From Chloroflexia bacterium (lineage in GTDB: Bacteria; Chloroflexota; Chloroflexia; DTKN01), in assembly GCA_049970175.1 (NCBI GenBank), contig JBMFNL010000001.1:364-64363 (forward strand): DNA of 64,000 nt, given 5' to 3'. Positions within the stretch are counted from its first letter, which is position 1; every line of letters starts with the position of its first letter. The position numbers were made by a program, and so were the translations under genes. The notes under the pieces were generated by a model, which was not told where the DNA came from, searched no databases, and worked only from the letters and a program-made list of their open reading frames with translations. Positions 1 to 64,000 of the stretch are shown here, one piece after another.

Positions 1-2609
1 GGATAGTCCACATCGTAGGTGCCGTGGGTGCCGTCGTCGAAGGAGATGGTGCCCAGGCCGGTGAAGATGCCTCCGGCACCGGCCGCCTGGTAGGTCTGGG
101 CATCATCGCTTACGTAATCGGCCTTGAGGTAGGTATTGTAAAAGGCCGGCCCGCCGCCCCGATAGTCCAGGTCCCAGCCGATCTCCGCCCCGCTCACCAA
201 GAGCCGGCCTCCACCGTTCAGGAAGGCGCTTACCAGGGCTTGCTCGGTGGTGTCAAAGGTCTTGTCGGCGGTGGACTCCTCCCCCAGAATCCAGTCCACC
301 GTGCCGTAATCCGTCAGAGCCACGTCGCCGGCGATGACGGCCTCGTTGGCGGCAAAGTCGAAGGAGACGTCGCAGGCCTCCAGGGCCCGGCCGTGCTGGA
401 CGGCGTAATCGTAGGTGTTCATCCGCTCCAGGTACATCCGGCCGATGGTGCCGACGTAAGGGGTGTCCTCATAGATCAGGCCGAAGCGGTCCAGCCGGTC
501 GAAGCCGTCCACGAGGAGCGTCTGGGGGCGGGAGCCGTCGGCGGTGGTGCGCACCGCCGCCGTCAGGCAGGGGAACGATTCGCCGCCCTCGTTCAGGGCG
601 GTGATGCGGAAGAAGTAGAGGGTGTTGGGGGCCAGGCCCTCGATCGTCGCCTGGGTCGCGGTGAAGGCGCGGCCGTTGTCGAAGCCGTGCCCCTCGGTGC
701 CCACATAGACCTTGTACCACTGCGCCGGGTCGCCCCAGGGGTCGCCGGAAACGGGGGCGTGCCAGGAGAGCGTCACCCGGCCGGGGCCGTCGTTCCGGGC
801 GCTCACGTAGCAGGGTGGCTCGGGGAGGAGGCGAACGGGGAGGCCGTCGCGGTCGGCAAAGTACTTGACGATGCCCTGGTAGACGGCCCGGGCGGAAAGG
901 CGGCGGAAGGCCGGCTCCTTGAGGTCCTCGGCGTCGGCCGGGGTATCGTGAAAGGCCAGTTCGATGAGCACGCCGGGCATGGTGGAGAGTTCGCGCAGTT
1001 CGCCAAAGTTGGCCGAACGCCTGCCCCGATCCACCCAGGACGGGTCCCAGAGGGCACGGATGTCGGCGATGAGTTCGCTATGGACAAAGTACTGCAGGGC
1101 GTCGCTTCCCGGGGTGGGGTCGGTGTCGTGGATGTAGGTTTCGGTGCCGGTGGCCGTGCCGCTGCAATCGCCGACGGTGCCGTTCGAGTGCCAGGAGATG
1201 TAGACGGCGTCCTCGCCGGGCTCTTTTTCCCACTCGGCATAAAGCGGCCGGCAGACGACATCGTTGGGGTAGACTTCGGGCGGGGCGCCCTGGTAAGGCG
1301 CCCAGGTCAGGCAGGCCTCCTCATAGCGCGGCCGGTTGCTCGTCCCCCCGCCGTAGTCGATGCTCCCCATCCCCCCGCCGATGCGGACGGCGTCGGCGAT
1401 GACGGCCTGGCCCGGCTCCTCCGACTGATTGCTCAGGGTGATGGAACCCGAGGTGCCGGCGGTGAAGTAATAGGTGCCCAGGTAGCGCCAGGTCAGGCCG
1501 TGTACTTCCTGGTTCAGGCGCACCTCGGTCGTTCCGCCGGCGTGGTGGATGCGGTAGAGGGCGTCGGTGGGCCGATTGGTTCCGTGGCGATACCAGACAT
1601 AGACGCCGTAGTAGCCGTCCTGGGGGATGGTGGGATACCATGTGGCGGTAGCCGTCTCGGTAATGCTGGCCCAGGTATAGCGGTAGGTGCCGCCCCCGTA
1701 GCCGGGGTAGGAACTGGTATACCAGGTTCCCGTTTCCTGGTAGGCCGGCGCACCGGCGTCGTTGTCCACGATCACTTCGTCCCGGTTCATATCGCGTTCG
1801 CGCACCGTCCAGACGTCGGCCCCGGCGTTCCAGAGGTAGCGGATGAGGAAATAGTTCACCGCCTCGGCGTTGGAGAGGTCTTCCACCAGGTCGCAGGTAT
1901 TGCCCCGCTGGGTGGCCCAGCGGGTGCCGGTCCAGTACCAGCCGTGGCCGGCGCTTATAAAGACGGTCTTGCCGCTCAAGGCCCCCTGGGGCTGGCCCTG
2001 GCCGTAGATGGGGGGCTGGCCCGCGACCGTCCCGCGCTCCGGCGGGGCCGGGATATCGTCCGGAGGAGACGCCTTTTGCACGTGGGGAAGGAGGGGTAGA
2101 AAGTCGGAGATCGGCCGGGCGCGGTGGGGAGGTCGAGGATCGGGGGTCAGGAGGTGGAAGCGACGAAAGCCCAGGGCCTCCAGGGTGCAGACGGCCTGGG
2201 TGACCATGTCGTCGCTTCCCTGGAAGGTGAGGCCGTCCTGGAGGAAAGAGCGGGGCAGGGCGAGGGTGAGGGTGACTTCATCGCCCCGGGCCGTCAGGGA
2301 GAGGAGGGCGGCCCCCGCGGGGAAGGCGGAGGCCAGTCCGCGGGAGCGTTCCTCCGGGGTGGGGCCGGCCAGGAGTGCGGCGGCCAGGGTGCGGGCGGCC
2401 TCCTCCGGGTCGGGGGAGAGGGCCAGAGGGCGTTCCACCTGGGCCGGCTGACCCTGGTAGAGGAAGCAGATCCGAGGGCCGGCCGGCGGCAAGGCCGGCG
2501 CAGGGCCGGGCGACGGGGAAGCCGAGTGGGCGCCGAGAGATGGCCGGTGGCCCCCCAGGGCGGTCAGGAGGAGGAAGCACAGAACCCAGCGCAGTCTGAG
2601 CGTCCGCAT
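1..2609 (-). CDS. Secreted cell-wall hydrolase-like protein, partial (3' end beyond window start): signal peptide + Amidase_3-like N-acetylmuramoyl-L-alanine amidase motifs + FN3-like/beta-rich C-terminal region
   Basis: Minus-strand frame is open from ATG at 2609-2607 (SD GGAGGT 5 nt upstream) to window edge, so the ORF table misses it. Translation begins MRTLRLRWVLCFLLLTALG (signal peptide). Amidase_3-like motifs present: FISAGHGWY, ISWHSNG, VLIELAFHDTPADAEDL. The listed + ORF 24..2099 is its G/A/V-rich antisense shadow. Confidence 0.6.
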   Translation of the reverse strand, partial: MRTLRLRWVLCFLLLTALGGHRPSLGAHSASPSPGPAPALPPAGPRICFLYQGQPAQVERPLALSPDPEEAARTLAAALLAGPTPEERSRGLASAFPAGAALLSLTARGDEVTLTLALPRSFLQDGLTFQGSDDMVTQAVCTLEALGFRRFHLLTPDPRPPHRARPISDFLPLLPHVQKASPPDDIPAPPERGTVAGQPPIYGQGQPQGALSGKTVFISAGHGWYWTGTRWATQRGNTCDLVEDLSNAEAVNYFLIRYLWNAGADVWTVRERDMNRDEVIVDNDAGAPAYQETGTWYTSSYPGYGGGTYRYTWASITETATATWYPTIPQDGYYGVYVWYRHGTNRPTDALYRIHHAGGTTEVRLNQEVHGLTWRYLGTYYFTAGTSGSITLSNQSEEPGQAVIADAVRIGGGMGSIDYGGGTSNRPRYEEACLTWAPYQGAPPEVYPNDVVCRPLYAEWEKEPGEDAVYISWHSNGTVGDCSGTATGTETYIHDTDPTPGSDALQYFVHSELIADIRALWDPSWVDRGRRSANFGELRELSTMPGVLIELAFHDTPADAEDLKEPAFRRLSARAVYQGIVKYFADRDGLPVRLLPEPPCYVSARNDGPGRVTLSWHAPVSGDPWGDPAQWYKVYVGTEGHGFDNGRAFTATQATIEGLAPNTLYFFRITALNEGGESFPCLTAAVRTTADGSRPQTLLVDGFDRLDRFGLIYEDTPYVGTIGRMYLERMNTYDYAVQHGRALEACDVSFDFAANEAVIAGDVALTDYGTVDWILGEESTADKTFDTTEQALVSAFLNGGGRLLVSGAEIGWDLDYRGGGPAFYNTYLKADYVSDDAQTYQAAGAGGIFTGLGTISFDDGTHGTYDVDY

Positions 2610-2657
2610 CTTACCTCCGAGAAGGATAATAGGTAACCCAGCAGATTCTCGGCCCGC

Positions 2658-2693
2658 CTGTCAAGTTGGCAAACAGGGCAAGAAGGGCTATAA
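2658..2693 (+). promoter_or_regulatory. sigma70-like promoter for tRNA-Arg (TTGGCA-17-TATAAT)
   Basis: cTTGGCAaacagggcaagaagggcTATAATatccgg lies immediately upstream of the tRNA 5' end. Confidence 0.4.
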
Positions 2694-2705
2694 TATCCGG
2701 CAGAA

Positions 2706-2779
2706 GCCCCAGTAGCTCAAGCGGATAGAGCGGCTGCCTTCTAAGCAGCGGGTCGGGGGTTCGAATCCCTCCTGGGGCG
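2706..2779 (+). tRNA. tRNA-Arg (anticodon TCT)
   Basis: Cloverleaf: GCCCCAG acceptor, GCTC/GAGC D-stem, anticodon stem GCTGC/GCAGC with loop CTTCTAA, TTCGAAT T-loop, 3' CTGGGGC. Confidence 0.85.
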
Positions 2780-2881
2780 CTGCCAGAGGGCTTCTGGATA
2801 CGCAGTTTCGCAAGTTGCATCGGTTTGACAAATCGACCTACAGCCGGCATTTCAGCCTTCCCACCGAACTTGCCGGGAACG

Positions 2882-4822
2882 TCAGGCGGGATGTGGTGCC
2901 GAGGCCTCGGCCGGCACTACCTCGGCTGACGGCTCGGCCTCCAACATCAGCCACAGTTCGGGGAAGCGCCGGCGAATCTGGCGGACGATGCCCTCGGGCG
3001 AAAGGTCCAGGGAGGCCCGGACCTCCTGCTGCGGCCCATGGTGGATGAAGCGATCGGGAATGCCGATACGCAGGAACTCGCGGCCGGCCGTGAGCACCTT
3101 GCGCTCGTAGAACTCTAGCACCGCGCTGCCAAAGCCGCCCGAAAGGACGTTTTCCTCCACGGTCACGATGCGCCGGAAGTTGCGGGCCAGGCCGTAGAGG
3201 AGGGCCTTGTCCAGCGGCTTGACGAAGCGGGCGTTGACCACCGCCGCCTCAATCCCTTCTCGGGCCAGAAGTTCGGCCGCCTGCAGCGCCGGATAGACCA
3301 TGGAGCCGACGGCCACCAGCGCCAGCGCCCCGCCGGCCCCCCGACGCACCACCTCGCCCATCCCCAGCGGAAGGGTCACCCGACCCTCGTCCAGCGGCAC
3401 CCCTACGCCGGCTCCCCGGGGATAGCGAATCGCCACCGGGCCCTCCACCTCCAGCGCCGTCCAGAGCATGCGCTGCAACTCGCATTCGTCCTTGGGGGCC
3501 ATCACCACCAGGTTGGGGATGTGCCGCAGGTAGGAGAGGTCGAAGACGCCGTTGTGCGTGGCCCCATCATCGCCCACGATGCCGGCCCGGTCCAGAGCGA
3601 AGATGACCGGCAGGTTCTGGAGCGCCACGTCGTGGACGATCTGATCGTAGGCCCGCTGCAGGAAGGTCGAGTAGATGGCCACCACCGGCCGAAAGCCCTC
3701 CGTGGCCAGCCCGGCGGCAAAGGTGACGGCGTGCTCCTCGGCGATGCCCACGTCGAAGAAACGCTCGGGAAAACACCGGGAGAACTCCACCAGCCCGGTG
3801 CCGTCCGGCATGGCGGCGGTGATGGCCACGACCCGCGGGTCCGCTTCGGCCATGCGCACGAGCGTCTGCCCAAAGACGCGGCTGTAGGAAGGGGCGGGGC
3901 CTTTGGCCTCCCCGTTCGGGGCCACGCCGTGGAAGTTGGTGGGGTCTTTTTCGGCCGGCTCGTAGCCCTTGCCCTTGGTCGTGTAGACGTGCACCAGCAC
4001 CGGCCCCTGCACACGCCGGGCGGCGCGCAGGGTGAAGATGAGGTCGCGGAGGTTGTGCCCGTCCACCGGGCCGATGTAGATAAAGCCCATCTCTTCCCAG
4101 ATGCGGGTGGGAATGAGCAGTTCCTTGAAACTGCTCTTCAGGCGACGGAGAAAGGCCAGGATGGGGAGGCCCAGGAGCGGGACGCGGCGCAGGAAACGCT
4201 CGACCCAGCCCTTGAGGAAGTGGTAGCCGGGGCTGGAACGCAGCCGGTTCAGGTAACGCGAAATCGCCCCCACGTTGGGGGCGATGGACATGCCGTTATC
4301 GTTCAACACGACGATGAGCCGGCCGTTCAGGTGGCCGGCGTTGTTCAGCCCCTCGTACGACAGGCCGCAGGTCATCGCCCCATCCCCGACCACGGCCACC
4401 ACATCGAAATCCTCCCCCTTCAGGTCGCGGGCGCGGGCGATGCCCAGGGCGGCCGAGATGGCCGTCCCGGCATGGCCGGCCCCGAAGGGGTCGTGGGGGC
4501 TCTCGGCCCGCTGGGTAAAGCCGCTCAGCCCGCCGGCCTGGCGAATGGTGCGGAAACGCGCCTTCCGCCCGGTCAGGAGTTTGTGCACATAGGCCTGATG
4601 CCCCACGTCCCAGATGATCTTGTCCTGGGGGCTATTGAACACCACGTGCAGGGCCACGGTCAGTTCGACCACGCCCAGGTTCGAGGCCAGATGGCCGCCG
4701 GTCTGCGGCACCACCTCGATGAGTTCCTGGCGAATTTCCGCCACCAGGTGGCGCAGTTCACGCCAGGAAAGCCGCTTCAGGTCGGCCGGGCCGTTCACCC
4801 GATCCAGGACGCGCTGCCCCAT
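2882..4822 (-). CDS. dxs: 1-deoxy-D-xylulose-5-phosphate synthase
   Basis: Translation MGQRVLDRVNGPADLKRLS...GDGAMTCGLSYEGLNNAG...; TPP-binding and transketolase-like motifs. Internal ATG at 4822 with GGAGGTG SD; the listed ORF extends upstream into junk. Confidence 0.9.
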   Translation of the reverse strand: MGQRVLDRVNGPADLKRLSWRELRHLVAEIRQELIEVVPQTGGHLASNLGVVELTVALHVVFNSPQDKIIWDVGHQAYVHKLLTGRKARFRTIRQAGGLSGFTQRAESPHDPFGAGHAGTAISAALGIARARDLKGEDFDVVAVVGDGAMTCGLSYEGLNNAGHLNGRLIVVLNDNGMSIAPNVGAISRYLNRLRSSPGYHFLKGWVERFLRRVPLLGLPILAFLRRLKSSFKELLIPTRIWEEMGFIYIGPVDGHNLRDLIFTLRAARRVQGPVLVHVYTTKGKGYEPAEKDPTNFHGVAPNGEAKGPAPSYSRVFGQTLVRMAEADPRVVAITAAMPDGTGLVEFSRCFPERFFDVGIAEEHAVTFAAGLATEGFRPVVAIYSTFLQRAYDQIVHDVALQNLPVIFALDRAGIVGDDGATHNGVFDLSYLRHIPNLVVMAPKDECELQRMLWTALEVEGPVAIRYPRGAGVGVPLDEGRVTLPLGMGEVVRRGAGGALALVAVGSMVYPALQAAELLAREGIEAAVVNARFVKPLDKALLYGLARNFRRIVTVEENVLSGGFGSAVLEFYERKVLTAGREFLRIGIPDRFIHHGPQQEVRASLDLSPEGIVRQIRRRFPELWLMLEAEPSAEVVPAEASAPHPA

Positions 4823-4952
4823 CGTACACCTCCGCGAACCCAACACCAGCACAGGCCGGCCAGGCCCCTCTCCGCACCGGGCCAGGCAGGCCGTCCGCCT
4901 TTCCCTGCCGGGGAAAAGGGAACCTGGCCGGAGAAAAGGAGGGCCGCCGGAT

Positions 4953-5228
4953 TCAGCCCTGCGGCTGCTCCCGGCAGGCCCGTATCTCCTGCTCCAGACG
5001 AAAGATCTCCGCCCGCAGACGCCGGCGCTCGACCTGCAGGGCCGGAAGCGTCGCGCTCCGGGCCACCTGCAGCCGTTCTCGCTCGCGCCCACGGCTGCGG
5101 GAGAGTTCGGCCTGAAGGCGGGCGATCTGTTCCTCGACCCGGCGCTCCTCCTGCCGCAGCCGTTGCAACTCCTCCTGCAACTGCTGCAGCCGGCCGGCGC
5201 TTTCCTCTGAAGCCGTACATTCCGCCAT
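4953..5228 (-). CDS. Small coiled-coil protein (hypothetical)
   Basis: Heptad-rich translation MAECTASEESAGRLQQLQEELQRLRQEERRVEEQIARLQ...; AAAGGA SD 5 nt before the ATG; GC3-rich codons. It lies between dxs and tRNA-Arg, and the longer listed ORF overlaps the tRNA. Confidence 0.3.
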   Translation of the reverse strand: MAECTASEESAGRLQQLQEELQRLRQEERRVEEQIARLQAELSRSRGRERERLQVARSATLPALQVERRRLRAEIFRLEQEIRACREQPQG

Positions 5229-5244
5229 CTTGCCCATCCTTTCA

Positions 5245-5318
5245 TGCGCCCGGAGGGATTCGAACCCCCAACCCTCGATTCCGAAGACCGATGCTCTATC
5301 CCGTTGAGCTACGGGCGC
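5245..5318 (-). tRNA. tRNA-Arg (anticodon TCG)
   Basis: Reverse complement GCGCCCGTAGCTCAACGGGATAGAGCATCGGTCTTCGGAATCGAGGGTTGGGGGTTCGAATCCCTCCGGGCGCA; anticodon loop CTTCGGA. Confidence 0.8.
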
Positions 5319-5368
5319 ACCCATCCAGGCGAAACCGATTATAACACCGCTTCCGCCAAATGTCCACT

Positions 5369-5905
5369 TCAAAGTTTGCTCTTGATCCCGTAGACATACC
5401 CGCCCCGCAGACCGGCCAGTTCCTGGGTATAGATAAAGGCCCGCGGGTCCACCTGGGTGACCGCCTGAATCAGCCGGGGCAACCGGCGCGTCTCACAGAT
5501 GACCGTCAACACATCCACCGGTCCATCCCGCCCTTCCCCGGTGTAGCGGGTCAGGGCAAAGCCGGCTTCCCGCACGGCCGCCTCCACCTGCTCCACCGGC
5601 TCATGGACGATCACCGTGGCTTCCACCACCCTCCGCCCCATGCGCTCGCTCAGCACCATGCCCAGGAGCGTCCCCACGGCAAAGCCGCCGGCATAGGCCA
5701 GGACGTTGAACCAGTTGCCGATGTCCTGGATGACCCGGCTCACCACCAGGATGTAGATCACAATCTCCACGAAGCCGACCAGGGAGGCCAGGAGTTTGCG
5801 CCGGCGCACGATCAACTGCACCCGCATCGTGCCCAGACCGACATCGGCCACCCGTGCCGCAAAGATCAAAAAGGCCCAGAGCAAAGCCGACCAGAAGTCA
5901 GACAT
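5369..5905 (-). CDS. DUF2179/UPF0316-family membrane protein
   Basis: 178 aa. N-terminal TM helices (LLWAFLIFAARVADVGLGTMRV...) followed by a DUF2179-like C-terminal domain. Overlaps the tsaC stop by 8 bp. Confidence 0.65.
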   Translation of the reverse strand: MSDFWSALLWAFLIFAARVADVGLGTMRVQLIVRRRKLLASLVGFVEIVIYILVVSRVIQDIGNWFNVLAYAGGFAVGTLLGMVLSERMGRRVVEATVIVHEPVEQVEAAVREAGFALTRYTGEGRDGPVDVLTVICETRRLPRLIQAVTQVDPRAFIYTQELAGLRGGYVYGIKSKL

Positions 5906-6572
5906 CCTCGCCTCCCAGAACTTTCCGCTGGAGGACGGAAGCGATCTCGGCCGCCGAGACCGGGCCGGCCCGCAGGATGCGGGGCGGCTCCACCGTCAGG
6001 TCCAGGAGGGTGGAGGGACGGGCCTGGGGACATTTCCCCCCATCCAGGATGAGGGGAAGGCATCCCTCCAGTTGTGCCCGCACCCCGGCGGCGGTGGCCG
6101 GCGCAGGCTCCCCGGAGCGGTTGGCGCTGCTGGAGGCCAGCGGCCGCCCCAGGCGGCGGGCGAGTTCGCGGGGGAGCGGGTGGTCCGGCAGGCGCACGGC
6201 CACGGTGGGCCGCCCCCCGGTCACCCGGTCTGGAACCCCGGGCCGTTTCCAGAGCACCAGCGTCAGCGGCCCGGGCCAGAAGCGCTCCGCCAGATGCCAG
6301 GCTTCGTCCGGCACCTCGCGGCATACCGCCTCCATATCGGCAGCCTCGGCCAGGAGGAGCGGCAAGGCCAGTTCGGCGGGCCGGCCCTTGACCTGGTACA
6401 GCCGCTCTACCGCCGCTTCAAGGTCCATCCGCACGCCCAGGCCGTAGACCGTGTCGGTCGGGAAGGCCACCACCTCTCCCCGGCGCAACCAGGCCAGGGC
6501 TTCCTCTAACGCCTCCGGCTCCTCCACCCGGAGGACCACCGTCGTCCAGAAAGGGGTCCCCTCCATCACCAT
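5898..6572 (-). CDS. tsaC: L-threonylcarbamoyladenylate synthase (YrdC/Sua5 family)
   Basis: MVMEGTPFWTTVVLRVEEPEALEEALAWLRRGEVVAFPTDTVYGLG... Start ATG at 6572 overlaps the stop of the upstream gene (ATGGTGA); the longer listed ORF is N-terminal junk. Confidence 0.8.
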   Translation of the reverse strand: MVMEGTPFWTTVVLRVEEPEALEEALAWLRRGEVVAFPTDTVYGLGVRMDLEAAVERLYQVKGRPAELALPLLLAEAADMEAVCREVPDEAWHLAERFWPGPLTLVLWKRPGVPDRVTGGRPTVAVRLPDHPLPRELARRLGRPLASSSANRSGEPAPATAAGVRAQLEGCLPLILDGGKCPQARPSTLLDLTVEPPRILRAGPVSAAEIASVLQRKVLGGEDV

Positions 6573-8401
6573 CCCCCCAGCAGGCCAAAGGCCTGCAACG
6601 CCAACAGGACGATGGCCAGCAGGAGCACCAGGCCGTACTCCCAGAACAGGCGGGCGGAGAGTTTCCCCTGAAAGTGATGGCGGGAGAGGCTTACCAGGAC
6701 GTAGAACACGACCAGCAGGAAGGCTCCCCCGCTCAAACCGCCGATGGCCCAGTAATTGAGCGGCCAGGTGACCTCGCCCACGGCCAGTCCCACCCCAGCA
6801 GCGTAGAGCAGCGCCTCCCCCAGGGAGGCAAAACGGCGCAGCAGGGCCAGGGCCAGCAAAAAGGTCAGCAGGACCAGGGTGGTGGACGAAAAGAGGCTGC
6901 GCAACCTCAGGGTATAGATCGCCCCGAAGAGGAAAAAGGCGGTCAGGTAGAGCCAAAGGTCCAGGAAGAAGTAACTCCATTCGCGCACCCGCGGGCGCTC
7001 GTCATAACGATAGTGCAGGGCCACCAATTCGCCCAGGAGGAAGAGCCCCGTAACTCCCAGGCCCACCGAACGTTCCACCAGGCCGGCCAGGAGACGCAGG
7101 AAGAGGAAAGCGGTCAGCGTGAGCATCACCGGCCCGATCCAGGCCACCGGGTCCAGGCGGCGATGGCGGCCGGTCGGCAACGCCTCCTCCTCCATTTCCG
7201 GCCGGACAAACTCCACGCCCACGCCCACCACCAGGAGCAGGAAGAAGAGGAGCATCCAGGCGATGGAGATGTCCACTTCCCAGCGTTCCTCCAGGGGAAT
7301 AAAGGCGTGGCGCACACCCCCGTGGAGGAGGTCGCCGTAGGCGATGTGCGGGTGGTCCCCAGGGTCCAGGGCCAGGGAAAGGGAGCCCACCCGGACGCCG
7401 CTTTCCACCGTTTGGGTCACCCAGGAGGTGCCGCTGTAGGAGAGGTAAAGCAAGCGGCTATGGGAGGCATCGAAGCAGGCCAAGTGGGGCCGGCCCTGCC
7501 CGTCCAGGGCCAGGGCACTGTATAACCCCACCGCCCCTCCGCTCAACACGGTCTCGGTGATCCAGGAGGAACCATCGTAGACCGCATACCGCAGTTCGCC
7601 TCGGCCGGCATCGTAATAGCCAATGTGCGGGCGTCCCTGAGTGTCCAGAACCAGGGAAATGTAGGCTCCCGCGCCACCCGGCCGGTCCACCCCCTCGATG
7701 AGCCAGGCGGCACCGGTGAAACGGGCGTAACGCACTTCGCCCCGGCCGGCGTCGTGATAGGCAATGTGCGGAAGCCCCCGTCCGTCCAGCGCCAGCGAGG
7801 CGTACCGGCCCACATCCCCGGCGGCGTCCACCGTCTCGGTGAACCAGGCCGTGCCGTCGAAGTAGGCGTACCGGAGGTCGCCGTCGGTCTCGTCGTAGTA
7901 GGCGATGTTCGGCCGGCCGTCCTCATCCAGGGCCAGGGAGGTGTACATGCCCACGTTTCCGCCCATGTCCACCGTCTCCGTCACCCAGGCCAGACCGTCG
8001 TAACGGGCGTATCGCAGGTTGCCCCCCTGGACGTCATAGTAACTGAGGCGCGGAAAGCCGGCCCGATCCAGCGCGATGGACGGATAGGCCCCGACCACCC
8101 CGGCGCTGTCCACCGTCTCCGTCACCCAGGCGAAGCCGTCGTAGCGGGCCACCCGGAGGTCGCCGGCGGTGGAAGCCTGATAGGCGATGTAGGGCACGCC
8201 TCCCCGGCTCAGCGCCAGCGCGCTGTAGGTCCCGACGGAGCCCTCGCTTTCCACCGTCTCCACCTGCCAGGTCGGGGCCGGCCCCAGGCGTGGCAGCGGG
8301 ATGGCCAGGGTCAGGGAGTGGATGCCCTCGACCAGGAGGATGAGCCCCAGGCCCAGGATGACGATGCCGACCAGCGGCAGAATCCGCTCATAATAGGGCA
8401 C
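6566..8401 (-). CDS. Polytopic membrane protein with seven ~46-aa propeller-like repeats (YxSLALD..GRPHIAYYD...LRYA.YDG..W..ETVD)
   Basis: N-terminal TM helix, then seven tandem repeats, then a C-terminal block of about six TM helices. Probable GTG start at ~8401 (GGAGGAGG SD); the ATG at 8533 would overlap the upstream gene by 146 bp. Translationally coupled to tsaC. Confidence 0.6.
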   Translation of the reverse strand: MPYYERILPLVGIVILGLGLILLVEGIHSLTLAIPLPRLGPAPTWQVETVESEGSVGTYSALALSRGGVPYIAYQASTAGDLRVARYDGFAWVTETVDSAGVVGAYPSIALDRAGFPRLSYYDVQGGNLRYARYDGLAWVTETVDMGGNVGMYTSLALDEDGRPNIAYYDETDGDLRYAYFDGTAWFTETVDAAGDVGRYASLALDGRGLPHIAYHDAGRGEVRYARFTGAAWLIEGVDRPGGAGAYISLVLDTQGRPHIGYYDAGRGELRYAVYDGSSWITETVLSGGAVGLYSALALDGQGRPHLACFDASHSRLLYLSYSGTSWVTQTVESGVRVGSLSLALDPGDHPHIAYGDLLHGGVRHAFIPLEERWEVDISIAWMLLFFLLLVVGVGVEFVRPEMEEEALPTGRHRRLDPVAWIGPVMLTLTAFLFLRLLAGLVERSVGLGVTGLFLLGELVALHYRYDERPRVREWSYFFLDLWLYLTAFFLFGAIYTLRLRSLFSSTTLVLLTFLLALALLRRFASLGEALLYAAGVGLAVGEVTWPLNYWAIGGLSGGAFLLVVFYVLVSLSRHHFQGKLSARLFWEYGLVLLLAIVLLALQAFGLLGGW

Positions 8402-9827
8402 GGTCACCCTCCTCCGCTTCCTCGTCGGCCGGCGCTGCCCCGCAGCGGCGGAGGATCTCCCGGGCCGCGATGACCCCGGAGACCGAGGCCTGTACAAGTC
8501 CCCGCGTGACCCCAGCCCCGTCGCCGGCCGCAAAGAGGTTGGCCACCTGCACCGTCTCCAGGGAGGGGGTCAGGTCCAGCCGGGAGGAATAGAACTTGGC
8601 CTCGACCCCGTAGAGCAGGGTGTGGCGGGAATTGACCCCCGGGGCCAGTTTGTCCAGCGCCTCCAGCATTTCCATGATGTCGGCCAGGTAGCGATAGGGC
8701 AGGACGAAACTGAGGTCGCCCGGGATGGCGCTCTTCAGGGTCGGCTCGACGATGCTGCGGGCCAGGCGTTCGGCGGTGGTGCGCCGGCCGGCCCGCAGGT
8801 CCCCCAGCCGCTGCACCATTACTCCCCCACTCAACATGTTGGCCAGCCGCGCCAGATACCGGCCGTAGGCGATCGGCTCGTGGAACGGCTCGGTGAAGGA
8901 GGTGGAGACCAGCAGGGCAAAGTTGGTGGAAGCCGTCGGCCGCTCGGCGTAACTGTGGCCGTTGACCAGCACCACCGGCGGGTCGCCGTCGGCAAACTCC
9001 GGCGTGACCTCGCCGTATGGGCAGACGCAGAAGGTGCGCACGCGGTCGTCGAAGCAGCGGGAGGTGTACTCCAGTTTGGCCTCGTAGAGCGCATCGGTCA
9101 GCGGAGCCAGCACCGGAGCCGGAACCTCCACCCGCAGCCCCACATCCACCGGGTTGTTACGCAGCACGATGCCCAGCCGTTCGGCCTCCCCACGCAGCCA
9201 GGAGGCCCCTTCCCGGCCGGGGGCCACCACCACAAAGCGCGCCCTCAGCGTCTCTCCGCCGGCCGTGGTCACGCCCGCGACCCGTCCCTCGGCCACCTCC
9301 AGCCGAACCACGGGGGTGTTCATCCGCACCTCCACCCGGCGGGCCAGTTCCTCGTACATGGCCTGGACGATGGCGCTGCAGTGCTCCGTGCCCAGGTGGC
9401 GGATGGGCACCGGAATCAGGCGCAGGTCGTTCAAGGCCGCCCGGTGCTGCCATTCCTCGACCTCGTCCCCCAGGCCGTACACCTTCTCCGAGGCCCCGAA
9501 GCGGCGATAGAGGCGATCCACATAGGCGATGTGCCGCTCCAGGAGAGGTCGGGGCAGGAAATCCCCCAGCCAGCCGCCCACCTCGGGGGAGAGGGTCAGT
9601 TTCCCATCGGAGAAGGCGCCGGCCCCGCCCCAGCCGCACAGTTGCGCGCAGGGCCGACAGTGGCGGCATGTTCCTCCCTCCTCCCGGATGGGACAGAGGC
9701 GGTGTTCCAGCGGGCGGCCTTTTTCCAGCAGGAGAAGGCGGAGGGAACTTTTCTGCGCCAGTTCCAGGGCGGCAAAGAGGCCGGCCGGGCCGGCCCCCAC
9801 GATGATCACATCATAGTCCTGAGCCAT
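8388..9827 (-). CDS. FAD-dependent oxidoreductase (COG2509-like; NAD(P)/FAD Rossmann N-terminus)
   Basis: MAQDYDVIIVGAGPAGLFAALELAQ... GxGxxG motif at the N-terminus; 479 aa. Confidence 0.8.
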   Translation of the reverse strand: MAQDYDVIIVGAGPAGLFAALELAQKSSLRLLLLEKGRPLEHRLCPIREEGGTCRHCRPCAQLCGWGGAGAFSDGKLTLSPEVGGWLGDFLPRPLLERHIAYVDRLYRRFGASEKVYGLGDEVEEWQHRAALNDLRLIPVPIRHLGTEHCSAIVQAMYEELARRVEVRMNTPVVRLEVAEGRVAGVTTAGGETLRARFVVVAPGREGASWLRGEAERLGIVLRNNPVDVGLRVEVPAPVLAPLTDALYEAKLEYTSRCFDDRVRTFCVCPYGEVTPEFADGDPPVVLVNGHSYAERPTASTNFALLVSTSFTEPFHEPIAYGRYLARLANMLSGGVMVQRLGDLRAGRRTTAERLARSIVEPTLKSAIPGDLSFVLPYRYLADIMEMLEALDKLAPGVNSRHTLLYGVEAKFYSSRLDLTPSLETVQVANLFAAGDGAGVTRGLVQASVSGVIAAREILRRCGAAPADEEAEEGDRALL

Positions 9828-9878
9828 TTCTGCAAGTCACAAGGCACCTTCGGGTGTTGAACGTGCCAACGTCCTTCC

Positions 9879-11282
9879 TCAGAGCGGGGCGAAGCGCGCC
9901 GTAAAGTGGCGCAGGTAGGGCGGCTCGTAGACGATGCGCATCCCCCGCACTTCTCCGGCGCGCCGGTGCACCTGGGCCACCGTTTCGGCCACGTAATCCA
10001 TCTGTGTGTTCGTATAGACCCGGCGCGGGACGGCCATGCGCACCAGTTCCAGGGCCGGATAGATGACCTCCCCCGTGGCCGGGTCCCGACGGGCGTTCAT
10101 GACCGTACCGATCTCCACCGTGCGGATGCCCCCCTGGATGTAGATCTCCACCGTGAGGGCCTGGGCCGGCAGGCTGGACTGGGGCAGGTGGGGGAGGAAA
10201 CGCTTGGCATCCAGGTAGACGGCATGTCCCCCCACCGGCTCCAGGATAGGCACGCCCAGTTCCCTCAGCCGCTCGCCCAAGTAGCGCACCTGGCCGATGC
10301 GGTAGGCCAGGTAGTGCTCGTCCAGCGCCTCCCAAAGGCCCCGGGCGATGGCCTCCAGGTCCCGGCCGGCCAGCCCACCGTAGGTGGGAAAGCCTTCCCA
10401 GAGAATCAGCCGCTGGCAGACCCGCTCGTAGAGTTCGGCGTCGCGCATGGCCAGGAAGCCGCCGATGTTGACCAGGGCGTCCTTCTTGGCGCTCATGGTA
10501 CAGCCGTCGGCGTAGGAAAAGGTTTCCCGGACGATCTCCAGAATCGGCCGGCCGGCCTGCCCCGGCTCCCGTTGTTGGATGAAATGGGCGTTCTCGGCGT
10601 GGCGGCAGGCGTCCAGAAAGAGCGGGATGCCGTGGCGATGCAGCACCTCGCTGACCTGCCGGATGTTCTCCAGCGAGACCGGCTGGCCGCCGCCGTTGTT
10701 GTTGGTGATGGTGATCATGCCCAGGGGGATGCGTTCCGCACCCACCTCCCGAATCAGGGCCTCCAGACGGGCCACGTCCACGTTGCCCTTGAAGGGATGG
10801 GGCGACTGGGCATCCAGCCCCTCCTCGATCACCAGGTCCACGGCATGGGCCCCCAGGGCCTCGATGTTGGCCCGGGTGGTGTCAAAGTGCATGTTGCTGG
10901 GGACGTAATCGCCGGGATGCAGCAGGGTGGCGAAGAGGATGTGTTCGGCGGCGCGGCCCTGATGGGTCGGGACAAAGTAGGGGAAGCCGAAGATGGCGCG
11001 AACCGCTTCTTCCAGGTTGAAAAAGTTCCGACAGCCGGCATACGATTCGTCGCCGAGCATCAGGCCGGCCCACTGCCGGTCGCTCATGGCCGAGGTGCCG
11101 CTGTCGGTCAGGAGGTCGATGTAGATGTCCTCGGCGCGCACCCGGAAGAGGTTGTAGCCGGCCTCGGCGATGATGCGCCGGCGTTCCTCCTCCGTTGTCA
11201 TCCGTACCGGCTCGACAACCTTGATGCGAAAGGGTTCCAAAGGCGGACGAACCAAAGGTAGCCTCCTCTGGCCGGCTTTCAC
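9879..11282 (-). CDS. tnaA: Tryptophanase / tyrosine phenol-lyase family beta-eliminating lyase (PLP-dependent)
   Basis: ...EPFRIKVVEPVRMTTEEERRRIIAEAGYNLF...DSGTSAMSDRQWAG...; strong similarity to the TnaA/TPL N-terminus and core. GTG start. Confidence 0.8.
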   Translation of the reverse strand: MKAGQRRLPLVRPPLEPFRIKVVEPVRMTTEEERRRIIAEAGYNLFRVRAEDIYIDLLTDSGTSAMSDRQWAGLMLGDESYAGCRNFFNLEEAVRAIFGFPYFVPTHQGRAAEHILFATLLHPGDYVPSNMHFDTTRANIEALGAHAVDLVIEEGLDAQSPHPFKGNVDVARLEALIREVGAERIPLGMITITNNNGGGQPVSLENIRQVSEVLHRHGIPLFLDACRHAENAHFIQQREPGQAGRPILEIVRETFSYADGCTMSAKKDALVNIGGFLAMRDAELYERVCQRLILWEGFPTYGGLAGRDLEAIARGLWEALDEHYLAYRIGQVRYLGERLRELGVPILEPVGGHAVYLDAKRFLPHLPQSSLPAQALTVEIYIQGGIRTVEIGTVMNARRDPATGEVIYPALELVRMAVPRRVYTNTQMDYVAETVAQVHRRAGEVRGMRIVYEPPYLRHFTARFAPL

Positions 11283-11335
11283 CCCATCGTGCTCGACCGG
11301 CCAGGGCCATTCTATCCCCTTTCCAAACGAATGTC

Positions 11336-11366
11336 AAACTTGTAAAAACGGTCCACCTGTGGTATG
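11336..11366 (+). promoter_or_regulatory. sigma70-like promoter (TTGTAA-17-TATGAT) for the ACC-deaminase-family gene
   Basis: TTGTAAaaacggtccacctgtggTATGAT, 30 nt upstream of the GGAGGAA SD. Confidence 0.35.
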
Positions 11367-11394
11367 ATGGGTTCGACAAAACGGAGGAAACGAT

Positions 11395-12402
11395 ATGCCG
11401 GCCTTGGAAGATTTCCCTCGTGTCCCTCTCGTCCCGGAGCCGACGCCGCTGCACCCGTTGCCCCGTCTGAGCGCCGAAGTGGGCCTCCAGGTCTGGTGCA
11501 AACGGGATGACCTGACCCGTCTGGCCCTGGGGGGGAACAAACTGCGCAAACTCGAGTTCCTGCTGCGCGAAGCGCTGGATCAGGGCGCCGATACGGTGAT
11601 CACCATCGGGGCGGCCCAGTCCAACCACGCCCGGCTGACCGCCGCTGCCGCGGCCGTCCTGGGGTTGCGCACCATCCTGGTGCTCGACGGTCCCATCGTC
11701 GGCCGGGGGCAGGGAAACCTGCTCCTGGACGACCTCCTGGGGGCCGAAGTGCGCCTCTACGCCTGGGAAAGGCGGGAGGAGGGAGCGGCCCTTCTGGAGC
11801 AGGTAGCCGAGGAGGTGCGCCAGGCCGGCCGCCGGCCCTATGTCATCCCACTGGGCGGGAGCAATGCCCTGGGGACGCTGGGGTATGCCCTGGCGGCCCG
11901 GGAACTGGCCCGCCAGGCGGAGATCAAGGGCCTGTCGCCCCGGGCCGTCGTCTGCGCTACCAGTTCCTGCGGCACGCAGGCCGGCCTGGTGCTGGGCCGG
12001 GCCCTCTATCGCCTGCCCTGGGAGGTGGTGGGCATCAGCGTGGGGGAGCCGGCGACGGACCTGGCCCGCACGGTGGCCCGTCTGGCTTCGGAGGCGGCGG
12101 AACGCCTGGGGATACCGCCCATCCCGGAGGACGAAGTCATCGTCCTGGACGGCTATGCCGGCCCCGGCTACGGCCGGATGGACCCGGCCACGGCGGAGAC
12201 CATCCGCCGGGTGGCCTCCCTGGAGGGCATCCTTCTGGATCCGGTTTACACCGGCAAGGCCATGGCCGGCCTGCTGGACTTGGCCCGCCGAGGCCGCTGG
12301 GAAAAGGGGGAGACGGTCGTCTTTCTCCACACCGGCGGCATCCCGGCCCTCTTCGCCTACTGGGAGGCACTGGGGGTGGCAGGCAAGCAAGAACCGATGT
12401 AG
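11395..12402 (+). CDS. PLP-dependent ACC deaminase / D-cysteine desulfhydrase family enzyme
   Basis: ...LQVWCKRDDLTRLALGGNKLRKLEFLL...TIGAAQSNHARLTAAAA...; GGAGGAA SD. Confidence 0.8.
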   Translation: MPALEDFPRVPLVPEPTPLHPLPRLSAEVGLQVWCKRDDLTRLALGGNKLRKLEFLLREALDQGADTVITIGAAQSNHARLTAAAAAVLGLRTILVLDGPIVGRGQGNLLLDDLLGAEVRLYAWERREEGAALLEQVAEEVRQAGRRPYVIPLGGSNALGTLGYALAARELARQAEIKGLSPRAVVCATSSCGTQAGLVLGRALYRLPWEVVGISVGEPATDLARTVARLASEAAERLGIPPIPEDEVIVLDGYAGPGYGRMDPATAETIRRVASLEGILLDPVYTGKAMAGLLDLARRGRWEKGETVVFLHTGGIPALFAYWEALGVAGKQEPM

Positions 12403-12423
12403 CCGGGAACAAGGGGAAAAACT

Positions 12424-13122
12424 GTGCCAGTGTTTTGTTCGCAGTGCGGGGCACGTAACCCCCAGCAAAATATCGTCTGTCGCTCCTGCGGGGCCTGGCT
12501 GGAAGAGCGGGCACTGGACGGCGCCGGGGCCGCGGCCTATCCTCCGGTCGAGTCCCCCATTTCGGCCAACCCGGCCGTCGGTCGGGCTGCCGTCTTTGGG
12601 CTGATGGCCGCGGCCATCTCGAGCGGGATATGGTTTATCCTGGAGCAGTGGGCTCATCAGCCCCTGCCCCTGGGCACCCTGGTTGCCCTCCTCGTTCCCG
12701 AGGCGGTATTGCGGGGTGCCGGCCAGAAGCGGACCCGAGCGTTGCCGTGGATTTCCCTGGGCCTGACCTTGCTTGCCACCGTCGTGATGATTCCGGTGCT
12801 GGCGGCGGCCGACCCGGCCGGATTCCCGCTCGGCCTGGCGCGCCGGCTTCAGGGCCCCCTCGTGCTCTTTCACCTCTGGGGACTTTCCATGGCCTATCTC
12901 ATCCCGGCCCCCTACAACGTGCGGGCGCCAAAAAAGGCCGAGGAAAAGAGGAGACCGTCCCGGGAAAGCGGCCCCCCTGTCCTGCGCTGCATCCGTTGCC
13001 AGGTGCCCACGACCGAGGAGGAGGCCCAGCCGCTGCCGGGCCAGTGGGAAGGAAACCGGGTAGCCGTGCTCTGCCCCAGGTGCTTTGCCGAGATCGAGGC
13101 GACCCGGTTGTTTCCCCGCTAA
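12424..13122 (+). CDS. Zinc-ribbon + 2-TM + C-terminal zinc-ribbon membrane protein
   Basis: CSQCGARN...CRSCG at the N-terminus, two hydrophobic helices, and CIRCQ...LCPRCFAEIEA at the C-terminus. Paralogous to the N-terminal module of the next gene. Confidence 0.65.
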   Translation: MPVFCSQCGARNPQQNIVCRSCGAWLEERALDGAGAAAYPPVESPISANPAVGRAAVFGLMAAAISSGIWFILEQWAHQPLPLGTLVALLVPEAVLRGAGQKRTRALPWISLGLTLLATVVMIPVLAAADPAGFPLGLARRLQGPLVLFHLWGLSMAYLIPAPYNVRAPKKAEEKRRPSRESGPPVLRCIRCQVPTTEEEAQPLPGQWEGNRVAVLCPRCFAEIEATRLFPR

Positions 13123-13165
13123 CTTTTGGGGGATCAATCAGAAGATTTGCCCAATCAGGAGGAAA

Positions 13166-15100
13166 ATCATGCCGGTTTGTCCGCAGTGCGGGACCCGTAA
13201 CCCGCCGGAGAACACCACCTGCCGTTCCTGCGGTGCTCTGTTGGAAGTTCCACCGGTCCCTTCTCCGCCCGCAGCGCCCGAAGAGGCCGCGCCTTCCCCG
13301 ACGGCTCCGGAGGAACTCCCCATCGGTCGGGCGGCGGCCTGGGGATTGGTGGCCGCGGCCGTCCTGGGGGGAATCTGGTTTGCCCTGGAGGTTCTGACCC
13401 ATCAGCCGTTGCCTTTCCTGGCCGTTCTCGTCGGCTGGCTCGTCGCCGAAGTGGTGGTCCGGGGTGCCGGAAACAGGCGCAGCCGGGCCTTGCAATGGCT
13501 GGCCCTGGGCCTGACCCTCCTGGCGGTCGCCGGAACGCTCCTGGCCCTGGCGGCGACCGACCCGGCCGGCTTCTCCACCGGCCTCTCCAGCCGCCTGCAG
13601 GACGTCTTCTCCATCCTTCTCTACCTCCTGGGCCTCTTCCTGGCCTATGCCTCCCCTGCCCCACGCCCGGCCCCGCGTCCCCAACCGCAGGAACCGGAAG
13701 CGGAGAAGGAGGCCGAGGAAGGCGAGCAGCCGGCCGAGGAGGGCGAAGCGCCGGCCGAAGCGGAACCGGCGTTGCGCTGCATCCGCTGCCAGTCCCCCAC
13801 CACCGAGGGGGAGGCGCTGATGCTGCCGGCCCGCCGCGGGCAGGTAGCGGCCCTCTGTCCCCGATGTGTGGCCGAGATCGAGGCCCGCTTCGCCGCCGAG
13901 AGCGAGAACATCCAGGTGGGCCCGGCCGTCCTCTACGGCCTAGGGGCAGCCCTGGCCGGAGGCGTCCTCTGGTATCTGGCGGAACGCTTCTCCGGCATGG
14001 CCCTGCCCTTCCTGGCCTTTATCTTCGGCTGGCTCATCGCCGAGGCGGTGCGGCGAGGGGCCGGCCGCAAGCGCGGCCGGGTGTTGCAATGGATCTCCCT
14101 GGGGCTGACGCTGGCCATGATCGTGGGAACCCAGGTCGCCGCTGCCGCCACCGTCCAGCCGGCCCGCGACGCACGTCCCACCTGGTCGCCCGACGGGATG
14201 CGCCTGGCCTTTCAGTCCGACCGCAGCGGAAACTGGGAGATCTATGTCCTCCAGGTCGAAACCGGCGAGGGGAATCGCCTGACCAACAACGCCGACGCCG
14301 ATGTGGCCCCGGCCTGGTCGCCCGACGGGAGGCACCTGGCCTTCCAGTCCGACCGCGGGGGGCAGGGGTGGAACCTCTATACCATGAACGCCGCCGACGG
14401 CACGGAAGTAGCCCGGCTGGCCGAGGTGCTGTCCGAGGGGGAGGAGCCGGCCTGGTCGCCCGATGGGAAGCGGCTGGCCTTGGTTTCCCGTTCGGATGGC
14501 AACCCCGAAATCTATGTGGTCAACGCCGATGGGAGCGGCCTGCTCCGCCTGACGGAGAACGCCGTGGGCGACGAGCATCCCACCTGGTCGCCCGACGGGA
14601 TGCGCCTGGCCTTTGCCTCGGAGCGCGACGGCAACTGGGAAATCTATACCATGAACGCCGACGGCACGGGGGTGTCCCGGCTGACCGATCACCCGGCGGC
14701 CGACCGTTTTCCGGCCTGGTCGCCCGATGGGGAAGGCATCGCCTTTGTCTCGGAACGCGACGGCAATGCCGAGATCTATCGGATGGACCCCGAGGGCGAC
14801 CATCTGCTCCGGCTGACCCAGGATGCGGCCGAGGATGGCGATCCGGCCTGGTCGCCCGATGGGAAGCGGCTGGCCTTTCGGAGCGAACGCGATGGAGATG
14901 CCGAAATCTACCAGATGGAGACGGACGGGAGCCAGGTGACGCCCCTGACCCGCGATCCGGCCGGGGTGATGGAGGTTCTGCTGGGGCGGTTGCAGGACCC
15001 CTTTACCCTGATCCTCTTCCTGCTGGCGCTCTTCCAGGCCTACAGCACGCCGGCTCCCCGGCGGCTTCCCGTCCGGAAGCCGGAGCAACCGTCGAGTTAG
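13166..15100 (+). CDS. Zinc-ribbon/membrane module (duplicated) fused to a TolB-like (PD40 WD40-like) beta-propeller
   Basis: ATG at 13166 with GGAGGA SD. The N-terminal ~260 aa are a paralog of the preceding gene, and a second membrane module follows. Then more than 6 repeats of AWSPDG.RLAF.S.RDGN.EIY (TolB/PD40). Confidence 0.7.
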   Translation: MMPVCPQCGTRNPPENTTCRSCGALLEVPPVPSPPAAPEEAAPSPTAPEELPIGRAAAWGLVAAAVLGGIWFALEVLTHQPLPFLAVLVGWLVAEVVVRGAGNRRSRALQWLALGLTLLAVAGTLLALAATDPAGFSTGLSSRLQDVFSILLYLLGLFLAYASPAPRPAPRPQPQEPEAEKEAEEGEQPAEEGEAPAEAEPALRCIRCQSPTTEGEALMLPARRGQVAALCPRCVAEIEARFAAESENIQVGPAVLYGLGAALAGGVLWYLAERFSGMALPFLAFIFGWLIAEAVRRGAGRKRGRVLQWISLGLTLAMIVGTQVAAAATVQPARDARPTWSPDGMRLAFQSDRSGNWEIYVLQVETGEGNRLTNNADADVAPAWSPDGRHLAFQSDRGGQGWNLYTMNAADGTEVARLAEVLSEGEEPAWSPDGKRLALVSRSDGNPEIYVVNADGSGLLRLTENAVGDEHPTWSPDGMRLAFASERDGNWEIYTMNADGTGVSRLTDHPAADRFPAWSPDGEGIAFVSERDGNAEIYRMDPEGDHLLRLTQDAAEDGDPAWSPDGKRLAFRSERDGDAEIYQMETDGSQVTPLTRDPAGVMEVLLGRLQDPFTLILFLLALFQAYSTPAPRRLPVRKPEQPSS

Positions 15101-15618
15101 CCTTCTTCCGGCCCCTCGCCGGCCATTTCAAAGACCATCTCGCAGCAGTCGTCGCCGCGGCCCATGGACTTGGTGATCGTGCATTGCAGGCGGGGATGGC
15201 AGAGGCGAGCGGCTTCGACCTCGAACTGGTCATAGGCCAGGCACAGTTCCGGCGTGGATTCGCGGGCCGGATCATCGTACAGGGGACACCGGCGCCAGCG
15301 GAAGACGGCGCGCCGGGGCGTGGCCCCCTCCTCGATTTCGACCCACATCCCCAGCGTTTCCTCGGCCCGTTGCATATAGGCGGCCATGCCCCGGGCGTTG
15401 CGCTCAAACTGGCCCGTCTCAAAGGCCCGGCCGGCCTGCAGGCGGGCGATTCGGCGAAAGGCCTCGGCGACGGCCTGGAGGCCCGTTTCGCCGCACATCT
15501 CGACCACCGTGCGGCCCAGGACGCCCCAGATGAGGGCATAACTGCGGCAGGCCGCCCGCCAGGCTTTTCCCGGCCGGTCGGCCCAGGCGGGAGGGAGATC
15601 GGGGAGAATATAGCCCAT
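15097..15618 (-). CDS. Cys-rich hypothetical protein (possible ATC-hydrolase-like)
   Basis: MGYILPDLPPAWADRPGKAW...CHPRLQCTITKSMGRGDDCCEMVFEM. The function is a guess. Confidence 0.5.
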   Translation of the reverse strand: MGYILPDLPPAWADRPGKAWRAACRSYALIWGVLGRTVVEMCGETGLQAVAEAFRRIARLQAGRAFETGQFERNARGMAAYMQRAEETLGMWVEIEEGATPRRAVFRWRRCPLYDDPARESTPELCLAYDQFEVEAARLCHPRLQCTITKSMGRGDDCCEMVFEMAGEGPEEG

Positions 15619-15628
15619 CGTTGAACCT

Positions 15629-16264
15629 CTAGCGGTAGCGCCGAATGACGCCGACGACCTGGCCCTGAATCTCCACATCTGAGGCCCAGACGTAGATGGG
15701 GGCCAGGTTGGGATTTTCCGGTTGCAGCCGGATGCGCCGTCCCTCCTGGTAGAAGCGCTTGAGGGTCACCTCCTGCCGGTCGCGCAGCCAGACGGCCACC
15801 ATATCCCCGTTGCGGGCCGTATCCTGGCGGCGGAGGATCACCACGTCGCCGTCGGTGATGTAGGCGTCGATCATGGAGTCCCCCCGCACCCGCAAAGCGT
15901 AGAGGCCCTCGGTGGAGTCGGGCCAGAGGTCGGCCGGCAATTCCAGCGTCTCGGCGGCTTCGCCCTGCTCGGGCAGGTCATCCGATGCGGGGAGGGGCTG
16001 GCCGGCGGGGATGGTGCCCAGGAGGGGAACGGAACGCCGGGCGGGGCGCGGTTCTGCGGTCAGCGTGATGGAACGCGAAGACCGGGGCTGGCGGCGGATA
16101 AGCCCGCGCTTTTCCAGGAGGTCGAGGTTATAGTCCACCACTGAGGTCGAAGAGATTCCCAGGGCCGTCTGAATCTGGCGGATGGAGGGAGGGTACCCGT
16201 GCTCGCGGATGAACCCCTCCAGGTACTGGAGAATCCGTCGCTGCCGCTCGCTCATCTTTCTCAT
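15629..16264 (-). CDS. lexA: LexA repressor
   Basis: MRKMSERQRRILQYLEGFIREHGYPPSIRQI (winged HTH), plus an S24 peptidase C-terminus with Ala-Gly cleavage context and catalytic Ser/Lys. GGAGG SD 5 nt upstream. Confidence 0.85.
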   Translation of the reverse strand: MRKMSERQRRILQYLEGFIREHGYPPSIRQIQTALGISSTSVVDYNLDLLEKRGLIRRQPRSSRSITLTAEPRPARRSVPLLGTIPAGQPLPASDDLPEQGEAAETLELPADLWPDSTEGLYALRVRGDSMIDAYITDGDVVILRRQDTARNGDMVAVWLRDRQEVTLKRFYQEGRRIRLQPENPNLAPIYVWASDVEIQGQVVGVIRRYR

Positions 16265-16321
16265 CGCCGCCTCCTCGATACCCTGGGGTCCATACGTGAC
16301 CCCTTGACATTCCCATGCCGC

Positions 16322-16333
16322 GATCATACGTTC
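16322..16333 (-). promoter_or_regulatory. Candidate SOS/LexA box (GAAC-GTAT-GATC; one mismatch to GAAC-N4-GTTC)
   Basis: Sits at +1..+12 of the lexA promoter, the typical autoregulatory position. Confidence 0.3.
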
Positions 16334-16340
16334 TAAAGAA

Positions 16341-16369
16341 ATTATAGATCAGCACGCTTGTGCTGTCAA
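16341..16369 (-). promoter_or_regulatory. Consensus sigma70 promoter for lexA (TTGACA-17-TATAAT, minus strand)
   Basis: The minus strand reads TTGACAgcacaagcgtgctgatcTATAAT. The spacer contains a palindrome CAGCACgcttGTGCTG. Confidence 0.5.
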
Positions 16370-16479
16370 CTGGGATGCTCGTCGGTCGGGGAAACGCCCG
16401 TTTTTGACAGATTCCTACACCCCCCTTACAATGTGTGGGATGCATGTTTCTGGATGGGCACTGTACTCGAACACTGCGC

Positions 16480-16835
16480 ACAGCGGGCCGTTCGCCGGTC
16501 GAGTAGGGCGCGTAGCGCCCGTATCGAGACCCTTGGGTTGAGTAGGCCCTTGGGTTGAGCCTGTCGAAACCAAGGCCGTAACCGAAACCAGCGTATCGAA
16601 ACCCTTGGGTTGAGTAGCCCCCGACTTGGGTCGAGTAGCGGCGAAGCCGCGTATCGAGACCAGGGGGCGTATCGAAACCAGCCGCGTATCGAGACCAGGG
16701 GGCGTATCGAAACCCTTGGGTTGAGTAGCGCGTATCGAAACCCGAACGGCCCGGCAACCGATTTCGATACGGCCGTCGCTGCGCTTCGGCCTACTCAATC
16801 GGTGCCTCGCCCAACGGCAAACATGCATCCCAATA
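16480..16835. repeat. Mosaic tandem array of short motifs (GCGTATCGARACC x7, CTTGGGTTGAGTAG x4), ending in a ~85-bp dispersed element
   Basis: A 34-bp unit gcgtatcgagaccagggggcgtatcgaaaccagcc occurs twice in tandem. The terminal element is also found at ~44134-44220 and ~49682-49760. Confidence 0.6.
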
Positions 16836-16950
16836 TGTTGGCGGCACTCTGGGCAGCGGTCCATGGCGAGGCATTGGACCCGGCCTGGATCGCACCGGTC
16901 CAGGCCTTTCAGGCCGGGGCTGGGCTATCCGGCAGCGATAAGGTAGGCGA

Positions 16951-17448
16951 ATGCGCACCAAGACGATTACGGTGTCCCTGCTGATTCTCCTGGGGGTGGC
17001 CGTGCTGAGCATCGGCCTGTCCAGGGCCGAAACGGGCGAACGACAGGCCGTCCAGCAGCTGCTCGGCGGTGGGCCGGGGCGCTTTCACTACCAGGGACTC
17101 CTGCTGGACAGCGAGGGCAACCCCTGGCCCGACGGCGACTATGGGCTCATCTTCTCTCTCTACGACCGCCCCACGGCCACCGCTCCTCTCTGGAGCGAAG
17201 CCTGGACGGTTTCCGTTCGGAACGGCTTGTTCAGCGTAACGCTGGGGTTACAGAACCTCTTGCCGGCCCTCCGGGAGGGACAGCGCCTGTGGCTGGGCAT
17301 CGTTTTACCCGACCGGGGGGAAATCTTCCCGCGTCCGATGCTCCTGGCCTCCCCGTCGGAATCCGGCCGGCCTGCCCTCCTCTACCTGGACCGTTGGGGG
17401 CTGCCCCTGGAAGCCGACGGCCGCTGGCATGAGCAGCCCTTCCCCTGA
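16951..17448 (+). CDS. Secreted hypothetical protein (signal peptide)
   Basis: MRTKTITVSLLILLGVAVLSIGLSRAE...; 165 aa; no recognisable domain. Confidence 0.5.
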   Translation: MRTKTITVSLLILLGVAVLSIGLSRAETGERQAVQQLLGGGPGRFHYQGLLLDSEGNPWPDGDYGLIFSLYDRPTATAPLWSEAWTVSVRNGLFSVTLGLQNLLPALREGQRLWLGIVLPDRGEIFPRPMLLASPSESGRPALLYLDRWGLPLEADGRWHEQPFP

Positions 17449-17450
17449 CC

Positions 17451-17570
17451 CCGGCCGATACCCCCTTCCCTATCCCCCGGAATCACAGACTGCTCCTACC
17501 AGGGCACCAACCCCCTGCTCCGGACGCCGGCCGATACCCCCTTCCCTATCCCCCGGAATCCCTGGCCACC
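17451..17570 (+). repeat. 34-bp direct repeat x2 (ccggccgatacccccttccctatcccccggaatc) upstream of the yceD-rpmF-fab operon promoter
   Basis: Two exact copies about 50 bp apart. A TTTGCG-17-TACAAT promoter follows at ~17575-17605. Confidence 0.5.
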
Positions 17571-17672
17571 GGTTTGCGCTTCCGAACGGCTTGTAGTACA
17601 ATACGGGCGTTTCGGAGGGGATTTCCCCTTCGGTCGGTTGGACGGGGCCGGACGGCCCCGGAGGGTTGGACC

Positions 17673-18206
17673 ATGTTGCGCTACAATGTGGCCCAGGTCC
17701 TCCGCTCTCCGGTGGGGACCACGCGCACACTGGAGATCGAGGAAGAGGTCTTCTGGGCCGACGAACTGGAAGTCCATCACCTGCACGGCCGGCTTCTCCT
17801 GACCCGGCTGCGCGATGACCTGCTCCTGCAGGGCTGGCTGGAAGGCGAGGTCGTCCTGGAGTGCAGCCGCTGCCTGGAGCCGTACACCCAGTTGCTCCAT
17901 ATGGATGTGGAGGTCGAGTTTCAACCCAGCATCTCCATCCTCACCGGGGAACTCCTTCCTCCCCCGGAGGATGACAGCATCTATCTGCTCGACGGCCACC
18001 ACATCCTGGACCTGGTGGAGCCGATTCGCGAGCAGGTTCTTCTGAACCTGCCTATGCGGCCGCTCTGCCGGGAGGACTGTGCCGGCCTTTGCCCGGTCTG
18101 CGGCAAGAACCTGAACGAAGGCCCCTGCGAGGGGCATCACGAGGAAATCGACGAGCGGCTGGCCGGCCTGGCCTCGCTGCTCTTTCCCGAAGAAACGTTG
18201 GAATGA
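17673..18206 (+). CDS. yceD: YceD/DUF177 family protein
   Basis: MLRYNVAQVLRSPVGTTRTLEIEEE...CSRCLEPY...CAGLCPVCGKNLNEGPCEGHHEE; GGAGGG SD; conserved position before rpmF. Confidence 0.8.
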   Translation: MLRYNVAQVLRSPVGTTRTLEIEEEVFWADELEVHHLHGRLLLTRLRDDLLLQGWLEGEVVLECSRCLEPYTQLLHMDVEVEFQPSISILTGELLPPPEDDSIYLLDGHHILDLVEPIREQVLLNLPMRPLCREDCAGLCPVCGKNLNEGPCEGHHEEIDERLAGLASLLFPEETLE

Positions 18207-18216
18207 GGGTAAGCAA

Positions 18217-18411
18217 ATGGGGGCACTACCGAAACGAAAAGTCTCGCACCACCGGCGGGGCAACCGCCGTAGCCATCAGGCGCTGTCGGTCCGCCAGATG
18301 ACGCTTTGCCCGGAATGCGGTGAACCGACCCTACCGCATCGGGCCTGTCCCTCGTGCGGCACGTACAAGGGGGCCAAGGTCCTCGAGATCAAGAAGAAAA
18401 AGGCCGAGTAA
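18217..18411 (+). CDS. rpmF: 50S ribosomal protein L32
   Basis: MGALPKRKVSHHRRGNRRSHQALS...CPECGEPTLPHRACPSCGTYKG. Confidence 0.9.
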   Translation: MGALPKRKVSHHRRGNRRSHQALSVRQMTLCPECGEPTLPHRACPSCGTYKGAKVLEIKKKKAE

Positions 18412-18429
18412 GTCCAGGCATCGCTTGAG

Positions 18430-18516
18430 CCGGTAAGAAGACAGGGGATCGCCAGTGATCTCCGGGTATGGCCTGTGGAGACAGGGGATAGTGGCCGGTT
18501 CCCTGTCTTCTTCCGT
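18430..18516 (+). promoter_or_regulatory. Structured spacer between rpmF and fabH: a 15/16-bp imperfect stem plus a 12-bp direct repeat
   Basis: cggtaagaagacagggga pairs with tccctgtcttcttccg around a ~50-nt loop. AGACAGGGGAT occurs twice. No T-run follows. Confidence 0.3.
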
Positions 18517-18545
18517 TGCCGGCACGGGCTCCACGGGAGAGGCCT

Positions 18546-19538
18546 ATGGCGCGCTATGCGGCCATTGCCGGGTGGGGCAAATATCTACCCCAGCGGGTGC
18601 TGACGAACCAAGACCTGGAGCGGATGGTGGACACTTCAGACGAGTGGATTCGCACCCGAACCGGCATCGTCGAACGGCGCCTGGTAGACGATGGGGAGGC
18701 GGCCTCCACCATGGCCGTCCGAGCCGCCCGCCAGGCCCTGGAGCGCGCCGACCTGCCGGCTTTTGCCCTGGACCTCATCATTGTGGCCACCTCCACGCCC
18801 GATTACCTCTTTCCGGCCACGGCCTGCCTGGTGCAGGATGCGCTGGGGGCGATTCACGCCGGCGCCTTTGACCTGGAGGCAGCCTGCTCCGGCTTTCTCT
18901 ACGCCCTGACCGTGGGCACCCAATTCGTCCGCAGCGGGATGTACGAGAACGTCCTGGTCGTGGCTTCGGAGGCCCTTTCCCGCATCACCAACTGGGAAGA
19001 CCGCAACACCTGCGTCCTGTTTGGCGACGGGGCCGGCGCGGCCGTGTTGCGGCCGACCTCGCAGCGGAGGGGTTTGCTGGCCTCCACCCTGGGGGCTTAC
19101 GGCGCCGGCAGCGATTTGCTCATCATGCCCGCCGGGGGAAGCGCCCGGCCGGCCTCCCTGGAGACGGTCGCCGGCCGGCAACACTATATCCATATGAAGG
19201 GCAACGAGGTCTTTCGCTTCGCCGTGCGTTCGATGGGCCAGGCCACCCAGGAGGTGCTGAAACAGGCCGGCCTGGGGGTAGAGGACATCTCCCTCTTCGT
19301 CCCCCATCAGGCCAATTTGCGCATCATCGAGGCCCTGGCCGAGCGGCTGGGCCTGCCGATGGAGCGTATCTTCGTCAACCTGCACCGCTACGGCAATATG
19401 TCGGCGGCAACGATTCCGGTGGCCCTCTGCGAGGCCGCGGAGGAAGGCCGGCTGAAGGAAGGCGACATCGTCGTCACCACGGCCTTCGGAGCCGGCCTCA
19501 CCTGGGCCGCCGGCGTCATCGTCTGGGGCGGCATCTAG
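18546..19538 (+). CDS. fabH: 3-oxoacyl-ACP synthase III
   Basis: MARYAAIAGWGKYLPQRVLTNQDLERMVDTSDEWIRTRTGI...; active-site Cys in ...EAACSGF... Confidence 0.9.
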   Translation: MARYAAIAGWGKYLPQRVLTNQDLERMVDTSDEWIRTRTGIVERRLVDDGEAASTMAVRAARQALERADLPAFALDLIIVATSTPDYLFPATACLVQDALGAIHAGAFDLEAACSGFLYALTVGTQFVRSGMYENVLVVASEALSRITNWEDRNTCVLFGDGAGAAVLRPTSQRRGLLASTLGAYGAGSDLLIMPAGGSARPASLETVAGRQHYIHMKGNEVFRFAVRSMGQATQEVLKQAGLGVEDISLFVPHQANLRIIEALAERLGLPMERIFVNLHRYGNMSAATIPVALCEAAEEGRLKEGDIVVTTAFGAGLTWAAGVIVWGGI

Positions 19539-19599
19539 ACCGTTCCCCCATTCGCACGTTCACACGCAACACGCAACACGAAACAAAAAGGAGGCCCAA

Positions 19600-20574
19600 A
19601 TGTCCTCACCTCCTCCCGTAGACGTCGCCTGGCTCTTCCCCGGCCAGGGCTCTCAATGCGTCGGCATGGGCCGGGACCTGGCCGAGGCCTTCCCTGACGT
19701 GGCCGGCCTCTACCGGCAGGCCGACGCCCTGCTGGGGGTGACGCTCTCCCGGCTCTGTTTCGAGGGGCCGGAGGAGGAACTGACCCGGACGATCAACGCC
19801 CAGCCGGCCCTGCTCACGACCAGCGTGGCCGTCCTCCTGGCCCTGGGCGGCCGGCTCGACGAGAGGGGATACCTGCACCGGCCGGAGCGCCTTCCCCGCC
19901 CGTCCCTGGTGGCCGGCCACAGCCTGGGGGAGTATACGGCGCTGGTGGCGGCCGGCGCCCTCCCCTTCCCGGAGGCCCTGCGCCTGGTGCGGGAGCGCGG
20001 CCGGCTGATGGGCGAGGCCCGCTCCGGGACGATGGCCGCGGTCATCGGGCTGGAGGAGGAGGCGCTGGAGGGGATCTGCCAGGCCTGTGGGGCCGAAGCG
20101 CCGCTCGTGATCGCCAACTACAACTGCCCCGGCCAGTATGTCCTGAGCGGGGCCACCGAGGCGGTGGAGAGGGCAATGGAGGAAGCCCGGAAACGGGGGG
20201 CCCGGCGCGTCATCCCGCTCCGGGTCAGCGCCGCCTTCCATTCGCCGCTGATGCAGGAGGCCGCCTCCGGCCTGGCGCGGGCGGTAGCGACGGCCGCATT
20301 TTCCCCGGCGGCTATTCCGGTGGTGGCCAATACCTGCGCCCGGCCACTTTCCCAGCCGGAGGCGTTCCGCGAGGAACTGATTGCCCAGGTTTGCTCCCCG
20401 GTGCGCTGGAGCGCTTCCCTGGAATATATGTGGAAGCAGGGGGTGCGCCGTTTCCTGGAGATCGGCCCCGGCACCGTCCTGGCCGGCCTGGTCCGCCGCA
20501 CCCTGCCGGAAGCAAAGGTGCAGAGCGTGGGCACGCTGGCGCAGGTACAGGCCCTCCTGGAGAGCGAACGATAA
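19600..20574 (+). CDS. fabD: Malonyl CoA-ACP transacylase
   Basis: VAWLFPGQGSQCVGMG...VAGHSLGEYTAL...; AAGGAGG SD. Confidence 0.9.
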   Translation: MSSPPPVDVAWLFPGQGSQCVGMGRDLAEAFPDVAGLYRQADALLGVTLSRLCFEGPEEELTRTINAQPALLTTSVAVLLALGGRLDERGYLHRPERLPRPSLVAGHSLGEYTALVAAGALPFPEALRLVRERGRLMGEARSGTMAAVIGLEEEALEGICQACGAEAPLVIANYNCPGQYVLSGATEAVERAMEEARKRGARRVIPLRVSAAFHSPLMQEAASGLARAVATAAFSPAAIPVVANTCARPLSQPEAFREELIAQVCSPVRWSASLEYMWKQGVRRFLEIGPGTVLAGLVRRTLPEAKVQSVGTLAQVQALLESER

Positions 20575-20593
20575 TTTCAAGTCGGAGGAAAGG

Positions 20594-21349
20594 ATGGCCG
20601 GACGTCTGGAGGGGCAGGTCGCGCTGGTCACCGGGGCCTCGCGGGGCATCGGGCGGGCCACGGCGCTGGCGCTGGCGCGAGAAGGCGCCGCCGTGGTGGT
20701 CAACTTCCGGGAACAGGCGGAGGCGGCGGCCGAGGTGGTGCGGGCCGTTGCGGAGGCCGGCGGCCGAGCGCAGGCCCTGCAGGCCGACGTGACCGACGCC
20801 AGGGCCGTGCGCCGGATGGTGGACGAGGCGCTGGCCGTCTACGGGCATATTGACATCCTGGTCAACAACGCCGGCATCTCCCGAGACCGGGTGATGTTGC
20901 AGATGAGGGAAGACGACTGGCGGGCGGTCCTGGAGACGAACCTGACGGCAGCCTTCCTGTGCAGCCGGGCGGTGTTGCGCCCGATGATTCGGCAGGGCTA
21001 TGGGAGAATCGTCAACGTATCCTCGGTGGCCGGCCTGGTGGGAAACGTGGGCCAGGCCAACTATGCGGCGGCCAAGGCCGGCCTGATCGGCCTGACCAAG
21101 ACGATGGCCCGCGAACTGGCCGCCCACGGCATCACCGTCAACGCCGTCGCTCCGACCTATGTCGAGGGAACCACCCTGTTCAGCACCGTGCCCAGGCAGG
21201 TCAGGGAATGGGCGCTGACCATTATCCCCATGAAGCGCTTTGCCCGCCCGGAGGAGGTGGCGGCGGCCATCGTCTTCCTGGCTTCGCCGGAGGCCTCGTA
21301 CATCACCGGCCATGTCCTGGTGGTAGACGGCGGGATGACCTGTCCGTAG
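20594..21349 (+). CDS. fabG: 3-oxoacyl-ACP reductase
   Basis: MAGRLEGQVALVTGASRGIGRA...NISSVAGLVGNVGQANYAAAKAG...; GGAGGAAAGG SD. The listed ORF 20381.. has a junk N-terminus. Confidence 0.9.
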   Translation: MAGRLEGQVALVTGASRGIGRATALALAREGAAVVVNFREQAEAAAEVVRAVAEAGGRAQALQADVTDARAVRRMVDEALAVYGHIDILVNNAGISRDRVMLQMREDDWRAVLETNLTAAFLCSRAVLRPMIRQGYGRIVNVSSVAGLVGNVGQANYAAAKAGLIGLTKTMARELAAHGITVNAVAPTYVEGTTLFSTVPRQVREWALTIIPMKRFARPEEVAAAIVFLASPEASYITGHVLVVDGGMTCP

Positions 21350-21374
21350 CGCTGCTGGCACGTTGAGGTCGGCT

Positions 21375-21872
21375 ATGCCGGAAAGTGAAGCCGGCCTTGG
21401 GCCGGTGGAAGCGGTCATCGAGAGTCCCCGGGGCAGCACGGTGCGCACCGTGTTTGAGCCGGGGACGGGTTGGGTGCAGGCGGGGCCGGCCTTCCCCCGG
21501 CCGCTTCCGGCCGAGTACGGCCACCTGCCCGGCACCTACAACCCGGCCGACGGCAACCCGGTGGACGTCATGGTGATCGGCTACGGGCCCACCTTCCCCG
21601 GCTGTCGCTATCGGGTGCGGGCCATCGGGCTGCTCCTGCGGGCCGACGGGGACCACAAGGTACTGGCCGTGCCCCATACGGCGGAATATGTTTCCCCGCT
21701 GCGGGACCTTTCCGAGGTCTCGGCGGAGGTGCTGGCCGAACTGGAGGACTGCTTCGGCCGGCACTTCCCGTTGCTGGGCTGGCGAGATGCCCGCCGGGCA
21801 GAGGAATGGATCGTCATCTGCCGGGCCGTGGCTGAGGTGAGAGAAGCCCGGATGAAGGACCGGGCGAAATGA
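21375..21872 (+). CDS. ppa: Inorganic pyrophosphatase family I-like protein (divergent)
   Basis: VIESPRGSTVRTVFEP...NPADGNPVDVMVIG...VLAVPHTAEY... aligns with PPase motifs VIEIP.GS..KYE / DGDPVDVLV / LVAVPH. DGDP is replaced by DGNP. Confidence 0.55.
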   Translation: MPESEAGLGPVEAVIESPRGSTVRTVFEPGTGWVQAGPAFPRPLPAEYGHLPGTYNPADGNPVDVMVIGYGPTFPGCRYRVRAIGLLLRADGDHKVLAVPHTAEYVSPLRDLSEVSAEVLAELEDCFGRHFPLLGWRDARRAEEWIVICRAVAEVREARMKDRAK

Positions 21873-21882
21873 GGAGGTCGAG

Positions 21883-22635
21883 ATGTGCGGGCGGCTGGAT
21901 GGCAAAGTGGCACTGGTGACCGGAGCGGCGCGGGGTATCGGCCGGGCCATCGCCCTGCGCCTAGCGGGGATGGGGGCGGCGGTGGCGGTGAACGACCTGG
22001 CCGGCGAGGAGGTCATCGGCGCGGTGGTGGCCGAGATCGAGGCGGCCGGGGGCAAGGCCCTCGGGGTGCGGGCCAACGTCAGCATCGCTTCCGAAGTCGT
22101 GGCGATGGTGGAAAAGGTTGTGGCCACGCTGGGCGGGCTGCACATCCTGGTGAACAACGCCGGCATCGCCCGCGACATGCTCCTCCTGCGCCTTTCGGAG
22201 GAGGACTGGGATGCCGTCCTGGCCACCAACCTGAAGGGGGCCTTCCTCTGCTCCCGAGCGGCCCTGCGGCCGATGATTCGGGAGCGCTGGGGGCGCATCG
22301 TCAACATGGCCTCGGTGGTGGGCATTGCCGGGAATGCCGGCCAGACCAACTATGCGGCGGCCAAGGCCGGCCTCATCGGCTTCACCCGCAGCCTGGCCAA
22401 GGAGGTCGGCTCGCGGGGCATCACGGTCAACGCCGTGGCCCCCGGCTTTATCGCCACGGCGATGACGGCCGGCCTGCCCGACAAGGTCCGGGAAGAAATC
22501 ATCTCCCGGACGCCGCTGGGCCGGCCGGGCCAGCCGGAGGACGTGGCCGCAGCGGTGGCTTTCCTCTGTTCGGAGGAGGCCGGCTTCATCACCGGCCAGG
22601 TACTGGGGGTGGACGGCGGCCTGGTGCTGATGTAG
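21883..22635 (+). CDS. SDR-family 3-oxoacyl-ACP reductase paralog
   Basis: MCGRLDGKVALVTGAARGIGRAIAL...NMASVVGIAGNAGQTNYAAAKAG...; GGAGGT SD. Confidence 0.85.
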   Translation: MCGRLDGKVALVTGAARGIGRAIALRLAGMGAAVAVNDLAGEEVIGAVVAEIEAAGGKALGVRANVSIASEVVAMVEKVVATLGGLHILVNNAGIARDMLLLRLSEEDWDAVLATNLKGAFLCSRAALRPMIRERWGRIVNMASVVGIAGNAGQTNYAAAKAGLIGFTRSLAKEVGSRGITVNAVAPGFIATAMTAGLPDKVREEIISRTPLGRPGQPEDVAAAVAFLCSEEAGFITGQVLGVDGGLVLM

Positions 22636-22640
22636 AGGGG

Positions 22641-22883
22641 CTATCCCCCGGCCACCGGGGGAAAGAGGGCCACGCGGTCGCCGTCGCGCAGGAGGTAGCC
22701 TTCCTCCTGGCGGCGGTTGTTGACAAAGGCCGTCTTCAGTTCCTCCGGGGGGATGCCCAGCCGGGCGAAAAGTTCGCCCAGACGGGTCCCGGCCGGCAAT
22801 TCCAGGGAAAGCGGCGTGCCGGGCGGTGCCGGAGGAGCATATTTGCGCAATGTGGCGTAGAGGCGCACCTCGACGCGGATCAT
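22641..22883 (-). CDS. MoaD/ThiS-family sulfur-carrier-like protein (C-terminal Gly-Gly)
   Basis: MIRVEVRLYATLRKYAPP...DGDRVALFPPVAGG; AAGGAG SD. Confidence 0.65.
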   Translation of the reverse strand: MIRVEVRLYATLRKYAPPAPPGTPLSLELPAGTRLGELFARLGIPPEELKTAFVNNRRQEEGYLLRDGDRVALFPPVAGG

Positions 22884-22884
22884 C

Positions 22885-23163
22885 CTACTCCTTCGCCTGG
22901 ACAAAGTACCACCGGTACAGCAGTTGCATATCCTCGGGGAAAACGGCCAGCCGGTCGCCGTCCCGCACCCGGCGGCTCAGGGCCGAGTACTGCCAGTTCA
23001 GGAAGATGTTGCTGCCGACTTCCTCCAGGGGAATCCCCAGACGTTCCAGCACCCGACCGATGGTGTCTTCCTCCTGGACCGGGACATAGACGATAGAGAG
23101 AGCGTCCGGGTCCTGCTTCGGGGCGAAGCGTCGCAGTTTGCCGTAGAGGTGCACTTCGATCAC
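22885..23163 (-). CDS. MoaD/ThiS-like beta-grasp protein lacking the terminal Gly-Gly
   Basis: VIEVHLYGKLRRFAPKQDPDALSIVYVP...DGDRLAVFPEDMQLLYRWYFVQAKE. Probable GTG start after a REP-like palindrome; the longer ORF 22885..23250 reads through the palindrome. Confidence 0.45.
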   Translation of the reverse strand: MIEVHLYGKLRRFAPKQDPDALSIVYVPVQEEDTIGRVLERLGIPLEEVGSNIFLNWQYSALSRRVRDGDRLAVFPEDMQLLYRWYFVQAKE

Positions 23164-23187
23164 GTCCGTCCTTCCCTCACCCCTCAC

Positions 23188-23236
23188 CCCCTGCCCCTCT
23201 CCCCTCTCCCAATGGGAGAGGGGAGAGGGGGGCGGG
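23188..23236. repeat. GC-rich palindromic REP-like element (CCCTCTCCCCTCTCCCAATGGGAGAGGGGAGAGGG)
   Basis: Perfect 15-bp arms. Related copies at ~38139-38200 and ~38296-38345. Lies between the aor stop and the moaD-like gene. Confidence 0.6.
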
Positions 23237-23237
23237 T

Positions 23238-24983
23238 CTAGAATGCCCAAACGCTGTCCAGCGCCTCGTCCGGCACGTCCCAGACCTGGTTGTGGGGCGG
23301 GAGCGGCTCGTAGCGCATGAACTCGGGCATGCGGTCGTCCTGCTTGGTGAAGCCGGCCGCCTCGTCAAAGGCCCGCTCCGTCTTCAGGATTTCCTTGCCG
23401 ATGCGGGTGACGTCGTCGGCCGTCCAGTTCGTCCCCAGGAGGGCGGCGCAACTCTCCACCATCCCCTCGAAGCCCTCGGGGATATCCAGGATGGCGAAGG
23501 CGATGAAGAGGCAGTAGCCGGAGGAATCGACGAAGGCGGTGGCGATCTGGAAGTTGCGGGAGAGTTCGGCCTTGCCCTCGGGGGTCAGCGGGTCGGCCTT
23601 GCCGCCGACGGAGAGGATCTCGGGGGCGATGGTGTAGCCGATGGTGTGGTCGGCCCCCTGGGGGTTGGTGGCATAGGTGACGCCGATGCCCTTGACGGCC
23701 CGCGGCTCATAGGCCGGCATGTTCTGCCCCTTGACCCCGGGCACGCGGATGACGCCCAGGGCCCGTCCGGTGAAGGCGGCCCCCTGGCCCAGGATGCGTC
23801 CGAGCGGCGTCCCCCGGCCGATCTCGTGCAGGAGTTCGATGGCCTTTTGCCCGTCGCCGAAGGCGGCCAGGCCGCCCTCCATGGCCACGGCGATGGTGCC
23901 GCCGGCCTCGATGGTATCCAGACCGTAGTCGTTGCACAGGCGAATCAATTCACCGGTCACGTCCAGGTCGTCGATGCCGCAGTTGGGGCCAAAGGCCCAG
24001 ACCGATTCGTACTCCTGGACCGAGACGTGCTCCGTGCCATCGGGCTTGGGCCAGACGTTGGAGCACTGGATGATGCAGCCGGGGTGGCAGGGGTGGCCGG
24101 TTCTGCCGGCGCCGCCGCGCTTCTTCACCCCCTCGGCGATGGCCTCGCCGGAGACCTTGGGGGCGCCCTCGAACGTGCCGCTGGAGAAGTTGCGGGTGGG
24201 CAGTCCTCCGGCCTCGTTGAGGATATTGATGAGCACGGCCGTCCCATAGGAGTTCAGGGCGCCGCCCTTCTTGGTGACGGCGTGGGTGCGCAGGGCTTCA
24301 GATAGTTTACGGGTGCCCTCGCGGAAGCGCTCCGGGTCGGCGATGGAGACGCCGGGGCTGCCGGTTTCGTCCACCACGATGAACTTGAGGCCCTTGCTGC
24401 CCAGGACGGCCCCCATGCCGCCGCGGCCGGAGTAGCGGCTGGGCCGGCCGTCGATGTCGTTGAAGCAGACGCCGGCCATGGCCATGCGCATCTCCCCGGC
24501 CACGCCGATGCCCATGATGGCCACCTGCTTCCCGAAGCGCTGGAAGAGGGCCGGGTAGGCCGCATAGAGCCCTTGGCCGACGTACTCATCGGCCGGGAGG
24601 AACTCGGCGCCGTCCTTGGTCACGTGGAGAATCCAGAACCGGCCCTTTTCCTTGGGATAGCCCTCGACGACGATGGCCTTGATGCCCAGGCGGGCCAGTT
24701 GCTGGCTGAAGGGGGTTCCGGCATTGCTTTCCTTGATCGTTCCGGTGAGGGGCGATTTCCCACCCACGGAGATGCGCCCGGAGGAGGGCGCGTTGGTGCC
24801 GGAGACGATGCCCGGGGCCAGGATGACCTTGTTATTGGGCCCCAGGGGATGGCAGGTTGGGGGCACTTCATCGGCGGTGATAGCGGAGGTCAGCCAGCGC
24901 CCACCCATCCAGCGGTACTTTTCCGGCACTTCCTCGAAGGTCGCCGTCCGTTCGGTCATATTGACACGCAGAATCTTGGCCAT
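23238..24983 (-). CDS. aor: Tungsten-containing aldehyde:ferredoxin oxidoreductase (AOR family)
   Basis: MAKILRVNMTERTATFEEVPEKYRW...; AOR N-terminal and C-terminal domain motifs (e.g. ...GxGGC...). Start taken at 24983 (GGAGGTG SD). Confidence 0.85.
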   Translation of the reverse strand: MAKILRVNMTERTATFEEVPEKYRWMGGRWLTSAITADEVPPTCHPLGPNNKVILAPGIVSGTNAPSSGRISVGGKSPLTGTIKESNAGTPFSQQLARLGIKAIVVEGYPKEKGRFWILHVTKDGAEFLPADEYVGQGLYAAYPALFQRFGKQVAIMGIGVAGEMRMAMAGVCFNDIDGRPSRYSGRGGMGAVLGSKGLKFIVVDETGSPGVSIADPERFREGTRKLSEALRTHAVTKKGGALNSYGTAVLINILNEAGGLPTRNFSSGTFEGAPKVSGEAIAEGVKKRGGAGRTGHPCHPGCIIQCSNVWPKPDGTEHVSVQEYESVWAFGPNCGIDDLDVTGELIRLCNDYGLDTIEAGGTIAVAMEGGLAAFGDGQKAIELLHEIGRGTPLGRILGQGAAFTGRALGVIRVPGVKGQNMPAYEPRAVKGIGVTYATNPQGADHTIGYTIAPEILSVGGKADPLTPEGKAELSRNFQIATAFVDSSGYCLFIAFAILDIPEGFEGMVESCAALLGTNWTADDVTRIGKEILKTERAFDEAAGFTKQDDRMPEFMRYEPLPPHNQVWDVPDEALDSVWAF

Positions 24984-25073
24984 TTCCAACACCTCCATCG
25001 CCGTCAAAAGTCCATACCGGTAAGGAACAAACGCGGCATCACCTCCTTTCAGAACGCCGATCGGTGGGCCGAT

Positions 25074-25121
25074 AAAAAAGGAGACCCATAGCCCCGGCCG
25101 TAGCCTGAGCGATGGATCTCC
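25074..25121 (-). terminator. Intrinsic terminator as riboswitch expression platform (GGAGATCC...GGGTCTCC + TTTTTT)
   Basis: An 8-bp stem whose 5' arm is the AAAGGAGATCC 3' end of the putative aptamer, followed by a T6 run. About 95 nt upstream of the aor start. Confidence 0.45.
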
Positions 25122-25232
25122 TTTCCGTATTGGGAGGCACGGCCGTTTCCAGCCGTACCCTACCGGCTGGCGGGGCATGGGTTTCCCTGTAGCCACCGCA
25201 GCTCGGAGATCGCTTTTGGGATGTTAAACCGC
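25114..25232 (-). promoter_or_regulatory. Candidate Moco/Tuco (molybdenum/tungsten cofactor) riboswitch in the aor leader
   Basis: The minus strand reads ...aucuCCGAGCugcgg...GUGCCUCCCAAUACGGAAAGGAGAucc, recalled from memory as the conserved 5' and 3' blocks of the Moco RNA motif (not database-checked). The cofactor-dependent enzyme sits immediately downstream. Confidence 0.5.
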
Positions 25233-25289
25233 CGGACATCGTCCTACCCTATTTATACCACGCCGTTCCCCGAAAGTCAATAGGTTTCC

Positions 25290-25712
25290 CGGCGATTTCG
25301 GAGCCGTCGGCGCGAAACCGCGCCTTTCCTTGGGAATATCCCCAGCCAGGGCGTCGCCCTCTACTGTGCGACCAAGTCGTTCCTGGAGGCCCTCACCACG
25401 GCCCTCTATCGGGAATTGCGGGGAACGGGGGTCTGGGTCAGCGTCGTCAAGCCGGGGCCGGTGACCACCGAGTTCTTCGACCGCTCCGCGTCGGCCGGGC
25501 TGCGCATGCCGGCCGAACGCTTCGCCATTTCGCCGGAATGTGTGGCGGAACAGGTCGGGCGACTCCTGGGCCGTCCACGTCGCGTGGTCTATGTGCCCGG
25601 GTGGTATCGGGTCGTCCCCTGGGTGGAAATTCTCCTGGGCTGGGCGATGGATCGGGTAGGCCCCTTGCTCCTGCGCTACCAGGTCCGCGCCGGGCAGGCG
25701 GTTCGTTCCTGA
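25290..25712 (+). pseudogene. 3'-fragment of an SDR-family oxidoreductase (no N-terminal Rossmann half, no start)
   Basis: The frame is open only from 25284. Translation ...LGNIPSQGVALYCATKSFLEALTTALYRELRGTGVWVSVVKPGPVTTEF... gives the YxxxK catalytic motif and PGxV C-terminus; about 140 aa of N-terminus are missing. Confidence 0.45.
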
Positions 25713-27036
25713 GCGTAGAGGTGGGCCGGCGCGGCTCGACCAGCACCCAGGAGATCAGAAAACTGCCCAGCGCCAGGGCCGTAGCCGCCAGAAAAAGGAC
25801 CTCGTACCCCAGCGCGGCGGCCAGCCCGCCTCCCAGGATAGTGAGCAGGCTGAGCAGGCCGGCGATGGTATTGACCAGGCCCAGGCCGGCGGGCCGCTCC
25901 GGTTCGGGCAAAAGTTCCAGGACGTAACTGCCGATGCCGATGCCCTGGGCCGCATTGCCCAGCCCGGAGAGGGCAAAGACCAGGGCGAAGAGGTAGGTGC
26001 GGGCCGGAAGAGGGAGGGCCAGCACCTCTCCCAGAAAGGGCAGGAGCAGGGCCAGGACGGGGGTGAGGGTCAGCAGGCCGGCCCCCCAGCGCAGGAGCAG
26101 CCGGTTGCCCCGGCGGTCGCTCAGCCGGCTCCAGACCAGGTAGGAGGCCAGTCGCACCGCCGTGATGGCGGCCATATAGTCCCCGATGAAGCCGGCCGGC
26201 ACATGGAGCGCCTGGCCGGCATAGACGATGTAGAACGGCTCGGCCACCAGCCCCAGCCGGGCCAGCACCCGGTAGGCCAGGAAACGACGTAGAGGAGGAT
26301 GCTCCCGCCAGAGCGCCGGCAGCCGGCGCAACTGCTCCACGAGCGTCCCCGAACGTCCCACCCGAGGCGAATGTGGTTCCACCAGCAGAGAGAAGGTGAT
26401 CAGGCCCAGCAGCGCGCCGACCAGGGCCAGCCCGAAGAGAAGGGCATAGTTCTGCGGGAAGGGGCAGGGGCTGTCTTCCTGTAGCAGCATCCTCAGCAGG
26501 GGGCTGACCAGGAGCAGGGTGAGCAGTCCGCCGCCGAACTCCCGCAGCCCGAAGAAGGTGCCGCGCCGCTGGGGAGGAATGGTCTTGGCCACCACTTCCT
26601 GGAACGGAATCCCGGCCAGGCCGGCGGAGATGGAATAGAGGCCGTAGAAGAGGATGAACAGGGCCAGGGCAGCGGCAGGGGAAACCAGGTGGGCCAGGGC
26701 TACCGCGGCCGCCATGGCGCCGAAAAAGGCCCCGCGCAGCACGGCCGTGACCCGATACAGGGGCAGTTTACGGGGACGGTCCTGGATGCGGGCCCCCACC
26801 AGCAGTTGCGGGAGCAGCCATCCCCCCTGCTCCAGGGCCGGCAGGAGGCCCACCAGCATATCCCCCCCACCCAGGGCCTGCACCAGCCCGGGCAGGACCA
26901 GCGTGCTGGAGATCAGGCCGGAAGAAACGTTGAAAAAAATGCCGTTGAGGACGCCCAGGAAAAAGTTGCGGCGAAAGGTGGGGGAAAGCGCGGCCTCCGG
27001 GCCGCCCGAAGAAGCGGAAGGACGGGCCTCTTCCAT
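25447..27036 (-). CDS. MFS transporter with ~95-aa low-complexity C-terminal tail
   Basis: 12 predicted TM helices. After the last TM (…FLISWVLVEP) the ORF continues as an R/P-rich tail that is antisense to the SDR fragment. Confidence 0.75.
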   Translation of the reverse strand: MEEARPSASSGGPEAALSPTFRRNFFLGVLNGIFFNVSSGLISSTLVLPGLVQALGGGDMLVGLLPALEQGGWLLPQLLVGARIQDRPRKLPLYRVTAVLRGAFFGAMAAAVALAHLVSPAAALALFILFYGLYSISAGLAGIPFQEVVAKTIPPQRRGTFFGLREFGGGLLTLLLVSPLLRMLLQEDSPCPFPQNYALLFGLALVGALLGLITFSLLVEPHSPRVGRSGTLVEQLRRLPALWREHPPLRRFLAYRVLARLGLVAEPFYIVYAGQALHVPAGFIGDYMAAITAVRLASYLVWSRLSDRRGNRLLLRWGAGLLTLTPVLALLLPFLGEVLALPLPARTYLFALVFALSGLGNAAQGIGIGSYVLELLPEPERPAGLGLVNTIAGLLSLLTILGGGLAAALGYEVLFLAATALALGSFLISWVLVEPRRPTSTLRNEPPARRGPGSAGARGLPDPSPSPGEFPPRGRPDTTRAHRPRDVDGPGVARPVPPHIPAKWRSVRPACAARPTRSGRRTRWSPAPA

Positions 27037-27132
27037 AGACGATCGCCCCGACGATTACGCCGGCCTGCGGGAACGGTCGGCGGCGTGGACCCAGGTCGTA
27101 GGGCAGTTCGCGAACCGCCTGTACGCGGCCCC

Positions 27133-29013
27133 TCAGTCCCACTGCTCCGGGGCGATATACTCGCCGTAACGCTCCCGCGCTTCCCAAAGACGCCGGCGCT
27201 GTTCCTCCAGCACCCGGAAGACGGCCTCGGGCGTGTCCCCAATCTCCGTCCGGTAGATGCGTTCGATGCGCTCCACCTTGGCCAGGTTCTCCGACACCCG
27301 CACCGTGAACTGGGCGCGATAGGCCGCGTAGGGGTAGTCCCGGCCCAACACCTCCTGGAAGAGCCGGCGCAGGTCCTCGTAGCGGGGAATCCAGCCGGTC
27401 GGCGTGCGGATGGCCCCGACCTCCCCGTGGACGCGCCGTTCCATCCACTTGTACCAGACCCGCTTGTCGGTCTTTTCGTTGAGCCAGTCCCCCGTCTGCC
27501 GGTCGCGCAGGAAATAGTTCACGGAGAAGATGAGCGGCGGATGTTCCAAGCCCCGGCCAAAGTCCAGATTGTTCTGGATGTAGCGGCCGATGGGGATGGA
27601 GAGGAAATCCCGGTTGGACATCGGGTTGAACTCGCGCACCCCCTCCTGGCCCAGTGTGGCCGCGGTGGTCTCCGATTCCAGGGAAGCGCCCTTGGTGATG
27701 ATGCCGTGTTCCCAGTCGAACGATTGCTCCACCGGCACCCAGGTATCCGAATCCCGGCCGCCGTAGACGATGGCTCCCACCACCACCCCCTCCGGGTGAT
27801 CCCGCTGCGGGCTCGTATTCTCCAGCAGGCTCATATCCATGGTAAAACGTGCGTTGGGGTGGGAGCAGGGAATCTCCCGGCCGGCGGCGTCCCTCTTCCC
27901 GATCCACCAGGGGCCGGAGTGGTTCTCTCCCCGAGGCGGGATTTCCCCATCCTTGCCGATCCAGTGCACCGTTCCTTCCGGGGTCACCAGAACGTTGGAG
28001 AAGATGATCTCGCCGGGGCTGTGGAGCGTCTTCCAGAGGATGGGGTCGTCGCGGGAGTTGATGCCCTGGATGATGCCGAAGATGCCCTTTTCCACGTTGA
28101 CGGCCCGTACCCGGCCCCCATCCCGTCGCATGTAGACGATGTCGTCGCCGACGATCTCCTCGCCCTCCATCATCGCCGTGGAGGTCTTGCCGCAGAGGGA
28201 GGGAAAGGCCCCGGTGAAGTACGTGACCCGTCCGCCAGGCCCATGGATGCCCATCAGGAGCATGTGCTCGCAGAGCCAGTCCTCCTGGGAAGCGTGGTAG
28301 ATGGCCAGACGCATGGCCAGTTTCTTCAGCCCCAGCGTGTTCCCGCCGTACTGGGTGTTGACGCTGTAGACGGTATCTCCGAGCAGGTCAATGAAGACGC
28401 GGCGCAGGTGCAGGTTTTTGCTCGTTCGGCGTTCGTCCAGTTCGCCCTGGGAATGGAGAAACTTGAAGAAGCGGGCCCCCGGTCCCTGGCGGAAGAATTC
28501 CCGGTATCCCGGCCGGTAGAGCAGGGTCTCGCTGTGGGCCACGTAACTGGAGTCGGTCAACTGCACGCAGGGGATGGCAAAACGGGAGGCGGCCGGCCCC
28601 AGGCAGAAGAAGCAGACGAAGAGTTCGTGGCCGCGCATGATGCCGGGGAGGATTCGGTGCACCTCCTCCAGGGCCTCGTTGCGCTCGCGGGTATCTATGC
28701 CGCCGCCCAGGTCCACACCCTCAGGCACGAGGATGCGGGTGTTCCGGCGATCGCGGGCCATATCGTCGTAGTTATCAAAGTGGACGGTATGGCCGGGGAT
28801 GGCCAGGGGGCGCTCCTCCCCATCCCGGAGCGCCGCCTGGCGGATATAGGCCACGTCCTCCGGAGAATCGTCGCAGACAAAGACGCGCTCCGGCTCGCAT
28901 AGGCGGATGTAGCGGGCCACAAAGTCGAGCACCTCCGTCTGCGGGATACGGACCAGTTTGGCATACTGGGCTTCGTCCAGACGGGATCGGAGAAACGCCG
29001 TCGTTTCTTCCAT
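27133..29013 (-). CDS. pckG: Phosphoenolpyruvate carboxykinase (GTP)
   Basis: MEETTAFLRSRLDEAQ...; PEPCK-GTP motifs (…FPSLCGKTSTAMM…, …YGGNTLGLKK…). GGAGG SD. The listed ORF extends 39 codons upstream. Confidence 0.9.
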   Translation of the reverse strand: MEETTAFLRSRLDEAQYAKLVRIPQTEVLDFVARYIRLCEPERVFVCDDSPEDVAYIRQAALRDGEERPLAIPGHTVHFDNYDDMARDRRNTRILVPEGVDLGGGIDTRERNEALEEVHRILPGIMRGHELFVCFFCLGPAASRFAIPCVQLTDSSYVAHSETLLYRPGYREFFRQGPGARFFKFLHSQGELDERRTSKNLHLRRVFIDLLGDTVYSVNTQYGGNTLGLKKLAMRLAIYHASQEDWLCEHMLLMGIHGPGGRVTYFTGAFPSLCGKTSTAMMEGEEIVGDDIVYMRRDGGRVRAVNVEKGIFGIIQGINSRDDPILWKTLHSPGEIIFSNVLVTPEGTVHWIGKDGEIPPRGENHSGPWWIGKRDAAGREIPCSHPNARFTMDMSLLENTSPQRDHPEGVVVGAIVYGGRDSDTWVPVEQSFDWEHGIITKGASLESETTAATLGQEGVREFNPMSNRDFLSIPIGRYIQNNLDFGRGLEHPPLIFSVNYFLRDRQTGDWLNEKTDKRVWYKWMERRVHGEVGAIRTPTGWIPRYEDLRRLFQEVLGRDYPYAAYRAQFTVRVSENLAKVERIERIYRTEIGDTPEAVFRVLEEQRRRLWEARERYGEYIAPEQWD

Positions 29014-29129
29014 GTCTGCCTCCACGTTATAAGCCCTCCTAAAAGCAAACCCGCAGGACAGTAGGCGCCCTGCGAGTCCGCCGGTTGCCTGGCGAAATTT
29101 CTGACAGCGCCGTTGCTGTCCGCCTGTCA

Positions 29130-29201
29130 AGCCGGCGAAGGGATTCGAACCCCCGACCCGCTGTTTACGAAACAGCTGCTCTACCGCTGAGCTACGCCGG
29201 C
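29130..29201 (-). tRNA. tRNA-Thr (anticodon CGT)
   Basis: Reverse complement GCCGGCGTAGCTCAGCGGTAGAGCAGCTGTTTCGTAAACAGCGGGTCGGGGGTTCGAATCCCTTCGCCGGCT. A TTCACA-17-TATACT promoter lies upstream. Confidence 0.85.
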
Positions 29202-29262
29202 TTACAAGTATAGTATATCACAACTTGGCCAAATTGTGAAATCGAGTTTGCCGGCCCTTGGG

Positions 29263-29296
29263 CATTTGCATCCTGGAGGTAGGTGTTGTACAATAT
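29263..29296 (+). promoter_or_regulatory. sigma70-like promoter (TTGCAT-17-TACAAT) for the dksA-lspA-rluD operon
   Basis: TTGCATcctggaggtaggtgttgTACAAT. Confidence 0.4.
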
Positions 29297-29342
29297 AGGA
29301 TGTTGCGGGGTTTGGCCGGCGGGCTAGAAAGGGGGGCCAAAG

Positions 29343-29714
29343 ATGGTCACCATGGTGGATTACGAGAGCATTCGAAATCGGTTGGAACGCGAACGGCGGG
29401 AACTGGACCGCGACATTCGCCGCCTGGAGGAAATTACCGAGAGACTCCGGAGCGACCGGGGCGGTGGGGACGGCGGGGTCAGCAACCATCTGGCCGAAGG
29501 GGCCAGCAGCACCTTCGACCAGGGGCGTAACCTGGCCCTTTTGGGCAATCTCCGACGCACGTTGGGCCTGGTCGAGGCGGCCCTGAAGCGGTTGGAATTG
29601 GGCACCTACGGCTTTTGTGAGGTCTGCGGCGAGCCGATTGACCGGGCCCGGCTAGAGGCCCTGCCGTATGCGGCCCAGTGCGTCCGCTGCCAGACCCGTC
29701 TGGAGGCTGAATAG
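29343..29714 (+). CDS. dksA: DksA/TraR-family C4 zinc-finger protein
   Basis: ...GTYGFCEVCGEPIDRARLEALPYAAQCVRCQ; N-terminal coiled coil. Confidence 0.8.
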   Translation: MVTMVDYESIRNRLERERRELDRDIRRLEEITERLRSDRGGGDGGVSNHLAEGASSTFDQGRNLALLGNLRRTLGLVEAALKRLELGTYGFCEVCGEPIDRARLEALPYAAQCVRCQTRLEAE

Positions 29715-29715
29715 T

Positions 29716-30246
29716 TTGTCCGAGACGGTCCGACGTCGCCCGCCCATCTGGCCGTTGGCCCTTGCTTTGCTCACCGTCCTTGTGGATCAGGTGAGCAAGT
29801 ATTTTGTGGTGCGCTATCTGGACCCCGGAGAGGCCCTTTACCTCCTGGGCTATGCCCTGCGCCTGGAACACGTCCGCAACACCGGCGTCTCCTTCGGCCA
29901 GTTGCAGAGTTACCCGGCCGTCATCACCATCCTCGGTTTGGTGACGGTTGCCTTTTTGTTCGTCGGCTACCCTTACCTCCTGACGCCGGCCCCCTGGGCC
30001 AATGCAGCCCTGGGGCTGGTGATCGGCGGGGCTGTGGGCAACCTGATCGATCGGGTGGCGACGGCCTGGCAATACGGCCTGGACCGGGCCTATGTGGTGG
30101 ATTTTATCGGGGTGAGCATCTGGCCGGTCTTCAATGTGGCCGATAGCGCCCTCACCGTTGGGGCCATCGTTTACGGCCTCTACCTCTTGCTGCGGGGAAC
30201 GCGGAAGGGGAAGCCGTGGCTGAAGGGGCCGCCGTCCGCCGAATGA
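29716..30246 (+). CDS. lspA: Lipoprotein signal peptidase (signal peptidase II)
   Basis: ...IWPLALALLTVLVDQVSKYFV...NTGVSFG...VVDFIGV...FNVADSAL. TTG start just after the dksA stop; an ATG at 29668 would overlap dksA by 47 bp. Confidence 0.8.
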   Translation: MSETVRRRPPIWPLALALLTVLVDQVSKYFVVRYLDPGEALYLLGYALRLEHVRNTGVSFGQLQSYPAVITILGLVTVAFLFVGYPYLLTPAPWANAALGLVIGGAVGNLIDRVATAWQYGLDRAYVVDFIGVSIWPVFNVADSALTVGAIVYGLYLLLRGTRKGKPWLKGPPSAE

Positions 30247-31175
30247 CCTTTTTCGCCGGCCGGGAGGAGGCCGGCCGGCGGGTGGATCGGGTGGTGGCCG
30301 GGCACCTGCCCGACCTGTCGCGCTCCCGGGTTCAGCGCCTGATCGCCCTGGGCCTGGTCACGGTCAACGGCCGGCCGCTCCGGCCCGGCGACCGCCTGCA
30401 TCCCGGCGACCGGGTGGAAGTCGTCATCCCGCCCCCGGAGCCGACGGAACTCTACCCCCAGGCTCTTCCGCTCTCCGTCGTCTACGAGGATGCCGACGTG
30501 GTGGTACTGGATAAACCGGCCGGCCTGGTGGTCCATCCGGCTCCCGGACACCCGGACGGCACCCTGGTCAACGCCCTCCTGGCCCGCTACCCCGACCTGG
30601 CGGTAGGCGGGGCTCTCCGGCCGGGCATCGTCCATCGTCTGGATCGCTTCACCTCCGGCCTGATCGTGGTGGCCCGCAACGATGCCGCCCATCAGGCCCT
30701 GGTGGCCCAGCAGAAGGAGCGCACCATGCTCAAGGCCTATCTGGCGCTGGTGGACGGCCATATGCCGGCGCGGGAGGGGGTCATTGACGCGCCCATCGGC
30801 CGGCATCCCCGCCGGCGCCAGCGGATGGCGGTGGTGGCCGGGGGCCGGCCGGCCCGCACGGCTTACCGGGTGCTGGAGGAACTGGGGCCCTATACGCTCC
30901 TGGAAGCCCGCCTGGAGACCGGGCGGACCCACCAGATTCGCGTCCATCTGGCCCACAGCGGCCATCCGGTGCTGGGCGACGACCTCTACGGCCGGCGGGG
31001 CGGTATCCTGGGGTTGGAACGGCAGTTCCTGCATGCCTACCGTCTGGGTTTTCGTCTCCCTGGAAGTGGGGAGTACCGCGAGTTCCATTCCCCTCTGCCG
31101 GAAGACCTGGCCGCCGTCCTGGAGGGCCTCCGCCGCCGATACGGATTCCGGGGATCGCCGGACGGGGACCGTTGA
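30243..31175 (+). CDS. rluD: RluA-family 23S rRNA pseudouridine synthase (RluD-like)
   Basis: S4 domain, then ...VVHPAPGHPDGTLVNALL...HRLDRFTSGLIVVARN...; ATGA overlap with the lspA stop. Confidence 0.85.
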   Translation: MTFFAGREEAGRRVDRVVAGHLPDLSRSRVQRLIALGLVTVNGRPLRPGDRLHPGDRVEVVIPPPEPTELYPQALPLSVVYEDADVVVLDKPAGLVVHPAPGHPDGTLVNALLARYPDLAVGGALRPGIVHRLDRFTSGLIVVARNDAAHQALVAQQKERTMLKAYLALVDGHMPAREGVIDAPIGRHPRRRQRMAVVAGGRPARTAYRVLEELGPYTLLEARLETGRTHQIRVHLAHSGHPVLGDDLYGRRGGILGLERQFLHAYRLGFRLPGSGEYREFHSPLPEDLAAVLEGLRRRYGFRGSPDGDR

Positions 31176-31390
31176 CCGTTCAACCGCAGGCTCGGCAGAA
31201 GGGGGGCTTCTCATCCTGGCCGTCGGCCGGCTCATCGCGCCCTTGGGCCGCCTCTTCACCCGACCTGTCGTTCGGGGCGTCCAGTTGGGGCTGGGGTTGC
31301 TCCTGGTGCGGAGCGCCCGGCAATGGTCCTGGAACGGATTCGGCCCCGGCTGCGGCATCCGGCCGGGGTAGGGAAAAGGTGATAGGTGGG

Positions 31391-31924
31391 TTATGCCCGG
31401 CCGAGCCAGACCGCCAGTTCCTCCGGCAGGGCCGCGCGGTTGGCCGGGGTTACCTCCCGGCGTACCACCGGACGGGCAGCCATCGCCGCGACCCGCTCCC
31501 CCAGGGCCGGCCGCACCACCAGCAACCCGGCTGCCGGCCCCTCCAGGACGGCCCGGAGCGCCGGCAGGAAACCCTCCCCCCGGACCAGTTCCAGCGGCCC
31601 CACCTCATCCAGGAGGACCAGGTCCACCCCCTCGGCGACGGCCCGGAGCACCACGGCATTCCCCCATTCCAGGGCCGGCCGGGAAAAGCGATACGGCCCC
31701 CAGCGCGGCCCGGAGAGGCCGGCCGGCCCCTCCCCCGAGACGGCCAGCAGGCGTCGTTCCCCGCTGCGCAGGTCCAGGGCCTGGCGATGCCCGCCCTCGG
31801 CCAGGGTGACCAGGCCCCCGACGTTCCATCCCCTCTCGCCCAGGGCACGGGCCAGGCCCAGGCAGAGGGTCGTCTTGCCCACGCCTGGGGGGCCGGTGAG
31901 GAGGAGAAGGGGCCGGCGGCTCAT
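31391..31924 (-). CDS. THEP1/NTPase_1-family P-loop nucleoside-triphosphatase
   Basis: MSRRPLLLLTGPPGVGKTTLCLGLARAL...LVLLDEVGPLEL; start overlaps the XPB stop (ATGA). Confidence 0.7.
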   Translation of the reverse strand: MSRRPLLLLTGPPGVGKTTLCLGLARALGERGWNVGGLVTLAEGGHRQALDLRSGERRLLAVSGEGPAGLSGPRWGPYRFSRPALEWGNAVVLRAVAEGVDLVLLDEVGPLELVRGEGFLPALRAVLEGPAAGLLVVRPALGERVAAMAARPVVRREVTPANRAALPEELAVWLGRA

Positions 31925-33615
31925 CGTCCGGCCTCCTCGCCGGCAAAGGCCTCGGCCGGGACGATGGTGTAGCGGTAGCCCTGCTCGATGAGGAAGCGCT
32001 CCCGTCGGGCAGCATACTCCTGCTCGCCGGTATCCTGGGAGACCAGGGTGTAGAAGTGGGCCGGCCGGCCGTCGGGCTTGGGGCGCAGGATTCGCCCCAG
32101 GCGCTGGGCCTCCTCCTGGCGGGAACCGTAGGTGCCCGAGACCTGGATGGCGACGCCGGCCTCAGGCAGGTCTAGGGCCAGATTGGCCACGTTGGAGACG
32201 ACCAGGAGCGGTTTCTCTCCGCGCCGGAAGGCCCGGTAGAGTTCCTCCCGCTCGGCCGGCGGCGTCCGGCCGGTGATGAGGGGCGCGCCCAGGGCATGGG
32301 CGATGGCCCGCAACGAATGCAGGTAGCGCCCGATGATCAGGATGCGCTCGCCGGCATGCCGTTCGACCAGCCGGCGGACGAGGGAGACTTTGGCCGGATT
32401 CTCGGCGGCCAGGCGGGAGCGGGCCGAGGTGCCGTGGGCCTGGACATAGTCCAGGCGGCCGGCGTTCGAAAGCGGCACGCGCACCTCCCAGCAGGAAACG
32501 GCGGCCAACCACCCCTGGGCCTCCAGTTCGCGCCAGGGGGCCTCGTAGACTTTGGGACCGATCAGGGAGAAGACATCGCCCTGCCGGCCGTCCTCGCGCA
32601 CCAGCGTCGCCGTCAGCCCCAGCCGGCGGCGGGCCTGCAGTTCGGCCGTGAGGCGGAAGACGGGGGCCGGGAGGAGGTGGACCTCGTCGTAGATGATGAG
32701 GCCCCAGTCCCGCTCCTCGAAGAGGTCCAGGTGGGGCAGCCGGGGAAATCTTTCCCCTCCGGCCGGGGCGCGGTGGGTCAGGACCTGGTAGGTGGCCAGG
32801 GTGACCGGGGCGATTTCCTTGCGTTCTCCGCTGTACTCGCCGACCTCGTGGGCCTCCAGGGTGGTGCGGGCCAGGATTTCCTGCCGCCACTGGTGCAAGG
32901 CGGCGGCGTGGGGGCAGAGGATGAGGGTCTGGCAGCGCAGGTGAGCCATCACGGCCAGGCCGACGACGGTCTTGCCGGCCCCGCAGGGCAGGACGATGAC
33001 GCCGCTTCCGCCCTGAGGGCCGCTCAGGAAGGCCCGCACGGCCTCCTGCTGGTAGGGGCGCAGGGCAAAGGGCCGGCCGTCCGGGAGCGTCCCGCGCAGC
33101 CGGACGGCCAGCGGGGCCCCGGGGAGGTAGCCGGCCCGGTCCAGCGGCGGATAGCCCAGCAGGCGCAGGCGCATCTTCAGGAGGCCGCGGTGGCCCGGCT
33201 GGAAGCGCAGGGTGAGGGGGTCGTGGATGCCCTGGAGGAGCGGGCGGAGGAGCGGACTGCGGGCCAGGTGGGCGACGAGGGCGGGGTCGTCGCCGCGCAG
33301 GAGGAGGTCCTCTCCCCGGCGCAGGAGGGTGAGCCGGCCGTAGCGGGACATCGTGGCCCGAATCCAGCGGGCCACCTCTTCCGGCAGGCCGTAGCGGGCG
33401 TGGCGGGCGAGTTCCTCCAGGAGGGCATCGGGGGTCAGGCCGCCGGCGGCGGCGTTCCAGAGGGAGAGGCGGGTCAGGCGGTAGAGGTGGACGTGCTGGA
33501 GGCTCTGCTCCAGTTCGGCGAAGCGGGAGAGCAGGTCGCGCAACTCCGGGTAGAGCGGATGGTGCCCATCCAGAAGGATGGTGCGGTCCTTTTGAATCAC
33601 CAGCGGCCGGGACAC
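31921..33615 (-). CDS. XPB/Ssl2 (ERCC3)-like SF2 DNA helicase
   Basis: ...RPYQQEAVRAFLSGPQGGSGVIVLPCGAGKT...IYDEVHLLPA...LGLTATLVRED...; GTG start 14 bp after the stop of the LTD/PLD gene. Confidence 0.8.
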   Translation of the reverse strand: MSRPLVIQKDRTILLDGHHPLYPELRDLLSRFAELEQSLQHVHLYRLTRLSLWNAAAGGLTPDALLEELARHARYGLPEEVARWIRATMSRYGRLTLLRRGEDLLLRGDDPALVAHLARSPLLRPLLQGIHDPLTLRFQPGHRGLLKMRLRLLGYPPLDRAGYLPGAPLAVRLRGTLPDGRPFALRPYQQEAVRAFLSGPQGGSGVIVLPCGAGKTVVGLAVMAHLRCQTLILCPHAAALHQWRQEILARTTLEAHEVGEYSGERKEIAPVTLATYQVLTHRAPAGGERFPRLPHLDLFEERDWGLIIYDEVHLLPAPVFRLTAELQARRRLGLTATLVREDGRQGDVFSLIGPKVYEAPWRELEAQGWLAAVSCWEVRVPLSNAGRLDYVQAHGTSARSRLAAENPAKVSLVRRLVERHAGERILIIGRYLHSLRAIAHALGAPLITGRTPPAEREELYRAFRRGEKPLLVVSNVANLALDLPEAGVAIQVSGTYGSRQEEAQRLGRILRPKPDGRPAHFYTLVSQDTGEQEYAARRERFLIEQGYRYTIVPAEAFAGEEAGR

Positions 33616-33629
33616 CGGAAGCCCTGCCC

Positions 33630-36600
33630 CTACGGCACCACCCCCGGCGTCGGCGGGTAGCGGTCGAAGAAGTCGGCGCTGCAGTCGTCCGTGTCGCGGT
33701 CGGCCGGCCGGCGCTCCAGGGAATGCCCCTGGGCAGAGACGCCGGGGTGGGGGACGACGCCGGGATAGGAGCCGGCCCCATAGACCAGCACGTCCACCGG
33801 GCTCTCCGAGGCGTCCAGGAGGATGACCTCATCCCCCTCGTTCCCCAGGGCGAAGCCGAAGCCGTCCCAGGTGCCCACCGGCACCATGTTCGGCACGCTT
33901 GGGTCGTCGCGCAGCGGGTCGATCAGGAATTCAAAGGTGGGCCGGAAAGCGACGTCCTGGGCCTGGGCGGCGATGGTCCAGACCGTCCTGGCCGGGATCA
34001 CGGTGCCGGTCGGGAAGACGTAGCGGCCGCTGCCGTACTCGCCTATGGCGGCGGCATCGCCCAGCGTCCAGCCGGAAAGGTCCACGGGGTGGTTGGTGGG
34101 GTTGTAGATTTCCACCCATTCTTTCCCGGCATCGGTTCCCTCGGGGTCGTAGAGGACCTCGCTCACCAGGAGGTGGTCGGCCGGCGTGAGGTAGTGCTTA
34201 TAGACCAGCGGGAGGTGGATGGGGGTGGAGTGGTACCAGTCCCACTCGAACATCTCCTCCAGGTAGGCGTAGACGGCGTCGGAGGCGATCTGGAGGGCTG
34301 CCTCGCGGTTGACTTTGCTGGAGGTCTCGCTGCCGTTGATGCTGCCGATGTGGGCATAGCCCCGGTCGCCCAGGCGCACCAGCACCATCTTGTTGTGGAT
34401 GCCGTAACGGGTGGGGTCCCCCAGGCGGGCGCGCAGGTTCAGCCCCTCGCGGCGGGCCAGGTCGTTCACGTAGGCGACCGTTTCCAGATTTTTGGAGAGG
34501 TCATAGCCCGCTTCCCCGAAGGAGCCCGAGTTCAGGAGGATGCGCACCGCGGCCCCCCGGCGGGCGGCGGCGATATAGGCCTCCAGGCGGAGGTTGGGGG
34601 CCGGGGTATAGTCGGGCATCGCTCCCCAGGCGCGGTACTCGTACATCTGCTCCACGTCCACCTGATCGCCCGGGCCGGCCCGGGCAAGCAGCCCCAGGAG
34701 GGCATCGCTCTGGCGCAGGGCCGCCTCCGGGGCGGAGAAGAGTTCAAAACTGAAGGTCCCCGAAAGCCGCAGGGGAGCGGTAAAGACTACGGAGGAGGTG
34801 ATGCCGCCGGTTTGGGTGATCGGCTGGAAGCCGGGAGGCGGCGGGCCGTAGCCGTAGGGGTTGGAAGGACTCCAGCGGGTGAGGTCCAGGTGGGCGGCCG
34901 GGTCGAAATCGGCCTGGAAGAGGGCCAGGGCGCGGGCCACGACGGAGGGGGCGTCGGTGAGGATGAGGACGCCCCGCGAGCCCCAGGTGCCGTCGGATTT
35001 GTCGTCGGTGGGCAGGCCGCCGGCCGTGGGGTTCTGGGAAGAGATGAGCGCCCAACGCCGGTCGAGGAGCATGAGTTTGCTGTGCATATTGGTGTAGCGG
35101 TCGTAGATGCGCACGCTCGATTCGTTGAACATAAACCAGCAAGCCCCGCCGGCGGCATGGAGTTGCTGACAGGCCCAGAGTTCCTGGTCGGAGATGCCCC
35201 CGGCCACCTCGCCCTCCAGGAGGACGGTCACGCTGACGCCGGATTGGGCCTGGCCCACGAGCGCCCGGACGATGTCATAGTTTTCCAGTTCGTAGAACTC
35301 GGCCTCGATGCGCTCCCGGGCCAGGCCGATGGCCTCCAGAAAGATTTCGCCAGCGTGGTCGGGGGCGATGGCCACGGTGAGGGAGGCCGCCTCGGTCGCC
35401 GAAAGCGGCCGGAAGAAGGCGTCCAGGTCCCAGCCGGGGTAGAGGACGCGCCGGCCGTAGAGGGCATCGCCGGGGTACTGGAACCAGTCGGCGGCGGTGT
35501 TGGTATCGGCGACGGGCAGTCCGGTGCCTTCGTCCAGGATGCGCTGGAGAATCTGCCCTTCCGAGCCAAAGTTGCCCGAACCGGCATAGGGGAAAAGGGC
35601 CGGGCCGGACCAGCCCGGCGTGCTCGTGCTTCCCCCCTCAAAGACCATGGTGTCCATCACCTCGTCGGTCGGGCTGCGCAGCACCGCCTCGTCGCCGGTG
35701 TTGGAGAAGCCGGGCCAGGAGCCGCCCAGGTTGGGCACCTCCGGCCGGGTATCCGCCTTCTCATAGTCGGGCAGGAAGCCGAAGGAGGAGAAGAAGGCAT
35801 CGCCGTACCAGGCCAGCCAAAGGCGCCGGCCGGGGAGGAGCGTGGTTCCCCCGGGGAGGATGGCGCAGGAGCCGCCGCTTCCGGCATCGCAGACCTTCCA
35901 GCCGGAAAGATCCGCCGGGGCGCTGCCGACGTTGACCAGGCGCACGGCCTCGTCGTGATCCTCCAGGACGTAGCCGTCGTAGAGGACCGCCTCGATGAGG
36001 ACATGGGCCTCGCCCGGAAAGACGACGGTGGTGGTGCAGAAGGCGGTGTTGTCGGCCGGGTTGGCCTCGGTGACGGCCGTGGTGGCCGTGATGCGGTTGG
36101 TGAGGACGCCGGCGGCGAAGGGCTCGACCCGGGCGTAGAGCGCGATCTGGGCCGAGGCGGAGGCGCTCAGCACACCCGGGTCCCAGACCAGGGTGCCGGT
36201 GGTGGGTTGCATAAAGGGAAACGAACTGCTTTGGGAGATAAAAGTTGTCCCGGCCGGCAGGGTATCGGTGAGGCGGACGGCGAGGGCATCCAGCGTCCCG
36301 GCGTTGGTGACGGCCAGGGTGTAGGCGAGGGTCGTCCCCGGCGTGGCCGTGAGCGGGCCGGTCTTGGAGACGGCCAGGTCCGCAGAAGGCGGTGGGGGAA
36401 GGGAGGCCGAGTTGAGGGCCTTGGGCGTGCCGTTCACAGGGTTTCCTCCGGCGTCGTGGCCGTTGCGGTGCACCATATCGTTGGAGGCCCAGTTGGCGTC
36501 GGTATCGGGGGAAAGGGGGGCGATGCGCTCCATCGTCTGGTAGTTCGGGGAGGCCGTGCCGGCCGGCCACCCGCCCCCGTCGCCGTTGGCCGTGTCCACG

Positions 36601-38255
36601 ACGTTCCCCCCGGCATCCCGCAGCGTCAGCACCTCGCCGGCGTTGGCCAGGATGCCGCTGAAGAACTGGTCGGCCGGGATGTCGGAGATGGTGGAGTCGT
36701 CGGTGCGTTCCAGGAGGAAGTAGCCGCCGGCCGGGATGGTGCCTTGGAGGGTGATGGAGATGTCGCCGCCGTCGGAAAGGGTCCAGCCGGAGAGGTCGAT
36801 ATCGTAGGGAGAGGCGTTGTAGAGTTCGATCCACTCGTCGGCGGTGGAGGCCTGGGTGCCGGCCCAGGCCACCTCGTTGATGACCACCTGCCCCTGGCCG
36901 GGCAGAAGCACGAGGGTTCGCCAGCGGGCCACATTATTGTCCGGGTTGCCCTCCACGGCCGAGGTTGAGGCCCGGGCCGTATTGGTGAGCGTTCCGGTGA
37001 CGGTGGGGAGGGCCTGGGCATGGAGGACGACGCGGGCCGCGCCGCCCGGCAGGAGGGTGCCCACCTCCCAGACCACGGTATCGGGGGTCGGGCGGGTCCA
37101 AGGGTAGGGGCTCTCCTGGGAGAGAAAAGCCGCCCCCGAGGGCAAGGTATCGGTCAGGCGGATGGCGGGGGCTTCGAGTTGGCCGATGTTGGTGACAGCC
37201 AAGGTATAGGTGAGGGTATCGCCGGCGTGAATGCTTCCCGGGCCGGCCTTGGCCACGGCCAGGTCGGCGTAGGCTTCCTGGACGACGGTGGCGGCTTGGG
37301 CCAGGTTGTTCGTGCCGGTGACCTCGGTGATGGCCGTCGTGGCCCACACCACGTTGAGGAGCGTCCCCGAGGCGGTGAGGGCGACGGTGCCGGTGAGGGT
37401 GATGGTGGCCTGGCCGGCCGGAGACACCTCCCCGACCTGGCAGGAGAAGGTGGAGCCGGCCAAAGTGCAGGGATATGGGCCGGCGTGAGCGGCGTAGAGG
37501 AAGCCGGCCGGGAGGGTGTCGGTGAGGAGGACGGAAGGCGCGGCCAGGGGGCCCTGGTTGAGCAGGGTGATGCGATAGATGAGCGGTGAGCCGACAGGAG
37601 CGGCGGCCGGCGCCGTCTTGCTCAACGCCAGGTCGGGCCAGGAGAGGGAGTTGCGCTGCTTGGGCGTGCCGTTCAGGGGGTTGCCGCCGGCATCGTGGCC
37701 GTTCCGGATCCAGGTCGTGTTGCTGCCCCAGTTGGCGTCGGTGTCGGGAGCGGTGGGGTCGATGCGCTCCATGGTCTGCTTGGTGGTGTTGTTCCCGGCC
37801 GGCCACCCGCCCCCGTCGCCGTTGGCCGTGTCCCCGACGTTCCCCCCGGCATCCCGCAGCGTCAGCACCTCCCCGGTATTCCCCAGCGCGCCGGTGTAAG
37901 TTTGGTCGGCCGGGATGTCGGGGATGGTGGTGTCGTCGGTGCGTTCCAGGAGGAAGTAGCCGTGGGCCGGGATGGTGCCGACGAGGGTAATGTTGGGCGT
38001 GCCGTCGGCGGCCCGGAGAGTCCAGCCGGTCAGGTCAATGGGGGCGGCCGTGTTGTTGTAGAGTTCGATCCACTCGTCGTTAGCGTCATAGGCCGTCCCC
38101 ATCCAGGCCACCTCGTTGATGACGACGTCGCCTGCAGCCCTCACCCCCTCCCCCTGTTCCCTTCCCCAATGGAGGGGGAGGGGGTTGGGGGTAGGGGTGA
38201 GGAGCGGCAGCAGGCACAGCAGGAAAAGGGCCGTCAGGCGAAGGGTCGTCCGCAT
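33630..38255 (-). CDS. Secreted 1541-aa multidomain protein: signal peptide, 4 lamin-tail domains, DUF11 repeats, two PLD-like HKD domains
   Basis: LTD motifs (VVINEVAW..DEWIELYN..IDLTGWTL) at about aa 45, 460, 750 and 1390. DUF11 (LAVSKTGP..TYTLAVTN). HKD motifs NMHSKLMLLD and IHNKMVLV. The N-terminal ~830 aa are an internal tandem duplication. GGAGGT SD. Confidence 0.8.
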   Translation of the reverse strand: MRTTLRLTALFLLCLLPLLTPTPNPLPLHWGREQGEGVRAAGDVVINEVAWMGTAYDANDEWIELYNNTAAPIDLTGWTLRAADGTPNITLVGTIPAHGYFLLERTDDTTIPDIPADQTYTGALGNTGEVLTLRDAGGNVGDTANGDGGGWPAGNNTTKQTMERIDPTAPDTDANWGSNTTWIRNGHDAGGNPLNGTPKQRNSLSWPDLALSKTAPAAAPVGSPLIYRITLLNQGPLAAPSVLLTDTLPAGFLYAAHAGPYPCTLAGSTFSCQVGEVSPAGQATITLTGTVALTASGTLLNVVWATTAITEVTGTNNLAQAATVVQEAYADLAVAKAGPGSIHAGDTLTYTLAVTNIGQLEAPAIRLTDTLPSGAAFLSQESPYPWTRPTPDTVVWEVGTLLPGGAARVVLHAQALPTVTGTLTNTARASTSAVEGNPDNNVARWRTLVLLPGQGQVVINEVAWAGTQASTADEWIELYNASPYDIDLSGWTLSDGGDISITLQGTIPAGGYFLLERTDDSTISDIPADQFFSGILANAGEVLTLRDAGGNVVDTANGDGGGWPAGTASPNYQTMERIAPLSPDTDANWASNDMVHRNGHDAGGNPVNGTPKALNSASLPPPPSADLAVSKTGPLTATPGTTLAYTLAVTNAGTLDALAVRLTDTLPAGTTFISQSSSFPFMQPTTGTLVWDPGVLSASASAQIALYARVEPFAAGVLTNRITATTAVTEANPADNTAFCTTTVVFPGEAHVLIEAVLYDGYVLEDHDEAVRLVNVGSAPADLSGWKVCDAGSGGSCAILPGGTTLLPGRRLWLAWYGDAFFSSFGFLPDYEKADTRPEVPNLGGSWPGFSNTGDEAVLRSPTDEVMDTMVFEGGSTSTPGWSGPALFPYAGSGNFGSEGQILQRILDEGTGLPVADTNTAADWFQYPGDALYGRRVLYPGWDLDAFFRPLSATEAASLTVAIAPDHAGEIFLEAIGLARERIEAEFYELENYDIVRALVGQAQSGVSVTVLLEGEVAGGISDQELWACQQLHAAGGACWFMFNESSVRIYDRYTNMHSKLMLLDRRWALISSQNPTAGGLPTDDKSDGTWGSRGVLILTDAPSVVARALALFQADFDPAAHLDLTRWSPSNPYGYGPPPPGFQPITQTGGITSSVVFTAPLRLSGTFSFELFSAPEAALRQSDALLGLLARAGPGDQVDVEQMYEYRAWGAMPDYTPAPNLRLEAYIAAARRGAAVRILLNSGSFGEAGYDLSKNLETVAYVNDLARREGLNLRARLGDPTRYGIHNKMVLVRLGDRGYAHIGSINGSETSSKVNREAALQIASDAVYAYLEEMFEWDWYHSTPIHLPLVYKHYLTPADHLLVSEVLYDPEGTDAGKEWVEIYNPTNHPVDLSGWTLGDAAAIGEYGSGRYVFPTGTVIPARTVWTIAAQAQDVAFRPTFEFLIDPLRDDPSVPNMVPVGTWDGFGFALGNEGDEVILLDASESPVDVLVYGAGSYPGVVPHPGVSAQGHSLERRPADRDTDDCSADFFDRYPPTPGVVP

Positions 38256-38295
38256 GGGTCAACCTCCATGGCCCTCACCCCTCACCCCCCGACCC

Positions 38296-38345
38296 CCCTC
38301 TCCCCTCTCCCATTGGGAGAGGGGAGAGGGGGGCAGGGGGGAGAG
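38296..38345. repeat. REP-like palindrome (CTCTCCCCTCTCCCATTGGGAGAGGGGAGAGG), same family as 23188-23236
   Basis: Lies between the stop of the DUF457 gene and the start of the LTD/PLD gene. A degenerate copy at 38139-38200 is inside the LTD/PLD coding region (encodes PNPLPLHWGREQGEG). Confidence 0.55.
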
Positions 38346-38359
38346 AGGTGAGGGCAAAT

Positions 38360-39391
38360 TCAGGCCAGTTCCACCTCCTCCCCCTCGGCCACCATGTCGC
38401 CCTGGCGGAGTTTTTCCACCACCGGGGGCGCGGGTTCGCGCCGGAGGCGCCGGTCCAAGTAGAGGCCGCCCAGGACGATCCAGGGGATGCCGAGGGCCAG
38501 GAAGAGGTAGAGGAAAGGCGGAAGGAGCGGCTTGGGCGAGAAACGGTCCAGGTTGAAGAGAATCAGGGCCAGGGCGGTCCAGACGGTGAGGAAGTTGGGG
38601 ATGGCATCGCCGGAGCGGAGAAGGTGCAGCCCGGGCATCCGCCGGCGGGTAAGGGGCCAGAGGAGGTTGCTGCCCATATAGCCCAGTTGGTCCTCCAGGA
38701 TATGGCCGGCATAGCCCAGGGCAAAGACCAGCCCAGCCCACAGCCCCAGGGAGAAGCCGCCCAGGAGCCCCACCAGGAGCCCGGCCAGGAGCCCGCCCAG
38801 GAGCCCGGTCAGGAGCGAGTGCGACCAGCGGCGGTGCCAGTCCAGGAAGTGGATGCGGACGCACTCGCCCTCCCGCTCGAAGCGGAAGGAGGGGCCGCTG
38901 AAGATGTCCACCTTGTTCTCGGCGTCGTAGGTATGCACCATGGGCACGCCGACCTGGACGCAGGCCTCGGCGTTCTCCGGCGGCTCCGTCCCGGCGTAGG
39001 GCACCTGGCCGGTGTTGACCAGCGGGCCGATGCGCACGATGACCCGGCCGGCCGGGGGGTCGAAGCGGACGGAATACTGCCGCCAGAGGTCGGGTCCCAT
39101 GCGGATGGTGTGGAGCATGATGTTGCGCGGGCGGCCGCTTTCGTAGGCCTCGCGCATGGCGCGGGCGAGGCGTTCGGCGATCTCCTGGGGATCGGGGGAG
39201 CGGGGGTCGGGGTCCACCTCGTCGTCGTAGCGCTCAAAGTAGCGGGCGAACTTGAAATCGAGGGTATCGGGGAGGATGCCGCCGATGCCGCCCAGGACGG
39301 GGAGGAGGCCCCCCTGGGCGCCCTGCTGGACGACCTGGGGAAAGAAGGTGGCGATGGCCACCCCGCTGACGAAATGGGCGATGCCTTTCAT
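38360..39391 (-). CDS. DUF457 / YdjM-like membrane-bound metal-dependent hydrolase
   Basis: MKGIAHFVSGVAIATFF...HTIRMGPDLW...; C-terminal TM segments. Confidence 0.65.
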   Translation of the reverse strand: MKGIAHFVSGVAIATFFPQVVQQGAQGGLLPVLGGIGGILPDTLDFKFARYFERYDDEVDPDPRSPDPQEIAERLARAMREAYESGRPRNIMLHTIRMGPDLWRQYSVRFDPPAGRVIVRIGPLVNTGQVPYAGTEPPENAEACVQVGVPMVHTYDAENKVDIFSGPSFRFEREGECVRIHFLDWHRRWSHSLLTGLLGGLLAGLLVGLLGGFSLGLWAGLVFALGYAGHILEDQLGYMGSNLLWPLTRRRMPGLHLLRSGDAIPNFLTVWTALALILFNLDRFSPKPLLPPFLYLFLALGIPWIVLGGLYLDRRLRREPAPPVVEKLRQGDMVAEGEEVELA

Positions 39392-39777
39392 CGCAACCTC
39401 CGGGACCCTGGCACACCCCTATCCTACCACAAAGGGCGGCCGGCGTCAATCGGCGGCCGACGCCTCCTGGATAGGACCCGACTTCGCCGACCTGATCCAA
39501 GCCGGCCGTATCCGCTCCAATGTCCTGGGGATCCTCCTGTGCCTGCAGCTGCGATTCTGAAGCCGGTTTTGACACAACACCTCCACCCGCGATATCCAGG
39601 CAGCCGGCTGTGGGCTGATCAACCTCGCCTGTTCCCAACCTGATGCAAGGTTTTACAGGTTTGCCACCCTGGAAGCAAACGTTTCGAACACTGGCGTGGT
39701 AAAATAAGAAAATCTTGGGTTCGCCCATAGCCTAAATACCGGTTGAGGCGGGGGTGGACAACTACAGGAGAAGCACG

Positions 39778-40503
39778 ATGAACGAAGAAGTACCTTCCTG
39801 GCGTATTCTGCTGGTGGACGACGAGGAGGCTATCACCACACACCTCTCCTCCTTCCTGAAACGGGCGGGCTTTGTCGTGGCGACGGCTGCCGATGGGGAA
39901 GAGGCTCTGCGCTGCATCGCCGATTTCAACCCCCACCTGATCGTCTTGGACGTGCTGATGCCCGGGTTGGACGGGCGGGAAACGCTGCGCCGTCTCCGCC
40001 GCCTTGGGAATTGGACCCCCGTGATCCTGCTCACCCAGGTAGGTACGCCGGCCGAACGGGCTATGGCTCTGGAGGAAGGAGCGGATGACTACCTGAACAA
40101 ACCGTTCGAGCCCTATGAACTAGTCGCCCGCATCCGCGCGGTGCTTCGTCGGAGCCGATCGGGTGTTCCCTCCCTCTCCGGGGCCCAACGGCTGCGTTCG
40201 GGAACGCTGGAGTTGGACCGCCAGAGCCGACGGGTCTTTCTGGCAGGGAAGGAGATCCCGCTCACGGCCAAGGCCTTCTCGCTCCTGGAATATATGATGC
40301 TCCATCCAGACGAGATGTTGAGCCGCAACCGCCTGCTGGACGCGGTTTGGGGTTGGGACTATCCGGTAGCCACCCGCGCCGTAGATGCCCGCATCGCCGA
40401 ATTACGCCGCCTGTTGAACGATGATGCCAACAGTCCTTCTTTCATCGAAACCGTCATCGGGCAGGGATATCGTTTCATCGGAGAAGTGGAGGTGGGTGCG
40501 TGA
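39778..40503 (+). CDS. OmpR-family response regulator
   Basis: MNEEVPSWRILLVDDEEAI...DVLMPGLDG...(REC) + ...LTAKAFSLLEYMMLHPDEMLSRNRLLDAVWG...(winged helix). AGGAGAAG SD. Confidence 0.85.
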   Translation: MNEEVPSWRILLVDDEEAITTHLSSFLKRAGFVVATAADGEEALRCIADFNPHLIVLDVLMPGLDGRETLRRLRRLGNWTPVILLTQVGTPAERAMALEEGADDYLNKPFEPYELVARIRAVLRRSRSGVPSLSGAQRLRSGTLELDRQSRRVFLAGKEIPLTAKAFSLLEYMMLHPDEMLSRNRLLDAVWGWDYPVATRAVDARIAELRRLLNDDANSPSFIETVIGQGYRFIGEVEVGA

Positions 40504-41404
40504 AACGGCTTGCCCTTTCTCTCCTGCCTATAGGTCTGGGATGTGGACTCGCCCTTTTATGGTGGTCCGGGCTGTGGGCCAACCCTATCCTTTACCTTCG
40601 CGTGGATCTGGGTTCCCTCTTCCTGCTCATCGGCCTCCTGGGCAGCATCCTCTTGGGGATAGGCCTGGCCCTGTGGGGTTGGGCCGGCCGATGTTACGAG
40701 CAGGCGCTATCCCGCCTTCAGCGTGAGCAGGCCGATGCCCATCGCCGCTTCCTGCGACGCTTGGACCATGAAATCAAAAACCCCCTCACCGCCATCCGCG
40801 CCGGGCTGGCCAACCTGCCTGAGCAGAGCGAAAAGGATATCTTGGCCAGCGTGCGGGCCCAGGTAGATCGCCTGGCCCGGCTGAGCAGCGATTTGCGCAA
40901 ACTGGCCGATCTGGAGGTCCAACCCATTGAGCAGGGGCCGGTGGACCTGGCTTCACTGCTGACGGAGACGGTGGAGGTGATGGCCGAGCGCCCTGCCGCC
41001 CAACGCCTGAGTATTTCTCTACCCCGTATTCCCTGGCCGCTTCCACCCGTGCTCGGAGACCGGGACCTCCTCTTTCTGGCCCTGCATAACCTGCTGGATA
41101 ACGCGCTAAGTTCTCCGGGCCGCAGGATAACGTCGAAGTCCGCGCCTTTGAGGATGGGGCATGGGTGATCGTGGAAGTGGCCGACACCGGCCCCGGCATC
41201 CCGGAAGACGAGTTGCCCCACCTGGGAGAGGAACTGTATCGCGGAAGTACGGCTCGCAACGTCGAGGGTAGCGGGTTGGGATTAGCATTGGTCCGGGCCA
41301 TCGTAGCCCGTCACGGCGGTCGCATGACGGTCCGCAGCCAGCCTGGGAAAGGCACCGTAGTGGCCCTACGGCTGCCCACAGTGCAGACAGGAGGACAAAG
41401 ATGA
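40500..41404 (+). pseudogene. Sensor histidine kinase disrupted by a -1 frameshift (~41106-41110)
   Basis: Frame A (40500..41168) has TM helices, the HisKA box HEIKNPLTAI and ...LHNLLDNAL. The ATP-lid region KFSGPQDNVEVRAFEDGAWVIVEVADTGPGIPEDE...GSGLGLALV continues in frame B (41165..41404). The join needs one extra A in ctaag(a)ttc. Confidence 0.7.
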
Positions 41405-41640
41405 AAAAGTGTCGCTTTCTTCTCGTCACTCTGCTGATGCTCGTGCTCACATCCTGTATGGGAACCCTGGAAGTCGGCATAGAACAACCTGTCCCCTCTC
41501 CTACGGTCCCCGCCTCATCCGCCGGGTCAGGTCTGCTCTACCTGAAGGAGGGAACGATCTATCTGCTGACCGAAAGCGGCGAGCAAGCCCTTGGATCGTT
41601 GTCGGAGGAGGCCGGTAACCTGACCCTAGGATCGCGTTAA
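41401..41640 (+). CDS. Lipoprotein N-terminal segment (signal peptide + lipobox LTSC); probably the 5' part of a frameshifted gene
   Basis: MKKCRFLLVTLLMLVLTSCMGT...; ends at TAA 41638. Confidence 0.4.
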   Translation: MKKCRFLLVTLLMLVLTSCMGTLEVGIEQPVPSPTVPASSAGSGLLYLKEGTIYLLTESGEQALGSLSEEAGNLTLGSR

Positions 41641-41734
41641 CACGGACGCCGGCCATCTCATCGCCCTTAATCTGAACGATGGGTCATCGCGCGTTCTGCT
41701 CGATCTTCCCGGCCGCCCTGGAGAGGACCTCCTG

Positions 41735-42544
41735 GTGCGCTGGGCAAACGACGGCCTGGCCCTGGCGTATGCCCTGGCCTGGGACGAGGCAGACGGTTCA
41801 CGCTTGGTCGAACTGGGCACGACCGACGGTTATTCGCAACAGTTGGTGGACACCGTGGTTGCTCGCCCCGCCGGAGTCGAACCTACCCTGCCCCCCGAAC
41901 CGCCAATGCCGCCGGAGCCGGGCTTTGCCATCCTGGATATCCAGGGTTATGACCGTGCCGCTGGCAGGCTGGTCGTTATCCCCGTAGGTGGGCAGGAGCA
42001 CAGAGCCTGGGTAGGAACCTACGATCTGCGTAGCGGAAACTTCAAGAAGCAAGGCTGGCCACCGGAAGTAACCTCACCCCAGGTCGTCGCCCTGTCGCCG
42101 GATATGGGCCTCCTGGCCGTTGCCGTCCCTCACCGGCTGTGGATTTATCAGGCGGAGGACCTCAGCGCGGAAGGGGTACAGGTGGAATTTCTGGAAGGGA
42201 CGCACGCCGCCTGGCTCTCCTGGTCACCCGATGGACGGCATCTGGCTTACCTGCTCAGCGAAGGGGAAACCCCCGGCCTGGAAGTCAGTCCGGCCCTGGG
42301 GCTGTGGATATGGGAAGCCGGGGACAACCGATCCCACCAGGCCGTGTCGGCCCTCAGTCCGGAGGCAACCCTGCTCGGCTGGACGGCGGACGGAAGCGCC
42401 GTGGTCCTGATCACACTGGACGGCATCACCCGTCAGCGCGCAATGATCATGGTCGATCTGGAAGGACGGACCCGGTCCATCCCTCTGCCCGAAAGCATCC
42501 GGGAACTAGGCTGGTTGGGAGCAGCCTGGAGGATGGAGCCGTAA
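41735..42544 (+). CDS. Propeller-like periplasmic domain protein (WSPDGRHLAY motif) without its own signal peptide; probable 3' part of the frameshifted lipoprotein gene
   Basis: The frame is open from 41630 and reads coding-like (…TDAGHLIALNLNDGSSRVLLDLPGRPGEDLL…) before the first possible start (GTG 41735). Confidence 0.5.
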   Translation: MRWANDGLALAYALAWDEADGSRLVELGTTDGYSQQLVDTVVARPAGVEPTLPPEPPMPPEPGFAILDIQGYDRAAGRLVVIPVGGQEHRAWVGTYDLRSGNFKKQGWPPEVTSPQVVALSPDMGLLAVAVPHRLWIYQAEDLSAEGVQVEFLEGTHAAWLSWSPDGRHLAYLLSEGETPGLEVSPALGLWIWEAGDNRSHQAVSALSPEATLLGWTADGSAVVLITLDGITRQRAMIMVDLEGRTRSIPLPESIRELGWLGAAWRMEP

Positions 42545-42574
42545 TCCAATTCGACTGGAACATCCTCCCCCATC

Positions 42575-43264
42575 CTAGCCCGCCTCGTCCCCGGCGCGCC
42601 CGAAAGCGCCGCACTCCTGCCGGAGGGGGCAATCCCCGCAGCGCGGACGGCGCCGGCGGCAGCGCTCCTTGCCGTGGCGGACGATGAGGGCGTGGTATTC
42701 GCCGTAGAGGTCCGGGTCGGGAGGGAGGTGGGCCATAAAGAGGGCCCGGATATGCTCATACGAAGGGGCGGCCGGGAGCAGGCCCAGCCGGCCCAGAAGC
42801 CGCCGGGTGTAGGCATCCACCACAAAGGTCGGCCGGCCGGCGGCGTAGAGGAGGATGCTGTCCGCCGTCTCGGGCCCGATGCCCGGGACGGCCAGCAGTT
42901 CCTCCCGCCAGGCCGTCCAGTCGCCCCGGGAAAGCGCCGTCGGGTCGCCTCCGTGCCGGGAAAAGAGGTACTCCAGGAGTGCCCGCAGCCGCGCCGCCTT
43001 GACCCGATAGGTGCCGGCCGGACGGAGCAGGCGCTCCAACGCCTCCTGAGGAAGGCGGTAGAGGCCGGATGGGGAAAGGACGCCCGCCGCCTTGAGGTTC
43101 TGGAGCGCCCGCTCCACATTGCCCCAGGCCGTGTTCTGGGTGAGGACGGCCCCCACCATCACCTCGAACGGCCCCTCCCCGGGCCACCACCCCTGCGGGC
43201 CGTAGGCCTCCAGGAGCGCCCGGTAGCACCGGAGCAGGATTTCCCCGGTCGCCTCCCCGCCCAT
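42575..43264 (-). CDS. nth: Endonuclease III-family DNA glycosylase (HhH-GPD + [4Fe-4S] C-x6-C-x2-C-x5-C)
   Basis: ...LTQNTAWGNVERAL...VPGIGPETADSILLYA...CRRRRPRCGDCPLRQEC; AGGAGGT SD. Confidence 0.8.
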   Translation of the reverse strand: MGGEATGEILLRCYRALLEAYGPQGWWPGEGPFEVMVGAVLTQNTAWGNVERALQNLKAAGVLSPSGLYRLPQEALERLLRPAGTYRVKAARLRALLEYLFSRHGGDPTALSRGDWTAWREELLAVPGIGPETADSILLYAAGRPTFVVDAYTRRLLGRLGLLPAAPSYEHIRALFMAHLPPDPDLYGEYHALIVRHGKERCRRRRPRCGDCPLRQECGAFGRAGDEAG

Positions 43265-43267
43265 CGC

Positions 43268-44047
43268 CTACCTCCTGCGGCGCGCCCAGAGAGCCAGCCC
43301 CAGGAGCAGGAGCGCCATCCCCCCGAAGGCCAGGGCGGCGGGGGAAACGGGCCCGCCGGAGGAGGCAGAAGGCACCGCCGTGGCCGCCGGCGCCGTGGGG
43401 GAGGAGCGGGTGGGAAATGGAGAAGGGGACGGCGAGGCCGGGAGGGCCGTGGCAGAGGGCGTGCGGGTCGGGGAAGGGGCCGACAGGGTTGTCGGGAGGG
43501 TCGTGGCTGAGGGCGTCCGGGTCGGGGAAGGGGCCGGCGAGGGCGGGAGGGCGGCCGGAGCGGTGGGCTCCCCGGTCGGGGCGGGCGGAGGCGCGGCCGC
43601 CCGGATCTCCTCCCAGGTCAGGAGCGGGGGTGGGGTACGCCCGTCGCCCCAGACCCAGCCGTCCACATCGCCGTCGCCCAGCCGGCGGTCGGCGGCCCCC
43701 CGGTCGGCATAGACCCAGGCGCCGTCGCGCAGGTGAAAGTAGGCCCAGTAGCGGCAGGGGGTACCCCGGCATTCGCAGAAGCACTCCTGCGGCGTCGGCG
43801 GACAGCCCACCCCTTCGATGGCGCAGACGGCCGTCCCGATGCCGCCGCTCACCATGGCCACCTCCAGCCCGGAGCGCCGGAGGAGGTCCACCCCGCTGAT
43901 CGTCTCCTCGGCGAAGGAGACCACCCGCACCAGGACCCGCCCGTCGCCGAAATCCACCACCAGGGCGGCCTGGTGCGGCCCCTGGGCCCAGGACGGCCCA
44001 AGGCCCCCCAAAAGAAGAGCGAGCAACAGGACGATATAGAACTTCAC
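43268..44047 (-). CDS. Secreted protein: signal peptide, Cys-rich DUF4430-like domain, P/T/S-rich linker, C-terminal TM + RRRR anchor
   Basis: [22 protein letters not shown]...CAIEGVGCPPTPQECFCECRGTPCRYWAYF...PTRTPSAT...GGMALLLLGLALWARRRR; GTG start with GAGGAGG SD. Confidence 0.65.
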   Translation of the reverse strand: MKFYIVLLLALLLGGLGPSWAQGPHQAALVVDFGDGRVLVRVVSFAEETISGVDLLRRSGLEVAMVSGGIGTAVCAIEGVGCPPTPQECFCECRGTPCRYWAYFHLRDGAWVYADRGAADRRLGDGDVDGWVWGDGRTPPPLLTWEEIRAAAPPPAPTGEPTAPAALPPSPAPSPTRTPSATTLPTTLSAPSPTRTPSATALPASPSPSPFPTRSSPTAPAATAVPSASSGGPVSPAALAFGGMALLLLGLALWARRRR

Positions 44048-44133
44048 CTCAACCTCCTCGACCCGGGGCCGCCCGGCCGTTCATTGTACTACAGCCGTCT
44101 TCGGCGCGCAATTCGTGTCGGATGCGTGTTTGT

Positions 44134-44220
44134 CGTTGGGCGAGGCGCCGTGTGAAGTAGGCCGGAGCGCAGCGACGGCCGTATCGAAATCAGTTGCCGG
44201 GGCCGTTCGGGTTTCGAACC
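44134..44220. repeat. Dispersed ~85-bp element (copy 2 of 3; also ~16735-16820 and ~49682-49760)
   Basis: cgttgggcgaggcgccgtgtgaagtaggccggagcgcagcgacggccgtatcgaaatcagttgccggggccgttcgggtttcgaacc. Copy 3 is flanked by a 13-bp inverted repeat cgttgggcgaggc/gcctcgcccaacg. Confidence 0.55.
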
Positions 44221-44293
44221 GCCCGCGATGGGATACAGGAGTTGTGGTATAATATACCCTGGCAGGCCGGTCCCGATTCTCCCGGGTGGAGCG

Positions 44294-45283
44294 ATGATCG
44301 AAGCGTTCGGGTTGGGCAAAGATTTCGGCACCCTCACCGCCGTCCGTGACGTCACCCTGACCGTTGCCGAGGGCGAGGTGGTGGTCCTCCTGGGGCCCAA
44401 CGGAGCCGGCAAGACCACCACGGTGCGGATGCTTGCGGCCATCCTCCGGCCGACGCGGGGGCGAGCGACGGTGGCCGGCCACGATGTGGCCAGGGAGGCG
44501 GTGCAGGTACGGGAGCATGTGGGGCTGCTCACCGAATTCCCCGGCCTGTACGAGCGGATGAGGGTCCTGGATTACCTGGCCTTTTTCGGGCGGTTGCACG
44601 GTCTCTCGCCCTCTTCCTGCCGGGCCCGGAGCGAATCCCTGCTACGCCGCTTCGGCCTGTGGGAGAGCCGCCGCCTGCACCTGGGCGAGTTCTCCAAAGG
44701 GATGCGGCAGAAGGTGGCCCTGGTGCGTGCCCTCCTGCACGATCCGCCGGTCCTCCTCTTGGACGAACCTACCTCGGCCATGGACCCCAGCAGCGCCCGT
44801 ATGGTGCGGGATTGCATCCGGGAACTCAGGGCCGCCGGCCATACCCTCCTGATCTGTACGCACAACCTGGCCGAAGCGGAGGAACTGGCCGACCGCATCG
44901 CCATCATCCGCCAGGGACACATCATTGCCCTGGATACCCCCCAGGGGTTGCGCCGCCAACTCCTCGGCCCGCCGCTCATGGAGGCCCGCTTGAACGATAC
45001 GCACAACAACTTCGGCATCCTGGAGGAGATGGTCCAGATCGTGTCCCGGGGACCGGGATGGGTGCGGTACCTCTCGCCCCGGCCGGAGCAGATCAATCCG
45101 CAGGTGATTCGTCGCCTGATGGAGGCCGGAGCCGAGGTGGTGACTTTGAGCGAAGTTCCCCGCAGCCTGGAGGAGGTCTACCTGCGCCTGGTCGAAGCCG
45201 GCGAAGCAGGGACGGTTCCCCCTCCTCCGGCGCAACCCGCCGGGGCCGGAGTCGCCCGGGACGGCGTGGGAGGAAGCCGATGA
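44294..45283 (+). CDS. ABC transporter ATP-binding protein
   Basis: ...LLGPNGAGKTTT... Walker A, LSGGQ-like ...FSKGMRQKVAL..., Walker B LLLDEPTSAMD. An extended -10 (TGgTATAAT) lies at 44245-44253. Confidence 0.85.
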   Translation: MIEAFGLGKDFGTLTAVRDVTLTVAEGEVVVLLGPNGAGKTTTVRMLAAILRPTRGRATVAGHDVAREAVQVREHVGLLTEFPGLYERMRVLDYLAFFGRLHGLSPSSCRARSESLLRRFGLWESRRLHLGEFSKGMRQKVALVRALLHDPPVLLLDEPTSAMDPSSARMVRDCIRELRAAGHTLLICTHNLAEAEELADRIAIIRQGHIIALDTPQGLRRQLLGPPLMEARLNDTHNNFGILEEMVQIVSRGPGWVRYLSPRPEQINPQVIRRLMEAGAEVVTLSEVPRSLEEVYLRLVEAGEAGTVPPPPAQPAGAGVARDGVGGSR

Positions 45284-46740
45284 ACGGGTTTCGCCAGAGC
45301 CTCCTGGTAGCCCGAAGGGAACTCAAGGACAGCCTGACCGATTGGCGTGTGATCACTCCGGTCATCATCCTCACCTTTCTCTTCCCCTGGCTGGTGCTTC
45401 TGACCGCCGATGCGGGAATCGATTTTTTGGAACGCTACAGTCCGGGGTTGGTATCGAAACAACTGATCCCCTTTGCCACCATGATCGTAGGTTTTTTCCC
45501 GACCTCCTTCTCTCTGGTCATCGCCCTGGAATCGTTCGTCGGAGAAAGGGAACGGAACACGCTGGAATCGCTCCTTTCCTCCCCCATCTCCGACCAGGCC
45601 CTCTACCTGGGCAAGTTGCTGTCTTCGCTGGCCCTGCCCCTGGTCGGCAGCCTGATCGCCATTGTCCTCTTCGCCCTGAACCTGCCCGGCTTTACCGGGC
45701 GTGTGGTGGCATTGGATCTCCTGGGGCAGATCGCCTGTTTGGCGGTGACGCTAACGGTGGGGATGGTGGCCGGGGCGGTGGTGGTCTCCAGCAACACGAC
45801 CAGCGTGCGGGCCGCCAACCTCCTGGCCAGTTTCATCGTGATTCCGGCCATGGTGATGATCACCTTCCAGAGCCTGATCGTGGCCTGGGACGTCCGGCCG
45901 GCCCTCTGGCTCCTGGCCCTGGCCCAGGCCGTCGCCGATGCCGCCCTGATTCGGATGGGCATCCGGCTCTTCAACCGGGAGAACCTGCTGGCCCGGACGA
46001 TCGATCGGATTGACCTGCGGAGGACGTGGCACACGTTGCAGAATTTCCTGCGCCAGGAGCCGGAAGCCGCCCTGGCGGGCCGGCCCTCCGCCCCTTTGAC
46101 GCTCGGCCGGCTGTACCTCCGCGACCTCCCCCAGATCCTGCGCCGCAGCCGGGGTGCCGCCCTCGTCGTGGTGGCGGCGCTGGTCCTGGGGGCGGCGGCG
46201 GGTTGGGGGCTGGCCCGAACCCATCCGCTGACCCCCCAGGCGGCCGAGCGGTGGGATTTGACCCCGGAGGCCGTTCACCAGAGCCTGCTCCGCTTGCGGG
46301 AGGCGCTGGGATACTGGAACTGGACGCCGCTGGCCGTTTTCCTTCAGAACGTGCGCTCGATCCTGCTGACCGCCCTGTTCGCCCTGGTGAGTTTCGGCGT
46401 TTCTGCCACGGCCCCGCTGCTCCTGGTCTCCGGTCTGGCCGCCTTTATCCTAGGCGAGGCCGCCGGCGTCGGCTTTCCCCTGGGGCCGCTGGCGGCCCTC
46501 CTGTGGCCGCATGGCTTGCTGGAGATACCGGCCGCTTTCATCGCCGCGGCCGTGGCCCTGCGCATGGGGGCCTCCGTTCTGGCTCCCCTTCCAGAGCGGA
46601 CCCTAGGCGAGACGCTCCTTTCGGGCCTGGCCGATTTCCTCAAGGTCTTTTTCCTGCTGGTGCTCCCGCTCCTCCTGGTGGCGGCCTTTGTGGAGGTCTA
46701 TGTGACTCCCCGGGTCGCCCTCTGGATTCTGGGAGGATAG
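45280..46740 (+). CDS. ABC-2-type transporter permease (large, ~12 TM)
   Basis: MNGFRQSLLVARRELKDSLTDWRVITPVIILTFLFP...; ATGA overlap with the ATPase stop. Confidence 0.8.
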   Translation: MNGFRQSLLVARRELKDSLTDWRVITPVIILTFLFPWLVLLTADAGIDFLERYSPGLVSKQLIPFATMIVGFFPTSFSLVIALESFVGERERNTLESLLSSPISDQALYLGKLLSSLALPLVGSLIAIVLFALNLPGFTGRVVALDLLGQIACLAVTLTVGMVAGAVVVSSNTTSVRAANLLASFIVIPAMVMITFQSLIVAWDVRPALWLLALAQAVADAALIRMGIRLFNRENLLARTIDRIDLRRTWHTLQNFLRQEPEAALAGRPSAPLTLGRLYLRDLPQILRRSRGAALVVVAALVLGAAAGWGLARTHPLTPQAAERWDLTPEAVHQSLLRLREALGYWNWTPLAVFLQNVRSILLTALFALVSFGVSATAPLLLVSGLAAFILGEAAGVGFPLGPLAALLWPHGLLEIPAAFIAAAVALRMGASVLAPLPERTLGETLLSGLADFLKVFFLLVLPLLLVAAFVEVYVTPRVALWILGG

Positions 46741-47484
46741 ATGCCGGTGACAGCGTTGGATACAGGGAAGGATATCCCCCCTCCGGATCCACCGCTCACA
46801 CCAAGGAAAAAGGTGTGCCTGGCCCCCTCCATCCTCTCGGCCGACTTCGCCCGGCTGGGAGAGGAGGTCCGAGCGGTGGAGGGGGCCGGCGCCGACCGGC
46901 TGCACGTGGACGTGATGGACGGGCGCTTCGTGCCCAACCTGACCTTTGGCCCCCTGGTGGTACGCGCGCTGCGGCCGGTGACCCGCCTGCCGCTTTACGT
47001 GCACCTGATGGTGGAAGAGCCGGAGCGGCTTCTACAGCCCTTTGTCGAAGCCGGGGCCGACGGCCTCATCCTCCATGTCGAGGCCTGCCCCCATCTGCAC
47101 CGCCTGGTCGGTCGGGTTCACGAACTGGGCTGCCGGGCCGGCGTGGCGCTGAATCCGGCCACCCCACTGGTTGCCCTGGAGGAAATCCTGCCTGAAGTGG
47201 ATCAGGTACTGGTGATGTCGGTCAACCCGGGCTGGGGTGGGCAATCCTTCATCCCCGCCAGCCTGGGGAAGATCGCCCGGCTGAGGCGAATGCTCCTGGA
47301 ACGCGGCCTGGAAGGGGTAGAAATCGCCGTGGATGGCGGCATTGACGAGCATACCGCTCCCCAGGTGGTACGGGCCGGAGCGGACGTTCTGGTGGCCGGG
47401 GTGGCCATCTTCGAGGCGGAGGAGGGGCCGGCCGCGGCCGTGCGCCGGCTGCGCCGGGCCGTTGCCAAAGCGTTGAAAGCGTAG
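46741..47484 (+). CDS. rpe: Ribulose-phosphate 3-epimerase
   Basis: ...APSILSADFARLGEEV...HVDVMDGRFVPNLTFG...MSVNPGWGGQSF... Confidence 0.85.
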   Translation: MPVTALDTGKDIPPPDPPLTPRKKVCLAPSILSADFARLGEEVRAVEGAGADRLHVDVMDGRFVPNLTFGPLVVRALRPVTRLPLYVHLMVEEPERLLQPFVEAGADGLILHVEACPHLHRLVGRVHELGCRAGVALNPATPLVALEEILPEVDQVLVMSVNPGWGGQSFIPASLGKIARLRRMLLERGLEGVEIAVDGGIDEHTAPQVVRAGADVLVAGVAIFEAEEGPAAAVRRLRRAVAKALKA

Positions 47485-47494
47485 GAGGTGTCCG

Positions 47495-47890
47495 ATGAAG
47501 CGTCCCGATGGCATTGCGCTGCTCAGCATCTACCATTTCCTGGTGGCCGGCCTGAGCCTGCTGGGGTGTTGCCTCCTGGCCCTGGTGCCGTTCATCGTCG
47601 CCGCGGCCGTATCCCCCTGGCGGCCGGGCTACGTCGCCGTGCCTGTCGTGGCCCTGGCGGTGTTGCTGGGCCTGTTCCTCCTCCTGCTCTACGGGGCGGC
47701 CCACGCCGCCGTCGGCTGGGGACTCTGGAAGTTGCAGCCCTGGGCCCGCCTGGGGGCCATCGTGCTGGCCATCATCGACCTCCTGGCCTTTCCACCCATC
47801 AGCACGGCCATCGGGGCGCTGGCGTTATGGTATCTCTTCCAGCCCGAGGCGCGGGCGGCCCTGGGGGAAATCCCTCCGGAGGCATCGTAA
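47495..47890 (+). CDS. Small 4-TM membrane protein (hypothetical)
   Basis: AGGAGGTG SD; entirely hydrophobic helices. Confidence 0.6.
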   Translation: MKRPDGIALLSIYHFLVAGLSLLGCCLLALVPFIVAAAVSPWRPGYVAVPVVALAVLLGLFLLLLYGAAHAAVGWGLWKLQPWARLGAIVLAIIDLLAFPPISTAIGALALWYLFQPEARAALGEIPPEAS

Positions 47891-47901
47891 TTCCCCGCAC
47901 G

Positions 47902-48846
47902 ATGGTTTCCGTCTCGGTGGTGATCCCGAACTATAACGGCCTGGAGCATCTGCCGGCCTGTCTCGAGTCCCTGCGCGCCCAGCGCTTCCGGGATTTTGAA
48001 ACGATCCTGGTGGACGACGGCTCCGCCGACGGCTCCGCCGAATGGGTGCGCCGGCACCACCCCGAGGTGCGGGTGCTGGAACTGCCCCGCAACATGGGAA
48101 TGGCGGCGGCCGCCAACCGGGGCTGGCGCCTGGCCGCCGGCCGGGAGATCGCCCTGCTGAACAACGATACCCGGGCCGACCCCGGCTGGCTGGAGGCGCT
48201 GGTGGAAGCGGCGGAGACGCACCCCGAGATTCCTTGTTTTGCCAGCAAGATCCGGCTCTTTGACCGTCCCGGCGTGCTCCATGCGGCCGGCGACCTCTAC
48301 GGGGTGGACGGCATCCCCCGCAATCGGGGGGCCTGGGAAGAGGACCACGGGCAGTACGATGAAGCGCTCGAGGTCTGGGGGCCGTGCGGGGCGGCAGCCT
48401 GCTACCGACGGGTCCTCCTGGAGGAACTGGGAGGGTTCGACGAGCGGCTTTTTATGTACCTGGAGGATGTGGACCTGGCCTGGCGGGCCCAGTTGCGCGG
48501 CTATCGCTGCCGCTTTGTTCCCCAGGCCATCGTCTACCACAAGGTCAGCGCGACCGGCGGGGGGGCGCTGGCCTCCTACTATGTGGGGCGCAACACCCTG
48601 CTGGTGCTGGCGAAGGATATGCCCGGGCCGCTCCTGCGCCGGCACTGGGGGGCGATTGTCCGGGCCCAGATGCGCATCGCCACGGAAGCGCTGCGCCACT
48701 GGCGCGGGGCCGCGGCTCGGGCCCGCCTGCGGGGGCAACTGGCCGGCCTGCTCCTCCTTCCGGCCTGGTGGCCGGCCCGCCGGAGGGTGCAGGCCGGCCG
48801 GACGGTCTCCCTGGAGGAACTGGCCGGCCGGTTGGTGGGAGGGTAA
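47902..48846 (+). CDS. Family 2 glycosyltransferase
   Basis: MVSVSVVIPNYNGLEHLPACLESLRAQ...ILVDDGSADGS...LNNDT... Confidence 0.8.
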   Translation: MVSVSVVIPNYNGLEHLPACLESLRAQRFRDFETILVDDGSADGSAEWVRRHHPEVRVLELPRNMGMAAAANRGWRLAAGREIALLNNDTRADPGWLEALVEAAETHPEIPCFASKIRLFDRPGVLHAAGDLYGVDGIPRNRGAWEEDHGQYDEALEVWGPCGAAACYRRVLLEELGGFDERLFMYLEDVDLAWRAQLRGYRCRFVPQAIVYHKVSATGGGALASYYVGRNTLLVLAKDMPGPLLRRHWGAIVRAQMRIATEALRHWRGAAARARLRGQLAGLLLLPAWWPARRRVQAGRTVSLEELAGRLVGG

Positions 48847-48847
48847 G

Positions 48848-49636
48848 GTGGCCGGACCCGCCATCCTCATCGCCTGCCAGCGGGAAGGTTGGGGCTTTAT
48901 CCCGGCCCTGGCCCGGCGCTACAACCTGGGAGTGGAAGTGGGCGATTTTGCCGACCCGGACCTCCTGGAGGACGACTGGCGCGGCCGGCTGGAGGAACTC
49001 CGTCCCCTGCTCCACCAGATTCCCGGGGAACGCGCCCTCCATGGCCCCCGCTCCGACCTCAACCCCGGCCTGCGCGACCGCGGCCTGGTGGCCTTTTGCC
49101 GGGAGCGTTACCGGAAGGCACTGGCGGTGGCCGTCGAAGTCGGGGCCGGTACGGTGATTTTCCACACCGGCTACAACCCGCTGATCCGCGCCCCGGGCTT
49201 TGACCGGCGCTGGCTGCGCCGTAGCGCCGACTTCTGGCGGGAAATCGGGGAAGAGGCCGGCCGGCTGGGGCTGCAGATCCTCCTGGAAAACGTCTGGGAA
49301 CCACACCCGGCCGTGTTGCGCGACCTCCTGGAGGCCGTCCATTCCCCCACCGTGCGGGCCTGCTTCGACGTGGGACACGCCAACATCTACTCTCGGCAAC
49401 CGCCGGAGGAGTGGCTGTCCGTCCTGGGGGGGTATGCCGCCTACATCCATCTGCATAACAACGACGGCCGGATGGACGTCCACGGCCCGCTCACCGAGGG
49501 CACGGCGGATTTCTCCCGCTTCCTGCCGCTCCTGGCCATGCATCCTCAGCCTCCGCGTTTGGTCCTGGAGGTCTCGGGCGACGAGGAGACCGTGACGGAA
49601 AGCCTCTTCTTCCTGCGCCGGAGACTGGGGCAATGA
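48848..49636 (+). CDS. Sugar phosphate isomerase/epimerase (xylose-isomerase-like TIM barrel)
   Basis: ...FHTGYNP...LLENVWEP...CFDVGHANI...IHLHNNDG; GTG start with GGGAGGG SD right after the GT2 stop. Confidence 0.7.
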   Translation: MAGPAILIACQREGWGFIPALARRYNLGVEVGDFADPDLLEDDWRGRLEELRPLLHQIPGERALHGPRSDLNPGLRDRGLVAFCRERYRKALAVAVEVGAGTVIFHTGYNPLIRAPGFDRRWLRRSADFWREIGEEAGRLGLQILLENVWEPHPAVLRDLLEAVHSPTVRACFDVGHANIYSRQPPEEWLSVLGGYAAYIHLHNNDGRMDVHGPLTEGTADFSRFLPLLAMHPQPPRLVLEVSGDEETVTESLFFLRRRLGQ

Positions 49637-49785
49637 CGGCCAGGCGAGGCTCCGGCCGCCGCATCAGAAGATGCCTATGGGGCGTTGGGCGAGGCGCCGT
49701 GTGAAGCAGGCCGGAGCGCAGCGACGGCCGTATCGAAATCAAGCCTCGCCCAACGGCCGGCAAGCATCTGCGTCAAGCGGCCGGG

Positions 49786-49814
49786 TTGTGTATTCCCTGA
49801 GGGCGATGTATAAT
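49786..49814 (+). promoter_or_regulatory. sigma70-like promoter (TTGTGT-17-TATAAT) for tatA-gmhA
   Basis: TTGTGTattccctgagggcgatgTATAAT. A 7-bp hairpin GGCCGGCcgcagatGCCGGCC lies in the 5'UTR. Confidence 0.4.
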
Positions 49815-49866
49815 GCGGTACACGATCGGCCGGCCGCAGATGCCGGCCGGAACCGGAGGCAAGACG

Positions 49867-50058
49867 ATGTTTCGAACCATCGGCGTTCCCGAACTGGTGA
49901 TCATCCTGCTCATCCTCCTCCTCATCTTCGGCGCCTCTCGCCTGCCGCAACTGGGCCGGGCCATCGGGCGGACGATCCGCGAGTTCCGCGAGGGACTGTC
50001 CGGGAAGGGGGAGGAGAAGGAGAAAAGCGAGGAAGAGCAGGAAGAAAGGGAACGGTGA
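49867..50058 (+). CDS. tatA: Twin-arginine translocase subunit TatA/E
   Basis: MFRTIGVPELVIILLILLLIFGASRLPQLGRAIGRTIREFREG...; GGAGG SD. Confidence 0.8.
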   Translation: MFRTIGVPELVIILLILLLIFGASRLPQLGRAIGRTIREFREGLSGKGEEKEKSEEEQEERER

Positions 50059-50654
50059 ACGACACGACGGAGGGGCGGCAGGCCCTCCTGGCCCAGATCG
50101 AGGGGGCCTTCCGGGAGAGCCTGGCCCTGAAGGAGCAGGTCCTGGCCGGCCAGGCTCCCACCATCGCCGCCATGGCCGAGGCGCTCATCCGTTGCCTGCG
50201 GCAGGGCGGGAAGGTCCTCTTCTGCGGCAACGGAGGAAGCGCCGCCGATGCTCAGCATCTGGCCGCCGAACTGGTCAACCGCTTCCTCAAGGAGCGGCCG
50301 GCCCTGCCGGCCCTCGCCCTCACCACCGATACCTCCATCCTCACCGCCACGGCCAACGACCGGGCCTTTGCCGAAGTCTTTGCCCGCCAGGTGGAGGCCC
50401 TCGGCCGGCCGGGAGACATCCTCTTCCTCCTCAGCACCAGCGGGCGCTCGGAGAACCTCCATCGCGCCGCCTCCGCCGCCCGGGCCCGGAAGATGCGCGT
50501 CCTGGCCCTCCTGGGCGGCGACGGCGGGGGACTGGCCGAGCAGTGCGACCTGGCCCTGGTGGTGCCTTCCGCCCTCCCCCCCCGCGTGCAGGAGGTCCAC
50601 ATCCTGATCGGGCACATCCTCTGCGCGGCGGCGGAGGCAGCGCTCTTCCCCTGA
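50055..50654 (+). CDS. gmhA: D-sedoheptulose-7-phosphate isomerase (SIS domain)
   Basis: ...GGKVLFCGNGGSAADAQHLAAELVNRF...LLSTSGRSENL...; GTG start overlapping the tatA stop (GTGA). Confidence 0.8.
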   Translation: MNDTTEGRQALLAQIEGAFRESLALKEQVLAGQAPTIAAMAEALIRCLRQGGKVLFCGNGGSAADAQHLAAELVNRFLKERPALPALALTTDTSILTATANDRAFAEVFARQVEALGRPGDILFLLSTSGRSENLHRAASAARARKMRVLALLGGDGGGLAEQCDLALVVPSALPPRVQEVHILIGHILCAAAEAALFP

Positions 50655-50657
50655 AGG

Positions 50658-52370
50658 CTAGAAGCGGAATTCCTCCAGGATGGATCCACCGATGAACTCG
50701 CGCAGGATGCTGTTGTCGGGGACCAGGTAGGGAGAGCAGGGGCGAATCCACTCCAGAAAGGCCAGCAGGCGACGGGCCTCTACCCACTCCAGCGTGCCCG
50801 GCTCGATCTGGCGCAGAAGCGGCTCGGCCAGCGGCCGGAGCACGGCCAGTTCATAGGCCAGGGCCGAGTTGAACATGGTGTCGGCGTTCTCCTGGTAAGG
50901 GAAAATGTAGCGTTCCTCACCCCGGCGCACCTTCTCCCAGCGCGCAATCGTTTCCCGGGCCGAATAGCCCCGGGTCTGGGCATCGCGCACGATGCGCCTG
51001 AGCAGGCGGGTGTCGGTGGTGGGGATGCGGTTGTGCCGGTCCAGGTTGAGTTGGGAGAGGGCCGAGACATAGACCCGATAGATACACTCGGGTGGGATGC
51101 GCGGGAGCAGGTCCGGGTTCAACCCGTGCAACCCCTCGATGAGGAGGATTTGGCCGGGCCGCAGGGAGAGCGTCGGTCCCTCTTCCCGTTCGCCGCTCAG
51201 GAAGTTATACCGGGGAAGCGTAACTTCCCGTCCCTCCAGCAGGGCCAGGAGTTGTTCGCCCAGGAGTTCCAAGTCAATGGCCTCCAGGGCCTCATAGTCC
51301 GGTTCCCCCGCCTCGTCCAGCGGCGTCCGGGTGCGGGGGACGAAGTAATCGTCCAGGCTGAGCGGCAGGGGGCGAAGGCCGTTGGCCAGGAGTTGGACGC
51401 CCAGGCGCTTGCTGAAGGTGGTCTTGCCGGCCGAGGTGGGGCCGGCGATGAGCACCAGGCGGACCGTCTCGCGCCGGCCGGCGATCTCCCGGGCGATCTC
51501 GGCCAGGCGCTGGGCATGCAGGGTCTCCGAAACCAGGATGATCTCGCGCATCCGGCCGGCCTCGTTCGCCCGATTCAGGTCGGCCAGGTCCTCGATGCCC
51601 AGGAAACGCATCCACTCCCCATACTCCTGGAAGACGGCGGCCAGTTTGGGCGAATCGCGGAACGGGGGGAGGACGTTGGGGTCGCCGCGACGGGGAAAGC
51701 GCAGGATGAATCCCGGCGGATAGGGATGCAGGGCAAAGAGGCGCAGGTAGCCGGTGGAAGGCACCATGTGGCCGTAGAAATAGTCGTAAACGCCCCGCAA
51801 TTCATAGACGGTCAGATAGTCCTTCTGTCGAAAGGCCAGGAGCCGCACCTTGTCCAGGTAGGATTGCTCCTCAAAGATTTTCCGGGCCTCGTCCAGCGAG
51901 ATGCGCCGGCGGAGGATGGGCAGGTCGGCCTCGACCAGGGCGCGCATATGGGCCTCCAGCCGGGCCAGTTCCTCGGCCGTGAGGGGCTCCCGCCCCTCCA
52001 CCCGGCAGTAGAAGCCGTTCAGGGTGAGGGAATGGTCCACCACGACGCGCGCCTCGGGAAAGAGTTCGCGGGCCGCCACCACCAGAAGGAAGGAGAGGGA
52101 ACGCTGATAGACGCGCATCCCGTCGCTGTGGGCCAGGGTGAGCGGTTGGACGGCCATGTCGTGCCGGACCGGGTAGGTGAGTTCCAGGAGCCTTCCCTCG
52201 GCCAGGGCCAGCACGGCCGGCGGCGGCTCACCGGTCCGGGCTACAAAGGCCTCCAGCGGGGTGCCGACCGGGGCCTCCAGGATGCGCCCGTCCGGAAAGC
52301 GCACCTGGACCGTCTTTCGCGGCCGGCCGCGGCGGACGGGGGGAAGTTTCTTTCTCCGCTCCTCGCTCAA
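50658..52370 (-). CDS. TGS-domain + uridine-kinase/PRK-family P-loop protein
   Basis: TGS-like VQVRFPDGRILEAPVGTPLEAF... at the N-terminus; ...LIAGPTSAGKTTFSKRLGVQLL... P-loop kinase core. TTG start overlapping the pyk stop (TTGA) with a GGAGGGG SD. Confidence 0.65.
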   Translation of the reverse strand: MSEERRKKLPPVRRGRPRKTVQVRFPDGRILEAPVGTPLEAFVARTGEPPPAVLALAEGRLLELTYPVRHDMAVQPLTLAHSDGMRVYQRSLSFLLVVAARELFPEARVVVDHSLTLNGFYCRVEGREPLTAEELARLEAHMRALVEADLPILRRRISLDEARKIFEEQSYLDKVRLLAFRQKDYLTVYELRGVYDYFYGHMVPSTGYLRLFALHPYPPGFILRFPRRGDPNVLPPFRDSPKLAAVFQEYGEWMRFLGIEDLADLNRANEAGRMREIILVSETLHAQRLAEIAREIAGRRETVRLVLIAGPTSAGKTTFSKRLGVQLLANGLRPLPLSLDDYFVPRTRTPLDEAGEPDYEALEAIDLELLGEQLLALLEGREVTLPRYNFLSGEREEGPTLSLRPGQILLIEGLHGLNPDLLPRIPPECIYRVYVSALSQLNLDRHNRIPTTDTRLLRRIVRDAQTRGYSARETIARWEKVRRGEERYIFPYQENADTMFNSALAYELAVLRPLAEPLLRQIEPGTLEWVEARRLLAFLEWIRPCSPYLVPDNSILREFIGGSILEEFRF

Positions 52371-53806
52371 GTTCCCCTCCCGACGACGTGAATCTTCAAA
52401 AAGTTGGTCGGCCCGCGGGTCGTCACCGGCATGCCGCCCATGATGAGCACCCGGTCGCCGGGTTGCAGGTGGCCCCGGGCGACCAGTTCGCGCTCGACGG
52501 AGGCGATCATGCCGTCCGTGTCCTCGACAAAGGGGCACAGGATGGGGGTCACGCCCCAGACCAGGCTGAGCCGGCGCCAGACGGCCTCGTCGGGCGTGGC
52601 GGCCAGGATGGGCACGGCCGGCCGGTCCTTGGCAATCAGCCGGGCGGTGAAGCCGGAACGGGTGAAGGCGATGATGGCCTTCAGGGCCATGTCGCGGGCG
52701 ATCTCCCGGGCGGCATGGCTGATGGCATGGGCATAGGTGGGGGCCGCGTGGCCTTCGGCCCAGCGGCCGCCGATGTCGCCGCGCCGGCCGCTCCGTTCGG
52801 CCTCCTCGATGATGCGGGCCATCATGCGCACCGCCTCCAGCGGATATGACCCCACGGCCGTTTCCCCGGAGAGCATGAGGACATCGGCCCCGTCAATGAC
52901 GGCGTTGGCCACATCGGAGGCTTCGGCGCGGGTGGGACGGGGTTCGTGCATCATCGACTCGAGCATCTGTGTGGCCACGATGACCAGCCGGCCCTTCTCG
53001 TTGGCCTGCTCGATGATCTCCTTCTGCAATATGGGCACCCGCTCGGGAGCCAGTTCCACCCCCAGGTCGCCCCGGGCCACCATCACCCCATCGCTTTCCT
53101 CCAGGATGGCCGGGAGGTCTTCCAGGGCCTGGGGCTTTTCGATCTTGGCGATGAGCGGGGGCGCGCTAAAGTGCGTCCCACCGCCCTGTTGGGCGATGAG
53201 CCGGCGGGCCTCGCGGAGGTCTTCGGCGCGCCGCACGAAGGAGACGGCCACATAGTCCACCCCGGCCGCCAGGCCCACGGCCAGGTCGGCCCGGTCCTTC
53301 TCCGTGAGGGCGGGGAGGGGGAGCGCCAGGTCGGGGAAGTTGACCCCCTTGTGTTCGCCCAGGATGCCCCCGTGGATGACCCGGCAGCGCAGTTCTCCCC
53401 CTTGGGCGGAAAGGGCCTGAAGTTCCAGCCGGCCGTCATCCAGGAGGATGCGGCTGCCCGGGGGAATCGTCTCCGGGTCCGGGTAGTTGATGGGAATCCG
53501 GCCGGGGCCCAGCGCGTCCGGCCGGCCGGAGAGGACCACCTCTTCCCCCTCCTGGAGGGTCAAGGGGCCGCCGGGCAGGGTCCCGGTGCGCACCTTAGGG
53601 CCCGCCAGGTCCTGAAGGACGGCCACCGGCCGGCCGACTTCGGCGGAGATTCTCCGCACCTGCCGCAGCCGTTCCACGTGCTCCTCGGGCCGGCCATGGG
53701 AAAAGTTCAGCCGGAAGGCATCGGCGCCGGCCTCGATCAGGCCGCGGATGACTTCCTCGGAAGCGCTGGCCGGCCCCAGCGTGGCGATGATCTTGGCCCG
53801 ACGCAT
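52367..53806 (-). CDS. pyk: Pyruvate kinase
   Basis: MRRAKIIATLGPASASEEV...; complete PK barrel and C-terminal domain. Confidence 0.9.
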   Translation of the reverse strand: MRRAKIIATLGPASASEEVIRGLIEAGADAFRLNFSHGRPEEHVERLRQVRRISAEVGRPVAVLQDLAGPKVRTGTLPGGPLTLQEGEEVVLSGRPDALGPGRIPINYPDPETIPPGSRILLDDGRLELQALSAQGGELRCRVIHGGILGEHKGVNFPDLALPLPALTEKDRADLAVGLAAGVDYVAVSFVRRAEDLREARRLIAQQGGGTHFSAPPLIAKIEKPQALEDLPAILEESDGVMVARGDLGVELAPERVPILQKEIIEQANEKGRLVIVATQMLESMMHEPRPTRAEASDVANAVIDGADVLMLSGETAVGSYPLEAVRMMARIIEEAERSGRRGDIGGRWAEGHAAPTYAHAISHAAREIARDMALKAIIAFTRSGFTARLIAKDRPAVPILAATPDEAVWRRLSLVWGVTPILCPFVEDTDGMIASVERELVARGHLQPGDRVLIMGGMPVTTRGPTNFLKIHVVGRGT

Positions 53807-53821
53807 ACCTCCCTCCCCCAC

Positions 53822-54838
53822 CTAGGCGGCACCCGCCGCCACATCCAGCACCGCCGCCCCCTCAATCTTCCCCCGGCGCAGCCGTTCCAGGGCCTCGTTC
53901 GCCGCCTCCAGCGGAAAGACGTTGACCCGGGTCCGCACCGGCACCTGGGGAGCCAGCGCCAGAAACTCCAGCCCGTCCCGGCGGGTGAGGTTGGCCACCG
54001 AGCGGACGACCCGCTCCTCCCAGAGCAGGCGGTAGGGGAAGGAGGGGATGTCGCTCATATGGATGCCGCCACAGACGACCGTGCCCCCCTTGACCGTGGC
54101 CTGCAATGCGGCCACCACGAGGGGGCCGACCGGGGCGAAGATGATGGCCGCGTCGAGGGGGTGTGGAGGGGGTTCGGTGGAATCCCCGGCCCAGACGGCG
54201 CCCAGGGCGCGGGCAAACTCCTGCGCCGCCGTATCGCCCGGCCGGGTGAAGGCATAGACCTTCCGGCCCTGGTGCACCGCCACCTGGGCGATGATGTGGG
54301 CCGCCGCCCCAAAGCCGTAGAGGCCCAGGTGTTCGACATCCTCCCCGGCCAGGCGGTAGGAACGGTAGCCGATCAGGCCGGCGCAGAGGAGCGGAGCCGC
54401 CTCTAGGTCGCTATAGGCCTCCGGCAGAGGAAAGCAATAGCGCTGGTCGGCCACGGCGTACTCGGCAAAGCCGCCGTCCAGGGTGTAGCCGGTGAAGAGG
54501 GCCCGGTCGCAGAGGTTCTCCTGGCCGCGCCGGCAGTAGCGGCAGGTGCCGTCGGTATACCCCAGCCAGGGCACGCCGATGCGCTGCCCGGGACGGAACG
54601 GGGCATCCTCCCCGGCCTGGACGACGCGGCCGACGATCTGATGCCCCAGGATAAGGGGAAGTTTGGGCTCGGCCAACTCGCCGTCCACGATGTGCAGGTC
54701 CGTATGGCAGACGCCGCAGGCCAGGACCCGGATGAGCACCTGTCCCGGCCCCGGCCGGGGCAACGGCACCTCCATCCGGCGCAGGGGCCGGTGCGGCGCT
54801 TCCAGCACCATGGCCCGCATCGTTTCCGGCTTTTCCAT
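53822..54838 (-). CDS. Zinc-dependent alcohol dehydrogenase (MDR family)
   Basis: MEKPETMRAMVLEA...GVCHTDLH...GHQIVG...; AGGAG SD. Confidence 0.85.
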   Translation of the reverse strand: MEKPETMRAMVLEAPHRPLRRMEVPLPRPGPGQVLIRVLACGVCHTDLHIVDGELAEPKLPLILGHQIVGRVVQAGEDAPFRPGQRIGVPWLGYTDGTCRYCRRGQENLCDRALFTGYTLDGGFAEYAVADQRYCFPLPEAYSDLEAAPLLCAGLIGYRSYRLAGEDVEHLGLYGFGAAAHIIAQVAVHQGRKVYAFTRPGDTAAQEFARALGAVWAGDSTEPPPHPLDAAIIFAPVGPLVVAALQATVKGGTVVCGGIHMSDIPSFPYRLLWEERVVRSVANLTRRDGLEFLALAPQVPVRTRVNVFPLEAANEALERLRRGKIEGAAVLDVAAGAA

Positions 54839-54842
54839 CTCC

Positions 54843-55499
54843 CTACTCCTGAACCTGGGCCGAAGCCGGCTCCAGGGCATAGACCCCCCGGTATTCCGGG
54901 GGAAGGAGGGCGGCGACGCGCCGCATCATCATCTCGGTCAGGTGCTCCAGGACGGAGCGGGCGATCCGGCCCGTCGCCCGCTCGACCCGGAACGGCTCGC
55001 CGATGCGGAAGGTGACCGGGCCCCGACAGGGGAAGATGCGCCCCTCCGGGAGAATCAGGTGCGTCCCCGTAATGGCCGCCGGGACGATCGGCACGCCGGT
55101 GCGCAGGGCCAGGAGGGCGGCGCCGGCATGGCCCGGCCCCATCCCCGGCCGGCGGCTGCGCGTGCCTTCCGGGTACATACAGAACAGCCAGCCCCGCCGA
55201 AGGAACTCCTCCGCCCGCTGCAGGGCCCGCCGGGAGGCGATTCGCCCCCGGGCCACCGGGACCACCTGAAGGGCGCGCAGGATGGGGCCCAGGAAGGGCG
55301 TGGCAAAGACCTCCTCCTTGGCCATGAAGGTGACGCGCCGCTTCAGGACGGCGATGGGCACGACGGGATCCATCAGGTTGACATGGTTGCACACCATCAA
55401 CGCCGGCCCGGAAGGGACGTGTTCCGTCCCCTCTACCTCCAGTTCGGTAAAGATCCAGAGGAGCAGGCGTAGGACGGCCCGAACGACGGCATAGAACAT
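54843..55499 (-). CDS. plsC: 1-acyl-sn-glycerol-3-phosphate acyltransferase
   Basis: ...MVCNHVNLMDP... (HxxxxD) ...MYPEGTRS...; GGAGGTG SD. Confidence 0.8.
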   Translation of the reverse strand: MFYAVVRAVLRLLLWIFTELEVEGTEHVPSGPALMVCNHVNLMDPVVPIAVLKRRVTFMAKEEVFATPFLGPILRALQVVPVARGRIASRRALQRAEEFLRRGWLFCMYPEGTRSRRPGMGPGHAGAALLALRTGVPIVPAAITGTHLILPEGRIFPCRGPVTFRIGEPFRVERATGRIARSVLEHLTEMMMRRVAALLPPEYRGVYALEPASAQVQE

Positions 55500-55525
55500 G
55501 GCCACCTCCTCTCCAGCGTCCCGCT

Positions 55526-56203
55526 TCAACAATCGAAGAGGGCCAGGATCAGGGCCTTTTCCTCCTCCACGGTGAGGTGATCGTTGCACAGGTAAAAGGC
55601 ATCTTCGGCCGGCCGCAGCGGGGCCACCGAACGGCCGGAGTCGATCTCGTCCCGCCGGCGGATGACCTCCAGCACGGCGGCATAGTCCGCCGCGCAGCCC
55701 CGGGCCTGAAGTTCGGCCAGCCGCCGCCGGGCCCGTACCTCCAGGGAGGCATCCAGGTAGATCTTCAGTTCGGCCTCGGGGAGGACGACGGTGCCGATGT
55801 CCCGTCCCACCATCACCACCTCACCGCGCTGCCCGATGGCCCGCTGCTGGCGGGTGAGGGCGGCGCGCACCCCCGGGTAGGCGGAGACGGGCGAGACGTG
55901 GGCATCCACCTCCGGCCGGCGGATGTCCCAGGTCACGTCGCGCCCGTCCACATAGACATCGTACTGCCGGCCGTCCGGCACGCTGGGGCGGGTGACGTCA
56001 ATGGCGATCGTCTCCGCCAGAGCGGTGACGGCCGCCTCGTCGGCGATGGGGATGCCCCGGCGCAGCGCCTCCCAGGTGACGGCGCGGTACATCACGCCGG
56101 TGTCGAAATACAGGTAACCCAGCGCCTGGGCCAGCGCCTCCCCCAGCGTGCTTTTCCCGGCGCTGGCCGGCCCGTCAATGGCGATCGTACGGGGTCTGGG
56201 CAT
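55526..56203 (-). CDS. cmk: Cytidylate kinase
   Basis: ...IAIDGPASAGKSTLGEALAQALGYLYFDTGVMYR... Confidence 0.85.
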   Translation of the reverse strand: MPRPRTIAIDGPASAGKSTLGEALAQALGYLYFDTGVMYRAVTWEALRRGIPIADEAAVTALAETIAIDVTRPSVPDGRQYDVYVDGRDVTWDIRRPEVDAHVSPVSAYPGVRAALTRQQRAIGQRGEVVMVGRDIGTVVLPEAELKIYLDASLEVRARRRLAELQARGCAADYAAVLEVIRRRDEIDSGRSVAPLRPAEDAFYLCNDHLTVEEEKALILALFDC

Positions 56204-56349
56204 CACCACTCCTCTCGGCTTTTGCCCCCTATTCTACACCAGAACGGGGGCCGGCGCAAACGGGCTGTTTGCACGATTGACAGAAAAAGGGGGCTGTGAT
56301 ATGCTAAATTCAGCACACGGGCTTGACGGCCCGGGAAAGGAAAGCCCCG

Positions 56350-59184
56350 GTGGACTTTTGGGTGCGTTTCTTCCGACGCTGGAGGTGGAGGCTGACGGCC
56401 CTGGCCGTTCTGCTGGCCCTCCTCCTGGGCGGCTTCCTTCCCCTCGTCATCGGACAGGCCTTCCCCGGCCGGCCGCAGGCCCGGCCCGAAATCCGCGCCG
56501 GCGACCTTACCCTGAGCGGCACGGACTTTCTTCCCGGCCAGAGCCGGGGGCCGCTCTCTAAGGCGGCCGGCCTGGAACTCACCCTCTCCGGCACGGGCAT
56601 CTACACCTCACCCGTGCTGATCGCCCCCATCCCCTTCTCCGACCTGGGTACGATCTGGGAAGCCGACCTGCCCCCCGGCACATCCCTCCTCCTCCAGGTG
56701 CGGACCAGCCCGGAGGAAAGCGGCGAGGCCTGGAGCCCCTGGCAAACCATCGTGGAGGAGGACGACCTCCCGCCGATGCCTCTGGGCCAGTACTCCGGGA
56801 AACTCCTCTTTATCCCCCAGAGCGACGGCGTACATCGGCGGCTCCAGTTCCGCCTGTTCTTTTCCTCCCTCCAGCCGGGGTCGCTGCCCAAACTGAACCG
56901 CCTGACCTTTACCTTCATTGACGCCCGGGCCGGCCCCAGCACCCAGGAGATCATGCGGGTCAAAGGGACGGGCAAGGGAATCCTGGCGGTGGAAAAGCCC
57001 CCGGTCATCAGCCGGGAAGAGTGGGGCTGCCCCGAGGGGGAGCAGAGCCCGCGCTGGCCGCCCGAGTACGCCCGCGTGACCCACGTCATCATCCACCATA
57101 CCGCCACGCCCAACGGCGATACCGACTGGGCCGCCCGCGTCCGCTCCATCTGGTACTATCACGCCAACACCCGGGGCTGGGGCGACATCGGCTACAACTT
57201 CCTGGTGGACCCCCTGGGCAACGTCTACGAGGGACGGGCCGGCGGGGACGACGTCATCGGCGGGCACGCCCGCAGTTACAACCCCGGCACGATGGGCGTG
57301 GGCTGCCTGGGCACCTACTCCGCCGCTCCTGTCCCGGCCCCCCTGCAGCAAAGCCTGGAAGCGCTCATCGCCTGGAAGGCCTCCCAGCGGGGCATCGATC
57401 CCCTGGGGCGCAGTTTCAACAACCACAAGGTCTATGACCATATCGCCGGCCACCGCGATGTCGGCGAAACCACCTGTCCGGGCGACGTGCTCTACGGCCT
57501 TCTCCCCACCATCCGCCAGGATGTCTTCGAGCGCCTGCAAGCCCAGGAAGAGGCCGTTACGGTGGACGACCTCTCCCCGGAGTTCACCCGTAGCCCGGCC
57601 TACTGGCACGACGGCTGTAGCCCGGACGGACACTCCTTCTGGACCCATACCGTTACCCGGGCCGAGGAATCGACCAACTGGGCCATCTGGCGGCCCAACC
57701 TCCCCCGGGCCGGCTGGTACGAGGTCTTTGTCCGGATTCCCTCCTGCACTGGCGAGGACCTCCCGGAGTACACCGAAAGCGCCCGCTACCGCCTCTACTA
57801 CCGCGATGGGGGCATCCTGGTCACCGTCAACCAGCGGGCGGAACAGGGGCGCTGGGTCTCTCTCGGCGCTTACCCCTTCTACCGGGGGACGAGCGGCTAC
57901 CTCTATCTGGACGACCTGGCCGGCGACTACTGGCGCGCCCTCTGGTACGATGAGGCGCGCTGGGTGCTCCGTTCCCCGATTTCCGAACCGCCCCCCAGGC
58001 CTCAACCGGAGTCTCCCGAGGACGGTGCCTGGCTGAGGAGTCGCGAGGTCACGCTTTCCTGGACGGTCCCGGCCACGGCGACGGTAGGCGGCTTCCGCCT
58101 GGTGGTGGCGCTGGACCCGAACCTGACTGCCCCTCTGGTCCAGGAGGACGTGGGGCCGGCCCTGACCTATAACCTCTCCCTGGACCGGGACTATCCGGCC
58201 CTGTACTGGTCCGTCCGGGCTTACGGCGAAGGGGGCGATGGGCCGCCCGCCCCGGTGCGCCGCTTCGGGGTGGATACCGGCCCGCCCACCTCCACCGTGA
58301 TCGGGCTGTACCGCGCCGTCACCGGCCGGTACTTCCTGCGCTGGGGCGGGACCGACGAGGGGAGCGGCATCGCCTCCTATACCGTCCAGGCCCGCGATGG
58401 GACGGAAGGCCCCTGGCAGGACCTCTGGCGCGATACGACCTGGACGGCCGCCCCGGTGGACGTTCCGCCGGGCATCACCCGCTACTTCCGCGTCCAGGCC
58501 CGCGACCGCCTGGGCAACGAGGAGCCTCCACACGGAGGAAACGGCGACCTTTCCAGCGAGCAGGTGACCCGACTGGACCGCGCCTTCTTCCAGGCCCTGC
58601 TCCTGCGCGGCTTCCTCCCCCCCACGCCGTTGCCCACGCCGACGCCCCGGGCCACGGCCACGCCGTTTCCCACGCCGGCCCCCACGCCCAGCCCGTTCCC
58701 CACCAAAGCCCCTCTGCCCACGCCGGCCTTCACGCCGATCCCTGTTCCTTCCCCTACGCCCACACTGCCGCCGGCCACGGCCACGCGCCTCCCCTCTCCC
58801 ACGCCTCCGCGAACGCCCGGCGGGGGGCCGCCCCTCCCGGACCTGCGGGTGGAGTCGGTGCGCTCGAGCCAGGGCACGCCCTTTGATTGCGGCCGGCCGA
58901 GCGGCATCGCCGTCCGGGTGAGCAATATGGGGTCGGCCCCGGCCGGCACCTTCTACCTGGCCCTGGTCGGCCCGGGCCTGGAGGATTGTCGCTGGCGATG
59001 GGAAGGGCTGGACCCCGGGGCCTGGACCGAAGTGGTCTGCCCGGCCGTCGTCCTCAACACCGTGGTCACCGCCACGGTGGATGTGGAGAACACCGTCGTC
59101 GAATCGGACGAGACGAACAACACCCGGAGCGTCCTCCTCAGCGTGCTGGTCCTGCCCACCTGCACCCCGGCACCGGGTCCCTGA
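56350..59184 (+). CDS. Secreted PGRP/Amidase_2-type N-acetylmuramoyl-L-alanine amidase with FN3-like domains, P/T-rich linker and C-terminal CARDB-like domain
   Basis: Signal anchor, then ...[12 protein letters not shown]...[24 protein letters not shown]...[18 protein letters not shown]..., then a ~60-aa PT linker, then CARDB-like ...ETNNTRSV. Start taken at GTG ~56350 (AAGGAAAG SD); a TTG at 56323 is also possible. Confidence 0.8.
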
Positions 59185-59199
59185 GCGGAAAGGTGTGCG

Positions 59200-60627
59200 A
59201 TGGAAATCGAGCGGCCTCGCCTGCGACCCGACCTGGAAATTTTCCCCGGCCGGCCGGGGGAGGGGGTACTCCTTTACGACCCGGCCCGCCGCAGCCTCTT
59301 TGAACTGGAACCGGAAGCCCGGCCTCTCCTGGACCTCCTGGACGGCAGCCGTACCCCTCAGGAAATAGCCCGTTTCCTCCACCGGCGGCTCGACGACGTC
59401 CTGGAACTCCTGGATGACCTGGCCGACTGGATGCTCCTGGTGGACCCGGAGCAGGAGGAACTCCTGGCCGCCTGGAAACGCGCCTACGAGGCCGAGGACC
59501 TCCTCCTGCAGCCCATCCTGGACGGCCGGCCGCCTCCCCCGATCACCCCGGATAGGATCGCCGTGGTGGACGAGGCCCACCACACCTGCCTGCGATGCGG
59601 CGCCTGCTGTCATTATGCCGTCCCGGTCTCCCCGGAGGAGCGGCACTTGCTGGAGGCTTTCCCCTGGCCGGAGGACGTGGTCCCGCCCGAAGCCGGCCGG
59701 CTCTTCCTCCCACGCCCCGGGACTCAGTGGGGCCGGCTGGAGGAGACCATCGCCACGCGCAGCCACCCCACCCGCTGCGCCTTCCTCGATGCGGAGATGC
59801 GCTGCCGGGTACATCAGGAACTGGGCCCCCAGGCCAAACCCTTCCCCTGCCGCCTTTTTCCTCTGGCCTACCCCGTGCTCGTGACCGGCCGGGCGATTTT
59901 CTCGCTCACCTTCGAGTGCCCGAACCTCTGGCGAACCTACGACACGGGGGAGCCGCTTTCCTCCCGGCGGGAGGAACTGGCCGCCCTGGCCTCGGAGATG
60001 GAGGAAATCTACGCCCTGCCGGAGCGCATCCCGCTGGATGAGGAGCAGGAAGCGGACCGGGCGGAATACCTCGCCTGGGAGCGATCCCTTCTGGCCTCGC
60101 CCTGGACTCTGGCAGGCGATCCCCGTTCCTCCCTGGAGCGTCTGCGACAGGGATGGCGGAGGCTGGTGCCCTCCGGTCCGGACCCCATCCCCGGTCCGGA
60201 AGGGCTGGCCCGGATGGCCGGGCATCTGGGGAAAAGTGCCCGCGAGCATCGGGAGGTGCTGGCCGACAGTCCTGAAGGGGAGGACGGGGTGGACCGGGCC
60301 GTCCAGGTGCTGGAACGGCTGGCCGGCCGGCCGGAAACGGCCTGGGACGCCTTCCCCGGGTCCGATTCCCCGGCCGCCAACCTCTTCCTGGAGCGCTTCC
60401 TTCGCCACTTTGTGGAAGGGAAGCAGATGCTTCTCTACCGGCCGCTTTCGCGGGGGATGCGGGCGCTGGCGCTCCTTCTTCTCCTGGCCCGCGGCGATGC
60501 CGGGACGATGGCCCGGGAGGAGGGCTTGGAGGTCTCCCCGGCGCTCCTCAACCGTGCCCTGGCCCGCTGGGAACGGCTCCTGGAGATTCGCCCGTTCCGT
60601 CTGGCCTTCCTCCGGGAGGTTTTTTGA
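59200..60627 (+). CDS. PqqD-like RiPP-recognition-element (RRE) domain fused to a YkgJ/CxxCxxCC Fe/Zn-chelating domain, plus ~200-aa C-terminal region of unknown function
   Basis: N-terminus ...GVLLYDPARRSLFELEPEARPLLDLLDGSRTPQEIARFL... (PqqD-like). Then HTCLRCGACCHY...CAFLDAEMRCRVHQ...FPCRLFP (CxxCxxCC family). Stop is adjacent to the next gene's ATG. Confidence 0.7.
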   Translation: MEIERPRLRPDLEIFPGRPGEGVLLYDPARRSLFELEPEARPLLDLLDGSRTPQEIARFLHRRLDDVLELLDDLADWMLLVDPEQEELLAAWKRAYEAEDLLLQPILDGRPPPPITPDRIAVVDEAHHTCLRCGACCHYAVPVSPEERHLLEAFPWPEDVVPPEAGRLFLPRPGTQWGRLEETIATRSHPTRCAFLDAEMRCRVHQELGPQAKPFPCRLFPLAYPVLVTGRAIFSLTFECPNLWRTYDTGEPLSSRREELAALASEMEEIYALPERIPLDEEQEADRAEYLAWERSLLASPWTLAGDPRSSLERLRQGWRRLVPSGPDPIPGPEGLARMAGHLGKSAREHREVLADSPEGEDGVDRAVQVLERLAGRPETAWDAFPGSDSPAANLFLERFLRHFVEGKQMLLYRPLSRGMRALALLLLLARGDAGTMAREEGLEVSPALLNRALARWERLLEIRPFRLAFLREVF

Positions 60628-63426
60628 ATGCCCGTCTTCCTGTTTACCGATATCGAGAACTCCACCCGCCTCTGGGAAAAGTATCCGACGCTGATGGGGG
60701 CGGTGCTTGCCCGCCACGACGCCATCCTGCGGCGGGAGATCGAGCGGTATGGCGGTCGCATCATCAAACATACCGGCGACGGTGTCTTTGCCGTCTTTGA
60801 ACGCGGCCGGCCGCTCCACTGTGCCCTGGAGGTCCAGAAGGCCCTGGCCCAGGAGGATTGGGGGGAGGTCCGGGAGTTGCGCATTCGCATCGCCCTGCAC
60901 GCCGGCGAGGCCCTGTGCCGAGGGGAGGATTACTTCGGCCCTGCCATCAACCGCACCGCCCGACTGCTCTCCTCCGGCTGGGGCGGGCAGGTGCTCTTCA
61001 CCCCCGAGGTACTGCGAGCGGCTCCTCTGCCGGAGGGAGCCTCCTACCGCGACCTGGGCTTTCACTTCTTCAAAGACCTGGGCCAGCCGCAGCAGGTCTA
61101 CGGCCTGGTTCACCCCGAGTTGCCGCTGCAGAAGTTTCCCCCCTTGCGCTCCCTTTCCGCCCGTCCGCACAACCTGCCGGTGCAGCCCACCCCCTTCATC
61201 GGCCGGGAGAAAGAACTGGCCCAGGTCCTTTCCCTGCTCGACCGCCCGGACTGCCGGCTGCTCACGCTGGTGGGGCCGGGGGGAGTGGGCAAGACCCGAC
61301 TGGCGTTGCAGGCGGCGGCGGAGAAGGTGGAGGACTTTTCCCACGGGGTCTACTTTGTGCCGCTGGCCGCCCTGGCCTCGCCTGAGTTCCTCGTCTCGGC
61401 CATCGCCGATGCCCTGCGCTTCTCCTTCTACGGCCCGGAGGAGCCGCAGACGCAACTGGCGAGCTACCTGCGGGAGAAGCGGATGCTCCTGGTGCTGGAC
61501 AACTTTGAGCACCTGCTGGCCGGGGCCGGCCGGGTGGCCGAACTCTTGCAGGCGGCGCCGGAGGTGAAGGTGATGGCAACCTCGCGGGAGGCGCTGCGGC
61601 TGCGCGGGGAGTGGGTCTTTCCCCTGGAAGGACTGGAGCGGCCGGCGGAGGGGGAGGAAGAGGTAGAACACTATGAGGCGGTACAACTCTTTCTGCAGGG
61701 AGCACGGCGGGCCCGGCCGGACTTTCGCCTTTCGGCGGAGGATCGGCCGGTGGTGGTGCGGATTTGCCGGCTGGTGGAAGGGATGCCGCTGGGAATCGAA
61801 CTGGCCTCCTCTTGGGTGCGGGTGCTCTCCTGTGGGGAAATTGTCCGGGAGATCGAGCGGGGGCTGGACTTTCTTTCCTCGGCTTGGCGGGATATCCCGG
61901 AGCGGCATCGGAGCCTGCGGGCGGTCTTCGATTCCTCCTGGGCCCTCCTTGCGGAGGAGGAGCGGCGGGCGCTGGCGCGGCTTTCGGTCTTTCGGGGAGG
62001 CTTCCAACGGGAAGCGGCGAAAGAGGTGGCCGGCGTTTCCCTGCCCGTCCTTTCCGCTCTGCTGGACAAATCCCTGTTGCGCTGTACGGCCGGCCGCTAC
62101 GAGATTCTGGAGACGCTACGACAGTACGCCGAGGAGAAACTTCAGGAGATGGCCGGAGAACCGGAGCGGGTGCGGGACCTTCACGGCCTTTTCTACATCC
62201 GCTTCCTCCAGGAACGCGAAAAACCGCTCAAAGCGGGGAAAGAGGAAGAAGCGCTTCAGGAGATTCACGAGGAGCACGAGAACATCCTGGAGGCCTGGAG
62301 GTGGTCTGTGGAACAGGGGAGATGGGCCGAAATCGGCCGTGCGGCCGAGAGCCTCTACCTCTTCTACGAGATGCGTAGCCTGTTCCACGAAGGGGAGCAG
62401 GTCTTTCGCCAGACGCTGGAGGCCCTGCGGAAACTTCCCGGCGGAGACAACCGGTACGAAGCCGCCCTGGGGCGGGTTCTGGCCCGCTACGGCTGGTGCT
62501 GCGAGCGCCTGGGGCGCTACCCGGAGGCTCGGGAGTTCTTTTCCGAGGCGCTCTCCATCGCCCGTCGTCTGGGCGACGCCGAGGAAGCAACTTTCGACGC
62601 TGCCCATCTGGGGGCCGTCTACCGCCTGCTGGGGGAATACGACCTGGCCCGCCGGTCGCTTCAGGAAAGCCTGGATCTTGGCCGGGAGAGCGGCCAGACC
62701 TGGCCACAGGCCCATGCCTTTCTCAACCTGGGAATCGTGATCAGCGCCGTGGGGGAGTACGAAGGAGCGCGCCGGGCCTTTCAGGAGAGCCTGGACCTCT
62801 TTCGGAAAATTGGATACCGCCGGGGCATCGCCGCCGCCCTCAACAATCTGGGCTTGGAGGCCAGTGCGCTGGGAGACTATGAAGAGGCCCGGAGGCTTTT
62901 CCAGGAGAGTCTGTCCCTTTTCCAGGAAATCGGCGATCACCGGCGGACGGCCTTTGCCCTGGCCAATCTCGGATATATCTCCGGAAATCAGGGGCAGCAT
63001 GCCGAGGCCGAGCGTCTGGGCCTGGAGGCACTGGCCATCTTCCGCGAGATCGGCGAACAGTGGGCCGTCTGCACGGTCCTCAGCAACCTGGGGGCCAGCG
63101 CCTGCGCTCAGGGGAAATACCCGGCTGCGCGGAGGTATCTCCTCGAATCCCTGCGTGTGGCGAGGGAACTACAGGCCGTTCCCCGCGTATTGGATATCCT
63201 GGCGGATCTGGCGGACGTACTGTACGGAGAAGGGTCCCCCTCAGAAGCCCTGGAGGTCCTGGCCGTTGTCCTTCGTCACCCGGCCGTTGAGGAAGGAACC
63301 CGGGAGCATGCCGGTCGCCTCTTGGAAAAACTGCGGGAGGAACTGTCCCCCGGAGTTGTGGCGGTAGCCCTGGAACAGGCCGAAGCCGGCGATTGGGAAG
63401 AGGTCCTCAGGAAGTTTATCTCTTGA
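60628..63426 (+). CDS. Class III adenylate/guanylate cyclase domain + NB-ARC/AAA STAND NTPase + TPR repeat protein (932 aa)
   Basis: N-terminal CHD (MPVFLFTDIENSTRLWEKYP...HTGDGVFAVF...INRTARL), then P-loop LTLVGPGGVGKTRLA with hhhhDNFEH Walker B, then 8+ TPR-like repeats to the C-terminus. No HTH. Confidence 0.85.
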   Translation: MPVFLFTDIENSTRLWEKYPTLMGAVLARHDAILRREIERYGGRIIKHTGDGVFAVFERGRPLHCALEVQKALAQEDWGEVRELRIRIALHAGEALCRGEDYFGPAINRTARLLSSGWGGQVLFTPEVLRAAPLPEGASYRDLGFHFFKDLGQPQQVYGLVHPELPLQKFPPLRSLSARPHNLPVQPTPFIGREKELAQVLSLLDRPDCRLLTLVGPGGVGKTRLALQAAAEKVEDFSHGVYFVPLAALASPEFLVSAIADALRFSFYGPEEPQTQLASYLREKRMLLVLDNFEHLLAGAGRVAELLQAAPEVKVMATSREALRLRGEWVFPLEGLERPAEGEEEVEHYEAVQLFLQGARRARPDFRLSAEDRPVVVRICRLVEGMPLGIELASSWVRVLSCGEIVREIERGLDFLSSAWRDIPERHRSLRAVFDSSWALLAEEERRALARLSVFRGGFQREAAKEVAGVSLPVLSALLDKSLLRCTAGRYEILETLRQYAEEKLQEMAGEPERVRDLHGLFYIRFLQEREKPLKAGKEEEALQEIHEEHENILEAWRWSVEQGRWAEIGRAAESLYLFYEMRSLFHEGEQVFRQTLEALRKLPGGDNRYEAALGRVLARYGWCCERLGRYPEAREFFSEALSIARRLGDAEEATFDAAHLGAVYRLLGEYDLARRSLQESLDLGRESGQTWPQAHAFLNLGIVISAVGEYEGARRAFQESLDLFRKIGYRRGIAAALNNLGLEASALGDYEEARRLFQESLSLFQEIGDHRRTAFALANLGYISGNQGQHAEAERLGLEALAIFREIGEQWAVCTVLSNLGASACAQGKYPAARRYLLESLRVARELQAVPRVLDILADLADVLYGEGSPSEALEVLAVVLRHPAVEEGTREHAGRLLEKLREELSPGVVAVALEQAEAGDWEEVLRKFIS

Positions 63427-63519
63427 ACCGGCTTCGGGATCGGGGACTTGCGCCGGGATGCCGGCTTGGGCAAAACGACCTCGGCTCTCTCCCCCAAACT
63501 GTGGATCGGGGATGGAGTA

Positions 63520-63595
63520 GGTCGGTTTGACCAACCGACCTACTCCTCCGTCCATAGGGCAGGTCGGTTTGACAAACCGACCTACATTTTTGGTT
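63520..63595 (+). terminator. Two tandem perfect palindromic hairpins (GTAGGTCGGTTTGACCAACCGACCTAC; AGGTCGGTTTGACAAACCGACCT + ATTTTT)
   Basis: Downstream of the AC-STAND-TPR gene. The second hairpin is followed by a T-run. A degenerate copy of the same palindrome (TCGGTTTGACAAATCGACCTACA) sits at 2823-2845, between the tRNA-Arg and dxs 3' ends. Confidence 0.5.
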
Positions 63596-63639
63596 CACAC
63601 CCACAGGAAGTTACTTGGTGGGAGGTAGAACTTGAATCT

Positions 63640-63675
63640 TCTTGACCAATCCCCCAACCCGTGCTATTATGCTTT
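63640..63675 (+). promoter_or_regulatory. sigma70-like promoter (TTGACC-17-TATTAT) for the downstream lipoprotein gene
   Basis: cTTGACCaatcccccaacccgtgcTATTATgc. A ~125-nt leader follows, with the hairpin GCCCGCCggagGGCGGGC. Confidence 0.4.
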
Positions 63676-63800
63676 CAGGCCCGCCGGAGGGCGGGCCAGC
63701 GACGACGGGATAATGGCCGGCCCCCCGGCAGGCCGAAAGGAGGTGCGACGGGAACGTCAAGTGGGTCGAGAAGTCGTGAAACCACCAACAGGAGGAACGC

Positions 63801-64000
63801 GATGCATACGCGTCTATGGTTTCTCGTCCTGTTCGTCCTATTCCTGGCCGGCTGCACGTCCTACTTCGCCTCCCCCCCGGCCAGCCAGGCCCTTCCGACG
63901 GAGGCCTCCCCGCCCACGGCCGAGGCCTCCCCTACGCCGACGGAGGTCTCCTACCCAACGCGGGAGGCTTATCCCCCGCCCCAGGGATGGACCCCCGAAC
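63801..64000 (+). CDS. Lipoprotein, partial (runs off the window end)
   Basis: MHTRLWFLVLFVLFLAGCTSYFASPPASQALPTEASPPTAEASPTP...; AGGAGGAA SD 6 nt upstream. Confidence 0.55.

Follow-up and report, generated by a model that had tools for sequence, protein, structure and literature searches.

The region of interest lies mainly on the minus strand of the window, by which we mean the whole 64-kb stretch of DNA that was analysed, and it consists of a leader with an RNA aptamer and an overlapping terminator, an aldehyde:ferredoxin oxidoreductase (AOR) gene, and two genes for small beta-grasp proteins, here designated X1 and X2. The features are listed in the direction of transcription.

25252-25280, minus strand: putative sigma-70 promoter, with -35 TTGACT (25280-25275), a 17-nt spacer and an extended -10 TGgTATAAA (25260-25252), from sequence reading.
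25102-25216, minus strand: Moco/Tuco riboswitch aptamer, P3-less variant, from the RF01055 covariance model.
25116-25121, minus strand: P1 3' strand GGAGAU, the switching sequence common to P1 and the terminator 5' arm.
25074-25123, minus strand: intrinsic terminator, in which a stem of AAGGAGAUCCAU ... AUGGGUCUCCUU encloses an inner stem-loop and U6 follows.
25038-25050, minus strand: GAAAGGAGGUGAU box, fully complementary to the canonical 3' tail of 16S rRNA.
24990-24996, minus strand: AOR ribosome-binding site GGAGGUG, 6 nt before the ATG, from sequence reading.
23238-24983, minus strand: gene of the AOR family, encoding 581 aa and of the single-subunit type ("class I WOR/WorL"), from Pfam.
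23173-23230, no strand assigned: REP-like palindrome between AOR and X1, from the sequence.
22885-23163, minus strand: X1, a 92-aa beta-grasp protein, Ub-Mut7C/MoaD-like (PF14451).
22641-22883, minus strand: X2, an 80-aa ThiS/MoaD-family protein (PF02597).

An earlier sequence-only reading of this DNA had placed a tungsten-type AOR gene downstream of the leader, and the Pfam matches bear this out: AFOR_N (PF02730) scored 206 bits over residues 3-206 and AFOR_C (PF01314) 274 bits over residues 225-576. The closest solved relatives were 9mqx_D (E 1e-93) and the P. furiosus AOR 1aor (E 8e-84), and residues 1-563 align with solved AORs. An AOR start further upstream was corrected to the ATG at 24983; residues 1-581 were matched from the identical start in 80 related AOR loci, and GGAGGUG or GGAGGUA is kept upstream of the AOR start in relatives. 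As judged from its family membership, the enzyme would carry a tungsto-bispterin and oxidize aldehydes.

The same reading had described two small MoaD/ThiS genes, one ending in Gly-Gly and one not, and this description proved correct. X2, which ends in ...FPPVAGG, scored 39.4 bits against the ThiS family PF02597 (cut-off 22.5), and its matches to MoaD and SAMP1 were C-terminal and below the curated cut-offs, as was that to the NCBIfam moaD model. X1, which ends in FVQAKE, scored 50.3 bits against PF14451 (Ub-Mut7C) and only 18.8 bits against ThiS, below the cut-off of 22.5; it is a member of PF14451, not of ThiS. A MoaD/SAMP1-like fold is predicted for X1 (AlphaFold pLDDT 87), with SAMP1, P. 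furiosus MoaD and TtuB as the best Foldseek matches; a sequence search against solved structures gave no significant match, and X1 was placed by the fold search only. Among 502 X1 homologues YGKLRRF is invariant and GSNIFLNWQYS nearly so, the conserved tail reads FP(D/E)DMQLLY(K/R)WYF, and a Gly-Gly end occurs in no homologue of the alignment. X2 starts 1 nt past the X1 stop, a spacing that suggests translational coupling of the two. In roughly half of the 80 related loci the X1-X2 pair lies directly 3' of AOR, and genes of the X1 and X2 types are spread sporadically across distant phyla.

AOR-linked MoaD genes have been described as aorD/aorE of Aromatoleum aromaticum (PMC6365974), as "WorX" in the class I WORs (PMC13328260) and in the mobile cluster of AOR and MoaD genes that Iyer et al. 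2006 reported (PMC1779556), and their products have been proposed to act in tungsten-cofactor synthesis or maturation (PMC1779556, PMC6365974, PMC13328260). The gene content here fits these published clusters, and the earlier idea of a cofactor-sensing operon is supported: ThiS/MoaD-fold genes lie directly 3' of the AOR catalytic subunit, and there are two of them, as in aorDE. Unlike these systems, however, the window AOR is of the single-subunit type, with no AorA or AorC partner genes within the operon, and the distinction that X1 presents, a highly conserved Gly-Gly-less protein of PF14451 rather than ThiS, is not reported in the 3 papers cited (PMC1779556, PMC6365974, PMC13328260).

The minus-strand leader carries AUCUCCGAGC ... 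GUGCCUCCCAAUACGGAAAGGAGAUCC, in which the sequence-only reading had recognized blocks of the Moco RNA motif. When the 64-kb window was searched against 4227 families, the proposed covariance-model check was strongly positive, RF01055 matching at 25216-25102 (minus strand) with 65.1 bits (gathering score 36; E 2.1e-13 for this search); a custom model gave 124.5 bits. The match extends over the full model, positions 1-135, with the P3 positions aligned to gaps, and the spacing from CUCCGA to GCCUCCC is 70 nt in the window versus over 85 nt in examples that have P3. The helices P1, P2, P4 and P5 of the family are all present, with AUCUCC (25210-25205) as the P1 5' strand, bulged nucleotides on both strands of P2, where a tetraloop receptor would be expected in this family, and a GAAA tetraloop of the GNRA class on P4. 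So are the family boxes CUCCGAGC, AGGG, GCCUCCC and GGAAAGGAG, which are invariant in 10 type-A sequences. The leader is thus a genuine Moco-family riboswitch aptamer without the P3 stem, that is, of the "Tuco/Wco" type; the absence of P3, which had been suggested as a diagnostic, places it in the subclass that Regulski et al. 2008 associated with tungsten-cofactor genes (PMC2408646).

The aptamer sits between the sigma-70-like promoter and the 3 genes, 119 nt 5' of the AFOR_N+AFOR_C gene on the same strand, a position matched in 30 related loci. We assembled 32 homologous leaders, comprising 30 AOR leaders from Chloroflexota MAGs, the window, and one leader before another operon; AOR proteins of the leader-bearing relatives are 69-94% identical to that of the window. 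In an alignment of these leaders that was fitted to the model, 94.6% of cells were paired and 22 of 31 pairs had changed on both sides, compared with 42-45% paired in slid alignments, and none of 500 shuffles matched the observed score. These compensatory changes support the helices P1, P2, P4 and P5. Two AOR-linked aptamer subtypes could be distinguished, one of which scored only 35-44 bits against the RF01055 gathering score of 36, or was unreported.

Upstream of the aptamer, the -35 and extended -10 elements resemble a sigma-70 promoter, and TGnTATAAT or TATAAA occurs in relatives at an equal distance 5' of the aptamer. A simple promoter scan of the leader listed no promoter, since under its rule the sixth base of the -10 hexamer has to be a T. 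Next to the promoter lie a truncated and divergent (plus-strand) fragment of an SDR gene and the end of a rearranged MFS gene.

Downstream, AAGGAGAUCCAU (25123-25112) pairs with AUGGGUCUCCUU (25089-25078) in a 12-bp basal stem that is surmounted by an inner stem and followed by U6 (25079-25074). The hairpin and T-run noted earlier are therefore real, although an 8-bp hairpin understated the size. The calculated folding energy of the hairpin is -31.6 kcal/mol, and compared with shuffles the leader as a whole folds with a z-score of -4.78. A simple promoter and terminator scan caught only part of the hairpin, not significant alone; the real evidence is its conservation across the 32 homologous leaders. 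In 31 of these by one classifier, and in 30 by a second, the P1 3' strand forms the base of a U-tailed hairpin, and the overlap holds in two divergent aptamer types. Moreover, the base after GGAG (A/G) co-varies across loci with both the P1 5' strand (U/C) and the terminator 3' arm (U/C).

Since the P1 3' strand GGAGAU is itself the base of the terminator 5' arm, P1 and the terminator are mutually exclusive. The folding of aptamer against terminator that had been proposed earlier agrees with this: the minimum-energy fold of the full leader (-85.3 kcal/mol) contains the terminator and no P1, and enforcing P1 costs 15 kcal/mol, whereas in folding of the nascent transcript P1 belongs to the minimum-energy fold as long as the terminator 3' arm has not been made, and gives way thereafter. 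The suggestion of a transcription terminator as expression platform was thus well founded, down to the nucleotides shared with P1; terminator-type platforms have also been noted for the Moco motif in general (PMC2408646).

Because the 2 structures exclude each other, a ligand-stabilized P1 should block termination, and we consider it likely that this leader, a P3-less Moco-family riboswitch of the putative Tuco/Wco-sensing subclass, is a transcriptional ON switch; the sequence-only reading had named no direction of switching. Transcription would start ~30 nt upstream of the aptamer, which would fold first, closed by P1 (AUCUCC/GGAGAU). About 30 nt after P1, AUGGGUCUCC+U6 would be transcribed and could pair with GGAGAU and the next CCAU, giving the much more stable terminator. 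With no ligand, the terminator would displace P1 and transcription would end at ~25074; with cofactor bound, P1 would be locked, the hairpin could not reach the U-tract, and the polymerase would read on to yield transcripts of AOR, the Gly-Gly-less X1 and the MoaD-type X2. Apo-enzyme and dedicated MoaD-like helpers would thereby be made only when the pterin cofactor is present. It speaks against this reading that the thermodynamics strongly favours the terminator, so that activation would need kinetic trapping of the 6-bp P1 (10 bp with an AGCG/CGCU extension), which is plausible. The pbuE (ydhL) adenine riboswitch of Bacillus subtilis, a textbook transcriptional ON switch, works in this manner: its P1 3' strand lies in the terminator 5' arm, ligand-stabilized P1 is the anti-terminator, and the decision is kinetic, falling in the brief time before the polymerase has made the terminator 3' arm. 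The likeness is one of mechanism, the aptamer and ligand being unrelated and implying no family membership. It also counts against the ON reading that X2, a putative cofactor-synthesis protein, would have its expression promoted by its own end product, a positive feedback that another MoaD elsewhere in the genome would be needed to prime. As the ligands are unstable, Moco or Tuco has never been seen to bind RNA directly in any member of the family (PMC2408646, PMC11672702).

The components of this locus, namely riboswitch-controlled aor genes, AOR-linked MoaD pairs (AorD/E, "WorX") and REP-like hairpins, have all been described before; an explicit description of an ON-type Moco/Tuco switch was not found in the literature searched. 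The E. coli moaA element has P3 and a ribosome-binding site hidden in P1, and translation is repressed (PMC2408646), whereas in the window, from a Chloroflexota MAG host, P1 competes directly with a terminator and activation is predicted. Similar in arrangement are aorA1, aorA2 and aorA3 of Pelobacter carbinolicus, which belongs to another phylum: these AOR genes, too, have been predicted to lie under Moco-type riboswitches, with transcription-level control predicted and its direction not stated (PMC3543383).

We compared the leaders with a contrast set of pattern-selected metagenome matches, for which gene calls were crude and the same stricter classifier was used. Among the matches listed were 85 canonical Moco RNAs, 47 with separate downstream terminators and 35 with no terminator, many of the latter having a start codon 5-12 nt after P1. 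The 3 remaining "overlap" calls were rejected on inspection, a separate inner terminator being present in each. The genes 3' of these RNAs encode mainly PBP_like_2/SBP_bac_11 binding proteins (tupA/modA-like), MoaA and MoeA. P3-less RNAs among the matches listed often precede binding proteins with an ATTTS motif, presumably the TupA signature. It appears, then, that supply genes have OFF-type platforms and the consumer enzyme an ON type, one aptamer serving opposite logics.

The leader could also be an ON switch that lacks specificity for the tungsten cofactor and responds instead to Moco, to metal-free molybdopterin or to both metal forms; we think this unlikely. P3 loss is tied to Tuco by no more than a cross-genome correlation, which has exceptions (PMC2408646), albeit near perfect in 2008, and when P3 was deleted from the E. 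coli RNA, regulation was lost and specificity did not change. Some AOR-family enzymes, such as YdhV, load Mo (PMC13328260), as against the characterized class I AORs, which are tungsten enzymes (PMC13328260, PMC12096430), and the frequent position of P3-less metagenome RNAs (matches listed) before ATTTS-motif proteins also points to tungsten. Among the ~39 ORFs scanned in the 64-kb window we found no moaE, no E1-like MoeB/ThiF gene, no other Moco-biosynthesis gene and no tungstate-specific gene such as those for transport (tupABC, wtpA), and so tungsten use by the organism is something we infer from the AOR family and the P3 correlation.

We regard as improbable an OFF logic, by which the cofactor would promote termination and AOR and the MoaD-like genes would be repressed when cofactor is abundant. 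Such a logic would agree with the behaviour of moaA, the sole experimentally characterized member (PMC2408646), and with the end-product repression usual for a gene like X2, which resembles a biosynthetic sulfur carrier; in many type-B loci, however, the riboswitch governs AOR alone, with neither X1 nor X2. A separate anti-terminator is also missing here, the terminator 5' arm being the P1 3' strand itself: once formed, P1 strips 6-10 bp off the hairpin base and leaves the U-tract 6 nt from the residual stem. The OFF-type relatives among the metagenome matches listed differ in just this respect, their hairpin being independent and downstream of P1. That the aptamer is an inactive relic, with hairpin and U6 either attenuating constitutively or ending a transcript from upstream, might be suggested by the rearranged genes that adjoin the promoter, but it is very improbable given that every conserved family position is intact (65 bits), that compensatory changes keep both aptamer and terminator overlap among loci with 69-94% identical AOR, and that the SDR fragment points away (plus strand) while promoter-like sequence lies directly 5' of the aptamer.

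Returning to the ON switch, we note that the GAAAGGAGGUGAU box between the terminator and the true ribosome-binding site has no properly spaced start codon, and that it recurs at this place in all long-leader relatives, with both aptamer types. It is possibly a STAB-SD-like ribosome-binding stabilizer. When the leader was folded over its whole 286 nt, no clear structure emerged for this box or for the AOR ribosome-binding site. A leader peptide after the GGAGGUGAUG box was considered and rejected: the ORFs of 10-13 codons are alike in the window and one close relative (L002) and unrelated in an equally close one (L001), and the start codon would be only 2 nt from the SD core, so that a non-coding SD-like box is preferred.

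A wider generalization seems to us quite possible, if somewhat short of probable: AOR-linked Moco-family riboswitches would form a distinct cofactor-activated ON variant with two aptamer subtypes, often followed by an anti-16S "decoy" Shine-Dalgarno box and licensing apo-enzyme synthesis, and X1 would be a non-covalent tungsten-enzyme maturation factor rather than a sulfur carrier. The locus can be annotated firmly in the genome of an uncultured member of the Chloroflexota, with a cofactor-sensing leader, a tungsten-type AOR and two MoaD-like companions. If the ON wiring is true, a reporter that is on with cofactor would give a positive, selectable read-out of Tuco versus Moco sensing. X1, being strongly conserved and devoid of Gly-Gly, offers a defined target for study of the role of the "WorX/AorD/AorE" proteins linked to AOR.

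The palindrome in the AOR-X1 spacer has a core (23194-23230) with perfect 18+18 nt arms, CCCCTCTCCCCTCTCCCA / TGGGAGAGGGGAGAGGGG, plus one outer arm, GGGTGAGGGGTGAGGG, and is not followed by a T-run. The guess that it is REP-like was right, as the identical 37-nt core recurs at 38295-38331, where it is embedded in a complete palindrome of 85 nt (38271-38355), both copies lying between genes; the core pattern gave 14 matches at up to 3 mismatches versus 2.2 expected. It resembles REP-type intergenic palindromes in being a GC-rich perfect palindrome within an operon, repeated elsewhere and lacking a U-tract, but differs from those families in that only two copies are visible here. Relatives carry other GC-rich hairpins at the equivalent AOR-X1 spot, and such a hairpin after AOR would probably protect the AOR segment of the mRNA and lower the expression of X1 and X2.

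We searched for all 4227 Rfam families over the full 64 kb of the window and obtained four matches at gathering level: three tRNAs, and the molybdenum/tungsten cofactor riboswitch aptamer RF01055 at 25216-25102 on the minus strand (65.1 bits; gathering score, 36; E 2.1e-13), which spans model positions 1-135 and lies ahead of the aldehyde:ferredoxin oxidoreductase (AOR) gene. Blocks of this leader had been likened to the Moco (molybdenum cofactor) RNA motif, and they are the real family signature, because the RF01055 alignment contains the conserved segments CUCCGAGC, AGGG, GCCUCCC and GGAAAGGAG. Helices P1, P2, P4 (with a GAAA loop) and P5 were all found in the window aptamer; the P3 hairpin is absent and aligned to gaps, as in the tungsten cofactor (Tuco) variant that the sequence-only reading had suggested. 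We are nearly certain that the leader element is a riboswitch of the Moco/Tuco family; specificity for tungsten is the somewhat favored reading, tungsten use by this organism being argued from the AOR enzyme family and from the P3 correlation.

The features of the AOR operon, with the 2 small genes (X1 and X2) that follow AOR, are as follows.

25280-25252, minus strand: putative promoter, TTGACT-17-TGgTATAAA, read from the sequence
25245-24981, minus strand: 5' leader, read from the sequence
25210-25205, minus strand: P1 5' strand, AUCUCC, pairing with GGAGAU
25121-25116, minus strand: P1 3' strand, GGAGAU, pairing with AUCUCC
25123-25112, minus strand: terminator 5' arm, AAGGAGAUCCAU, pairing with AUGGGUCUCCUU around a small inner stem-loop
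25089-25078, minus strand: terminator 3' arm, AUGGGUCUCCUU, pairing with AAGGAGAUCCAU
25079-25074, minus strand: U6 after the terminator stem
24983 (ATG) to 23238, minus strand: AOR gene, behind GGAGGUG; Pfam AFOR_N and AFOR_C
23163 (GTG) to 22885, minus strand: X1, 92 aa; PF14451 (Ub-Mut7C), below the ThiS cut-off, without Gly-Gly
22883 (ATG) to 22641, minus strand: X2, 80 aa; ThiS/MoaD family, Gly-Gly end

The putative promoter was not listed by the promoter scan, whose rule is stricter, and relatives have TGnTATAAT at the matching position. P1 of the window can be extended by AGCG/CGCU. The solved structures nearest to the AOR are 9mqx_D and P. furiosus AOR (1aor), and the X1 stop is separated from the X2 start by 1 nt. 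The convergent FabG-like gene (21883-22635, plus strand) has its stop 5 bp from that of X2, and no terminator-like structure was seen between the 2 stops (22635-22641).

The proposal that the leader hairpin and its T-run form a terminator platform was borne out: the 3' aptamer strand lies within the 5' arm of the hairpin, which is followed by U6. The terminator hairpin has a folding energy of -31.6 kcal/mol, and the leader is far more stable than its shuffled versions (z = -4.78). P1 and the terminator are mutually exclusive because the same six nucleotides are used by both, and folding of the alternatives indicated which of them is favored at each stage. In the minimum-energy fold of the full leader (-85.3 kcal/mol) the terminator is present and P1 is absent, and enforcement of P1 costs 15 kcal/mol. 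In folds of the nascent transcript, P1 belongs to the minimum-energy structure once its 3' strand is made, and the structure flips to the terminator when the terminator 3' arm emerges, approximately 30 nt after the P1 3' strand. Were P1 to be held, the residual stem would end 6 nt short of the U-tract and intrinsic termination would be impossible; ligand-locked P1 would then serve as the anti-terminator of a transcriptional ON switch, in which cofactor permits read-through. The pbuE adenine riboswitch, a transcriptional ON switch in which ligand locks P1 as the anti-terminator, works in the manner proposed here for the AOR leader. Judging from the structure, ON is the probable direction of control.

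With the AOR protein as query, we collected 80 related loci from species-representative genomes, mostly Chloroflexota MAGs together with Bipolaricaulota, Bathyarchaeia and Thermotogae; the best identities, 94% and 93%, were both in genomes labelled 'Chloroflexia bacterium'. Contigs DAOUAK010000151 and JASFBA010000077 represent the nearest relatives. An Rfam scan of the first 17 loci placed RF01055 immediately 5' of AOR in nine. A covariance model built from the aptamers of related loci, and then used to search the loci, found the aptamer in 32 sources, namely the window, 30 loci where it directly precedes AOR, and one locus (L005) where it precedes an operon other than AOR. Type A (the window and 10 loci) scored 62-72 Rfam bits in the nine loci scanned. 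Type B (21 loci), a divergent subtype without P3, is marked by CCUCCGAC, GCCCGCC...GCAAAGGAGG and a P4 loop of GCAA; on re-scanning of seven type-B loci, four gave 35-44 bits, to be read against the gathering score of 36, and three went unreported even at E <= 1. Many such aptamers would escape standard annotation.

Across the 32 aptamers, 94.6% of cells were paired (slid controls, ~44%) and both-side changes occurred in 22 of 31 pairs, in an alignment that was fitted to the model and is biased toward structure. The P1 3' strand formed the base of a long hairpin ending in a U-run in 31 of the 32 leaders, and a second, independent classifier found the P1/terminator overlap in 30. The base that follows GGAG (A or G) covaries with two partners, one in the P1 5' strand and the other in the terminator 3' arm.

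Some details of individual loci may be recorded here. Type-B aptamers, located ~70-380 nt 5' of AOR, occur in L013, L014, L018, L020-L022, L024, L029, L032 and L033, and further in L038, L041, L042, L045, L049, L053, L058, L062, L069 and L072. In L005 (77-187 and 1500-2080), a type-B aptamer with an ON-type terminator stands before two ORFs, which from their translations we judged by eye to be small Molydop_binding-like and then radical-SAM/SPASM-like; just 5' of AOR in the same locus, the terminator 3' half and an GGAGGUGGUG box are kept and the aptamer is unrecognisable. In L014 (266-838, minus strand), a T-box leader (94.7 bits) adjoins a 6S RNA (69.3 bits) ~3 kb 5' of the AOR leader.

As a contrast set, metagenome contigs were scanned once with the pattern GCCTCCCN{5,8}GGAAAGGAG, which yielded at least 120 loci; among the matches listed, 85 had a P1 5' strand upstream. 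With the classifier used for the AOR leaders, 47 of these 85 canonical Moco RNAs had a separate terminator downstream of P1 and 35 had none, many of the latter with a start codon 5-12 nt after P1. Overlap was scored in the other 3 and rejected on inspection, an independent inner terminator being present in each. The first ORFs after the Moco RNAs listed were mostly binding proteins (PBP_like_2/SBP_bac_11), MoaA (Radical_SAM + Mob_synth_C), MoeA, permeases and TonB receptors; cofactor-using enzymes were few, and no AOR was among them. In the data at hand, from a pattern-selected sample with crude gene calls, platforms of OFF type (cofactor represses) stand on supply genes and those of ON type on AOR, which we regard as supporting evidence and not as proof. 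Such a division fits the biology, in that import and synthesis would be stopped when cofactor is plentiful and apo-enzyme made only with cofactor. In 2 of the metagenome loci, two Moco-motif matches stand in tandem before one gene (L154, 7311-7642, 310 nt apart; L176, ~580 nt apart), and in L129 two lie ~7.2 kb apart.

The RNA family, its P3-less subclass, the link of the latter to Tuco-using enzymes and the terminator platforms have been described (PMC2408646), as have aor genes under riboswitch control (PMC3543383) and AOR-linked MoaD pairs; the leader and operon are therefore a correctly identified further instance of the described riboswitch-aor-MoaD arrangement. That AOR leaders consistently show ON-type wiring goes beyond the published accounts we found: reviews and the original riboswitch paper (PMC2408646) present repression only, and a cofactor-dependent activating RNA has been hypothesised only for E. 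coli torCAD, of unrelated sequence (PMC10845959).

The two small genes after AOR are of the beta-grasp kind, as had been read from the sequence, X2 being ThiS/MoaD with a Gly-Gly end and X1 lacking Gly-Gly. In roughly half of the 80 loci, in distant phyla including archaea, the pair lies directly 3' of AOR, and its presence is independent of that of the riboswitch. It matches a mobile cluster reported as the 'distinct set of MoaD genes strictly adjacent to AOR' (PMC1779556), the MoaD-like aorD/aorE of A. aromaticum, whose products are missing from the purified enzyme (PMC6365974), and the 'WorX' carried by class I WORs, of function unknown there (PMC13328260). For X1 we detected 502 homologues, with YGKLRRF invariant, GSNIFLNWQYS nearly invariant, and a conserved tail FPDDMQLLYKWYF standing where the Gly-Gly end would be; its predicted fold is a MoaD/SAMP1-type beta-grasp (pLDDT 87), with SAMP1, P. 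furiosus MoaD and TtuB as best Foldseek matches. Our working view is that X2 would serve pterin synthesis as its dedicated sulfur carrier, and that X1, which cannot be thiocarboxylated, more likely acts by partner binding.

The palindrome between AOR and X1 (23173-23230), earlier guessed to be REP-like, is indeed a repeated element, with a 37-nt core identical to 38295-38331. The second copy (38271-38355), in the gap separating two genes of the minus strand, is a complete 85-nt palindrome whose 42-nt arms show 90% complementarity; one outer arm is gone from the copy that follows AOR. Relatives have other GC-rich hairpins at this position. No U-tract follows the AOR-X1 palindrome, which for that reason is less likely to be a terminator; by analogy with REP elements, it is more likely a structure that stabilises the mRNA or dampens expression.

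Between the terminator and the true AOR ribosome-binding site lies a conserved GAAAGGAGGUGAU(G) box (25038-25050, minus strand), found also in L001, L002, L003, L006, L010, L011 and L013, and further in L014, L015, L016, L020, L029, L032 and L035. The box is perfectly complementary to the canonical 3' tail of 16S rRNA and mimics the aptamer 3' end GGAAAGGAG, and no start codon lies at a usable distance from it. A similar element is STAB-SD, an mRNA stabiliser of B. thuringiensis cryIIIA.

A Pfam scan of ~39 window ORFs found fatty-acid synthesis enzymes, PEP carboxykinase, pyruvate kinase, LexA and DXP synthase among them, and no Moco biosynthesis, MoeB/ThiF, MoaE or tungstate/molybdate transporter gene; the AOR cassette stands isolated in a housekeeping neighbourhood. 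The fatty-acid synthesis cluster (18492-22635, plus strand) runs FabH-like, FabD-like and then two FabG-like reductases, with an inorganic pyrophosphatase gene separating the last two. At the upstream border of the AOR cassette, the short-chain dehydrogenase encoded by 25284-25712 (plus strand) is reduced to its C-terminal half (…YCATK…VVKPGPVTTEFF…), which opens just after a stop codon adjoining the riboswitch promoter, and the Arg/Pro-rich tail of an MFS transporter ORF (25447-27036, minus strand) runs antisense through it. The truncated dehydrogenase and antisense tail suggest a past rearrangement at this edge.
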